A DNA stretch of 63,800 nt, counting the filler, from Collodictyon triciliatum (taxonomy: Eukaryota): assembly GCA_043381765.1 (NCBI GenBank). It is 9 parts of 9 records of this genome, joined end to end, with 100 filler letters (N's around TTAATTAATTAA, not from the genome) between each part and the next. Parts side by side here need not be neighbours in the genome. Positions count along the whole stretch, not along the records: positions 8,316 to 16,564 come from JBHJMP010003529.1; 8 more parts are not named here. The stretch is one strand, 5' to 3'. Every line of letters starts with the position of its first letter. The stretch's first letter is position 1. A program made the position numbers and the translations under genes. Below, one piece after another: positions 1-63,800 of this stretch. The notes below the pieces were generated by a model, which saw only the letters and a list, made by a program, of their open reading frames with translations, ran no database searches and was not told the origin of the DNA.

Positions 1-170
1 TTTATGTGTTTATGTGTTTATGTGTTTATGTGTTTATGTGTTTATGTGTTTATGTGTTTATGTGTTTATGTGTTTATGTGTTTATGTGTTTATGTGTTTA
101 TGTGTTTATGTGTTTGTGTGTTTGTGTGTTTGTGTGTTTGTGTGTTTGTGTGTTTGTGTGTTTGTGTGTG
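1..170. repeat. Octamer microsatellite (TTTATGTG)n shifting to (TTTGTGTG)n
   Basis: Tandem repeat directly visible at the window start. Confidence 0.95.
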
Positions 171-814
171 TTCGCCCTATGAAATTCTTTGGCGGGTCTG
201 CTTTTCCGGCACACTTTCTTAGAAACTTGGAGGTCTCTATTGACCGCGCACCAAAAGAACCGGGAAGCGCTTTTCCAGGTTGGTTTCTTTGTCTTCAAGA
301 CTAGAAGCCTGAAAAAGGACGAGTGTGCCAGTGGGTTAAGTAATAAGTAAATAAATAGGTTGAAGGAAAGATAAGCAGGGCAAAGCAGAAGAAAGTACAA
401 ACAGAAAAGAAAGAACAAGAAGAGAAGAGGGCGGGGTGAAGTATTTGTTGGTGGGGCGCATGCCTGTGTTGGGTCAGTGCGCTATGTTTCAAAAGGTTGT
501 TGAATTTGAGAAGAAGAAAAAAGAAGAAGCTGAAGCTGAAGAAGATGCTCTCGAAGAGTAGTGTCGTGGCCGATGGTCCTACGGGATATTTCTATCATCA
601 GTGAAGAAAAAAAAAGAATGGAAACTCTTGATGATATTTATTTCTTAACTTCTTTTTTTCTTCTTTCTTTATTCTTTAATGATTTAATTTTTAATTATTT
701 AATTTATTTCTTTCGAATTTTCTGCGAATGATAGACACGAAAACGGTATTTGTATCAAGAATGAAGCTCATGGTTTACCAATATCTTGCATATTGTAGAA
801 CTTTAGGTGATACC

Positions 815-3800
815 ATGTTACCAAAGTCTTCTTTGTTTGGATTGCTTTTATTTGCATTTGGATTTGTTCTTATTTTAACATTCCGATTGGGATCACAAAT
901 GCACATCGAATATTCTCCCTTAGATGCACAAGCCAAACACCCAGTAAGTAGAAAAATACCAAAGTGAATCGTTTTGGAATGAGCATGTCTGTTGGAAAAC
1001 ATCTAATAAAAGTTATTATCGCACAATATACGAGACTATTTTTCTATCTTTTTCTCATTGACATTGCCTCCTGGAAACCATAAAGTCAAAGAGAAACCTT
1101 TTAATATATTCACCAAACATAGCTGAGTGATAAAGCGAATGATTGGAAAAGCTCGAGTAACTCTACCAGATTGTCGCACGATAGAAATGTAGGAAATTCG
1201 ACGGAGGCCTTCTCATCCCAAGTTCCCCAAAAGTCACTGTATGCTTATGTGAATTTTCTAGGCTCAACTAATTTTGTGCCTGGAACAATCGCACTATTTC
1301 AATCACTTAAGGACTTAAGTTAGTTGTTTCTTCATATATCTTATAATATGACTATGAAATATATTGGGCAAAGTAATTTTTTTTTCGATAATACTGTATA
1401 ATCCCTTTTTTTTTTAAAAAAAAAACTATTAGATACGCTACACGACTATGTGCTTCTTCATTTTGACTCTTTGCCAAAACATTACCTTAATGCACTTCAC
1501 TTATTTGGCGTTCGAACGAAGAGAGTGGATTTGGTTGAAAATCCTAGTAACATTCAAACATTCAAGAGGTTTAAATACTCTTCCTATCGGTACAGTGTGA
1601 CATATACTAAATTCCGCGCCTGGGAATTGGTTGATTACAGAAAAATAATACTTATTGATTCTGATGTACTACCACTGAGAAACTCAGACATCGTTTTTGA
1701 AGCTGCTACGCCATGCTCCACACATGTTTTCAACTCTAGAATCAAAAATTTAACAAATCCTGCATTTCTTGGTCTTTCCCCCAACAAAGCAGAGTTTCGC
1801 AATATGATAAAAATGACTCAGAAGATAGGTTCATACGACGGTGGGGAACTTGGGTTCTTGAAAGAATATTGGAACCACCCAAGCTCATATAAGGTTCCGA
1901 TTGTTTAATGTAAAGGAAATAATTTTCTGTGATTCATATGGTATTGGTTGATGGAATCCGCCTTATTTTTTCTTTCTAGTCAAGTTTTTTCTTTTAAAAA
2001 ATGCAGTTGTAATTTTGTACTAGGTGCTTCCAAAGGAGGTCCTTTGGGATATTTTGAATATCTATCCTGGTGATTATTCTAGGATTTTTAATACTCACAT
2101 GTTCCTCAAGAAGCCTGGAAGCAAAATGGCAGAAAAAATATGGATGATTGAACCCCCACATCCCAGCAAAGCATTTGATCTAGGGTGCATGTTCTTTTCG
2201 AATCCAATAATTCGCTTTTTGCATCTTTGAAAATGAAAGAGGCACGCCGTCAAAATGTGTGAAAATAAAAACATTTTTCATTTGAATGTTGATTCATCTA
2301 CTTTTACAGGTATATAAACCGTCGAAAACCGAAAGATATAAAAAGATATAATTTTTTTTATGGGTCAGTCGAACGATTTTGGAGCATGTACAATAAATTT
2401 TGGCTATCCCTTTCCCACGTAGAGTTTTCGTCTGAATATCGCAGTGTAAGCTTTTCAGTTCCTTTTCCTTTAGTAACCAGAAATAATAATTGATTGGTTA
2501 ATGAATAACAGGTTTCTGGTGTATGGACTAGCAAAACGAATTCCAAATTGTATCTCAGACAGTCACAAAATCGAATATTCGGTCTTGTACATAATGTTTA
2601 TACGCAATTAATAAGGGGATTCATCTCGGAAAGCTGTATATCATTAAGTCTGTTCGACCTTAGGTCTGGTCAAATTACAGCAGGACTCTTCAAAATTGTT
2701 CAACAAAATAGAACACTTCTTTTATTCCCAAAACTAGGTTTGCTAAAAGAAGTCTTTATCAAGGAAGATATGAACGGCCCAGGTAGGGATTGCATTTTGT
2801 CATGATTGAAAAACTAATTCCAAAATTTTCACTTTGATTTAATTTGCATAGTGGTGTATAATTTTAAGCATAATTAAAAATTACCTTCTTTCGATAACAC
2901 ATTATTGGAAGCTAAATTTGTAGTGTATGATTTTGTTTATATCCCAATCATCTGGATTTTAACGTATTTCCTGAATATTATGTTTTTCCATTTTTTTTTT
3001 CAAAGATCCAGTTCTGAATGACATATCGCTGAATGGATTATGGGTTGGAGACGGAAAGGTCTTTAGTATCAAAGAGTATTCCAATACCATTTTTGGAGTA
3101 TCTTCTTACAAATCAGATAATAACGTAAGGCTTTGCTTATGTACTGGATTTCATTTTATTTTTTAGGAATAATTAGTACCACTATTTATATTTGTTACAT
3201 CACCACTCAAAAAACAGAGTATAGCAGTGTTTTTTGGAGATGTGGGGTCATCATCTTCGATATCAATGCACGGAACATTCATTTGGGGACAAGGAGTTAC
3301 ATTTGATTACAGAGGTAAAATTTGGACGGCCCAGTCGCATTCGGCTTATCAAATGACAGATACGCATGTCATCTACAATATTACATCCATGAGCACTCTA
3401 CCTTCCCGGGCCACGTTAAAGAATGATGCCGTAGAAGTCAACCATCCAGCTAAGTGTAAACATGTTTCTTAAATAGTATCATGCAATGAACATGACAGCT
3501 CCATTTATTTATTTATTTTGCCCTAGATTACAATCATACCAAAAATTTTATGCTCCTTTCATATTCATATACCTTTATATGGGTACCTTTATCTCAAACT
3601 TCTCATTATAGGGGTCAAGAAGTTAAAAGAAGCATTCAAGCATATTCCGTCAAAGAGAATATCTGTTATGAAAAATCAATTATTTGGCTTTCTTGCGGGA
3701 ATTTGGTGCGGCTCAATAAACAAGATCAGTGATAATGATGTGGGTATCTCTATGCTAATATCATTTTTTCATGAGCGATTTGAGAATACCTAAATTATGT

Positions 3801-4681
3801 GAATTATGTCTTTGTTATTTTTCCCTTTATTTGATTCAAAGAATTATGTCTTAGCTATATTGCCTTATTTACTTCACCATGATTTGCTTCACTTCTTACC
3901 ACTATTCCCCTGATAGAGTCACGAGTTCAAGATTGTGGAATGGGAAAATATGTTTGTTCTCATAGATGAATTTAAAAATTATCCGGAGAAGGGTAGTATT
4001 GCGTTTGGTGCAGTACAAGATGCATATGAGACTATTCTATTGGAATGGTATGAAATAGGAAGAAAGTTTTACGATGCAGCTAATTCTACATACCGACCGT
4101 GGCAATATCTGGTCATGAATAGAAATTTGTATTCTCTAAGATATGTAAAGCAGAAAAGAAAAAGCCCTGCTATGCTTACATCTCTTGACAGTCGGTTTCT
4201 TTTCCATTTAAAGAAAAAGGAGTCAATTTCGTGTGAGTTAATTTTGGTAAATCATGGGTTGAATCACAAATTCTAGTCCTTAATTTTTTTCTAGTTTAAG
4301 CTAACGGAGAAAAAAACACAGAATAATGTAATATGTGTCTGTTCTCATACTATTTGACATCAATCAGCATGGGCATTTAGAAATCGTCATGAGAACGACC
4401 TTCGCGGAATTGACTTGAACGGCAGGTGGAAAGGCAGTCCTGTGGCGGAGTATTCGATCATCACCACTGAAAACAACTGCGCTTACATATTTTCTATGAC
4501 ACCAAGGGCCAAGTGGATAGCAACTGGTCCTCTTCACGAGGATATTCTTAACCTACATTGGTATATTACTGACTCTCTCTTGCATGGAATTCTAATTCTC
4601 CGGGTTACGAACGCTACCCAGTTAGATGTCATTTTCACAAGTTACGAGGATATGCCGCAAAGGCTGATTCGCGAAATATAA
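815..4681 (+). CDS. Multi-exon glycosyltransferase family 8 (glycogenin-like) type II membrane protein with a long uncharacterised C-terminal region
   Basis: Signal anchor MLPKSSLFGLLLFAFGFVLIL; exon YAYVNFLGSTNFVPGTIALFQSLK; YTKFRAWELVDYRKIILIDSD (DxD); SYDGGELGFLKEYW. Later exons may belong to a second gene. Confidence 0.75.
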
Positions 4682-4825
4682 ATGTAAAGACTCTCGGCTC
4701 TAAAATAACCAAGTTGGTATTGTGAGAGAAAGTAAAAGTAGTGATATAAATCTGAGATAATAGTCAGCGACTTTACGTGTGTTTGATGACGAAATAAAAG
4801 AATGGGGAACATTCCTTCAGAATAG

Positions 4826-7515
4826 TTACGATTGATATGTAAGCAACCTGATTCCAGGGAGACTATTTTCTAAGAGCGACACATTGCCGCCATGGTGGAC
4901 TAAAGAATGAAGAAATACATCTAGAAAGGACTGTGGTACAGCGCATTGGTTTTGCAGCCGAAAATAGTACAAATTGAATGAATTATACGTGAACTAAGAG
5001 TGATGTTTAATAAACAAACAAAAAAACATTAATTTCTTGAAAAACTCCAAATATTATTTATAGGCTCATTTCCTGCATCCAAGTTACGATTTCATAGGGA
5101 ATGAAAAACGAGAAGAAAAGAGGACATGATTTTGCCTTTTGTTAGGTTCGGAAGCTTTGTAATTCAAGAAAATGGGAGGGAACATGACTATGGAGTTGAG
5201 TTGGAGTTGTAGAATGAGTATGAGGAACAAAGTGCAAACCCTTCAATTTAAAATACAAGGTGGACTATGACAGGCCGGTGCCCATCCCAAGAATTTTTAC
5301 AGCCTCTGAAATTCCAAGCATTGAGTAAGACCGCCCTTTGGTGACTTTCTCAACTGTGGGGATTTTAGAGTTTGTTTTGTTATATGCATCCGCTATCCAT
5401 CGATGTCGAGAGGCATCTACTAGACTCATCCGGTTGGATGGCTCGGTGCGAAGAAGAGAGGTGACGAAATTTCTCGAGTCTGATTTTAGAAGTAAATTTC
5501 ATGGTGTGAGAAAACAACTGATTCACTTGGATTCATAAAATGGAACTATAATTTTTTTTTAAAATTGATAGCAATAAAGATAAAAAAAAATGATGATGAA
5601 AAGTGATGACCTGCTGATAATCTTGTAGGAAAGAGAAAGTTGGGGTCTATTTTTTCCCTGTACATGGCCTCACAATTTCTCTTCCACATAGCCGATATAG
5701 GGCTCACTTTGCATATTGTCAAGCCACATACCACTCCAAATCCCCAAATGTCAGATGAAGCCTCGGTGATGTTTTCAAACAATGTCTATTTTGATATATA
5801 TATATATCATTAAAACTTATGCAAAAGATACGATTCCAAAGTTAAATAATCATATAAATAAAACCATCAAGCTTTTGATTCTGTGAAAAAAAAAAATGTG
5901 GCCTATGACCGCATGGTCATTGAATACAAACATATGTCAGTGACTTGTAATTTGTCTTGCCTCGGGTGCGATGTATCCCGGCGAACCGTAAACGTGTGTA
6001 TCAGGCAAGGCTTGCCACCTTCTGCAGACAGAAATACCAAAATCGCATAGCTTTACCACACCATCTTTTCGTATTAATATATTTTCAGGCTTTATATCCT
6101 TATGAATAATGAATTTTTTGTGGCAATATATTAGGGCAGACAAAATCTGAGATATGATTTTCCTTGATTTTTTCTCTGGAAGTGCGTCTCTAGCGTTAAT
6201 ATAGCTGAGTAAGTCCTCTCCTTGGACCAGGTCGGTCACGATGTATGTAAAAGAGCGCAAAGGATCGTAAATTACCTAATATTGCGTAATCTGTGTGACT
6301 TTGTAAAAGGTAACCCATAATCAAATGGAATAGGAGACTGACAAACATAAGCAATTAAATATTTGGCTTTTACAACATATATTCCAAATCATGGTATATG
6401 GCCAAAAAGCAGTAGAAGTATGATGTATGCGAAAGCGTCACTACCTCGATAAGTTGCAATATGTGTGGATGGCACAATCGTGAGAGAATCATGGTTTCCC
6501 TTTTGCAATTATCCTGGTCTTTCTTACTCAGATGCTCGATATTCCAGTCAATAACTTTGATAGCGACCTAAATAGAGTGGTGTAAAATGAATAACGCATC
6601 GAAGGGTAACTGTCCCATGGTATTGTCTTTGATTCATTATATCAGCATACTAGTTGTTGGTTTGTCTGGTTGATGCATTTCCACACTGACGATGTGGTTC
6701 CATAACCAACTATCATTAAAAAATGATACGCACATTGCCCTAAATAACCAAAAAAAAAAAAAAGATGAAGAGTAAAGGAGGAAAGGAGACATTTTTAGAA
6801 ATCGATGAATAATTTGGAATATCAACCACAGATGTATATCTTTTTTGGACAAATATGACCTTCCATCATAGCATTACATAAGTAATTCACCTTCGATATG
6901 TCCAGAGGGTGGATTAACATGGACACATACCTCTGTATGGAATATATATTAATCCATGCACTATTCATTACACTTGTAAATACACATTTACTAATCCTAT
7001 ATCTTCTATGAAATAGTCCATCGATCCGCCATATCTTATTAAAAAGGCTTCATTCACATATATTTCAATCATATTACATGGCTACCAAAAACTGAAAGAA
7101 AGAAAAAGCAAATAATACTGCCACCACCGACCGAGAACCAACATGTTTTTGTTATTCAAGAAGAGGAAGAAAAAACTGGGTGGAATATTTGATAGGGTGA
7201 TTTAGCCTTGCCTTGGTTAATGATGAGCTCTGATTTGAGTCTCTGGCTTGCTTCAAATGTTGTAACTGTGATAGAAGCAGACGTTTGCGGAGATGTTTCC
7301 GTGTGCTCAGAAGAAGGTACATACGTGAAGGTTTGACCTTGTGATGTTGTTTCTCTCGGTAAGTTCATAATGGATCCATGTAGAAACTCGAGTCCTTGGG
7401 CTTGGGCTTGGGCTTGGGCTTTTGTCTGTGAAGCAGAGCTACGGTTTATTTCAAAGGAGGACCCGGGTTGACTTCCACGCGGTGAAACTTGGAGTGGACT
7501 ATAGCACGACTGCAT
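4826..7515 (-). CDS. Multi-exon Ser/Thr protein kinase (CAMK-like, HKD catalytic loop)
   Basis: Exons give YGTTSSVWKC, VAIK, RETMIL, HPHILQL, IIHKDIKPEN, KLCDFG, GSPGYIAPE, SDIWGFGV. The start codon is uncertain. Confidence 0.85.
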
Positions 7516-8119
7516 TCTGGAAAACTATTAGAACCTGTGAGAAACTGTGAAAAGGATAGGCTGTGTGGGTGGTGAGCGCAACTTCTGGGGGCATTTTTTT
7601 TTCGATGACAAGCGTTTGTTGTAAAAGATAAAAGGTTTGCGAGGGTTTTTTTTTAAAAAAATAAAATAAAAAAAAGAAAATCTTCATGAATAGATATAAC
7701 GACCAGAGTTCGCAGCGCCACGGCAAAGATTGCGATTCTTTTAAAGATAAATAAGGATGCACAATCAAAACAGGAATGGAAAAGAACAGAAAAAAAAATG
7801 AAAAAGAGATGAAAAAGATATAGGAGAGAAGGCGCTGGTTTTTTTTTTTTGGAACCCTCCGCTTCATGGGCCAGATAGGTTGATTTTGGGACGCTGGGTT
7901 GCTGGGTTTATTCTCTCTTGTTGTCGCAACCCGCACGCAAGTTTTAGGAAGACTTTTTTGGCAACGCTGGTTTTCGCTTCAGACGGAAGACTCGAATTTG
8001 AAGGATGGATGTCATTCGGCTGACAACTGTCCACGAGGAGAGAATGAAGACAAAGAATCCGAATATCGTGACGAAATAGAGCACGTAGAAGTGGTCTAAC
8101 GAATACGACCTGAAAAGAG

Positions 8120-8215
<96 letters not shown>
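8120..8215. repeat. (TTA)n microsatellite at contig end
   Basis: Directly visible. Confidence 0.95.
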
Positions 8216-8315
8216 NNNNNNNNNNNNNNNNNNNNNNNNNNNNNNNNNNNNNNNNNNNNTTAATTAATTAANNNNNNNNNNNNNNNNNNNNNNNNNNNNN
8301 NNNNNNNNNNNNNNN
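8216..8315. other. Artificial contig linker N44-TTAATTAATTAA-N44; identical copies at 16565-16664, 24844-24943, 33150-33249, 41455-41554, 49758-49857, 58055-58154 and 60982-61081
   Basis: Identical 100-nt structure with stop codons in all six frames. Confidence 0.98.
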
Positions 8316-8422
8316 CAAAAACCAAAAACCAAAAACCAAAAACCAAAAACCAAAAACCAAAAACCAAAAACCAAAAACCAAAAACCAAAAACCAAAAACC
8401 AAAAACCAAAAACCAAAAACCA
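8316..8422. repeat. (CAAAAAC)n heptamer repeat at contig start
   Basis: Directly visible. Confidence 0.95.
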
Positions 8423-9025
8423 AACACTCTCGGATCGCATCTATAACGAATGCTTTTTTTTTTAATAGCTGGGCTATATCGTGCTACCACACTAAAGTAT
8501 ATCGGCTTTACGATGAGTGTAATACCACAGAAATCACTCAGCCAAGCCACCACATGGTTAAGGAGTACACCAGACCATAGTTCTAGAACACAATTTAGTT
8601 TGGAAATAATAATAAAAAGAACAAAATGGAAAGGATTCACAAATGAAGATACAGTTGAATGTAGGATTATTAAAATTCATACTTCAATCTTCGATGACAA
8701 TAATTACGGACATGTTCATATTTTTGACCACTTTAAGCTAATATGAACGTTTTTAGGAATCGAACGGGAAAAATAAATGCATTTGTAGCCAAGAGTGGAA
8801 TTTTTACCTTTACTATTATATCATCTAAAAATTAAAAAAATAATAAATTAAAATACTATAAGAAAAGCTTCTTCTGGTCCTTACCGGAATAGTTATGAAA
8901 ACAGATATGATATGAAATATGCGAGTCAAACAAAGAAAATCACGCACTAAAAGAGTGTATCCAGAGATGCATGTGTTTTTCCCCCCATTCTGTTGAAAGC
9001 CATATGACACCCTACCAACAGAAAT

Positions 9026-12000
9026 ATGTCCGAGCCATCACCAAGCAGGCAATCCGACGCCACCAACCAGCAAGAATCTGAAGACCAGAAACATACAGAA
9101 CCAATACGAGAACCCGCACCAGTCGATGAGAAAATCCGCAGAGGCCTAATTCCAGCCGCAGTTTATTCTGATGGCGAAGGGAGATGGACTGTTGTCTATG
9201 ATACCAGAGTCTTGAGAATCTTCATGTCCTCCACTTTTCGAGACATGCAAAGAGAAAGAGACGAGTTCTTTGCAAATGCCGAAAAAAAGTAACATCGTTT
9301 TGGTCAATTACAAAATTCCATGAGTACATGTTTGTATGTTGGGTTTATCTATAAATCAAAAAATTGTTGCAGACTCAAAGACTTTGCCAAGAAGAAGGGT
9401 GTCATCCTTGTTTTCATCGACTTGCGCTGGGGACTGACCAGTGAAATATCTGAGAATGGACTGGTGGGAATTATTCTAGTTCTTTCTTGATTTTTCTATT
9501 TTTAATTTTTTTTATCAATTTTAAATCATCTCCATTATAAAGGTCGTTATCAGCTGCCTTGAATCTATCGAGGAATGTCCTTACTTTCTATGCACACTCG
9601 GCTCACGTTACGGTTGGTCACCAAACCATGAAAACCCATCTGAATGGCATCCAGACACGGACTTGAAGTTTCCATACCTCAAGGAGATTAGGGGTCTCAG
9701 TGTGACTGATTACGAGGTTCATTTATACTGTATATCCGCTTGTAGTCAAATATTTGTATATATCACTATCAGTCTCTAACATTATTCATGTCAAATAGAT
9801 TGTTCACGGCGCTCTGAGAGAAAATCCTGTTGCCCGACGTGCACTCTTCTATTCCCGAGACGAAGAACATGCAGTCAACCACGTTGCTGAAACCGATGCA
9901 GAGCGTGCATTATATCGCCCAGTCGACGAAAAGGATGTAAGCAGAAAGGACTTTGGACCATTTCTCTTTATAATACTACGGTAATTTGAGAACTTATATA
10001 AGCCTTAATTTCAGAGAGAAAACCAGGATGGATTGAAAGAAAAGATTGGAAATGTCTTTGAAGTCAAGCCATACAAGACACCCCAGCAGCTTGTCTCGAT
10101 GATGGTTGATGATTTGATGGAAGCCATCGACAAGGATTTTCCCGACCAAGAGGTTTGTTTTCAAAGAAATTAAGTATTATCAATATTAGTTAACTTTAAG
10201 TATTTTTAGTTCTCCAATTATAATATAAAAAACTTGTAGCATAAGCATCCTGAGGACAAGGCGCATGAGCAGTTTATGCGACATCGACTGATTGGATTGG
10301 AAGGAAGAGACACCATCTTGGCCATTTTGAAGGAGAAAGCGATACTGCAGCTCGATACTGAATGTTCTGATATTACCGTTGTTGGCGCAGAGTCTGGTAT
10401 TGGCAAATCGACGATTATGAGCGGGCTAGTTCGTGACCTGAAGGCGGGCAAAAAGTCGAATCTAGTAGTCATCTACCACTTTGTCGGATGCTCAAACCTG
10501 AGTAACTATGTGGAAAAGTAAGAATAATCAATAATATAGTAAAGTAAAATATGTTAATTGGTCATATAAGTATTGATCACCATTTTTGCAATAGTTTGGT
10601 GGAGCGCGTAGCTCGCATTCTTGTTGAAAATGAAGCAATCGAACTGAACCTTGACTCCGAAGAAGGTTCATATGTCAAATGATAATTAATTTCTATTTCT
10701 TTTTTATTTCTTCATTCAATAATTTACATAAGCACTCATTTTGTTTTTATGCCTTGTTGTAGGGAAGGAAGCTTTGAAGAAGGGACTAGACCACATACTC
10801 AAGCTTGCATCAAGAAATGAGTCGATTTCAATAATCATGTTTTAATTAAAATAATATAATATCTGACAAGCCTATCAATACAGAAAAAAGCAGGTTGTCT
10901 TGGTCATCGATGCATTCAACCAGTTGGTCAATTCAGAGCATAACAAACACGTCCACCGCCTTGAATGGCTTCCCAAAAAGACACCAAAGAACATCTCCAT
11001 CGTCGCATCAACCATCGACACCCACGAATCATGCAATGTTTGTCAATTTTTTCGAGGATATAATATGCTTGAATTAATCCAATCGCTTTTGAATAGGTTG
11101 CCAGGTCAGCAGGGCTAGATATCATTCCTGTGTCGAAGCTTGATGATGTCGGAATCAGACAAGCAGCCACCTCGTTCTTCAAGCGCTACAACAAGACCTT
11201 AAACGAGAAACAGATGGAGATGATACTGAGTGACCGTGACGATACTGGTGATTATAGCTAATAATTCGAATATTTTTATATTTTATTTTTAGTACACATA
11301 TTTTTTAATTGTGAGTACAAGAGCAGGTCATCCACTTTACCTGCGCATTGTGCTGGATGAGCTGCGTGTATTTGGAGTGTACGAAAAAGTAGACTCCGAG
11401 CTTCGTGAAATGCTGGAGACGATAGGAGTTGTCAATTTGTTCGACCTTGTGATGACTCGCTGGGGAAAGAAATACGGTTTTGTAATACATATGAAAGTGT
11501 TATTTTAACGTGATTATATTGACCTGTGTGCAATTTTAGGAGAGGATATTGTTCGTCTCTCCATCAGTGTTCTTTATGTGTCGCGCATTGGTCTTGATGA
11601 AAACGAGCTGGATAAATACATGGAGCATCGACTTAACCAAATTCATATGCAAATCAACCATGCAACCTGGTATATCGATACCTGACATATGATTCATATA
11701 TATCACTTTTGATAAATTGTATTTTTTATTTTAGGAAATCGTTTCTTTTTGTCTTGCTGGATTCGCTCTTTGTGAGGAACGGGAGGTGATACGGGTATTC
11801 ATATGTTTCTTAATGGTCGTAATTGCTCATCACAATATCTTTATTAGATACGCGTTCTCTCACCAGCTGCTGACACAATCCATCAAAGAGCGATACTTTA
11901 AGGATGAAGCATACACAACAAGTGAAGCACGTGAATATGGATTGTGGCTGCTGGGTGAATACGGCTCTGACACTGAAGAGAAGAGTGTTGTTGCCGAAAT

Positions 12001-13566
12001 ATGCCACAATCTGAGGATTTCGAGCGAATACGATACACTAGTGGACTTTATGAAGAGTGAAAAGGTTAGATTGTGGATTTTTTTTTTATAACTGTGGCAT
12101 GTGTTGTAATATAGTCTTTAGGTTGTTGTGAGCATTCTGGATGACAACTATCGCTTCGAGTTTTATGAATGCTGGAGAGCGCTGAATAAGAACGGTTATG
12201 ACCACAAAGTTGTGTATCGTGAGTTGACCAAGGTGATAAAACTCAATTACATGTATCAATATTGAATTTAATTTAATGGGTATGCACAACAGCAACTGAA
12301 TTCTGCTGGCTACGCGCTGATTGGCTATTTTCGACAAATTCAAGAAAATACCTTTTTGATTCCGATTCTTGAGCACCGCATTTCTGTTGAGACGGATGAG
12401 GGTTTGGTCATTTGATTTGAGTTTTTGTGTGTTACTAATTTTGGTTCATCCTTATTAGGTTCGAATTGTAGAAATATGAATTTCCTGGGGTTGGTTTACA
12501 AGAATATCGGAAAGTATGATTTTGGATCTTAATTCATTTATGTTTATCTCTTCTTTAACTTATTATTTAATAGAAATGACAAAGCTCTGGAATACTACCA
12601 CAAATCATTGGAAATCCGACTGAAAGTGTTTGGAGAAGTCCACCCTGATGTTGCCAATTCGTATAATAACATTGGAATGGTTTACGATAACCTTGGAAAG
12701 TATGTTTTATTTAGTTATGTATTATATTTATCATTTCATTAACTTATTATTGAATAGAAATGACAAAGCTCTGGAGTGCTATCACAAATCATTGGAAATC
12801 CAACTGAAGGTGTTTGGAGAAGTCCACCCTGATGTTGCCGCTTCGTATAATAATATTGGAAACGTTTACGATAACCTCGGAAAGTATGTTTTATTTGATT
12901 ATGTTCATGTGTATCCTTTCATTAACTTATTATTTAATAGAAATCATAAAGCTCTGGAATACTATCACAAATCATTGGAAATTCAACTGAAAATGTTTGG
13001 AGAAATCCACCCTGATGTTTCCACTTCATATAATAATATTGGAAACGTTCATCGTCAACTTGGAAAGTATCTTTTATTCGATTATGTATTTATGTTTATC
13101 CTTTCATTAACTTATCATTTAATAGACATGACAAAGCTCTGGAGTACTATCACAAATCACTGGATATTCGACTGAAAGTGTTTGGAGAGGTCCACCCCAA
13201 TGTTGCCAATACATATATGGGAATTGGGATGGTTTACAATAACCTTGGAAAGTATCTTTTATTTGACTACGTATATATGTTTATCCTTTCATTAACTTAT
13301 CATTTAATAGATATGACAAAGCTCTGGAGTACTATCACAAATCACTTGAGATTAAGCTGAAAGTATATGGAGAAATCCACCCTGGTGTTGGGGATACATA
13401 CTACAATATTGGTAGCCTACTTATGAACCAGGAGAAATACCAAGAGGCTTTGGACATGTACCAAAAAGCCAAGAATGTGTATGAGCATGTGTATGGCGCA
13501 GACCATTCCGAGACGAAAGATGCAGAAAAGCAAATGATGAATGCACAGAAGATGCTGACCCAATAA
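9026..13566 (+). CDS. STAND-type protein, DUF4062 + NACHT-like NTPase + TPR repeats (NPHP3/TTC41/TEP1-like architecture), about 20 exons
   Basis: DUF4062 motifs LRIFMSSTFRDMQRERD, FIDLRWG, CLESIEECPYFLCTLGSRYGW; Walker A GAESGIGKS; Walker B VLVIDAFNQL; GHPLYLRIVLDELRVFG; 42-aa TPRs (KALEYYHKSLEI..HPDVA.SYNNIG); stop TAA at 13564-13566. Confidence 0.92.
12514..13436 (+). repeat. Tandem intron+exon cassette array with ~184-nt period, one TPR per exon
   Basis: Introns 12514-12573, 12700-12757, 12884-12940, 13067-13125, 13252-13310; 126-nt exons 12574-12699, 12758-12883, 12941-13066, 13126-13251; a fifth unit opens the last exon at 13311. Confidence 0.95.
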
Positions 13567-14234
13567 GTGGCTCGTCTGTTACCCACCCATCTAAACAACC
13601 CTTTCATCCACCCATACACCACCCTTTCCACAAAAACAAGTACAAGTGAGTACTATCCTGATGACCCCCAAACTGAATGAGTGCAGATGATTGCTAGCTT
13701 GTTCGCAGAGGCTGGATGAAAAGAATAAAAAAAAAACTAACCAACGTAACCTTTCCAGCAGTTGCCGATAAACGTGACACATCTCCTGCTTGTTTGATAA
13801 TCGACCTTGAGTATGTGTCACAGGCGAAAAGAATGATTATGTGTTGGTTATCATTGTGTTACTGAGGTGTTTGCTTTCATTTGATTCATTCACATTTTTT
13901 TTTTCGCTTGGTTAAGTGTCGCAATGTCAGCTTCATGGACACAATCTTTTCTTTTTCTTGCGCCCATGATGATGGTGGGCTGTAGCGATACATGCACTCG
14001 CTTTGTGTGCCTTTATTCTGTCTTATATTATATTCATCGACTTACTTGAAGGCTCTTAATATCCTTGACCGACTACGCTGTTGTCTGTTGCATCTGCAGT
14101 TGTTTGATTATTCGGCGAAGTGTTTGGTTGTTTTGTGTTTTGGTTTATTGGCTCCACAGTGCGATTAGTCTCGGTTTTTTCTTTGGCATTCACCTGCTCA
14201 CTACTTTTCTTTTCGTTTACTTTCTCTTTACTTT

Positions 14235-14900
14235 TTGTTTTCTTCTGTTTTCTTCTGTTTTCCTCTGTTTTCCTCTGTTTTCCTCTGTTTTCCTCTCTTT
14301 TCCTCTCTTTTCCTCTCTTTTCCTCTCTTTTCCTCTCTTTTCCTCTCTTTTCCTCTCTTTTCTTCTCTTTTTCTTTTCTTTTTCTTTTCTTTTTCTTTTC
14401 TTTTTCTTTTCTTTTTCATTTCTTCTGTTTTCTTTTCTTCTGTTTTCTTTTCTTCTGTTTTCTTTTCTTCTGTTTTCTTTTGTTTTCTTCTGTTTTCCTC
14501 TGTTTTCCTCTCTTTTCCTCTCTTTTCCTCTCTTTTCTTCTCTTTTCTTCTGTTTTCTTCTGTTTTCTTCTGTTTTCTTTTGTTTTCTTCTGTTTTCTTC
14601 TGTTTTCTTCTGTTTTCTTCTGTTTTCTTCTGTTTTCTTCTGTTTTCTTCTGTTTTCTTCTGTTTTCCTCTGTTTTCTTCTGTTTTCCTCTGTTTTCCTC
14701 TCTTTTCCTCTCTTTTCCTCTGTTTTCTTCTGTTTTCTTTTGTTTTCTTCTGTTTTCTTCTCTTTTCTTCTGTTTTCTTCTGTTTTCCTCTGTTTTCTTC
14801 TCTTTTCTTCTGTTTTCTTCTCTTTTCTTCTGTTTTCTTCTGTTTTCTTCTGTTTTCTTCTGTTTTCTTCTCTTCTCTTCTCTTTTCTTCTCTTTTTTTT
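14235..14900. repeat. Decamer minisatellite family (TTTTCTTCTG / TTTTCCTCTC and variants)
   Basis: Visible 10-bp period; produces spurious F/S- and K/R-rich ORFs. Confidence 0.95.
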
Positions 14901-16448
14901 TTCTTCTCTTTTCTTTAATATTTTCATCTTTCATTATAATCCTTCCAATTTGCGCAACATAGTGAAGGACTTGGCTTGGATCGCTAGCCATCGATTGCAT
15001 GGACTCTACTAGGTTGCTATTTGGCCGGTGAAGCCAACTGTAGTCAATAATTGTTTTATGTCCACCGGCCTGTAGGCTGGGTCTTGTGCTTGCATGAGAG
15101 AGGCAAGGTCTATTCTCATTCCCGGGTTTTTATTTTGTATAGATTATTCAATACTAGGTGTCTACATATGCTTCGCTTCACGTGCATGTATCCCTGGAAG
15201 AATAAGCATGCTGAACTATTATCACTTTGATGTATATATCCCTACTAAATCTCAGTTTGTAGTCTATGACCAGCTTTGTATCCTTCACAAGGGATAGGCT
15301 ATCAGTGATGCATTATATCCAACAGCGTGCATTTAGTATATGTTTCATATATAGGTAAACCGCTTCATTTATTTTAAAATTATTTACATTCCTGTGTATG
15401 TCTTTCTCTGTCTTTTATAAGATTACTTTCTTTTCTCTGTATTTCATTCTTGCTGATTTTATTTTATTTTATTTTCGACTTTTATTCTTTATTTTCCACT
15501 CTTTTTTTCTTTATTACGAACCACAATATATGCACTCACAAAAGCAAAGTTTTCTTTCCTCATTGTCTTTGATATCCCACAAAGTTGTTTCCTCATAAGC
15601 CTTTTCCAAAAAAACTAAAGTACTATGCTTAAGTCTCTCAGAATAATAAATCATTTGAAATATTTTATTGGGGTATGAATAATGTTTTGGTAATTCATAG
15701 ATAACAGATTGGTTTTGTTGCACACGCCCTTGATGCTTAAAGATTTTTAGTTGTGTATATGTCTTGCTGCTTCATTTGAACGGTACATATCAAGGTTGTC
15801 CTCTATCCCTCTGCTACTTTTATTTATTTTGTCTTATTTTTTGCTTATAATAGTAACAGATTATGTTTATATTCAATCAGAGCAAGCATCGCCTTTTTTC
15901 ATGATAATCTTGTAGTAATATGAGCTGTAAAGTGGAACGTATCCCCAGAGAAAGAGTCCTACACTATTATTCGTGTAAACTGTATACGTTAACGATTGCA
16001 CATAAAGCATAGTTTGTTTATCATAATCAAATTTCTGCTTTCTTTAATTTCGTGTGCTTATGTCTTCATTTTATGCATATTTTATTGCACTATCGTGTTT
16101 TCCCTTTTTTACGTACAACAATATGTATTGTGGACTCAGCCTTGTTTGTTCCATTACGCTGTCTTCGACCTCATTACGCTTTCTTGAATTGCTTCTGGTC
16201 AGTCGGTCTCGTTTCCTGATTGTTACGTTGACCTGATGACCTTCTTTTATCGCCTTCTATCATGCTTTGGCTCCAATTGTTTCTCATTCAATCTTTTTAC
16301 CCTTGTTAAAACAGGGGCTTCTATAATCAAAAAATTAAACAAAATCAATGTATGGACCTTTTCTATAACAAAAAACTGTGCATGGTTTCCTTTCATGAAT
16401 GACAATCACTACACCTTTCATGTGATTCTTTTTTTAAAAAAAAAATGC

Positions 16449-16480
16449 AGATAGAGAGATAGAGAGATAGAGAGATAGAG

Positions 16481-16564
<84 letters not shown>
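16449..16564. repeat. (AGAGAT)n shifting to (AGAT)n
   Basis: Directly visible. Confidence 0.95.
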
Positions 16565-16664
16565 NNNNNNNNNNNNNNNNNNNNNNNNNNNNNNNNNNNN
16601 NNNNNNNNTTAATTAATTAANNNNNNNNNNNNNNNNNNNNNNNNNNNNNNNNNNNNNNNNNNNN

Positions 16665-16672
16665 TATTATTA

Positions 16673-16715
<43 letters not shown>

Positions 16716-16734
16716 CATTATCATTATCATTATC

Positions 16735-16769
<35 letters not shown>

Positions 16770-16770
16770 C
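16665..16770. repeat. (TAT)n/(TATCAT)n microsatellite
   Basis: Directly visible. Confidence 0.95.
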
Positions 16771-16816
16771 ACATAACGTCGTTCTATTGTATGAACATAA
16801 ACCTAAATGACATGCA

Positions 16817-17636
16817 TTGCTCTTTAAATTGAGAAAATCAATTATTGAAAATCCTTCCATTTTTTCTGTTGGTATTGGTATTTTTTTTCTGTTAATTCTG
16901 CTGTTTTTTTATGTCCAGGTATATCAATTCGAACTTTACTTAATTATCATTTCCTGCGCATCTACTTTTGTGTTCTTTCTTATCATAGGACAAAGACTCT
17001 TCTTTGCAGATACCCCAGGCATCTCTCCTTGTTTATCCACCAATGCAAAACGTAACAGTTTACATTATGGAGAAAGAATAACATCATGCGAGATGCCATG
17101 GTATGCTATTTTATACATATATTAAACTCTCGCTTTTACAATTCAAACCCGTCTCATGGTACTTTTTCTAATTAAAATAAAAAAATAAAGGTGACGCATA
17201 TTGTATGATATTAAATTATTCTTAATATTTAGAATAATTTAATAAAAATGTAACTTACATTTAGGGATGAAGATGATTTCAACGGCGCCCAAAGTGTAGA
17301 TATGGTTTTTATCGACTCTTCGTGTTTCTTTTATGGGAAACTAGCGCCTATTGACCAAGGAATTCAAGAACTTGTTGGATATATAAAAAGATTTTTGGAA
17401 ACAAACTCAAAGGTAACTATTTTCCTCATGGTTTAACAATTTTTCTTATCCACTCTTAATGTCTCGCTCCGTTGGTGCTCTGCATAGGTGATTGTAGGAG
17501 TTCATAGTGTACATGCATCTTTGTGGGAGCGTGCTATCAGGGAGCTGGAGTTTAAATCCAGAGTCTGTCTCGATCTGCTTTACTTTCTATTACCCCGTAT
17601 TCATGAAATACAGAATTTAAGTTTCAGGACAGAGGG
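16817..17636 (+). CDS. Hypothetical multi-exon membrane protein (ends uncertain)
   Basis: Two hydrophobic segments followed by GT-AG-bounded exons (DEDDFNGAQSVDMVFIDSS...; VIVGVHSVHASLWERAIRELE...). No family recognised. Confidence 0.4.
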
Positions 17637-20600
17637 TACTTCTAATCCAACTCCTTTTTTTTTCTTCCTTACTCTGGTCCTATCCACGCCGGATTGCAAG
17701 ACTGAGGAAAGTCACACGTGGAATCAAGTCCACATACTTACTCTCTCTCGATGTGGACTTCCGATAATAAGCTCATATCAATCTTTGAAAAAAGCGTGAT
17801 TGTGGTGACTCAGGTTTGTTTACCAATGATATAGTGCATTGGCATCATTTCACATCAATTCATCAAAAAGTGCTTGTCACGTCATCTTTAAACAATTTCC
17901 TCCTCTATTCTATATGAACGCAAGCATTCTTCCTACAATACCTGTTAATAGACGGCGTAAATACAAAGCAGCCCTGATGGCTGTTGTACACATCCTCACA
18001 CCGGGCTCTGGCGGCTCCCTTTGCTCAAAAGCAAATTGGTGAGAAAGCCTTTACCCACGATACAGAAGTGGCCTCTATTTACACAGCCATGCTTTATGAA
18101 ACACATCGATAGAAAAGAAAGTAATTCTTTATAAATAAAAAGAATGACAATTTTTGAGGTCCATAGAATGCGCTACCCGAATCTTTGGGTTCATTTTTGA
18201 ATGGCAAGTTAAGAGCAGATAAATAAATAAAAAAAAGGAAAGGAAAGGAAAGGAAAAAAGAAAGAAAAGAAAGAAAAAAGCCAATCAAATTGGATAAATT
18301 ATTGTGCTTTTGCTTTCGAATTTAATTGCGGGAAGGCATCGGATGAATGCTAGGCTCTGCCTTGGTTACCACTTTGGATAAAGATAGTTGATGAGTCCAG
18401 TTTACTGCTGATGGGAAGTTCTACGGTCCAAGCAATCGTGGTGTATCGTTCGTTGCTCTGGTTGCCTCCATTCCAGATCATCTGATTAATTTTTTTCCTT
18501 TATTCGATTCAAAGCGAAGCGAGGCTATGCCATACAAAGGGGCGAGATGGGCGCGCATGGGAGAGAACAAACGCGAGTAAGAGAAGACACTACCGCGGAG
18601 AGGGCAGCACTGGAAAGAAATCAGTGATAGCGAGCTGGTCAGGTGGGCGTCCCAACTGGTTGATTGGTTGCGTGGGTAGCAGGGGTTGGATATGCTGTGG
18701 GAGATATCGCACGACGCATTCCAACATCTCTTCATTTGCGGTCTGAGTAGCGAAGAATGCGGGCGTGTTTCAGTAGGCTGTTCTGGAAGCTGTATTGCAC
18801 GAGGCTTTCCAGACTCGATGCATTGATTTCTCGTTCGGGTGAATGATTAGAGCGAGAGGATGCGCGCACACTCCATAAGAAATTATGACACGATAAAACC
18901 GTATCATTGATTTTGTCTTAGTCATCCAGATTCTTTGCAACCGACTTTAGATATTTTTTCACATTTCGATACTCTGCTTATACAGACTTTAGATTCTCAA
19001 ACTCAATGTTTTCTTTCCTTCATCTGAAGGTCTTTGTTTTACTTTTTCCTTTAGATAACTACCAAGTTTTCAATTTTAATAAAACTTCAGTCAATCAGTC
19101 AATCTAATAAATATATATAGAAAAAACTGCATAAAATCAATTCTGTAAAATCAAGCATTTGCCGAGGCTTTCAAAATATGCGCTTTGTGGCAAACAGACA
19201 CACAAAGTTTTTTTTACAAGTGATTTGAGACAAAATGCTGAGAGCCAACTCGGCGAATTCGAAAGGACGGCCGTATAGCCATTGCGACTGAAAGTCAACA
19301 TATTGGCCCCAAACAACATGATTACCGCCGCAAGTGTGGACAGTATGCTTTTTTGAAATGCATGAATGGTGGCATGTTCATAGGGTGGGTTCTGTCTGAG
19401 TCAACGCAAGGGCTTGTTTGTAATCTTGAATTACATACGAAACAAGATCTGGATGGAAAATAAAATATAATTTGATTACAGGAATAGAATGAGATTATTA
19501 AGTAATTTTTAACCTTGCTATACATACTAATTATACCATTATATTATTGAAGTTCTTTCTTGGATTTATCAAAGCTCTTACCTTTGCCAATCCAGATTTA
19601 ATTCGACGGTTGTCTGTACAATAAACTGCTATATATGAGTACACTTTCGATGTATAAAAAGTGTTGTGCCTTGAAAGGATAAAACCAAGTTCGTCTCAAT
19701 CTTTGCGATGAATTTTTTTCATTTACAGTCTCAATGAGACCGAAAGAAAAAAAGAAAAAGAAAAAAGAAAAAAGAAAAAGAAAAAGAAAAAGAAAAAGAA
19801 AAAAGAAAAAAGTAAAAGTAAAAAGATAAGATAAATGAATGAGAGCAACTAATATTGAGCACTATATTCATACTTATCTTGCTACCCGTGAGCAGATGGC
19901 TTGAGTTTGAGGCCTATTAACCCTTTCCCCAGTGTCTCCTTTTGCCTCTTGACTTTTGCAAGACCGCTTTTTCTCTCCCTCGCTATTTTTTTTTCTTCAT
20001 CTTGCTCCTCATTTTGAAGTCGCTCTTCTTATCTTTTTTTTATATTACCCAAATATTTGGAAACTTGATCGCCGCTCGTGCTGACTGGACGCGATAAAAT
20101 GACCTTTTGCTTATCTTCTTGCTCCTTAAAATCGAACTATATAGTTTTTTTATTTATATTAATATGTCATTCGATATTCAAGCTTCTTAAAACATCATTG
20201 ACATCATAAAAGCTGGCAATAAAATATCTCCATTTTTTCAAATGACATAGAACATATTCACTGTTTTTTACGTAAGTGTTTTATCCCACTTCATTAAGGG
20301 GAATCTTTGACTTAACTTGATTCTTCACTTCACACATAATCATAATACCAGAGAATAAAAGATATTGTTGCATTGTTCTATGGATCGCAATATTGTATGT
20401 TTTGATATCTCATAGTGATAGTAAGCTAGGAGTGTTGGAGTCGTCCATGCCACGGAGTTGTCCTCATTTCGCGTTGCAGGCTTATGTTTCGTGTGCAAAA
20501 GACTATCGCTTCGCTTCTACCTTGCTCTGTCATAGAGGCTCAATCCGTCTTTTTTTCCGGCCTAAAAATGTGGTGGGTCAAGAGAAGAAGGAAAGAACCC

Positions 20601-21597
20601 CAAAGTAATGATATTATTATACAGAGAATGCGTTCATTCTCTCAGCGTGATTGTTTCTTAACAAATAAAAAAAGGATATATCTTCATTATTGTGATTTTA
20701 TTTGTTGCTCCATTCATCTTTCTCGGTGTGATGAATACGAGCTTTAAGTCATATGCAGATTGCCGCATTTACTCATAGTGTATTCTACGGTAGAACACTT
20801 AAAAATTTTAGATGTCATAATACATATATAGTAACAAAAAGGATTAATGTGGGTTTACAATGTTAATTGTAGCAGTATATTTTAATTCTAATATAATTTC
20901 CAGGTTTAATAGATGATGCTATAAGCTGAGAGATTATGACGTCATTTAGAACGTCATTAAGCCCACAATTCATCGAATCTCCCATAGCCGCATTTGGCAT
21001 TATATTTAAATCGATATTATAGTTCCTTCAAGCGCACATCGAAATTCCTATATAACTAAGCAGGCGCCTGTCCAAGCGGACCGGCAGTATATATAGCAAA
21101 ACGGCTGTGTCGGGCGGGTATAAGTAGCGCACCGTCCCCAATCGTCCATCTCTTTGATTCGTCCGGGGTCGACAAACAAAATCAAACGCTCATCCGCCCA
21201 CTTCCTGGCAGCAAAACATCGAAAGCGGAAACGAAACTAACGCAGCCCAATCGAAAATAAGTGAATCAAATACAAATACAGAAAATGTTTTGTCCCTTAT
21301 GTATATTCTACAATCAAACGACAAAACGGAGTTAGTTTCTCTTCTTACAGAGCTATAACCTCAAAGAACGAGCCCGCCATGAGTAACAGAACAATCGAAT
21401 CACAAAAAAGAGAGAAAACAAGAAACAAAAGCTGCCAAAGAAGTGTGTCTGCAACACCAGACTGGTGGCACTCATCTGGGCGTTTGTAACACGACCGAAC
21501 CACAGGATAATCCACTCACTATTTTTCCCTCGGCGTTCTGCGCTTTTTTTTTTCCCCCACTCAGACACACCAACAAAGACAGTACCGGAAACAAGAC

Positions 21598-23118
21598 ATG
21601 ACACGCACGTCGCCCACCAGCGTTTTACACAAGCGCCAATCGGAGGCTGTAAAGCCAAGCGTGGTAGCCGACAAGGACACACTGGCCGAGCCTGTGACAG
21701 ATGAGGACTTCAGCGAGGACTACAAAAACTTCAAAGGGATGCGTCGCCGTGAACTGACTGATCTGTTTGACAAGCAGTTTCTCGAGTTCGGCTACTGGCT
21801 GCGCAAGGACATTGGAAAGCGCTACACGCGAGCAGACTTTGTGGCCATCAACCGCCGCGAAGCAACCAACGCGTATCTGCTGTGCCTGGCCCACGTGGGA
21901 CTCTACACGCTACTCCACATGTACGCAGACGAGTACCGCTTTGTGTGGCGCTACTTTGTGTTCGCTTTTGGTATCTTCGCGTTCCAAAACATGCGCATGG
22001 TGCACTCGCGCATGCACTGGGCCGGCGACATGACAGGCTGCAGGGCCTTTGACACGTTCATTGACTCGACCATCATGGTGCTGACCGGCTGCTCTAAGGA
22101 AGCGTTCCGCCGACGCCATGTGGATGAGCACATGACTGACATCAGTAATGTTGCGCGGCTCTTTGGCGAGGCCTGGCTGCCCTTCTTGGACCTTCCTGCC
22201 CTGTGGTACTTGCGCCCATTCGACCTTGTGCGCCTTCTGCTCGACGAAAAACGGTGCAAGCAGTTTGAGTTTGACCGCCGTCAGCTGCTTGTGGAGGTTA
22301 TTGGGCTCTACTCGTTCCTCTTCAGCGTGGGGCTGGAACTCTTCATCGGGTCCAACTTTCTGCTGTGCTATCACCTCTGCCCGATGCTGATTGTCGCCAC
22401 GTCTCGCCTGATGACCGGCATGTTTGCACACTCGGGTGTGGACCGCCGCAACAGCTTCAACGCATGCGCAATCTTTGACTGGCGCGAGGCCAAGGGGCTC
22501 TTCAAGGTCACCATCTGGCTCATTGACATCATCACCGACTGCGGCCTCAGCAACCACAGCATCCACCATGGCCACGCGCAATGCCCAGTCTCTGTTGTGA
22601 ACCCCGAAATCCGCCGCATCAACAAGCACATCCTCGAAAACTACCGCGATGTCCGCTACAACAGAGTCCTCAGCCATGAAGTCCACGCCAACCTCCTCGA
22701 GCGCCTGCCTGAGCCTCGCTTCTATGACTATATTATCCAGCTCTTGGTCTCATGCTTTGCCCTCTGCGCGACATGCCTCACCATCCTCGGAATCGACGTG
22801 TCCCCAACCATCTTTGAGCTGCCCATGGTGGACTACCGTGTCCTCTTTTACTCCACAAAGGCCGAGCGCTTTGCAAACTTTGTTGCGTTCCTTGACTCCA
22901 TTCATTTCCTCGAGCGTGCGCGCGCAATCAAGAATCCACATCACTACATGGTCTACTTCAAGACGCAGCTTGAGATGATGAAGACATACCTCCGCGCTCA
23001 CCCCACAGCAACACAGCCCGTGCCTTATCGCCGCTATGCTCCCGAGTGGGTCTATGAGGCCAACGAGATAAGCCTTTCCCCGCGCTCCAACCACGGCTCC
23101 TTTGAGTCCTACCAGTAA
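21598..23118 (+). CDS. Intronless membrane fatty-acid desaturase/hydroxylase superfamily protein, 506 aa
   Basis: Long GC-rich ORF with His boxes HSRMH, RRRHVDEH and HSIHH, plus FAH and several hydrophobic segments; no HPGG cytochrome b5 motif. Confidence 0.8.
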   Translation: MTRTSPTSVLHKRQSEAVKPSVVADKDTLAEPVTDEDFSEDYKNFKGMRRRELTDLFDKQFLEFGYWLRKDIGKRYTRADFVAINRREATNAYLLCLAHVGLYTLLHMYADEYRFVWRYFVFAFGIFAFQNMRMVHSRMHWAGDMTGCRAFDTFIDSTIMVLTGCSKEAFRRRHVDEHMTDISNVARLFGEAWLPFLDLPALWYLRPFDLVRLLLDEKRCKQFEFDRRQLLVEVIGLYSFLFSVGLELFIGSNFLLCYHLCPMLIVATSRLMTGMFAHSGVDRRNSFNACAIFDWREAKGLFKVTIWLIDIITDCGLSNHSIHHGHAQCPVSVVNPEIRRINKHILENYRDVRYNRVLSHEVHANLLERLPEPRFYDYIIQLLVSCFALCATCLTILGIDVSPTIFELPMVDYRVLFYSTKAERFANFVAFLDSIHFLERARAIKNPHHYMVYFKTQLEMMKTYLRAHPTATQPVPYRRYAPEWVYEANEISLSPRSNHGSFESYQ

Positions 23119-24129
23119 GTGGCATAGGCCAATTGGCCTGTCCGATATCTGTCTTTCCTTTCCCTTTCCCATTCCCCTTCGACTTGATGATGACGATGAT
23201 ACCTTACCCTGTCAGTTTCTTTGCCTCTATCTTCTCTTGCCCTCCCTTTTGGATGGAATGGGAGATTGTGCGACTCTGCTGCGCAATCACCCAACCAGCT
23301 AATTGTGGTGCTCCCCCAAAGAAAAATAACGCTGATTTATTCGGAGCGGCGCACCATTCTAGACTGCTACAAGCCTGCCTCCGTCACACACATACACACA
23401 CGTACAATCATAGCTTCAGAAAACCTGAAAACAACTGAATAAACCCACCAACTAGAAGAAAGACAAGAAGCGAAAAGAAAGAAGGGAGAGGGCGAAAGCA
23501 AGAGCGCTGAGAAACAGAGAAGATATGCTCGTGTCTGGTGATAGCGTGGCATAGTGCCCATCGACACATATTAACAAGCAGTGTATTAAACGTGGAATCG
23601 CGCCTCGACTGGGAGTTGAGAAGCCCTTATTTCATCGCGTCTATGGTTGGTTTGGGAGCTGGCAGGAGGCTTCTGCTGTGACAGTTTGTTGTGTTTATGC
23701 CAACGCGTTTTGCCACCTCGAAAACAGCGTTTCCTCCTCCTTCTGCTTTTGTGGGCGGGTTTCCGCGAGTTTGCTCTGCGGCCTTTTGGCGTGTTTGCTT
23801 GGGATCAAAAAGGCGGGCGCGGAGGCAAAGTCCGTTGGGTTTGGCAGGTCGCCAGTGTGATCCGATACACGAGGAATGAGTCAGTGCAAAGCGAGATTCA
23901 GCGCAGACACAAAAGCATACTCGAGGCATACATAGACTGTCACGATGTGGCTGTGTGGTTGGGTTCACGTCGCAGGCGAAAGAAGCGCCTTTCTCCTCTC
24001 TTTTGCAAATAAATTATTATTTTATTTCTTTATGTTTTTCCTTTCCCTTTCCCTTTCCCTTTTCCTTTTCGTTATCCTCTAAAGCAAGTTGACATACTTA
24101 TCTTCTTCTCCTTTGTCAAGATTGCTGCC

Positions 24130-24495
24130 ATGCCGAACCGTGGGAATTCGCTTCCGATTCGACGGGCGTACTTTGGAGTCATATTCACACTCGACTTTCT
24201 CATTATCGTCATCATGTATATGTGTTTTGCGGCGGTCTCTGACGAAGGCTGGAGTGGTTTCTGGGACAAGGAAGTGGCTTCATACACATTCCATGAGTCT
24301 TCCTTTGATGTCTTGGTAAGCGTGAGTCAACGTTGATTTATTCCGTAGACTCGGGGTTTCGTCCTGTTTGTTTGGTTCATATGTCTGCGTCAGCCACTTT
24401 TTTTATTTATTTTTATTACCATCATTATTATCAAAATCGTTTGAAGGGGTCTTTTATTCCATCAAACGACTGGCTATTCTCTCCTTTTTATTTTT

Positions 24496-24526
<31 letters not shown>

Positions 24527-24656
24527 TATTACTTGCGCGGAGCCTATACCTGACGCTATATGTGTTGATAAATAGGTCGTTAGCGTTTCTCGTGCATGGC
24601 TTCTTCTGTACATATACAGTTTTAGGGAATCAACGCAATCGACAATCCCATTAATG
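24130..24656 (+). CDS. 5' part of a membrane protein with a MENTAL-like (STARD3/MLN64 N-terminal) or ABCB9 TMD0-like domain, truncated by contig end
   Basis: IRRAYFGVIFTLDFLII...KEVASYTFHESSFDVL|VVSVSRAWLLL resembles the MENTAL pattern RR.F....TFD...EI..Y.F..S.FD......R. Confidence 0.6.
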
Positions 24657-24699
24657 GTATTTATATATGTCCTCTTCAAAGATGAATGACAGGACTAAT

Positions 24700-25023
24700 T
24701 ATAATAATAATACTACTAATAATACTACTAATAATACTACTAATAATACTACTAATAATAATACTACTAATAATAATACTACTAATAATAATACTACTAA
24801 TAATAATACTACTAATAATAATACTACTAATAATAATACTACTNNNNNNNNNNNNNNNNNNNNNNNNNNNNNNNNNNNNNNNNNNNNTTAATTAATTAAN
24901 NNNNNNNNNNNNNNNNNNNNNNNNNNNNNNNNNNNNNNNNNNNTCTCTCTTTTTTTTCTCTCTTTTTTTTCTCTCTTTTTTTTCTCTCTTTTTTTTCTCT
25001 CTTTTTTTTCTCTCTTTTTTTTT

Positions 25024-25111
<88 letters not shown>

Positions 25112-25382
25112 CTTTCTTTTTTTTTTTTCTTTTTTTTTTTCTCTTTTTTTTTCTCTCTTTTTTTTTCTCTCTTTTTTTTTCTCTCTTTTTTTTCTCTCTT
25201 TTTTTTCTCTCTTTTTTTCTCTCTTTTTTTTTCTCTCTTTTTTTTTCTCTCTTTTTTTCTCTCTTTTTTTTTCTCTTTTTTCTCTCTTTTTTCTCTCTTT
25301 TTCTCTTTTTCTCTTTTTCTCTTTTTCTCTTTTTCTCTTTTTTTCTTTTTTTCTTTTTTTCTTTTTCTCTTTTTCTCTTTTT
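24700..25382. repeat. (AAT/ACT)n repeat and T/CT-rich repeat on either side of a linker
   Basis: Directly visible at the two contig ends. Confidence 0.9.
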
Positions 25383-25726
25383 GATTCATCAAATTTGAAG
25401 AGGATCTATTTTCTTTGGGTGTCGCCAGCACACGATTCCCCAGTTTGTTTTGCAACGCATCGGGCTTTGACGGCCTCCGAGGACTCTTCCAGAGCGTCGT
25501 ATGCTCCTCCTTCTCTTCTAATGCCTCAATTAAAACAAACATAATAAAAGAAGAAATATAAACACATGAGGTTTTTGTCCGCATGGCCTAGGAACGAACT
25601 ACTAGAGGGAAAAAAACACCATAGAGAACTTAACACTAACACGAAAGGATTTTATTTTATTACCTTTTTTTTTCTTTCGTCGTCGTCGAGGTAGGATCTT
25701 CTGTTTATTACTCCGTTAACTCTTTC

Positions 25727-27732
25727 ATGGAGCGTAAGGCGTACTTGGGTAAGGCTGAGTTTGAGTTCCCATGTGATTGATGCAAAGAGTTTATCTGCTT
25801 TTCTAAACTATGTATAATGCAAAGTTTAGCAAATGACTTGCTTCATTGTATGGGGTTTGACCTCTTTTTTTTCTTCGGGATTATAGAAGCTCTTAGAATA
25901 TTTGGACATACTCCATTCAACTTTCCTGGTGCATTCCTGCGCAATATTGGTGGTAAGTAGACTGCTACATGGAATAAATGCTAGCGAGTGTGTGCTTCAT
26001 TCTGAAGATACTCTTTTGTCCTTGTTTTTTTTTTACTTATTTTCTCTTTTTTTTTCTTTTCTCTTCTTTTCTCTTCTTTTCTCTTCTTTTCTCTACTTTT
26101 CTCTTCTTTTCTCTTCTTTTCTCTTCTTTTCTCTTCTTTTCTCTTCTTTTCTCTTCTTTTCTCTTCTTTTCTCTTCTTTTCTCTTCTTTTCTATTCTTTT
26201 CTATTCTTTTCTCTTCTTTTCTCTTCTTTTCTCTTCTTTTTCTTCTTTTTCTTCTTTTCTTCTTTTCTTCTTTTCTTCATTGGTATATAAAATAATGTAT
26301 TCGCATTTCTATTTATCTCATTTTTTTATATTCTCAAAGTCAACAATCTCAAAATTGTCCATTTTTCCATTCATGCAAAATAATAATTAATAGATAGAAA
26401 ATATGCGCAATTCATCATACTCAATAGAATGGGCGGCTATATTCGTAATGGGATGGATATGAATCTACAACTTTTAGAAGACTATGTACTTTTGGTTTAC
26501 TTATTCAGCTATTTCCTTTTCATACTTGTTTGCTCATTTGATTTTTCTTCATTTCTTCATTTTCTTTATTTAATGCGCATAAAATTTAAGAACATTTTAA
26601 AATATTACGATTTAGTGCTACTGATTGAACTAATATAGCAAATTTTGGATTTCAGTTTTATTTTATTATATTGTGGTATTATTGATTTTTGTATGCTAAA
26701 TAAACATGGTTATATGTCGTCAATCTAACACGATTGTTGATTTCTTATTCTTTTTTTGTTTTTGTTTTGAAAAAACATGATTACGTCAGATTGACGATGT
26801 TTTGGAGGAAAGGTTGAAAAAATATAACTTTGTAAAGATTGACGTTCCAGGGTATATATGGCTCGAAATACTCATGTCCAATCATCAAGATACCATTTTA
26901 TCTCTCGTTGTCACATGACTCTCTTTTTCACGCTAAATAATGATACAGTTGTAATTAGCTTCTATATCTAACGCCCGTTTCTGTATGTTTCTATTTCAGC
27001 GATGGCAGTTGCCAATTTGCTGCGGTGGGGGCTCAAATTTCAGATGGAATTACCATATCTTGTATGAGAAAAGATTGCTCAGAATACATAATGAGCAACC
27101 ATGATGAGTTTAGCCCGGTAACTTTGAGTCTGCTCCATACGAAATAATTGCATATGCAACAATATCTTCATTCAATAATTAGAATTTAATTCTGCTTTAA
27201 TGTATACTTTTTCATTATAGTTCCTCAACATTTCTATTGAAAAATATGCCAAATATCTGAGAGAGGTAGTAATTTAACAAAAATTGAAACAAACCATTAA
27301 AAAAATTAAAAAAAAAAACGACACATATGGCACTCTTTTGAAACGATGCCACTGCTACGTTTCACAAGGGATTATTTCAAATCCAGTCATTATTTGTTGA
27401 ATCTTGCATAGAATTCCTTCTTTGGAGATAATGTGTCACTTCAAGTCATGTCGGATATTTACTCCGTCAAGATAAAAATTATATCAGGCTTCGTAAGTTG
27501 TCTTGCGGCGCGATTGAAAAATAATAATCATTTTGGTTGGAATCTAAACAACTACACTCCTTGTATATTTCAATTTACAAGACCTTCAATATAGGAAAGT
27601 GACGATATCATCACTTTGATTCCGAGACGAAGCGCACCCGTCAAAACCATTTGGGTCGCATTTTCACCAAAGTGCCAGCACTATGACATCATCATACCAA
27701 CAAAGAATACCCCACCGTTTTTGTTTGAATAA
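25727..27732 (+). CDS. OTU-family deubiquitinase (multi-exon)
   Basis: Spliced motifs VPG|DGSCQFAAV (catalytic D and C), FGDNVSLQVMSDIY, WVAFSPKCQHYD (catalytic H); stop at 27730-27732. Confidence 0.88.
26045..26275. repeat. Intronic decamer repeat (TTTTCTCTTC)n
   Basis: Directly visible inside an OTU gene intron. Confidence 0.95.
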
Positions 27733-27973
27733 ATTATAGTACCCATCTTTCTGTCATGCAAAGCCGAAATTCACTGATAAATTTTTCCGGTTCATCCATT
27801 TTTTTTTCCTTACCTCACCAACCATTCATTCCAAGCCATCACAGAGAGAGAGAAAAAAATGAGTACATGATTCGCTTTCTTCACCTTTGAATAAAATTAA
27901 AATGGGTCATCAAGTCCTCTCAGAGCATTTAAAAGAAATATATATATATTCGGCTTGATATTGCTCTGATTGT

Positions 27974-28735
27974 TATCTTCGTGGCTTCTGCTCTCTACAC
28001 TTTGAATCGAATAAAGGGGAAAAAATCTTTGTGGCTTCTGATACAGCTAGATAGGTTGCTCTGAATGGTGAAATAAACATCGGACAACGAACTCGCCATT
28101 TCTTTGCCAATCAAAGACATCTTCCACTCGGTACAGAATAATCGGGGCAAAGGGTGAACGGACTCAAGGAAATAGAATTGGATTTGTGCTGCATGCTACA
28201 TATTTTATTCCAAAATTGTATATTTTAAGATAATTATATATTTAATTTCGGTAATCGTCCATATTGCAACCATCATTGAACCATATAATTATATATTCCA
28301 CATTAATGATAAAGAGCTCTTGGGAACTAGAAATAAGAAACACTCCCCGGAACCATCGCGCTCCCAATTTCCACAACAGGCCTCTCAATCACCGTTTTCG
28401 TCACATTCAGAATGAGTCCTGCCACGCACTCCGCCACAATCCTCGTGTTTATAAAAAAAAGCCGACAAGCAACAAATTTCATTTGAAACAATTCTTACGA
28501 CACATACAAAGCATATAAAAGTCAAAACTACGGAGAAAATCGCGAGAATACGACGGGGCATCGAATCCTTTGTCTTCGGTTTCATGAAGTTGCGACTCAG
28601 CGTGGGTGGTATGCGGTATATGTGGGAGAGGGGAGAGTGTGTGGCAGCACCAGTGGCAGTGATCGAGGTGCCAAATGGGAATGCTGGGTAGCTGATACCC
28701 GAACCCTTTCGAATTGAGCTCGCAGTTGTAGACAT
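27974..28735 (-). CDS. Hypothetical small multi-exon protein
   Basis: Coding-like GC blocks separated by AT-rich GT-AG introns (e.g. IVAECVAGLILNVTKTVIERPVVEIG). No family recognised. Confidence 0.35.
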
Positions 28736-29010
28736 TTCCCTAACACTCCTGGATGAATCACGCTCTTATTCATTGTACACTCTTATTTCTTTTTATTAAG
28801 CCTGCAGACTGATCTTACATAAGTCTCTGTTTAAGTCGCATACTCTTTTGCTTTTGGCGAACATACATGGAAGCACAACAAAGTCCTTGATTCTCTGTCT
28901 CTATGAAAGACTCGCACTGAAACTCTCTTATGCTACGTCTAGAGAAACGAATTGGTGATCATTTCTTTCTGAATCAGGCAGAGACCTTTCTTCACGAGAA
29001 CATATCGTCC

Positions 29011-31491
<2,481 letters not shown>

Positions 31492-31837
31492 GCGCACACT
31501 CACACCAAATCCCTCGGCTCTCTCCATTCCAGACATTAAAACAATCACCAGACAAACCCCATTATCATTATTATTATTATTATTATTACCATTATTATTA
31601 CTACTACAGGACACGCTATGTATATCCCGCAATGCGGTGCCATAATGGGTACCTGGATGGTGGACGCTATTCTTTTTCTTTCCCCTTTCATGAATTCTTT
31701 TTATTCGAAGCTTTTTTGCCACCCGGTTCAATCCATTTGCAAACCCCTGTTTGTAGCCGATGTCTCCCGGTTGGGTGGCCAGAAGCAAGGGAAGAAACGG
31801 AAGGCCGAGCCGCGCGGTGGCAGACGACTTTGCATAC

Positions 31838-32970
31838 TCACGTCAGACGCACCTGGTTGCCGTCAATCGGATGCGGCAGCGGCTTCGGGGGCTGGTATTT
31901 GCTGTAGAGACGCCCTCCGCATGTGAGCGGCGTGCTTCCAGGGAGCTTCGGGTAATATCCAAAGAATGTCTGGCACATCTCCTGCCCCATGTCGCCTCCG
32001 CCTGCAGTGCAATCACGCAATCAAACAACGACGGCCATCACCAAAGGGCGCACGTGCGATGCTGTTGGGGAACTCAGCGGGCGAGCCATACCTGTTATGA
32101 TGTGCATCTCCTTTGAGGTGTCGTACCCGCATACAGTCAGGATCCGGTCGGACGCCTTTGGGCCGGCAGCAGGAAGGGAGAAATCAGAGTGAGGCACGGC
32201 GGGATGAATGATGGGATGTTTGGTACGGTTGCTGAGCACGGGGGACGAGCAGCAGGCGTGGGGAATGTGTGTGGCACCTGCAGGACGATGTGGCCGCTCC
32301 AGGAAGGCTGGTGGACATAGTCGTACTTGTCGGTGTCGCCCATCGTGCCGTAGAACGAGTTGTCCCGGTAGACCTCTGTCCGCATCTGGGTTTTGCAGAG
32401 GGAGCGGATATTGATGGTGATGATGATGACGATGATGATGGTGTTGGTCGGCAGAGACTTACTATGGTTCCGTGCTGGTGCATATGCATCCCATAGTAGA
32501 ATACGTTGATTGTTCCTCCCACCTGATGAGAAAGGCACACACTTGTCAACACGAATTGGCCACATACACACATATATATACGAAAGAAAGAAAAACTCTT
32601 CACCAAATCAACTTTTGTCATGGGACAGAAGCCCGCCACCACAGTCAGCTTCTGCTGCGGCGGTAATGAAATGTCTGCGTTTCGGAGCCCCACAAAGCCC
32701 ATCCCGGCGTCGTGTGTGCGGAGCTTCCTCGTGCCCATGAGATGGAATCCGGACGAGTCTGTGTGATGCTCGGCCCGCTCCGGGTTGACGTAGTGCTGCA
32801 AACGCACGGGTTAGAAGAGGTCAGCCACGGAGTGGGGTGACTGGCTCGTGCATGTTGCAAGGCGAGGGGCCATACAATCTGGAGAAGCAGATAGAGCGTG
32901 TCGGTTCCTTTGCCCATGCGGAAGCCAACATCCGGCGGCGTGGTGAATGGCGGGTCGGAGACGTCGCCCA
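31838..32970 (-). CDS. Copper type II ascorbate-dependent monooxygenase (PHM/DBH/MOXD1-like), 3' part; 5' lost at contig end
   Basis: PPDVGFRMG, YLLLQI|HYVNP, DSSG, LRTHDAG, MHMHQHG (CuM His pair), CGYDT, QEMC (CuM Met), YYP. Confidence 0.88.
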
Positions 32971-33082
32971 CTGCAGTGGATAGGGCGCAAGTTTTTTTTT
33001 TGTTTGTTTTTTGTTTGTTTTTTTTGTTTGTTTTTTTTGTTTGTTTTTTTTTGTTTGTTTTTTTTGTTTGTTTTTTTTGTTT

Positions 33083-33149
<67 letters not shown>

Positions 33150-33547
33150 NNNNNNNNNNNNNNNNNNNNNNNNNNNNNNNNNNNNNNNNNNNNTTAATTA
33201 ATTAANNNNNNNNNNNNNNNNNNNNNNNNNNNNNNNNNNNNNNNNNNNNCTTGAACTCCCTTATTGTCCCATAGGTCATCACAAGAAAGAGGGAGATGCT
33301 TTTTGTCAGAGGAGACGGAGTCATTCTTATTTCCCCTCCTATCCGCACGTAGTGGTTGTTGCAAGGAGCCATTATGATTCAGCAAATAATAAATGAGAGA
33401 AATTCAACTGATCTAGATATTCGTGAGTTTGTGGGAGAGTGCCACAGAATACAGAGCGATTATGTCTGAGTTCATGGCTTGGCGTGTTTCTGTCTGCACC
33501 AATCCTCTCTAACAAAATCGATGGTGTTAATAGGAAAATGTTCATTA

Positions 33548-35057
33548 GATTCACCGCATAACACAATCATTTGAAGACAACCTTCAAGCACTGCCCACTC
33601 TTGTTCCCGCCACCTTAGTGCCATTAGCTTGTTGGATGATTCTCTGCCACACTACACCACACCAATGCTTATCTATTCATGTGTAATTGGTACAGTCATT
33701 TACAAAGCCATGATGCTGAATCTCCCTCTCTATCCGCCCTCCACCAAAAGAAAGCAGCCAAATCAAGATTCAGACCCTGTCTTAGATGGGCCGATGAAAC
33801 GGATATTTTTATAATCATTTTTATTTATTGATTTCTTGGTTTATCATTATTTTTATTTATGGATTACTTATGGAATGCAACAACGCTATGCGACGTTATG
33901 GTCGTGCCATTCCCTAGAAAACAGGGCGAAGTTGGTAGAAAACGGTCTCAATTAGCATTATGGTTGTACCAAAGCATATCAATCAACCACGAAAGAAGAG
34001 TGCCATGAACAAAGTAAGCAGAGATATCCGAGTATATTAGGGCCAACTTCTTTGCGTACCCTCTCGATTATTAATTAGCATATTGCTCGGCTAAGTTTCT
34101 CAAATGCTCGTTATGCTCATATATTCAAAACGCTGAGAAGCAGACAGTGTATCCTTTTCAAAAAAATATATATATTTTTTATTACCCTGCAACTTTTTAT
34201 CTGCATTTTCCCTACCTGAAGTTAATCATTTCCTTCCAACTAATCATCAGTATGTTAGAGGCATGGGATTGATTATCGTTTTTCTTCTTTTTTTTTTTTC
34301 AAGGCTAATTTCCATGATTCATATAAGGAGAAAAAAAAAGAAGCAAACTAAAGGTGCTGAACTACTGCATTAATGGATACCGTTAGTTACATACAAGGTT
34401 GGTTAGCCTATTATCTGAGGAAATTCAATTTGGTAGACTCAGCTCATACTCATTTACGATGCATGTATGCAAAATCAGGTCACTTCAAAGTACGTTGTGG
34501 GGAAAATGAACTGGATGGCTTGTTTCGGTCTGTGGGCCTGCTCTCAAAAATATACAATAATTTGTTATTTGCATACCATCCTTGTAAATCTAAGGGTTTG
34601 ATGATTTTTTTTAAAAAAAAAAAAGAAGAAAAAACAATCAAATTATCTTTGTTTATTAATAATATTATTAGTTGTTAAATTCATTCTATTTTTCTTTACT
34701 TTGCCGTGAAATGATAAATTGTCTCTTTTCAAATTTAATTGTTTTTTTTTTCTTCTCGTCACATTGCACCTTTACGGACGACCATACATAAATGACCTGA
34801 AAGTCTGCAAGAAAGAGCCATACGACATATCGCCCAGGCGCCATCCTTCATCCTTGTGCTGACTCCATTTACAAGGGTGATTGTGGTTAGGGTTGGCAGA
34901 GATGCCGCCAAGCTTGGCGTTGTTGGGACCAAGTACGTCGAAGTTTTGAATGGATGGCACCTTTGCCAATTTGTTTCCGAATCAGCCGTGAGTATAGCGT
35001 CGATTTTTTCATCACCACCACTACTATCATCCCTCTTAAATAGATAAATAAATAAAT

Positions 35058-35088
<31 letters not shown>

Positions 35089-35832
35089 ACAAAACAAAAC
35101 AAAACAAAACAAAACAAAACAAAACAAAACAAAACAAAACAAAACAAAAGAAAAGTATCAATCTCTTTTATAATACCACGAATAAGAATACAAGTACTGA
35201 TAGGAACAATATCAGGAACTAATCGATAGGTGGGCGTCCCAGTGCGCTGCGGAAATATGCCGATTGAGCAAAGAGACCATAGATATGGTAATACATTGCA
35301 TGAACATATAGGACGACCAATTTATTCAGGAAAGTTGATAATTTGTTTGGGGTGTCTTGTGTGATTGCCGGCAAACAGAACAAAACATAACACAAAGCAT
35401 AAAAATAAGAGTGTCTTTAACTTGGTGTTATTTTGGATAATTATGACGAAAGATGGATTTTCCGGTGAGTAAACGACCAAAGGTCGGGGAGTGGGGCGGA
35501 CTGCTGCTCTTTAAAGAGGGAGCGGAAGTATGGTTTGCATGAATGATGGCATCGACGTGATTGATCCCTTTGCAAAGAACCCGGTGCAAATAACTGCATG
35601 CAAAATGTAGACCAAAGGCTTCTTTGGAAACATCGATGGGAATCATCTCCGATTGCACCACCCCAGCGGCTCGGTCGAAGCATCATACCGCATCCACCGG
35701 TCGAGCATTATCGAGGGGAATGATGCGTTTGCGAGCCCTTGCTTCTCCATCGACAACTCGGCTACGTTTGCTTGTGCGTCAATGAAGGACCGCGATGCTT
35801 GGGTTCGCAAGTTGGCTGCATTGCGCGTACAA

Positions 35833-35908
<76 letters not shown>

Positions 35909-36916
35909 GTATATATCGAGATCAGTATATATCAATATCATAAATAAAATTGTAATTTTATTACAATCGTTAATATTGTGACGATTCTTGCATCTCTCTT
36001 GGTCCGCATGAGCAGGCTCAAATTCTTTACGTGTGCCACACTAACCAGAAAGCCTATAAACAGGAGGATTGCGACAAGTTTGTCCATCTTAACATCAAAA
36101 ACATAGACACAAACCGAACCACATATCTCGTCTTTTCTGACCGGCAATACGGCACATTGACGGTATAGAGGAGCCAAGACAACAAAGATATATCACACCA
36201 CATCACATCACATCGCATCACACCACACAATACCACATCACACTGCGCAGATTGAAGACGTCAACCGCCTTGTGCGACAGCGGCAGTCGCTGGACAGGAC
36301 AGACATATTCTACCGCATGGGGTTTGCCTTTCCATCCGCCACCATTCCACTTGCACGCTCTCACCGCAGCGGTTGCTGTCCCAAACACGGCACCAGAGCC
36401 AGCATCGGGTGGGTGTCCAATGCCAGGGTGCGGATCAGCTCGGCCATGCCCAGGGGCGGGACCATCGAGATGTCGCAGACGGCGTGCCAGCAGGACCTGC
36501 AGAGGACGGGTTTGCCTCTCCTCCTCTCCACCCTCGCCGTGCGCAGCTGCACCTGACCCGCCCTTGCCCGACCGTCTGCAGCCGCCCTTGCCGAGAAGGT
36601 CGACGCCCTGGACGACGAGATTATCGAGCGCTTCATCCTGCCCCGTGTTCTGCCCCGCACGCCCCGCAGCCCCCGGATGCACGCCCTGCCCGCGTCCCCG
36701 CAGTGCCGCTTCCACACCCCGACCGAGTCCTTGGCGTACAGCCCCACCCGCCCCGCCTGGCTGACTCCGACTCCGACTCCGACCCCGACTCCGACTCCGA
36801 CCCCGACTCCGACCTCGATGACGGCCCCGGATGCAGACGACCGCGGCGATTCCGAGGAGATGCAGCTGCGCGCCTTCATCCGTCGCTCCCTCTTCGGCTC
36901 GCCCCATAAAGATTGA
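33548..36916 (+). CDS. Multi-exon PH-domain-containing protein with a C-terminal (TP)n tract; 5' end uncertain
   Basis: Exon ...FSIDNSATFACASMKDRDAWVRKL fits a PH C-terminal helix; further GT-AG exons; last exon ends ...LFGSPHKD* at 36916. Confidence 0.5.
35061..35147. repeat. Intronic (AAAAC)n. Other simple repeats: poly-T 29902-29988, (TTA)n 35836-35906, (ATGATA)n 39501-39605, (CAAA)n 42464-42552, (ATT)n 50533-50631, (TTTTTC)n 53875-54010, 12-mer 61082-61200
   Basis: Directly visible. Confidence 0.95.
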
Positions 36917-36976
36917 GTCTCCCAGGCAGACATGCAGACACACGCCCCAAAGCCGCCTCTGGTGTGCCTGTGTGCG

Positions 36977-39900
36977 CTACATCGCCTTTATGGACTTCTG
37001 CACGGAGCCCAGAATCCGCTCGATCGCTGCGATGGTGCTCGCCTCCAGTCGCAGGGCGCACGATAGCTCTATTGCCAAAGGAGTCGAGGTGAGGCGGTGT
37101 AGGCGGCGTCATGTGCGCCCGGACACGGGTCAGTGATTCAGAGGTGCAGACAAACCCAGGAATCCCAGCAGAACCGTCGGCAGACGTGCAAAGTGCTCCT
37201 TGTCCAGCAGTCCTGGTACGCGTTTGAGTATGTGGATGTGTAGTAAGAAGTTCGAGTTTTAATCTCACGGGATGCATCGTTCTGTTATCTAGCGGTGGTT
37301 TTTTTTTTTTTTGAAACGAATGGAGGGAAAAAGATACCCAGAAATATGTCATGGTTGGCTCTGTTGTCTTTGATGATGATGCATATTAGAACAGCTACGT
37401 ATGCACCTTTCATGATGTTTTCAATATCCTGTTGCAGATGGTTTATCGTTAGTGCTGTGGTGCATTATGGCTTTTGCGTTGTTGCTTCTTATTTGGACGA
37501 AGACGCAACCAATTAGTACAATGAATGAAATAACAGGAAAATAAGATATATCAAGTAAGGATTCGAAATTAGGCCCAACAATGACATGGAAAATGACATG
37601 ATAATTAATACATAGGGCATAATTTCATTTCATTCTATTTTTTTCAAAAGAATACATTATAAATCAAAGGTGTTGTTTGTGAACCTGTCCGGTGGATTCA
37701 CTTAAGCGACAAAAATGCTTCGACAGGTATTGAAATGCATTAAGCGAAGAATCCGAACTTGATGCACCTGGAATGATAAATTGTTTATTTTCATTTATAG
37801 CCAATTGAAATTATAAATTATTTACAACTGATTGAATTAAAGTTCGATACATAGAGCATTCAATACGGGGAAAGTAAAAAAAAAAAAAAAAGAAAGAGGG
37901 AAAATACTCCTTGTTTCGATTAACATTCCAGAATTAATTTTCATGCGATCTGTTCCGTAAAAAGGATTTATAAATACTTTGGATCAATTCCTTGTTTGTC
38001 GATCCATCTTCCACAAGGTTGGAGATGAGTCCTAATATCTTCAAAAAAAAAAAAAACAATTATTTTTTTTAAAAAAAAATTGATACAGTAATACAGAAAA
38101 TTGATACATTTGTTTCAGTAAAGGTTCTTTTTTTAAAAAAAAAAAAAAAAACATTTTTTATCAACTGCTGACTTTAAATTATAATATCTTAAAATTTACC
38201 ATCAGCTGTTCATCAAAAGTTTCATTAGAGTCTAACTTTAATAAAGAAAATAGAAAACTGAAACCCAAATTTACTCCAATGGCATCGCATATATGCCCAT
38301 TTCTATACATGAAAAATAATGAATTTCACTTTTATCATAAATATGTCTGAATAATTATTTTCTAGACTTTGGGGATAAGAATCAAAAACGAAAATGAAAA
38401 AATGAAAAAATGAAAAAATGAAAAAAATGAAAAAACGAAAAAATGAAAAAACGAAAAAATGAAAAAAATGAAAAAATGAAAAATTATTCAAAGACAAAGA
38501 TGAAGAAAAAGGGAGAGGTAGATGGTCAAGCTCATCAATATAGGATTAAAACAAATTATTTATAAAAAAAAAAAAAAGATGAAGAGAAGTATCAATATTT
38601 ACCCATTTGATATGTTCATTAAAATTTTGACTGTAGTATTTTCACATATCATGCCTAAATTTCAATGTATTCATTAAAGATAGATGCATGCTATTGAATT
38701 CCTTCGAAAAGTATATTAATATTCTTAAAGAAATAATCAAAGCTTACAGTATGGTATATGTTCCGTTTCCAGCTTCAACTTGCAATCTAAAGGAGAAAGG
38801 AGACTCATAAATCGGTGGAATATTGTGTATGAAATAGTGCGATGCATGATGTTTTCTTGATTTCATACGTAAGTGTGAAGTTCTCAAAGTGTCCATGAGA
38901 AAATTAAGGTGAGCATCAGTTCTGCTCTTATTAAAGGCCACATAGTATACTTTAGTAGAATTTATTGAGGTTGATGGAAGAATCCCATCCAAAATGCTAA
39001 GTATATCAGCTACAAACATCCAAGCTCCCCTCTGCGAAAATAAGAAAGGAAATAAAATATATATTCATAGATGACCCTTTTATTTTACCTTTTCGTATTT
39101 AAGGTACTTATGCAGTTATTTGAGTCTAATGTTGGTCAAGTATTGTATCAATTAATATATGATGAAGACTATAGTAAGTAAATGAATACATTGGACTGTG
39201 AGAGTAAATCATCGGACAAAATATCAAATAAGAAGTCTACAGTGGCTTGTCCGCTTGTGGTTCTAACACAGAAGAATTTGGTTAATACGAATACACCATC
39301 GTATGCGCGAACCCACGCAAATAGGATTCAGATAAACCTTTAAAAAAAAAAAAAGGTATGGCAAGCTTGAATATACCTCGATAACTCTTTCACTTTTTTG
39401 TGAATGGTAAACTTCTTTAATAGGAAAGAAATAATTAGGGGAATCTTGACCTATGGACATAGAATTCGGTTATGTTCCGAAATATCCTAAGCAGTTGAAA
39501 ATGATAATGATAATGATAATGATAATGATAATGATAATGATAATGATAATGATAATGATAATGATAATGATAATGATAATGATAATGATAATGATAATGA
39601 TAATGGTACTTCAGAAGTGTCCAAATTGTCGAATGGCTCATAAACCCGAATAAAATCGGCTACCTAGGTTCCAGTGTGTGCAAACAATGATGATAATCAA
39701 TTTATATGTATATCAGAAATTAGCGAGACTAAGTGTTTTCGTGCACCAAAAATTGTTCTCCAAAATATACCGGATTATCAAATTTGCATTTTTCATGTTG
39801 TAATTTTCGTCTCCTATAATTTATGAAACATTGTCAATTATTTTATCTATGAGGGCGTATGTTCTCCTATTGTACAGAAACCAAATTAAATTAAAGTGAG

Positions 39901-41192
39901 TGAAACCTTTGCGTTAAGTGATCTTTAGTCATAAAAAGTACGTCCAAAGCCCATTTGCATAAGGAAGTATTTACAAGTTCTACATTTTTTTCATCTTGCA
40001 TTGACAAAAATAGCACAGCCACTCTCAAATTCATGTTCACCTGTGTGACATCGGGCTCATTAAGGGCATTTTAAGACATTAAAAATGGTTTTCCCTAAAT
40101 CATCCTTTAAAATCAGTGCCTATGAAGAAAAATAGAAAAATTACGCAATCTTGACTACTATCTTCTGTGCATGGATATGAGGATATCTCCGAAAGAATAT
40201 CAGTTAAAATACTCCTCTCCTTCAGCATCGCACGAGTATCAGCTTCATGACATATTTTTACAATTTCTATCAGGCTATAATGAGAAAAAAAGCTTCTTAA
40301 AGAAAGAAATTCTATGTTGATTAATACATATATATTCAAACTCTACTGATTTGTGAATTCAAAATAAAGACATGAAAAATCAAAGTATCAATAATATATA
40401 TCCATGAAAATAATTTGGCCATACAGTCACCTCTTATTCTTTTCTTCAACCTTTATTTAATAAATTATTGTTTTATAAGTATGATTCAAAAAATCGCAAT
40501 TTTTATATAACGGAGATTTCCAATAATTGTTCATCAAGCATTCTTACAATTCTATAATCATATATTTATATAAAGCACATCAACTATGTTAAATATAAAG
40601 AATGTTTAAGGAAAGAAACACATACATCCATTTGACCAAAACCCATCATGTGGTATTCAATCTCGTCCTCTAAGGCTTGGACCATTCCCTTCTCGGTCAA
40701 ACCTTCTGCCTGTCCTTTGTCAGAGAAAGCCCTTCTGATTACTTGGCAAGGGACTTTATGTTTCATTCCCTTATGATTTAATCTATCTGAACTTTCGTCC
40801 TGGTCTTTTTGTGAGCTGTAATACTCCAAGGAAGAGGCAGAATCAGCGGAGAGCGAGCGATAGGTTCTTAATTTTTTGAGCCGGAGAAGCTCTTGCTCTA
40901 AGATGGTATCACTTTCTGATATTTGTCTCACTTGTGAAGAAACAGCGCATTGGAGACTTCCTAGGGAAGGGTCTATATTCGTGCTTGATTTATCTTCAAC
41001 TGGAAGTTGTGGACGTCCAGCATGGACGGTCTCACTTTGAATGTTTGAGCTTCCAACGAAGCTATTTTTCTCCATCTTGACCCGTTTTCTATAGGTTTTT
41101 TGGACGGATGAAAGCTCTGAGGGCAAAACGCTCTCCAGACTCGCCGGCGCACCTTTGCCACCAAGTTCCATCGCTGTGTGCTCTGTATTCAA
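36977..41192 (-). CDS. WAPL: Wings apart-like cohesin release factor (multi-exon)
   Basis: Disordered N-terminus, then EKGMVQALEDEIEYHMMGF, LIEIVKICHEADTRAMLK, ILGLISNLVED, LIGC and C-terminal LLGFL|ELSCALRLEASTIAAIERIL, in the order expected for the WAPL domain. Confidence 0.68.
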
Positions 41193-41689
41193 AAGAATAC
41201 CTCAGTGCAAACCCCCTTCTCTTGAAACGAATTAAGGGGGAAATTGTTCAACAGAATAGTTTGGGGTTTAGATTGTTCGTTCTCATGACAAAAAAAAAAG
41301 CAAAAGGTTAAAATTCCTCTGTCTTTCTGTTTGTTTGCTTTGTTTTGTTTTTTTGTTTTTTTTGTTTTGTTTTTTTGTTTTTTTGTTTTTTGTTTTTTGT
41401 TTTTTGTTTTTTGTTTTTTGTTTTTTGTTTTTTGTTTTTTGTTTTTTGTTTTTTNNNNNNNNNNNNNNNNNNNNNNNNNNNNNNNNNNNNNNNNNNNNTT
41501 AATTAATTAANNNNNNNNNNNNNNNNNNNNNNNNNNNNNNNNNNNNNNNNNNNNAAAAAGAAAAAGAAAAAGAAAAAGAAAAAGAAAAAGAAAAAGAAAA
41601 AGAAAAAGAAAAAGAAAAAGAAAAAGAAAAAGAAAAAGAAAAAGAAAAAGAAATCGAAAAAAGAATAAGAAAAAGAAAAAAGAATAAGA

Positions 41690-44600
41690 AAAAGAGGCTT
41701 CATATGATTTCATAATTTCCTCCAGTCTTTTTGGTAAGTAACCAACCAATTGCTTGTTTGCTATCTTCACGACAACTGCTTGGAATGGCTCGCCAGTTAG
41801 TGTTTCTATTTCTTCCTTTGAAGATGTCAGCAAATTAAAAGCCCCAAAGACACTTTTATATCCTGCTCGAAGTCCCAGCCCATTCCAATCGCCGTCGCTG
41901 ATATTTTCGAAGGCAGTGGAAAAAAAGGGTTTCTTTTAAGATCCAAAAGGTTATCTAATTTCGAAATATGAAAATGCAAAATTCGAAAACACAGAGAAGG
42001 TAAAGCATATATCTTCTGGAGAACCTCGTGATAGCGCCAAGCATTCCCCGCGCCTGCAGTTTTGTCATTTCCTGACGTGATAGAGAACGCTTTCTGATGG
42101 AGTAGAAACGAATTAGAAGATGAACATTGGGGCTAGATTTCGAATTGCTATTACACTCCGTCATATTCCGTGGAGTTGAAATTATCCATCAGGTCGTCGC
42201 TATGGTTTGGACTCAGCCTCATTTGTCCTATATCCACAAAGCCATATATTATTGGAAAAATAACGCCTTTTCCGCGTATTGCGGCTTGGGTAGTTGAGAT
42301 AAACGATAAATATGAGATGCAAACATTAAGGAGTAATTTCAACCACTACCTCCCATTGCCCTCATATTGAATGACTTCCACCGTGATGCAGCACTAAGTC
42401 TTAAAGGCAAGTTTTAAGTAAAACACTCAACAGATGGTAAAAGGTAAATATGAGCTATGAAAGCAAACAAACAAACAAACAAACAAACAAACAAACAAAC
42501 AAACAAACAAACAAACAAACAAACAAACAAACAAACAAACAAACAAACAAACGAATAATACAAATAATAAATAAAAGAAAATTTAAAAAATATTAAAAAT
42601 AAAAGCAATAAGAGTATTATTGATTTTAAGACTATTCTTACGAGGGTTTCTCACTCTTTGCCGGCGGGGTCTTCAAAAAAATTCAAATAAAAGAGAAAAG
42701 AAACATCAAATTACTTATTTTGTTCTTGACAAATACAACTGATGCACTATAGAAGTATTTTTTTTTGATTTTCTTCTATTTTCGAAAATTCACGAACTTG
42801 GAGTCTTTGGAAAAATTGAACTATCTTTTCTTCGATACTGGGTCGCGGAGTCTATATCAAACCGTAAACAACAAGGACTTCGCAATTGTTCTTTAGTACT
42901 ACGCACCACATCATAATGAAAAGCATACCTTTATTGTTTTCATCAACAATCTGCTTTGCTCTATGCAAAAAATAATAATTGCATTGGTACTTTTTCATAA
43001 ATCATATTTTCATCTCTAATATGCAATAACTGCCGCCCCCCAAATCATGGAAAAAAATGCAAACCTCGCCCACCGATTAAAAGGATGCTTAGCCTCCGGA
43101 TTCTAGAGTCAAAAGCTTGCTTCAAATTGTCAAGTTGATCTGATTGATTAAGGCAAAGTATAAACTCTGCTTGGCGTTCTAGTTCAGAAAGCAAGAAAAT
43201 TCCCAAAATACCATCGCTCTTGTTCAGTCGTTCAACAATGTACTCTGTCGTTGTGTGTGTCACGGATGAGATTTTTGGATAATTGCCAGTCTTTCCTATC
43301 AAACCATGCCTGTCTTTTGCATCAAATGAAATCTCGGTGTCTTCATCGAATTCAAGACCATCGTTCATCCTATTAGCACCATTTGGATCAAAGGAATCAG
43401 CTTCGTCATGATACTCACTGGTCACATCACTGCCCATGCCATCATCCGAGTTTGAAGCGTCCAAAATGTTGGCACTCGATGATTTTCGAGACAAGTCACT
43501 CGATCCGCTCTTTTTTTTCCCAGGCGGGCGAAGCCTTGCTTTGTCAGACTTTGAATTATATTTCTGGAAACGAGCATCCGTGCCTTCGATGCTTGTAGTA
43601 TTTGTTAGCTCCTGTTGACTCTTTTTCGATGGGCGCCCAGATAATCTTTGTTGCACGCGCTTTTCCACCTTTCTATACTGCACAGCTGATTCATCCATTG
43701 CTGTGATTGTAACAGGCTCTGTATTGACAGCAACAGACATCGAGTGAGTATATTCGATTTCACCTTTTCCTGTTCGGTTGGTGTCGCTTTTTCTAGTTGT
43801 CTCCTCCTCTTTACTACCACTACTTGACTTGCCAGCAGAAAGTGGATTTTTCTGGGTGTTCGCTCCCAAAGATGGCGACTTGGTGACTTTCCTGGGTGAT
43901 GGGGGCACCCTTGAGGAAGATGAGCTTTTTCGACGAGCTGATATGGGGACATCAGCATTATTAGTGTCTTCGTAAGACCCTTCATTTGCGGCATAATCTT
44001 CATCAGTCGATGTTAATCTTGGAGTAAGTTTGCTCATTGTATGTGCGATCTCTTCATCATCAGTTGCCAAAGTTCTGATGGCTTCAGATTCAAACAAGAC
44101 GACCTCTGTTGTCCCCACTGACTTTGAGTGGACAACAGGAGGGATTGGTTGACGCACAATAATTTTTTCGTAGTCTGAAATATTAAAAAGGAATCAGAGC
44201 CTATTATCCATGACCTTGCAAAATAAAATGATGTTTTCATGCAAAAAATAATAATAATGCTCTGAATTAAAATAAATTGTGAAAAGTCTTCTTCGAGTGC
44301 ATGTGCTTTCTCTTTCTTTCTTTTCAAAGTAATCACCTTGAAAGTCTCGAGGGTCAAGATTCTCAACTGATAGAAGTTCGCCCTGTGTTAAAATTGAATT
44401 TTAGATAGATATATACAGCCTTTTAATACTTGTAAGCCGTGGATATACCTTTTGGTCAACAGCTTGAAGGTCAGACGTGGATAGCCTGCAATCGAAAATA
44501 TTCAAAAAATAAAAAGCCGGAGTTGGCCATTTGGTTGGCTACAAAAACACGTATCACACGCAATGGAAATATAAATACACTTAAACCATAATATATATAC

Positions 44601-47600
44601 ATGTGTTCCATGATAACCATAGTAGGCAGGGGGCTTGTCTGGCAGGATGATTCTTCAAAGATAATAGGTTTCGCTTGTACAGCTTTATCACACTTCATAT
44701 TTAGATCTGGATTTACATCTACGTTTGCATATACATCTCTTATGTAATCATCATTTTGAGCTTTGCTTGCATCAATCGCATACTTGTTCGAGACCTATGT
44801 GTACAGTTCAGTTGTTTTGATACAAAATAATGAGGTTGAGGGGATAAGCAAAATCCTAACAGTTGATTGTGAATAACTATATCATTTACCCTGCTCAACC
44901 TGTCCATTCTCATATTCGGATTTTCTTGTGGAAGCCGCAGCATATTTGAAAAGTCTTCAAGACAGGCGAACGAAGGCAAAAACTCTACTTCAGACAGCAT
45001 TTCATTCTTGCGGTCAAGTTTGCGGAGGTCCTCACATGAAAGGTGTCTACGAAAGCGTTTCATGGTTTTAGAGCAGGGCTCTTTTGGAATGTACCTGGTC
45101 GACCCGACTGGCCAAACTTGCGTTCCACACTCTACAAATTTTCTGAGATCCAAAGTCTGGACAGCATTATCCCTGGTATCTGGGAGCACCTTGACCTTGT
45201 GGAACGTTTGCACCTCAACAGTACGATAAAAGCCAGAGTTGATTTGCTCCTCTATTTCAGCTTCAGTCATTCCATTCTGCATTCTGTCGTACTCAAAATC
45301 CTCTTCAGAACCTGACCAACGTGATTCATCGTCAAGTTCATCGCCTTTTGAGTTCTTTATGGCAGTTGGATTGAAGTGCAGTGGATAAACTTGGGTGAGG
45401 ATACTGATGTCTTGAAGCGACATCGCCCCTCTTTCTTTCATGCTGGCCTTCATCGGGTGAGGGGCTTAGGAGTTAAGCCAAGCAGGTTGCCATTTTTTTT
45501 TTTAGTGTTATTTAATTTCATCATCGGAATTGAATACACACTTAAAAAACAAACTCGTCTTTCTTTTTATCATTACTATACTTTAATGTTGATTATGAGT
45601 TAGTAAATAATTTGTACCTATTGCCTCGGAAATGTTGCGACCACCATTTTGCGATTTTGCTTTTTTCTTCAATTCAGTTTTCAGCTTATCTAAATAAGGT
45701 CATGCTTAGATAAATCACAGGTCTGAAGATGCTGTAGAATGAAAATGTATAGCCTTCTTTCAATATGAGGGAATTTGTAATCCAATACCTGTAATTCCTC
45801 TCAAACGAACAAATTCTTTCTCCATTTTATACTGTTTTGAAGAATGACGAGCCATAAGGTCTTCGATTTTCTTTTCCAGATTTTCGCATTCGACAGACTT
45901 TTTAGACAATGCAACTTCGACACTGTAAAGTAGAGATAGGCGAATTCATCAAATTTAGCTAGTTTTCTTGTGAACTAAAAGTTTGAGGCGCGAAAAGTGA
46001 AAATGAGTATGCCACATTGTATCATAGAATCATACGCAGAAAATTCGCCCATTTTTTTCATAGCCTCTTCTCGCTCGATCCTCATTGTTTCTATTTTTTC
46101 CAATTAGTGTAATTTTTACTCAAAAAAGTAAGAAAGAATAAGTATGAGCTATATGTGGAGGAAAAATAGCACAAACCAGAGTCGGATATTTGCTTGCGTA
46201 GAGACATAATCATCGCCTCACTTTGCTTCAAGTCATACGATAGTCTGAAAATTCTAGATGCAGCCATCTTCTTGCTTTCCTCAACAGCTTCGCGTTCTCT
46301 TTTGGAGGATATCATACGAGATCGTTAAAAAAACTTTTTTTTCTCATCTTAGACAAAATATGGCTTAAATAAGACATCCAATACCTCACTGACTAACCAA
46401 GATATCAAGAGTAAACAATCATGATAAAAAAATCAGAATGCCTATGATAAAGGTTTACTTTCTCATCTCAGATATCTGGTCACTAAGCCTCTGTATATTT
46501 TCTTCAAGTCTGATGAGATCAAACCAAATAGAGATACTTTCATAATAAGTACTATTATTTAATGGATCAAATTTCAACAAATCAGGCAAATAATTATCGC
46601 TAAACACAAAATCGAGTATTTTCCCATTTACATGCGTTCCTCGGTCCTTAGCTCCACAATGGCATCCTCCTCTATTCAGTGGATTCGATAAGAGTTTTAG
46701 ATGGAAGAAATTTGTCATTAACTCAGTCATGGGATCAGTAAAGTGAAAAAGAATATTCTATTCATTTAAAACTTTCCTTACGCTCGTTTATTTTTACACG
46801 AAGTCTGTCATTGTCAGATGAAACTTTCTTTATGATTTTGGATTGGAAACCCCAAACAAGTTCCAACAAATCTCCACGTTCTTGGCATGCCACAGAGACT
46901 TGGCGAATCAGTTCGTGGTAGCATGCTTCAAAAATTTGAGATAAATTGTGCACGTTGCTTGAACCTAATTAATTATCTCTATCAAATTTCATGGGGTCAG
47001 GCCTTGCATGGGAAATGTTGGTGATAATATATCCGTTGCTATTATTTTAGCTTCGAGGAAACAGAAAACGTTGAAAAGTTGATATCGCACTCAAAAGTTC
47101 ATTTGCTTGAAATAATGTGTCGAATGTGTCTCCTGATGAATATTTAAGCTTTTCTAATTCCTTTTCAAGCCATTTTTGAACGATGATAGCTTCCTTTCGT
47201 GAGTACGGTCCACGCGCCGGAAGCATACTGAAGTGCCATTTCCCGTCCGCTAATTAAGTAATAACGAAATATCCAAATAAATAAGAAAAAAACTTGCAAT
47301 CTTAAAAATTGAAAGCAGTAAAAAAAAAAAAAAACTGCAAAAGTATAGGGCGATATTCACAGATAGGGGGTGCATGAACATGACTATAATCGCATGATTC
47401 ACTCACATCCAAGAATGGGGCTTTGAAGGTCTTGCATTTCGTCTTTTGACACAGGGGGCAGAATGCTTCGAAGCAATAGTTGCTTTTTGGTAAATAAATA
47501 TTCGCATTAAAACCTTGGGTGCGAGTCCTTCGTCTTATATCAGTATATTGATACAAGTTTCCATTAGAAGTGTAGCTGGTCTATCAATTTCTTTTTTACT

Positions 47601-49145
47601 TAGAGTGGCTCAACAATCAATAGTGAAAATTACATCTTGAGCGCTGATGCCTGCTGGCTCTTGCGGAACTTTCTTAAGCGTTTTCTGAGTTAATTGTAAT
47701 GATTAATAATTTAAATAATGTTAATTTAGCAATATTTCGAGCGAGAGGTGCAAAGGAAAATGTGTCACGAGTCTTATTATTCAATCATACGGGTCTCAAC
47801 TCCTGTGCATCTGATTTCGTTGTTGAAGCGGCTAAATTCGGTTCGATGTTCATGATTAGAAAAACAATTCAGATGCAATTGAATTATTGACTACTGTATG
47901 GTGATATAGAGTTGACGCACCTGTAAAAAGCCGCCCTGGAGCTGTTGTTCCTCTATACTCCTCTTCCACGTCTCTCACTTGAAGTGTCACACCACGGACT
48001 ACACGATTCAGAAAATAAGAAGAAAAGAGAAAAGAAGAAAATACAAGAGAGGATAAGAGGAAAAGAAGAAAAGAAAGAAAAGAAAGAAAAGAAAGAAAAG
48101 AAAGAAAAGAAAGAAAAGAAAGAAAAGAAAGAAAAGAAAGAAAAGAAAGAAAAGAAAGAAAAGAANNNNNNNNNNNNNNNNNNNNNNNNNNNNNNNNNNN
48201 NNNNNNNNNNNNNNNNNNNNNNNNNNNNNNNNNNNNNNNNNNNNNNNNNNNNNNNNNNNNNNNNNNNNNNNNNNNNNNNNNNNNNNNNNNNNNNNNNNNN
48301 NNNNNNNNNNNNNNNNNNNNNNNNNNNNNNNNNNNNNNNNNNNNNNNNNNNNNNNNNNNNNNNNNNNNNNNNNNNNNNNNNNNNNNNNGAAAAGAAGGAA
48401 AAGAAGGAAAAGAAGGAAAAGAAGGAAAAGAAGGAAAAGAAGGAAAAGAAGGAAAAGAAGGAAAAGAAGGAAAAGAAGGAAAAGAAGGAAGAGAAGGAAA
48501 AGAAGAGAAGATACTATAAAATACACAACATTATTACTAAACCAATGAAGCATAAAGAGTGAGACACATGCCTGGCTTATCCACGCCACTTGCACTGACA
48601 GACTCTCTGACACGCACAGAGCTCCTTAATGCAGGCGAGCTCGCCACATCGAACACATCCACTGCGACCGGAGGCGAAGCAGACGGGCCCCATTTCGGCC
48701 GTGCCCTTTCCTCCGCTGTGTGCATGGGCGCATCCGAGCGCTCATGAGAGTCCACGTCCATCGATGCTGGCCGTCCAGGAAACGCTGCGTGAGTCGATCC
48801 CGAGGCACTGTGGGACTGCTGCGGAGGCGCACTGGATCCCAGTAACTCGCGCACATACTTCGCCTGGGCCTTCGAAGAGGTATTTGCCAGAAAGAGGCGG
48901 TCGCTGCCTTCTTCGGTATCCTTGGCCGAGCTGAGTGGACGTTGGCCGAGCGGCAGAAGAAACGACGGGAGAATGCCCGTGTGCAGTGGCAGCGGTAATG
49001 GCGAAGGCGATGTGTTCTTTGGGCGAGAAGGCGGTGTTGACGTGTCGATCGGGCTGTGGGCCGCAACAGGGGACGAAGAGACTGGGTTTGGCTTTGTGGG
49101 GCTGCTTGGAATGGCGCGGCCGGAGACGCTTGGGAGTTGGCTCAT
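41690..49145 (-). CDS. Large multi-exon protein with an axonemal dynein light chain domain (PF10211-like, AXDND1-type), coiled coil and long disordered region; both ends uncertain
   Basis: PYSRKEAIIVQKWLEKEL...IFEACYHELIRQVSVACQERGDLLELVW is characteristic of this domain; long open exons at 43045-44157, 44740-45453 and 48537-49154. Confidence 0.72.
48060..48505. repeat. Intronic 9-mer purine repeat (AAAGAAAAG to AAAAGAAGG) spanning a true scaffold gap (48166-48389)
   Basis: Directly visible; this gap has no linker motif. Confidence 0.9.
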
Positions 49146-49286
49146 TCGGCTCAAGCCGGCGCTTGCAGGGGGCGCCTTGCTCTTTGGTTTTGATCTAGGT
49201 TTTCGACTCGGTGGTGTCGCTGGGTGGTTTGTGAGGTAAAAGAATGTGCAATCAAGCTTGGAAATGAACGCTTTACTGGCTTCATG

Positions 49287-49757
49287 TTTTCTTTTTTCGA
49301 TTTTGTGCAGGATGGTGGAGATGTTGTTTTGGCTCGCTAGCCTTTGTTTGCATGGACGCTACTTGGTGGCCGGGTGGCGGAGAAGTAGTCGGTAATCAGG
49401 AATTGCGTCCTGTGGTTCGGCCTGTAGCCTGGGTCTTGTGCATGAGAGAGACAAGGCGAGGTTTAATCTCCTTCTCAGCCTCTTTCCACATGTCTCTTCT
49501 CACGGGGTCGGAGTAGTAGAGAACGTGCATGCGGCGAAGAAAGCTGTTGAGAAAAGAGATTTGTATGATGTCATTCAGCCTGTTATCAGGAATGGGTGGC
49601 TGGTTGTTGAGTCTTGCTTTGCGTGAGTATATGCGCGCTATCCACATAGTCCATAGCAAATGGCCTCGCGTCACTGCCCAGAATGTTTTTGCATCTGGAC
49701 GCAGCTGTTGCAGAGGCCCAAATATCGCCTGGATTGGGCCAACAGCTGCAGCCGTCT
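49287..49757 (-). mobile_element. Probable 3' end of an L1/Tx1-like non-LTR retrotransposon (ORF2 C-terminus plus short 3' UTR)
   Basis: Intronless frame AIFGPL...FWAVTRGHLLWTMWIAR resembles the L1/Tx1 ORF2 C-terminal LW.IW..R motif; stop at 49396; short A-rich end; cut by contig end. Confidence 0.55.
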
Positions 49758-49857
49758 NNNNNNNNNNNNNNNNNNNNNNNNNNNNNNNNNNNNNNNNNNN
49801 NTTAATTAATTAANNNNNNNNNNNNNNNNNNNNNNNNNNNNNNNNNNNNNNNNNNNN

Positions 49858-49903
<46 letters not shown>

Positions 49904-50205
49904 AAAAAAAAACAAAAAAACAAAAAACAAAAAACAAAAAACAATAATCATAACCAAAAAAACATCATAAAATATAAATCAAAATAAATCAAAAAAAACA
50001 AAAAGACACAAGAATTACCGAAAAGACATGAGGAAGCAGAGAAATCAATGCTGACGTAGCGCATCCACAACGGTCTTTTTGAAATTTTGAAAGCTCATCT
50101 ACTTTTCTGGAGAATATTATATTCTACAATTGGAACTACGAACGCAGCAGATCTGTCGCGCGCAAGGATTCGCAAGCGAGGGTCAGCAAAACACTTCTGC
50201 GAGCC

Positions 50206-50251
50206 CCACATAGACTTCCACATAGACTTCCACATAGACTTCCACATAGAC
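50206..50251. repeat. 12-bp minisatellite (CCACATAGACTT) x ~3.8 upstream of ATG4
   Basis: Directly visible. Confidence 0.85.
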
Positions 50252-50386
50252 ACGGACAAACATAAAAAGGAGGTCGTGACCTTGAATCAGGTGCCCATGT
50301 TAATAAGTTGCTCGTTCGTAGAGAATTGCCGAGAATTCGGCGCAGCAGAAGCAGAGACGCGGAGGCAGGAACACCAGAAGGATCCG

Positions 50387-53673
<3,287 letters not shown>

Positions 53674-54264
53674 AAGTAGAATAATTGCTATATTTCATAG
53701 TCTATTCATCGAGAATGTGACAGCTATGTAGACATCACTCCAATACAGCTTCCTGTTCGCACTTTACGAATAATCCGAGTTGTTTGCTTCAAGGCAGAAT
53801 AAATGTTTGCAAGCGCACAGACATGGTTAATCACATGGGATTAATTTATTTTTCTATTACATCTCTATTTCATTTCTTTTTTCTTTTTTCTTTTTTCTTT
53901 TTCTTTTTCTTTTTCTTTTTCTTTTTCTTTTTCTTTTTCTTTTTCTTTTTCTTTTTCTTTTTCTTTTTCTTTTTCTTTTTCTTTTTCTTTTTCTTTTTCT
54001 TTTTCTTTTCATGAAATCACAACATCTGAAGCACACGGTTGGTGCTGTACACTAGGCTTCATACATTTAGGATGATTCAGGTGTATCCCACTAACTACGA
54101 AAAGTGTATATGGAAATCCTTCTGTGGTAAGGTTCTATAGGGTAAACGATCCTCAAATCTCTTATGTTGCGGGACGGCTTTATTTCATTTCATATTTTCA
54201 ACTTGTACTCGAGAGGAAGTCAGTCCATGTAGGATATACGTCTCATCCATAGCCAGCTGGGTTG

Positions 54265-55368
54265 TTACTGGATGTCGATTGGGATAGTAGTCTTTTGGTT
54301 TGCCACTTCAGGTTTTGGGACGGTCACATCCAACAAACCATCTTTGAAGACTGCCTTGATGGATTTAGGGTCGACACGGTCCGGGATTCTGATGGAGCGA
54401 GAAAACTGACCGTATCTGCAATTATTTAGAGAGGTATCCAGCCAAGGTTATGGCTCATGAATTAGGTGTATGCTCTAGATTTTTATAGGTTGCTCGGCTG
54501 TACATTCGAACAAAACAAGACGAACAGCATCAAAAGCAAATGAATCTGCTGACCTTCGTTCGATACGGTGGTACTGTTTGCTTGGGTCTTGTTCGTTGCG
54601 TTCAACCGTCTTTTCTCCGCTGATGGTTAGGATATCGTGATTGATATCGATCTTGACATTTTCTCTGGCTATTCCTATAGTAGTTCGTTTATTTCGAGTA
54701 AAAATTAATCGAAAAGCTACCATAGAAGTGTGTGCGCATCTCGTTCGTTAATATGTAAATCAGATCCAATTTTTATTCTCCCTCTTTTTACCAGGAAGTT
54801 CTGCATGGATGGTTATGGATTTTTCGTCCTCAGAGACATCCATGTGCGGATGGAAGATAGTTTGAGGCAGAGAAAGTGCTCCTTCATGAACTTTCTGCGA
54901 TGATTCCAACTCAGTACTCTGTTTTGTACAGGAGGCGTGTGGTAAATAAGTAACTATAACTAATTTGTTCATAAAGTTTAATCACCCTACACGTTCATGA
55001 GAGTTTGTATCTCATACCTGTTTCTTTGATTCCTCAGCCCCTTCGAGTTTCTCTTGCTGCTTCCTATTTCTTTTCGACCTTTGTTGGGTTTGCCTAGTTT
55101 CGGAGTCCATGTCATCCAGGAGTCCGAGGAATCGATTGCGCAAAAGGCGCGAGCTGTAGAAAGGGTCTTCATGGATGAACGGGTCGCCAAAAGCCTGGAA
55201 CAAACAACAAACCCACTCTTGTGTTGAGTATTTCGATGCTTGGAACTGATGAAGGCTAGGAATATGATATATATGGATTTATGATATAATATTTTCATAA
55301 AGTTTAACCTCGTCGAAAATGCGATTCATGCGCGATTGCATCACACGGAAGTCATAGAACGGGTCCAT
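54265..55368 (-). CDS. Small heat-shock protein (HSP20/alpha-crystallin domain), 5 coding exons
   Basis: MDPF...MNRIFDE; PHMDVSEDEKSITIHAELPG; ILTISGEK; HRIERR|YGQFSRSIRIP; AVFKDGLLDVTVPK. Confidence 0.93.
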
Positions 55369-55648
55369 CTTATCCAGCAGAGCCTGTTATTGGTTGAGCC
55401 TTGATATGATTCGTTGCGATGTGATTCGTTATTTAAAGTTGATACTTAAACATGGTGATTGATGTTAGTCCAGCTCTAGACTAACCTTAATTCGGTTCGA
55501 TTCGGTTCGTGTTGGTTGTTAGTGTTGGCGTTGGCGTTGGCGTTGGTTCTGTATTCGTGCTCCGGCTTGTGTTGGGGATTCGCTTTAGTTATGATTGCCA
55601 GGATGTAAGATTCACCAACGCCGTTCAGGTCCAAGGAGTTCACCCAGA

Positions 55649-55800
55649 CTTAAATATCCTGAGGCGTTCTCGGGAGATGCTTCTAGGATGATGAGGAAGT
55701 GACACCAGGCGTCGTCACTTTGATTCTAGACGCTTCGAGTCGCTGTCGGTTCTGCACTTTCTCGAAAAGTCCTTCCTATCTTTGGGAGTTGCGAACGTTT
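55649..55800 (-). promoter_or_regulatory. Putative heat-shock promoter: TATA-like TATTTAA with upstream HSE-like nTTCnnGAAn arrays
   Basis: aTTCtaGAcgcTTCg at 55723-55737, tTTCtcGAAaagtc at 55758-55771 and GAAcgTTT near 55793, all directly upstream of the sHSP gene. Confidence 0.6.
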
Positions 55801-56466
55801 CCAGTGTTTTCTCCCCTTTTACATTTGTGGAAAATATACTTCAAATTTTCAGTTTTTTTATTGCCGTTCATCTCGTGCTAACAAACAAAGAATATGCTAT
55901 AGCATAGTGCTGTTTTAAATGTTATTATTGGTTTTTTCTTAAAATATTGTTTTGTTACCTCTAATCCTTTCAAACAAAGTCTGAGTGTGGGATATGTGTT
56001 TGATGCGAAGAATTATGGAGTGATTTGGCTCTTTTACTGGCCCTCGAGAAAGTTTTGATACCTGTTAATTGAAGTGGAACGACAAGAAGGTGCCTTCGCC
56101 TCTGAAGCATTTTTTTTCTTTCCGGCACTTTATTGAGAGAAAACAAAGCCGAGGAAAACGCCTTCGTCCCTAGGACAAAAATGAACTGTGGACAAGACAG
56201 TGGAAACCCCCCGGATTGTGTGGTTGGAGGTTTTGTGTTTTGGGTGGAAAGAAAAAGAAAACAAGATAGAAAGGAGAGAAAATGTTCTCACACGCAAACT
56301 ATTCTACCCGAGGTGAATCAGCTCCAACGCGATTTCTGGTTGTATTCGAGACTGACAGAAGAGCGGATAAAGTTGTCGGGTCGATGAAAGTACGCACATG
56401 GCAGTCACTTCTCAAATCGATTCCGACGAGTCCTTTCAACCATCTATCTCAGACAAGGTTTACATC

Positions 56467-57796
56467 CTATTTCATTCCACAGGATGAGTCTTTTGAGGAG
56501 ACGACGGGCCACTTTCCTTGCGTTTCTTGCTGGGCGACTCTGACAAAAAGCGATGCATCGTTGTTTGTCTGGTATTATCGGAAGTGGTGCTTGACCGTCC
56601 CCTGGTTTCGGGACCATGCGTAGCCGGCAGTGGACTTTGCTTAACCGGAGTATGGATACGCGTTTGTGGTTTTAGAAAAATACGCTCCTGTTTGCTCGGG
56701 CTGTCTTTGGTGTGCGAAGTTCCAAGCTTGGATTCGACTTGTGCTGTTTGCTCTTGCTCCTTAGTTCTCGGTGCAACGGGCTGGGGCAGGGTAAACGGAC
56801 TATCTTTGGTGGGCGCTGATTCTTGTGTTGTCTTCGCTTTGGAGTATCCTTTCGAATATGTAACGAAGACTGCCTTGATGCCTCATATGTTAACCATATT
56901 CACGTCAGTCTGTATGGGTAGTTTAAGGGGGGATTTCTTTCGTGGTTTGGAGATGTGCTGCTCTTGGGTCTTGCGATGCGCGGGCTTGTCCGGTGTTGGC
57001 GGTGGAGTGCTCGAGTGCGAGGATTCTGAAGAGGAACCGAGATTTCCTTCCATGTCATCGTCGCTGTCGCTGTATGCGCGTATCTGCTGTGAGTCTTGCG
57101 GGCTCAGTTGTTGCCTGGCCTTGGCTTCCTTGACCCCGTTGCTGCTTGTCTGCTTGGCAGGTGTATTCTTTTGCGGGGCTTTTACTTGTTATTAGTTCTT
57201 AAAAGCTGGCGGACGCTCTGTGAGGATGCGCTTCAGACACCCTTTACCCATGACCGTAAACTTTGCAGGGAGCTGGTTCTTGTGATAAAGAAGCCTCACC
57301 ACGGCCGTGTCTGTGAAGAAGCCTTTGTCCTTTTTGATGTCCACGTGGGTCGGTCTGAACGGCTTCAGCTCCTCACGAAGGATTTGCGGCCACACGTCCA
57401 GCGGTAGTTGGTAGAGCATCACCGAGGTCTCTGTTGGTTTACTTCTGCTGAAGCTACTCGTAATATCAAACTTACCTGCTTCACCTCCAGAAGCTTTCGG
57501 GCGTTTTCTGCAGTGCGGAGGACAATCAGATAAAGGCCTTCGCTATCCGGTAAGCGCAATTGGATGGACTCTTCCCAAAGTTTGTTCGCTTTCAAGAAGG
57601 AGGCAAGCGCATCTGTGAGCCTACGGGACTTGTTCTTGTTATAAACGACCTGCTCGACAACGAGCAAAAATACTGTCCGATTTGACAGACTTGCAGGCGG
57701 CTTCCTTGCACGGGTCTTCCTAGACTTACGTGAAACTCGGGGGTTTTCCGCACCAGTGTTGGAACCAGAAGAACTGGGTATTGTTGAAAACTGCAA
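56467..57796 (-). mobile_element. Degenerate L1/Tx1-like ORF1 (RRM-type domain plus low-complexity basic tail)
   Basis: Intronless frame broken by a frameshift (~57420) and stops; IVLRTAENARKLLE and VMLYQLPLDVWPQILREELKPF...GFFTDTAVVRL resemble ORF1 RRM motifs; no ORF2 follows. Confidence 0.6.
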
Positions 57797-58335
57797 TCCC
57801 GATACCTACAAATCCTTGCCAACGTGCTTATATTGGTATTTGCTATACATATGTTGTATGTGATTGAAATTATTTCGATTTTTTTTTTATTCTTCCTTTC
57901 AACTTTTGTGCAGGACTGAATTGAAATTATTTCGATGATTCTAGTCCATATATGATTAAATATTAAAATTCCACATTAATAAATCTATAATCAAATAGAG
58001 TATAGATTGTCCCTTTTGGACAAGCCACAACAAAAAACCAAAAAAACCAAAAAANNNNNNNNNNNNNNNNNNNNNNNNNNNNNNNNNNNNNNNNNNNNTT
58101 AATTAATTAANNNNNNNNNNNNNNNNNNNNNNNNNNNNNNNNNNNNNNNNNNNNTTTTTTTTTTTTTTTTTTTTTTTTTTAGCATGTATGGGGTTTTAAC
58201 CAAAATAGACAATTCAATTATCGGATATGAAATTATTGATGTATCAATAATAAAGTTGAGAGAATTTTACAACTCCACAGGCCATTTTTCATTCCAACTC
58301 AACCTTTTGATCAGTCATTAATACTTTATTTTAGG

Positions 58336-60505
58336 CAGGAGACATGCGAACCATTTTGGATGATGTTTATGAGGAGGCTGAGGCTATTTACAACGTGGAA
58401 TCAAATAGCATAGGTAATTTTTTTTTCAGATCAGACCATTCAGAATTGGATTGCTTATCTTTTTACATGATCAAATTTTCAAACACTATTTATACCCAAG
58501 AATACCATTAATTTCTTAGAATCCTCTCTAGATCGAGAACAACTTGATATACCCTCAACGAACTCACTCGAGCAACCCAAAGAAACAAGTTTTTTTCCTC
58601 TTCACTTTGAATTATTAGAGTTTTAACTACGTTATGAGTAGATACTCTCTCGTATGTACTCTCTTGAATACAGAGTCAACAAGACGCATTCTTTTTGCCA
58701 ATTAATTGTACACTGATTTACAAATGATCACCCCTTGAATCCTCACCCAAACCCACCCGATTTTGCAAAACTAGTTGAGAAAGTTGTCAATATTAAAAGT
58801 TGGATTCCCATATGGAAGAGACACATTATTGCAAAAAAGAAGGTCGATGGCATACGTAAAAGGCCCAAGCTTCTTGAGTTCGAAGGGAGACATAAACGCA
58901 CCAGTAATTCCAGTCCCTTTGAACAACTCTGAAAAAAGAAAAGAAAGCAAAAGAAACGAACAAAGAAAAATAAAAGAATTTAATATGAAGAGTCCGTAAT
59001 ACATAATCATTTATAGGCATAATTAGTAGTCCACTTCTTAAAGGGACTCAATTTTAAATTATTTGAATCGTTTTCAGATATCTTTAGTAGCCTCCATCGC
59101 CATATGCAGTTCTCAACAACATATAAAAAAATGCTCTAATGTAGCACATGATATTACCTAGGCCTTCAGTTGAATAAATCTGATATTCTCAATGGGAGGC
59201 GGCCTTTTGCTTTAGATGAAGACCAAGTTAGCTACTGCAGCGAGTCTGATGATGACAGCTGCACAACCTTCGATCTTGATGAGCGAAAAGGTGATGACCT
59301 TGTTAGTCAAGATGAGTCTGACACCCTTAGTAACCAGGTTACTTTTTGACATTTTAATACACTTTTGCATGCACCCCAATTAAATTCTACCAAATGATGG
59401 AATTTACCCAACCAGGATGGGTTTTTTGTCGAACAGGGTGATTGTGATTATCACAATTCATCATCAGACTGCGAGGGGTCTGTTGAATCTGTTCGGCTCA
59501 CTTCAGGTCGAACCTTATTTACATCTTTTTAAATTATTGTAAGGCATCTATGCTTCGTTTTTATTAAGGCGGCTACTGCTCCTTACCATAAAAAATTTCT
59601 GATCTTATTTATTTTCGTTTACACTTTTTTTTATCGATGTAAATTATTTCACAATCCTGACATTTTGTTATCCAATTATTAATATATTTGGCCGACGACG
59701 CTGTGGAATAGAGCATTTGATGGTTAGTATCAATTCTTTAATTTCATCCGCTTTATTTTGTTTCAAACATCGTCTCCTCTTTAATAGCTCTCCTTTAGCA
59801 GAGTTATGCCACTAGGCGTTGAATCCCAACTCATCACAAGCTCGTATATGAAAAACCTGTCAAAATTGTAGGGCATGATGCGTTATCAGCTTGTTAAAGG
59901 TCGACCTCATGCCGTGAATTACTTTGGATCTAATTTGTCATCAGTCCATGCCATTGGCTCATGTAAATGCGCTATTATCGGTTTTGCATACTCTCTCACA
60001 GCCGAACATTTGAGTGCTTCGATTTTCCTTTATTTTTATTTCGGCATTTAAAAAATATAAAAGTGTAATGATTGCTATTTAAATGACCCCATACAGTTCT
60101 ACAAGAATTTCCGGTGGAGTACTGTTCTCCATATTAGTGCTGGGTTGGTTACTCAAGATACTAGATAATCCGGGATAACAATGGTCCATTGTTGCATATT
60201 TAGCGATAACAAAACAAAGTTTTTTGTCCGCTATAACTCAAGCTTCTTCATGTTATTGAAATTTTCTTTGGCACAACTCCTTTCATCTTTTCTTAACCGG
60301 GCCTTTGGTTTTTTGTTGATAAATTTTACCGGTAATAATAAACTAAAATTGCAGTGCCTTTTATTGCTGAAATGTAGAAGGAGCAAGTGCCTTATGTTTT
60401 CAATTAACAAAATAGGTTAAAAATATAGAGCTTTTCCTCCTTTTATAAGACGAAGATTTTTTACAGAGCAGAGATGAACATATCAAAAGTATTGAGAAAT
60501 TGATA
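58336..60505 (+). pseudogene. Decayed multi-exon gene of unknown family
   Basis: AG/GT-bounded exon-like blocks with protein-like translations interrupted by in-frame stops (e.g. LIVH*FTND, FEQL*KKKR, KKML*CST*YYL). Confidence 0.4.
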
Positions 60506-60981
60506 AATTCTCGACGAACCGCGAGCAATCATAACACCGGCCAAATGAAGGACACCCCGAGTAAATCATCCCACTCTGAGCAACCTAGCTCCAGCGGAGA
60601 GGGCCAATCACTGGAGGCTACGGCCTCCAAAAGCCAATAGACTTTTCATGCGTTTTAACGTTCTGTCGTGGAACGTCCGGGGGATTAACGACCTCCAAAA
60701 AAGAAAATAGGCCCTAAACACTGCTCTTTTCTCCCACGCAGACATCATCTGCCTCCAAGAAACATGGCTCAGCCCTGGCAATCCAACCAATAATGAAATA
60801 TGGAAAAGTCCACAAATGTGGTCCTGTGACGATAATCAACAAACATGCAGGTGTAGCGTTTTTATGCAAGAAATGGATAGCTAAACTCAATCCTCGCTTC
60901 AAAGAGATTATTCTTGGCCGCTGCATAAGTCTCGATATCCAAATAGATGGAGCTGACACTCGTATAATGACGACATACATG
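60505..60981 (+). mobile_element. 5'-truncated L1/Tx1-like LINE: end of ORF1 (stop at 60638-60640) and start of ORF2 APE endonuclease (ATG 60648), inactivated
   Basis: MRFNVLSWNVRGIND, ADIICLQETWL, AGVAFL, GRCISLDI, IMTTY; one in-frame TAG (~60708) and a frameshift (~60835). Confidence 0.9.
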
Positions 60982-61379
60982 NNNNNNNNNNNNNNNNNNN
61001 NNNNNNNNNNNNNNNNNNNNNNNNNTTAATTAATTAANNNNNNNNNNNNNNNNNNNNNNNNNNNNNNNNNNNNNNNNNNNNAAGAAAAAAGATAAAGAAA
61101 AAAGATAAAGAAAAAAGATAAAGAAAAAAGATAAAGAAAAAAGATAAAGAAAAAAGATAAAGAAAAAAGATAAAGAAAAAAGATAAAGAAAAAAGAAAAA
61201 AGGAATATAAAATATGAATTTAAATAAAGACATCCACACGACACATTCACTTGATTTCATGCAGTGTAGTGGATACAATAGCGTTATAAAATATTAGCAA
61301 TGACACACACAAGTCCATGTATTAGTTATCTATTTCTTGTATCCAACAAAACGTGCCGATTTATAGTTTCGTAACCAAG

Positions 61380-63558
61380 TACGAGATGAGCCACTCACAC
61401 GTTCAGATTTGACCCTGAGCTCGCACCAGTGGAATGCAGTTATCATCGGGAAAATATCGCCATGGATCAACCTTGAGAGTACAAACCCAGTTGTCAAGAG
61501 AAACAGCGAAATGGTAAATTACTTCCGTTTCTCTCATCCTCCGTAGCAGTATTTTTGATATATATACATACATAAATATAAATTATTCTTCCTTTCAATT
61601 TAAGGCTCAGATGTGTATATCATACAACTGTGCTCGTTTACATATATACATACGACCTGTTATGAATTTAGAGCTTTACTCATAATAATCAATGCATCAG
61701 ATATTCAAGCAAGAGCTCGCATGGGCATCTCACTTGTCCATCCCTGCTGTTTTGATTCCAGCGCCCACATCATTCAAATGTTTCAACCTCGCAAGGTAGA
61801 TTGACTCTATTTTCCCCCAATACGTTTGTATGTATGAATGTATGTATCTATGAATGTTACTGTCAATATCGTTACATCATCCTTATAGGACTAGAATATA
61901 ATCATAATATGTACATTTCCCACATATTTCCGACTTGTAGAGTCATTGGAGAGGCTGTGACACAACTCACATATACCCAAACATGGGTTCGCATTCCTGT
62001 CTCGCATCCGTCTCTCGCCTTATCGGATGAAGCGACCCATGTATGCAAATCTTAGTAATATTTCCATTGACCCAAATTCAACGATAAAGAAATGCTGTCG
62101 TGATTTTCAAGTTATCTCCCCTTTTTCCTTTTCTTTTCAAGGCCAAATGTGATGATCTACAACCCTCTGGTCGTGCTGCGAATGACCCTTGGGAGTGGTG
62201 GAGGTTCCTAAAGGCGGCCACAGATAATAATCCAAACTTGTACTGCGGTTTGTTTTCATCTATTTTCAACATAATTTTACTGAATGATGTGTTGCATCAC
62301 AACAATAAGGTACACTTCATTGACACAAGACGTGTATTGACATCTGCTTTTTTTTTTGTCTTGCACCCTTCTTTAATATGAATTTTAGCGTTGTTCCATT
62401 TTTATTTAGATATTCTCATGTTCTCTTTTCCACATGAATTTTCATGAGTTTTTACTTCTCCATATGTAGCAATTGAATTGACTACGCACTTACCGCCAAG
62501 TGAAGTTCTTGATAAATGGTTGGCCGAGTCTGTTAAGGCTTGCATTCTCCCAACAAGCATATTTATTGGGAACAAACGCGGATTTCCCACTCTCTCTACT
62601 CGTCATCAAGAGTTTGTCATGAAGCTTATAAGAGTACGTCTACCTTTCGCTGAACATACGAGTATAAATACTTAACCTATGGAAAAAAGTTGGCGATATT
62701 AAGGCACCCGCATTATTGGAGCACATATAGTGAAGTAAATATGCTTTCACACTCAAAATAGTATCGGCCAGGATGATTTATTTTTATTCTCACCTATGTA
62801 GCACAAGATCCAGTTTATTTTCAAGGGCCAAGCCTGCCATGAAGGAGGATTGGATTCTTATCGACAATATTTGGACTATCTCAACAGACAACTTCCCCAG
62901 CTTTCCCAAACGGAGCAATATGAGGAACCTTACTTGGATTATCTTCAAGTCCCACTTCAGGTGGCCACTCCAAGTTCAATCCAATTATGTTTATGGATTT
63001 GACCTGTGCACAACTTTACAATTGTGAACATACCGCTCGATGTACTTACACTATCTCCTTATACCTTTTAACACTATGCAGCCCTTGATGGATAACCTGG
63101 AATCACAAACATATGAAACATTTGAGAAGGACGCAATTAAGTACATTCAATACGAAAAGGTATATTTTCTCTTCTCATGGATGGTTTCTGCCGTCCATCA
63201 TAACTCTATAAAAAGTTACTAATTTAGGTTATTGTTACAAAAACCTTTTCTTTATTACATACCGCATTATCGCTAACTCTTTCCTATTTTTAAATCAAAT
63301 ACATGGAATAGGCAGTGAAAAAGGCACTGGAGGAAAGATTCAAAGAAGGAGACGATGTTTTAATAATGGTATTCTCTCGAAATCTTAGTATCTATGAATG
63401 AATAATGACTTTGTATACTACTTGTTCTTCTTCCTTCCCTCATAGGTTCTGGGAGCAGGAAGAGGCCCGCTTGTCCGTGCATCCCTCCGTGCTGGCGACG
63501 AAACGGGTCGAAATGTTCGTGTCTATGCAGTGGAAAAGAACCCGAATGCTGTGGTTAC
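61380..63558 (+). CDS. PRMT5: Protein arginine N-methyltransferase 5, internal part; 5' lost at contig start and 3' beyond the window
   Basis: [80 protein letters not shown]. Confidence 0.97.
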
Positions 63559-63574
63559 GTATGCAAACGAAAAC

Positions 63575-63800
63575 GAAGGAAAACAAAGGAAAACAAAGGA
63601 AAACAAAGGAAAACAAAGGAAAACAAAGGAAAACAAAGGAAAACAAAGGAAAACAAAGGAAAACAAAGGAAAACAAAGGAAAACATAGGAAAACATAGGA
63701 AAACAAAGGAAAACATAGGAAAACATAGGAAAACATAGGAAAACATAGGAAAACATAGGAAAACATAGGAAAACATAGGAAAACATAGGAAAACAAAGGA
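63575..63800. repeat. Intronic decamer repeat (AAAACAAAGG)n shifting to (AAAACATAGG)n
   Basis: Directly visible. Confidence 0.95.

Follow-up and report, generated by a model that had tools for sequence, protein, structure and literature searches.

An NLR-like STAND gene of Collodictyon triciliatum with a TPR arm carried by tandem, homologous exon-intron cassettes

Analysis of a 63,800-nt stretch of DNA from Collodictyon triciliatum (hereafter the window; assembly GCA_043381765.1, nine parts joined with 100-N filler) revealed what is probably an expressed NLR-like STAND gene, with an old layout of one intron per TPR and with inner cassettes that were recently duplicated or homogenised. The gene lies within part JBHJMP010003529.1 (window positions 8,316-16,564), and its model was built by hand and corrected with the joints and loose ends of RNA contigs. 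All 21 introns are GT..AG and 57-97 nt long. The start codon probably lies at 9026 and the stop codon, TAA, is at 13564-13566. The model aligned end to end with P0062, a protein of the freshwater flagellate Diphylleia rotans (45% identity, 909 bits), and with three further homologues. An Rfam scan of the window gave no matches. The gene and its exons are:

9026-13566, + strand: whole NLR-like gene, 22 exons, product of ~1032 aa
9026-9288, 9373-9463, 9543-9716, 9799-9936, 10015-10152, 10240-10517, 10595-10665, 10763-10820, + strand: exons 1-8
10884-11037, 11097-11247, 11327-11476, 11540-11669, 11735-11785, 11848-12064, 12122-12232, 12293-12401, 12459-12513, + strand: exons 9-17
12574-12699, 12758-12883, 12941-13066, 13126-13251, 13311-13566, + strand: exons 18-22

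The gene is predicted to encode a NACHT-type STAND NTPase in an NLR-like tripartite layout (effector, NTPase and repeat sensor). From the N to the C terminus, Pfam matches together with full-length alignments gave a DUF4062/NIR domain (TIR-like NADase), a NACHT-type NTPase and kinesin-light-chain-type TPRs, where the Pfam matches were obtained on exon pieces. This bore out the DUF4062-NACHT-TPR, NLR-like assignment of the initial annotation. Upstream of the repeats the domains are located as follows:

9200-9936, + strand: DUF4062/NIR (TIR-like NADase) domain, exons 1-4, with the Pfam DUF4062 match and a conserved Glu
10240-11669, + strand: NACHT/NPHP3_N-type STAND P-loop NTPase and the following helical region, exons 6-12

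The DUF4062 model (PF13271) scored 27.2 bits on exon 3 (cutoff 24.7) and 18.3 bits on exon 1. Exon 3 ends with an S-V-T-D-Y-E-I motif holding a family-invariant Glu, and this Glu is present in all 10 family rows whose alignment extends over the S-[VIL]-T-x-x-E-I motif, the Collodictyon protein included. By analogy, it is a putative equivalent of the published catalytic Glu, given as E108 in PsAvs2 and E1008 in TEP1 in excerpts of two 2026 preprints (bioRxiv 10.64898/2026.09.04.749371 and 10.64898/2026.05.01.722283). In the NTPase region, the Walker A motif is G-A-E-S-G-I-G-K-S-T (exon 6) and a Walker B-like stretch reads V-V-L-V-I-D-A (exon 9). The best NTPase models in Pfam were NPHP3_N, NACHT and nSTAND1, and NB-ARC gave no match in the exons of the gene or in the D. 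rotans homologues. Individual exon fragments remained below the Pfam cutoffs (NPHP3_N 20.6 bits, cutoff 24.8; NACHT 19.2 and 14.6 bits, cutoff 26.7), and the collinear homologues P0059, P0062 and P0044 exceeded the NACHT or NPHP3_N cutoffs (P0059 NACHT 34.7, P0062 NPHP3_N 30.2). In addition, P0015, an intronless DUF4062-STAND-TPR protein, gave a full-length collinear alignment to the gene product (E 1e-82). PADLOC, applied to P0062, P0015 and two exons, returned a generic TPR model only.

The 3' part of the gene consists of the repeat-encoding units:

12293-12513, + strand: 'unit 0', a degenerate first TPR period, split by a phase-1 intron at 12402-12458
12514-13310, + strand: cassette array, introns I1-I5 alternating with 126-nt exons E1-E4, genomic period 183-186 bp
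12514-12573 (60 nt), 12700-12757 (58 nt), 12884-12940 (57 nt), + strand: introns I1, I2 and I3
13067-13125 (59 nt), 13252-13310 (59 nt), + strand: introns I4 and I5
12574-12699, 12758-12883, 12941-13066, 13126-13251, + strand: exons E1, E2, E3 and E4, each 126 nt
12548-12573, + strand: most conserved intron segment, given here for I1 and present in all five introns, with a 3' part like YTTTMATTAACTTATYATTKAATAG
13311-13566, + strand: last exon, with the fifth unit (13311-13436), a pair of capping helices at the C terminus, and the stop codon

The initial annotation had described four exons of 126 nt and a fifth unit opening the last exon, and all its coordinates and numbers were reproduced. 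It had further described five homologous phase-2 introns of 57-60 nt that split the same Lys codon, which was confirmed by the identities between intron pairs and by the boundary pattern. Unit 0 ends with the first GGAAA/GTAT donor, and all five boundaries read GGAAA/GTAT...AATAG/A, with the Lys codon split AA/A in phase 2. A search pattern for such a boundary (donor, 38-60 nt, acceptor and exon start) had five matches in the window and none in each of 100 dinucleotide-preserving shuffles; viral contigs likewise gave no matches to the pattern. Tandem Repeats Finder reported a sole array, at 12536-13390 (period 185, 4.6 copies, 85% matches, score 1183).

The cassette introns are homologous beyond what composition and the splice signals common to introns give. 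Identity was 0.76-0.93 (mean 0.83) in the 10 pairs of cassette introns, as compared to 0.46-0.68 (mean 0.56) in 80 pairs of a cassette intron with another intron of the gene and 0.38-0.62 (mean 0.53) in 120 pairs of the other introns among themselves, the last taken from an earlier gene model. I4 and I5 differ at 4 of 59 sites without gaps, exactly as had been annotated. Within the conserved intron segment, which takes in the acceptor, the five-unit alignment has a TTAAC element ~15 nt upstream of the AG, a putative branch site. Equal lengths, common phase and intron homology bear out the view of these units as frame-neutral, homologous exon-intron cassettes.

On a single exon the TPR models TPR_12 and TPR_10 gave 1.8e-9 and 3e-9 in Pfam, and the last exon matched TPR_10/TPR_12 (E ~1e-15) as well as chains of kinesin light chain 1/2 (KLC1/KLC2; E 2e-15 to 3e-14). 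In the exon at 12574-12699 Pfam matched positions 19-42 of TPR_10, the second half of one TPR, and after these positions 1-15 of TPR_8, the first half of the next; in this register the intron therefore falls at the turn that links helix A to helix B. Each cassette exon thus holds one 42-aa period and not one structural TPR. The earlier wording, 'one 42-aa TPR each', thus holds for the period, but an exon is made up of two TPR halves.

That the number or order of units was mis-assembled is very improbable. We saw no independent DNA contig that crosses 12454-13395, where the X1 depth is 0-1.3. However, the units can be told apart one by one, with differences at 9-30% of sites in the exons and 7-24% in the introns, the reading frame is intact through all of them, no N runs occur inside 9000-13700, and RNA contigs of run X2 match the window at ≥99% likeness (45 of 280 placed).

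A layout of this kind is indicated in D. rotans as well. For this comparison we used transcriptome proteins (EukProt EP00002; e.g. P0062, P0063 and P0059), with intron positions inferred from isoforms. The D. rotans proteins carry DUF4062, NACHT/NPHP3_N and TPR_12 and have the same architecture as the Collodictyon protein (1057-1081 aa as compared to ~1032 aa; 40-45% identity end to end), and their intron positions are apparently the same at the TPR turns and in unit 0. In seven of eight isoform pairs the shorter form stops or diverges exactly at a Collodictyon intron position, six times at a TPR turn and once at the unit-0 intron (P0060 vs. P0059); in principle, such breaks might mark the ends of assembled sequences instead of retained introns. 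Breaks at successive TPR turns were found in isoforms of five Trinity genes (DN3614, DN4896, DN6178, DN7291 and DN3814). In one pair a 'K-stop' stands where the long form has 'N', as expected of read-through of a phase-2 AA/GT.. intron. That truncated D. rotans isoforms have this TPR-turn codon in common as their break point suggests that one intron per repeat was already the layout in the ancestor of the family.

Splicing of the Collodictyon gene was backed by RNA contigs from freshwater runs, which contain contigs both near-identical and related to the window (word shares at most 0.15). Eleven upstream introns were matched exactly by GT..AG joints in contigs of runs X2, X4 and X7, for introns 4 and 11 of the gene and cassette intron I1 the joints matched with few substituted letters, and for introns 6, 14 and 15 the loose ends of contigs matched. 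I1 is removed in an X2 contig (joint 12513 to 12576, two substituted letters), and the unit-0 intron has a joint from 12400 to 12458 (+1). This evidence applies to stretches with contig cover, and thus not to, for example, 11669-12453 in X7 or positions beyond 13239 in X4. As part of our preferred explanation, the cassette introns are probably taken out by ordinary splicing.

A different reading is that diversity is made at the RNA level, where regulated exon skipping or intron retention would give different numbers or orders of TPR units from one gene. The array would allow for this, as the five donors and five acceptors are near-identical, any skip of 126-nt exons in phase 2-2 stays in frame, and I3, with its 57 nt, is open in frame. 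There are also X2 RNA contigs in which the end of unit 1 is followed directly by the start of unit 3, 4 or 5, with one joint that 'goes back 126', and the D. rotans isoforms ending at TPR-turn introns would represent arms cut after differing numbers of units. However, in the unit-1-to-unit-5 contig with visible identity 13 of 100 and 25 of 240 letters differ from the window, and since the contigs joining unit 1 to later units are 87-90% identical where this is visible, they come from relatives or paralogues and not from skipped forms. Moreover, Logan contigs are short and able to collapse repeats, unspliced pre-mRNA also yields contigs with retained introns, and none of the eight D. rotans isoform pairs differs by an in-frame multiple of 42 aa. 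We regard RNA-level combinatorics as quite unlikely, and the 'combinatorial receptor system' proposed in the initial annotation was not borne out, as neither skipping nor swapping of exons of this gene was seen. We give similarly little credence to the wider proposal that the TPR-turn introns generate receptor diversity, be it by unit skipping, by intron-retention stops or by frequent mitotic exchange of 185-bp cassettes within or between paralogues. If true, a unicellular predator would possess a fast-diversifying, NADase-armed NLR repertoire of the Ectocarpus or fungal kind.

The explanation that we prefer, recent duplication or homogenisation of the inner cassettes, builds on comparison of the units with each other and with P0062. 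U1-U4 are mutually 62-90% identical at the amino acid level (U1/U2 90%, the remaining pairs 62-83%), as compared to 43-55% with each inner unit of P0062. The edges of the array are best matched by their positional counterparts in that protein (U0 33%, residues 718-759; U5 55%, P0062:970; cap 40%, P0062:1012). The likeness is distributed as a mosaic: I4/I5 and the first ~35 exon nt are almost identical, yet E4/E5 overall are 71% identical, and E1/E2 are 91% identical vs. 78% for I1/I2. Beyond its first ~35 nt the last exon is diverged, and this remainder has its orthologous counterpart in the last unit of P0062 together with the cap. The mutual likeness of U1-U4, together with positional orthology at the edges, points to unequal crossing-over or gene conversion that happened recently and took the introns along; 'recent' is only relative here because dS among U1-U4 is 0.22-0.41. 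Unlike the inner units of the Collodictyon gene, the TPR units of D. rotans are mutually diverged, with in-register identity of at most 0.60 in nine family proteins tested vs. 0.90 here. Trinity assemblies tend to lose near-identical repeats, and the missing highly similar units in D. rotans are for this reason weak evidence.

We propose that in this protein family the TPR arm is built from one 42-aa period per 126-nt exon, with a phase-2 intron in the codon of the helix A/helix B turn (G-K/), and that this layout is probably old, being common to the D. rotans paralogues. Recent duplication or homogenisation on a 185-bp period, by unequal crossing-over and/or gene conversion, probably affected the four inner units together with their introns and the opening third of the fifth unit, while the edges stayed orthologous to P0062. 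Because every unit is 126 nt in the same phase, and therefore frame-neutral, the sensor arm would be able to change quickly; gain, loss or exchange of units would alter its length and surface quickly over evolutionary time. In the protein, the TPR arm may bind a ligand, the NTPase may oligomerise and the N-terminal NADase-like domain may act as the effector. These effector and sensor roles are modelled on excerpts of the two preprints on DUF4062/NIR; a role in immunity is suggested by analogy only.

Possibly, the gene reflects ordinary repeat-protein evolution, in which the protein would be a scaffold of the NPHP3/TTC41/NWD type, ciliary or housekeeping and without meaning as a receptor, and its tandem units a neutral by-product of replication slippage or unequal exchange, but we find this rather doubtful. 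Weak matches to the NPHP3_N and TPR_NPHP3 models agree with it, as does the total arm length, nearly equal to that of P0062 with one unit fewer (four inner units vs. five). In all 10 unit pairs dN/dS was 0.15-0.76 (five 41-codon units, a weak test); with 10 of 10 pairs below 1, the whole-exon comparison is therefore without a signal of diversifying selection. Furthermore, mammalian relatives are without a proven immune role in the excerpts of the same preprints. On the other hand, TPR_NPHP3 reached 33 bits vs. a cutoff of 100, and a search with exon 6 (NTPase) among 1.84 billion representatives found 14 proteins at E ≤1e-3, 11 from D. rotans and three short environmental fragments, with no animal NPHP3/TTC41. 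In D. rotans alone the family falls into at least 11 clusters at 50% identity, and a 13-row tree nested the Collodictyon protein within these paralogues (support 87/87 and 83/84). Such nesting agrees better with a family that expanded within a lineage than with a scaffold conserved as a single copy, and the claim that the gene is not a single conserved NPHP3/TTC41 orthologue stood. A literature search for Diphylleia rotans with NACHT found no paper on its DUF4062-NACHT-TPR family.

Both the domain architecture and the shuffling of one TPR per 126-nt exon are already published. Ectocarpus NB-ARC-TPR candidate receptors have repetitive 126-nt TPR exons, and according to the available text this layout lends itself to the duplication and shuffling of exons (Zambounis et al. 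2012, PMC3341825). The Collodictyon gene is alike in having a STAND NTPase with a TPR arm on 42-aa/126-nt frame-neutral exons and in belonging to a multigene family. It differs in lineage and in its NTPase, which is NB-ARC in Ectocarpus and NACHT/NPHP3_N with an N-terminal DUF4062/NIR domain in Collodictyon, as well as in its cassette introns, which at 57-60 nt are themselves homologous. Inactivated TPR exons in introns are described for Ectocarpus; in Collodictyon, a search for inactivated cassettes and for orphan ones, which the initial annotation had raised, gave no match outside the gene in the 63.8-kb window (blastn at word size 7 with the array, tblastn with the protein). The NTPase type unlike the brown-algal NB-ARC makes an independent origin plausible. 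To this extent the earlier claim of an 'independent' version could be kept, but the DUF4062-NACHT-repeat architecture itself had already been described as widespread in eukaryotes (bioRxiv 10.64898/2026.09.04.749371 and 10.64898/2026.05.01.722283). According to excerpts of these two preprints, purified human NWD1, NWD2 and NPHP3 are without NADase activity, and TEP1 alone is active. The Collodictyon protein shares with TTC41, NWD1/2, TEP1 and NPHP3 the N-terminal DUF4062/NIR domain, the NACHT-type NTPase, the repeat arm and the Glu of S-x-T-x-x-E, but judged by the exon 6 search none of these is its close orthologue, and exon-intron cassettes are not mentioned for these proteins in the excerpts.

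Fungal NLRs have highly internally conserved WD, ANK and TPR repeats, with a criterion of >85% identity over ≥100 aa, as given in parts of Dyrka et al. (2014, PMC4986451); alleles that differ in repeat number, and surface sites under positive selection, further characterise this fungal type. As in the fungal proteins, the 42-aa TPRs of the Collodictyon gene are closer to each other than to the units of homologues, a pattern read in fungi as concerted evolution by repeat exchange. Their likeness approaches the fungal level without reaching it, with 90% over 42 aa for U1/U2 and 62-83% for the other pairs of U1-U4. In the Collodictyon gene the intron is part of the repeating unit, whereas one intron per repeat is not mentioned for fungal NLRs in those parts of the paper.

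Going by the excerpts of the two preprints, it is only very recently that NLR-like receptors with a DUF4062/NIR NADase head came to be seen as widespread among eukaryotes, and the locus shows one such family in a lineage of freshwater protists that branches deeply and has Diphylleia as its closest relative. It would be a second case of the brown-algal type of cassette architecture, on another NTPase scaffold and probably of independent origin. This gives a concrete locus at which to ask whether the turnover of repeats in NLR-like genes of protists follows biotic conflict. If only neutral repeat evolution is at work, the gene is still a clean example of concerted evolution that includes introns.

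To look for further relatives we scanned metagenomes with the last exon, which gave 230 stretches confirmed by tblastn. The 80 that were examined were all generic TPR genes, 36-55% identical, and none of these 80 was a close DNA relative of the gene; blastn of the gene against them gave only matches of 71-89% over 44-107 nt, inside TPR units. Among the same 80, a DUF4062-NTPase match was found in one alone (L072; 28% over 600 aa, no introns). Word searches for longer protein matches found none for exon 6 and 17 for the last exon, the latter at ≤56% identity. A corresponding search for near matches with a two-unit protein found 23, the best being P0022, an environmental cassette ORF whose exon is 73% identical over one unit and whose read-through flanks are compatible with the same intron ends.

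The gene under study ends in its array of repeated exon-intron cassettes, and the features of the model are listed here by position in the window.

9026-13566, + strand: gene under study, from the ATG at 9026 to the TAA at 13564-13566; 22 exons, introns of 57-97 nt, array at the 3' end
12514-13436, + strand: four cassette exons (E1-E4) of 126 nt each, alternating with introns I1-I5; a fifth 126-nt unit (E5) starts the last exon
12514-13436 region, + strand: cassette introns I1-I5, in order 60, 58, 57, 59 and 59 nt long
10518-10594, + strand: intron 6, supported by RNA joints
10821-10883, + strand: intron 8, supported by RNA joints
11248-11326, + strand: intron 10, supported by RNA joints

The layout proposed in the initial annotation, four 126-nt exons plus a fifth unit and five introns of 57-60 nt, was reproduced with its coordinates, as was the near-identity of I4 and I5, which differ at 4 of 59 positions. 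Every boundary reads GGAAA|GTAT...AATAG|A, and all five introns are thus phase 2 and split an AA|A lysine codon, as had been claimed. Tandem Repeats Finder reported a single array (12536-13390, period 185, 4.6 copies, 85% matches, score 1183), and a pattern running from the donor over 38-60 nt to the acceptor and the exon start had 5 matches in the window as compared to 0 in each of 100 shuffles. To control for composition and splice signals, the cassette introns were compared with the gene's 16 other introns (gene model of that stage). The proposed homology of the cassette introns was borne out, as they are 0.76-0.93 identical to each other (10 pairs) but only 0.46-0.68 to the other introns (80 pairs), which among themselves reach 0.38-0.62 (120 pairs). 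The description of one TPR per exon needs modification: each exon does hold one 42-aa period, but by Pfam placement this consists of the back half of one TPR followed by the front half of its successor, so that the period is offset from the structural TPR and the cassette intron falls in the helix A/helix B turn. If retained, I3 (12884-12940, 57 nt) is open in frame and would insert 19 residues without truncation; read-through of I1, I2, I4 or I5 meets a stop codon within 6-36 codons. The cassette array is real, well-formed and evolutionarily informative.

In Pfam searches with exon pieces, exon 3 matched DUF4062 (27.2 bits, cutoff 24.7), TPR_12 and TPR_10 were matched strongly, and NPHP3_N and NACHT weakly, as fragments would give. 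The last exon matched kinesin light chain TPR structures (E about 1e-15), and P0015, an intronless metagenome protein of 981 aa with a DUF4062-P-loop-TPR order, aligned with the entire spliced model (E 1e-82). Two 2026 preprints describe DUF4062, renamed NIR, as a TIR-like NADase that acts as effector in bacterial anti-phage systems, needs a conserved glutamate for activity, and is found N-terminally in numerous NLR-like proteins of eukaryotes, among them TTC41, NWD1/2, TEP1 and NPHP3; they also already describe the domain architecture found here as widespread (10.64898/2026.09.04.749371; 10.64898/2026.05.01.722283). The Glu of the motif S-[VIL]-T-x-x-E-I is invariant in all 10 aligned family rows that cover it, the gene under study included, and is the putative catalytic residue.

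A full HMMER scan of the 92-aa Walker-A exon against 1.84 billion representative proteins (E <= 1e-3) found only 14 relatives, of which 11 are Trinity-predicted Diphylleia rotans proteins (EukProt) and the other three are short unnamed fragments, one of them 88% identical. The D. rotans members share the gene's architecture and are 32-51% identical over almost the full length; the closest, P0062, reaches 45% end to end. In a maximum likelihood tree of 13 rows that leaves out the TPRs and takes P0015 as the distant row, the protein nests within the D. rotans paralogues as sister to P0062/P0064/P0043 (support 87/87; next node out 83/84). Nodes deeper than these are unsafe owing to several long branches. 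The gene could instead have been a single conserved NPHP3/TTC41 orthologue, but the D. rotans-dominated relatives and the nesting among paralogues show it to be a member of an old, expanded family. The source is probably a freshwater protist resembling the diphyllateans. Two D. rotans members, P0042 (2619 aa) and P0052 (2314 aa), are more than double length, with the DUF4062-NTPase-TPR module beginning at residue ~372 and ~212, respectively, and long C-terminal extensions after it.

The age of the intron-per-repeat layout was approached through eight D. rotans isoform pairs. In seven, the shorter isoform ends or diverges exactly at an intron position of the gene under study: at the G-(K/R/M)| TPR turn in six (P0057, P0058, P0048, P0047, P0054 and, within two residues, P0053) and at the unit-0 intron position (unit 0 being the degenerate first TPR period) in P0060. 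The eighth, P0061, diverges where our gene has no intron. Three short forms stop directly after the split codon, and one has Lys-stop where the long form has Asn, as predicted for read-through of an AA|GTAA-type phase-2 intron. The breaks therefore look like retained introns, which would make the layout older than the split of these paralogues from the gene under study, an indirect argument from transcript-derived proteins. An environmental 64-aa ORF, P0022, consists of a single unit 73% identical to the gene's unit; the read-through peptides on both sides of it look like translations of the ends of the gene's introns.

The inner units themselves are younger copies. U1-U4 are 62-90% identical in protein. 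P0062 has five inner units, one more than the four found here, and each of U1-U4 is about equidistant (43-55%) from all of them, while units 0 and 5 and the C-terminal cap best match their positional counterparts in P0062 (33, 55 and 40%). The DNA of the array is mosaic: I4/I5 and the first ~35 exon bases are nearly identical with E4/E5 at 71% overall, and E1/E2 are 91% identical with their introns at 78%. This pattern points to unequal crossing-over and/or gene conversion, which would copy inner units on the 185-bp genomic period while the array edges stay anchored. In-register unit identity was at most 0.60 in 9/9 D. rotans proteins tested, compared to 0.90 here, but transcriptome assemblers lose near-identical repeats. 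With dS of 0.22-0.41 among U1-U4, the copying events are not very recent, and no positive selection was seen in whole-exon comparison (dN/dS 0.15-0.76 in all 10 unit pairs). The amino-acid differences lie mostly in the exon's helix-A half; in TPR solenoids generally, helix A lines the concave face.

Splicing was assessed with contigs placed at >=88% likeness from four runs of freshwater samples or coded organisms: X1, which is DNA, and X2, X4 and X7, which are RNA or probably RNA. RNA-run GT..AG joints gave exact matches for 11 of the 16 upstream introns, and matches with one to five substituted letters for introns 4, 11 and I1; introns 6, 14 and 15 were matched by contig loose ends, and intron 6 at 10518-10594 gave the better alignment to 4/4 homologues. 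For I2-I5 no exact joint of this gene was found among the RNA contig matches listed, and the visible spliced junctions come only from related units (X4 loose ends at 12575 and 12888). A relative ~95% identical is present as DNA, as shown by an X1 contig of 681 nt with 37 differences that reads unspliced across three introns.

Among the 280 X2 contigs placed (45 at >=99% likeness, 27 fitting two places), some connect unit 1 with unit 3, unit 4 or unit 5, and at one joint the sequence steps back 126 nt. These could be taken for skipped forms of our gene, but in the one contig with visible identity 13/100 and 25/240 letters differ from the window, and that explanation was rejected; they come instead from further members of the family or from a different species, and repeats may have collapsed in them. 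Their presence shows expression of related transcripts in which the units have other neighbours. The D. rotans isoform pairs compared contained no difference of a multiple of 42 aa, and a sequence search for the paralogues or orphan cassettes anticipated in the initial annotation returned none within the window. The metagenome scan for relatives gave only generic TPR genes (36-55% identity). The reading of the array as a combinatorial receptor is put forward as a hypothesis. Two metagenome loci are examples of the 42-aa period without introns: L072 (10328-11932), whose DUF4062-NTPase homologue (28% over 600 aa) lacks introns, and L015 (6256-7110), with intronless TPR units in an exact 126-nt period.

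The closest precedent for the exon layout is the Ectocarpus NB-ARC-TPR family, where the TPR arm lies on 126-nt / 42-aa exons at 13 of 24 loci (PMC3341825). In contrast, the NTPase here is NACHT/NPHP3_N with a DUF4062/NIR head, and the introns are short, homologous and without inactivated exons. For the homogenisation, the closest analogue is found in fungal NLRs whose 42-aa TPRs are highly conserved; their published threshold (>85% over >=100 aa; PMC4986451) is approached but not reached by our units. No paper on Diphylleia NLR-like genes was found (literature on Diphylleia rotans with NACHT), and judged by title or abstract start none of the DUF4062 papers among the matches listed has exon cassettes as its topic.

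Elsewhere in the window, three genes have short introns, which fits a compact, intron-rich eukaryotic genome.

5937-6567, - strand: Ser/Thr protein kinase gene (Pkinase 3.4e-28)
29241-31131, + strand: thiolase gene (Thiolase_N 7e-15)
1402-1905, + strand: glycosyltransferase family 8 fragment

An intronless 506-aa ORF (21598-23115, + strand) lies in a 54% G+C island (~21.5-24 kb) of a window otherwise at 30-40% G+C. It matches no Pfam family at E <= 1e-3; a protein atlas score of 0.93 suggests a fatty-acid-desaturase-like protein, and its nearest atlas clusters are mostly eukaryotic, with a cyanobacterial FA_desaturase third. A long microsatellite-like array (14236-14915; TGTTTTCTTC, ~68 copies, 91% matches) follows the gene's stop codon at a distance of about 670 bp, and similar purine/pyrimidine-skewed low-complexity tracts recur across the window. 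Paired 44-N runs with 12 bases between occur about every 8.3 kb (8216-8315, 16565-16664, 24844-24943, 33150-33249, 41455-41554, 49758-49857, 58055-58154 and 60982-61081), and a single 223-N run at 48166-48388; microsatellites often adjoin these runs, which look masked or withheld rather than biological.
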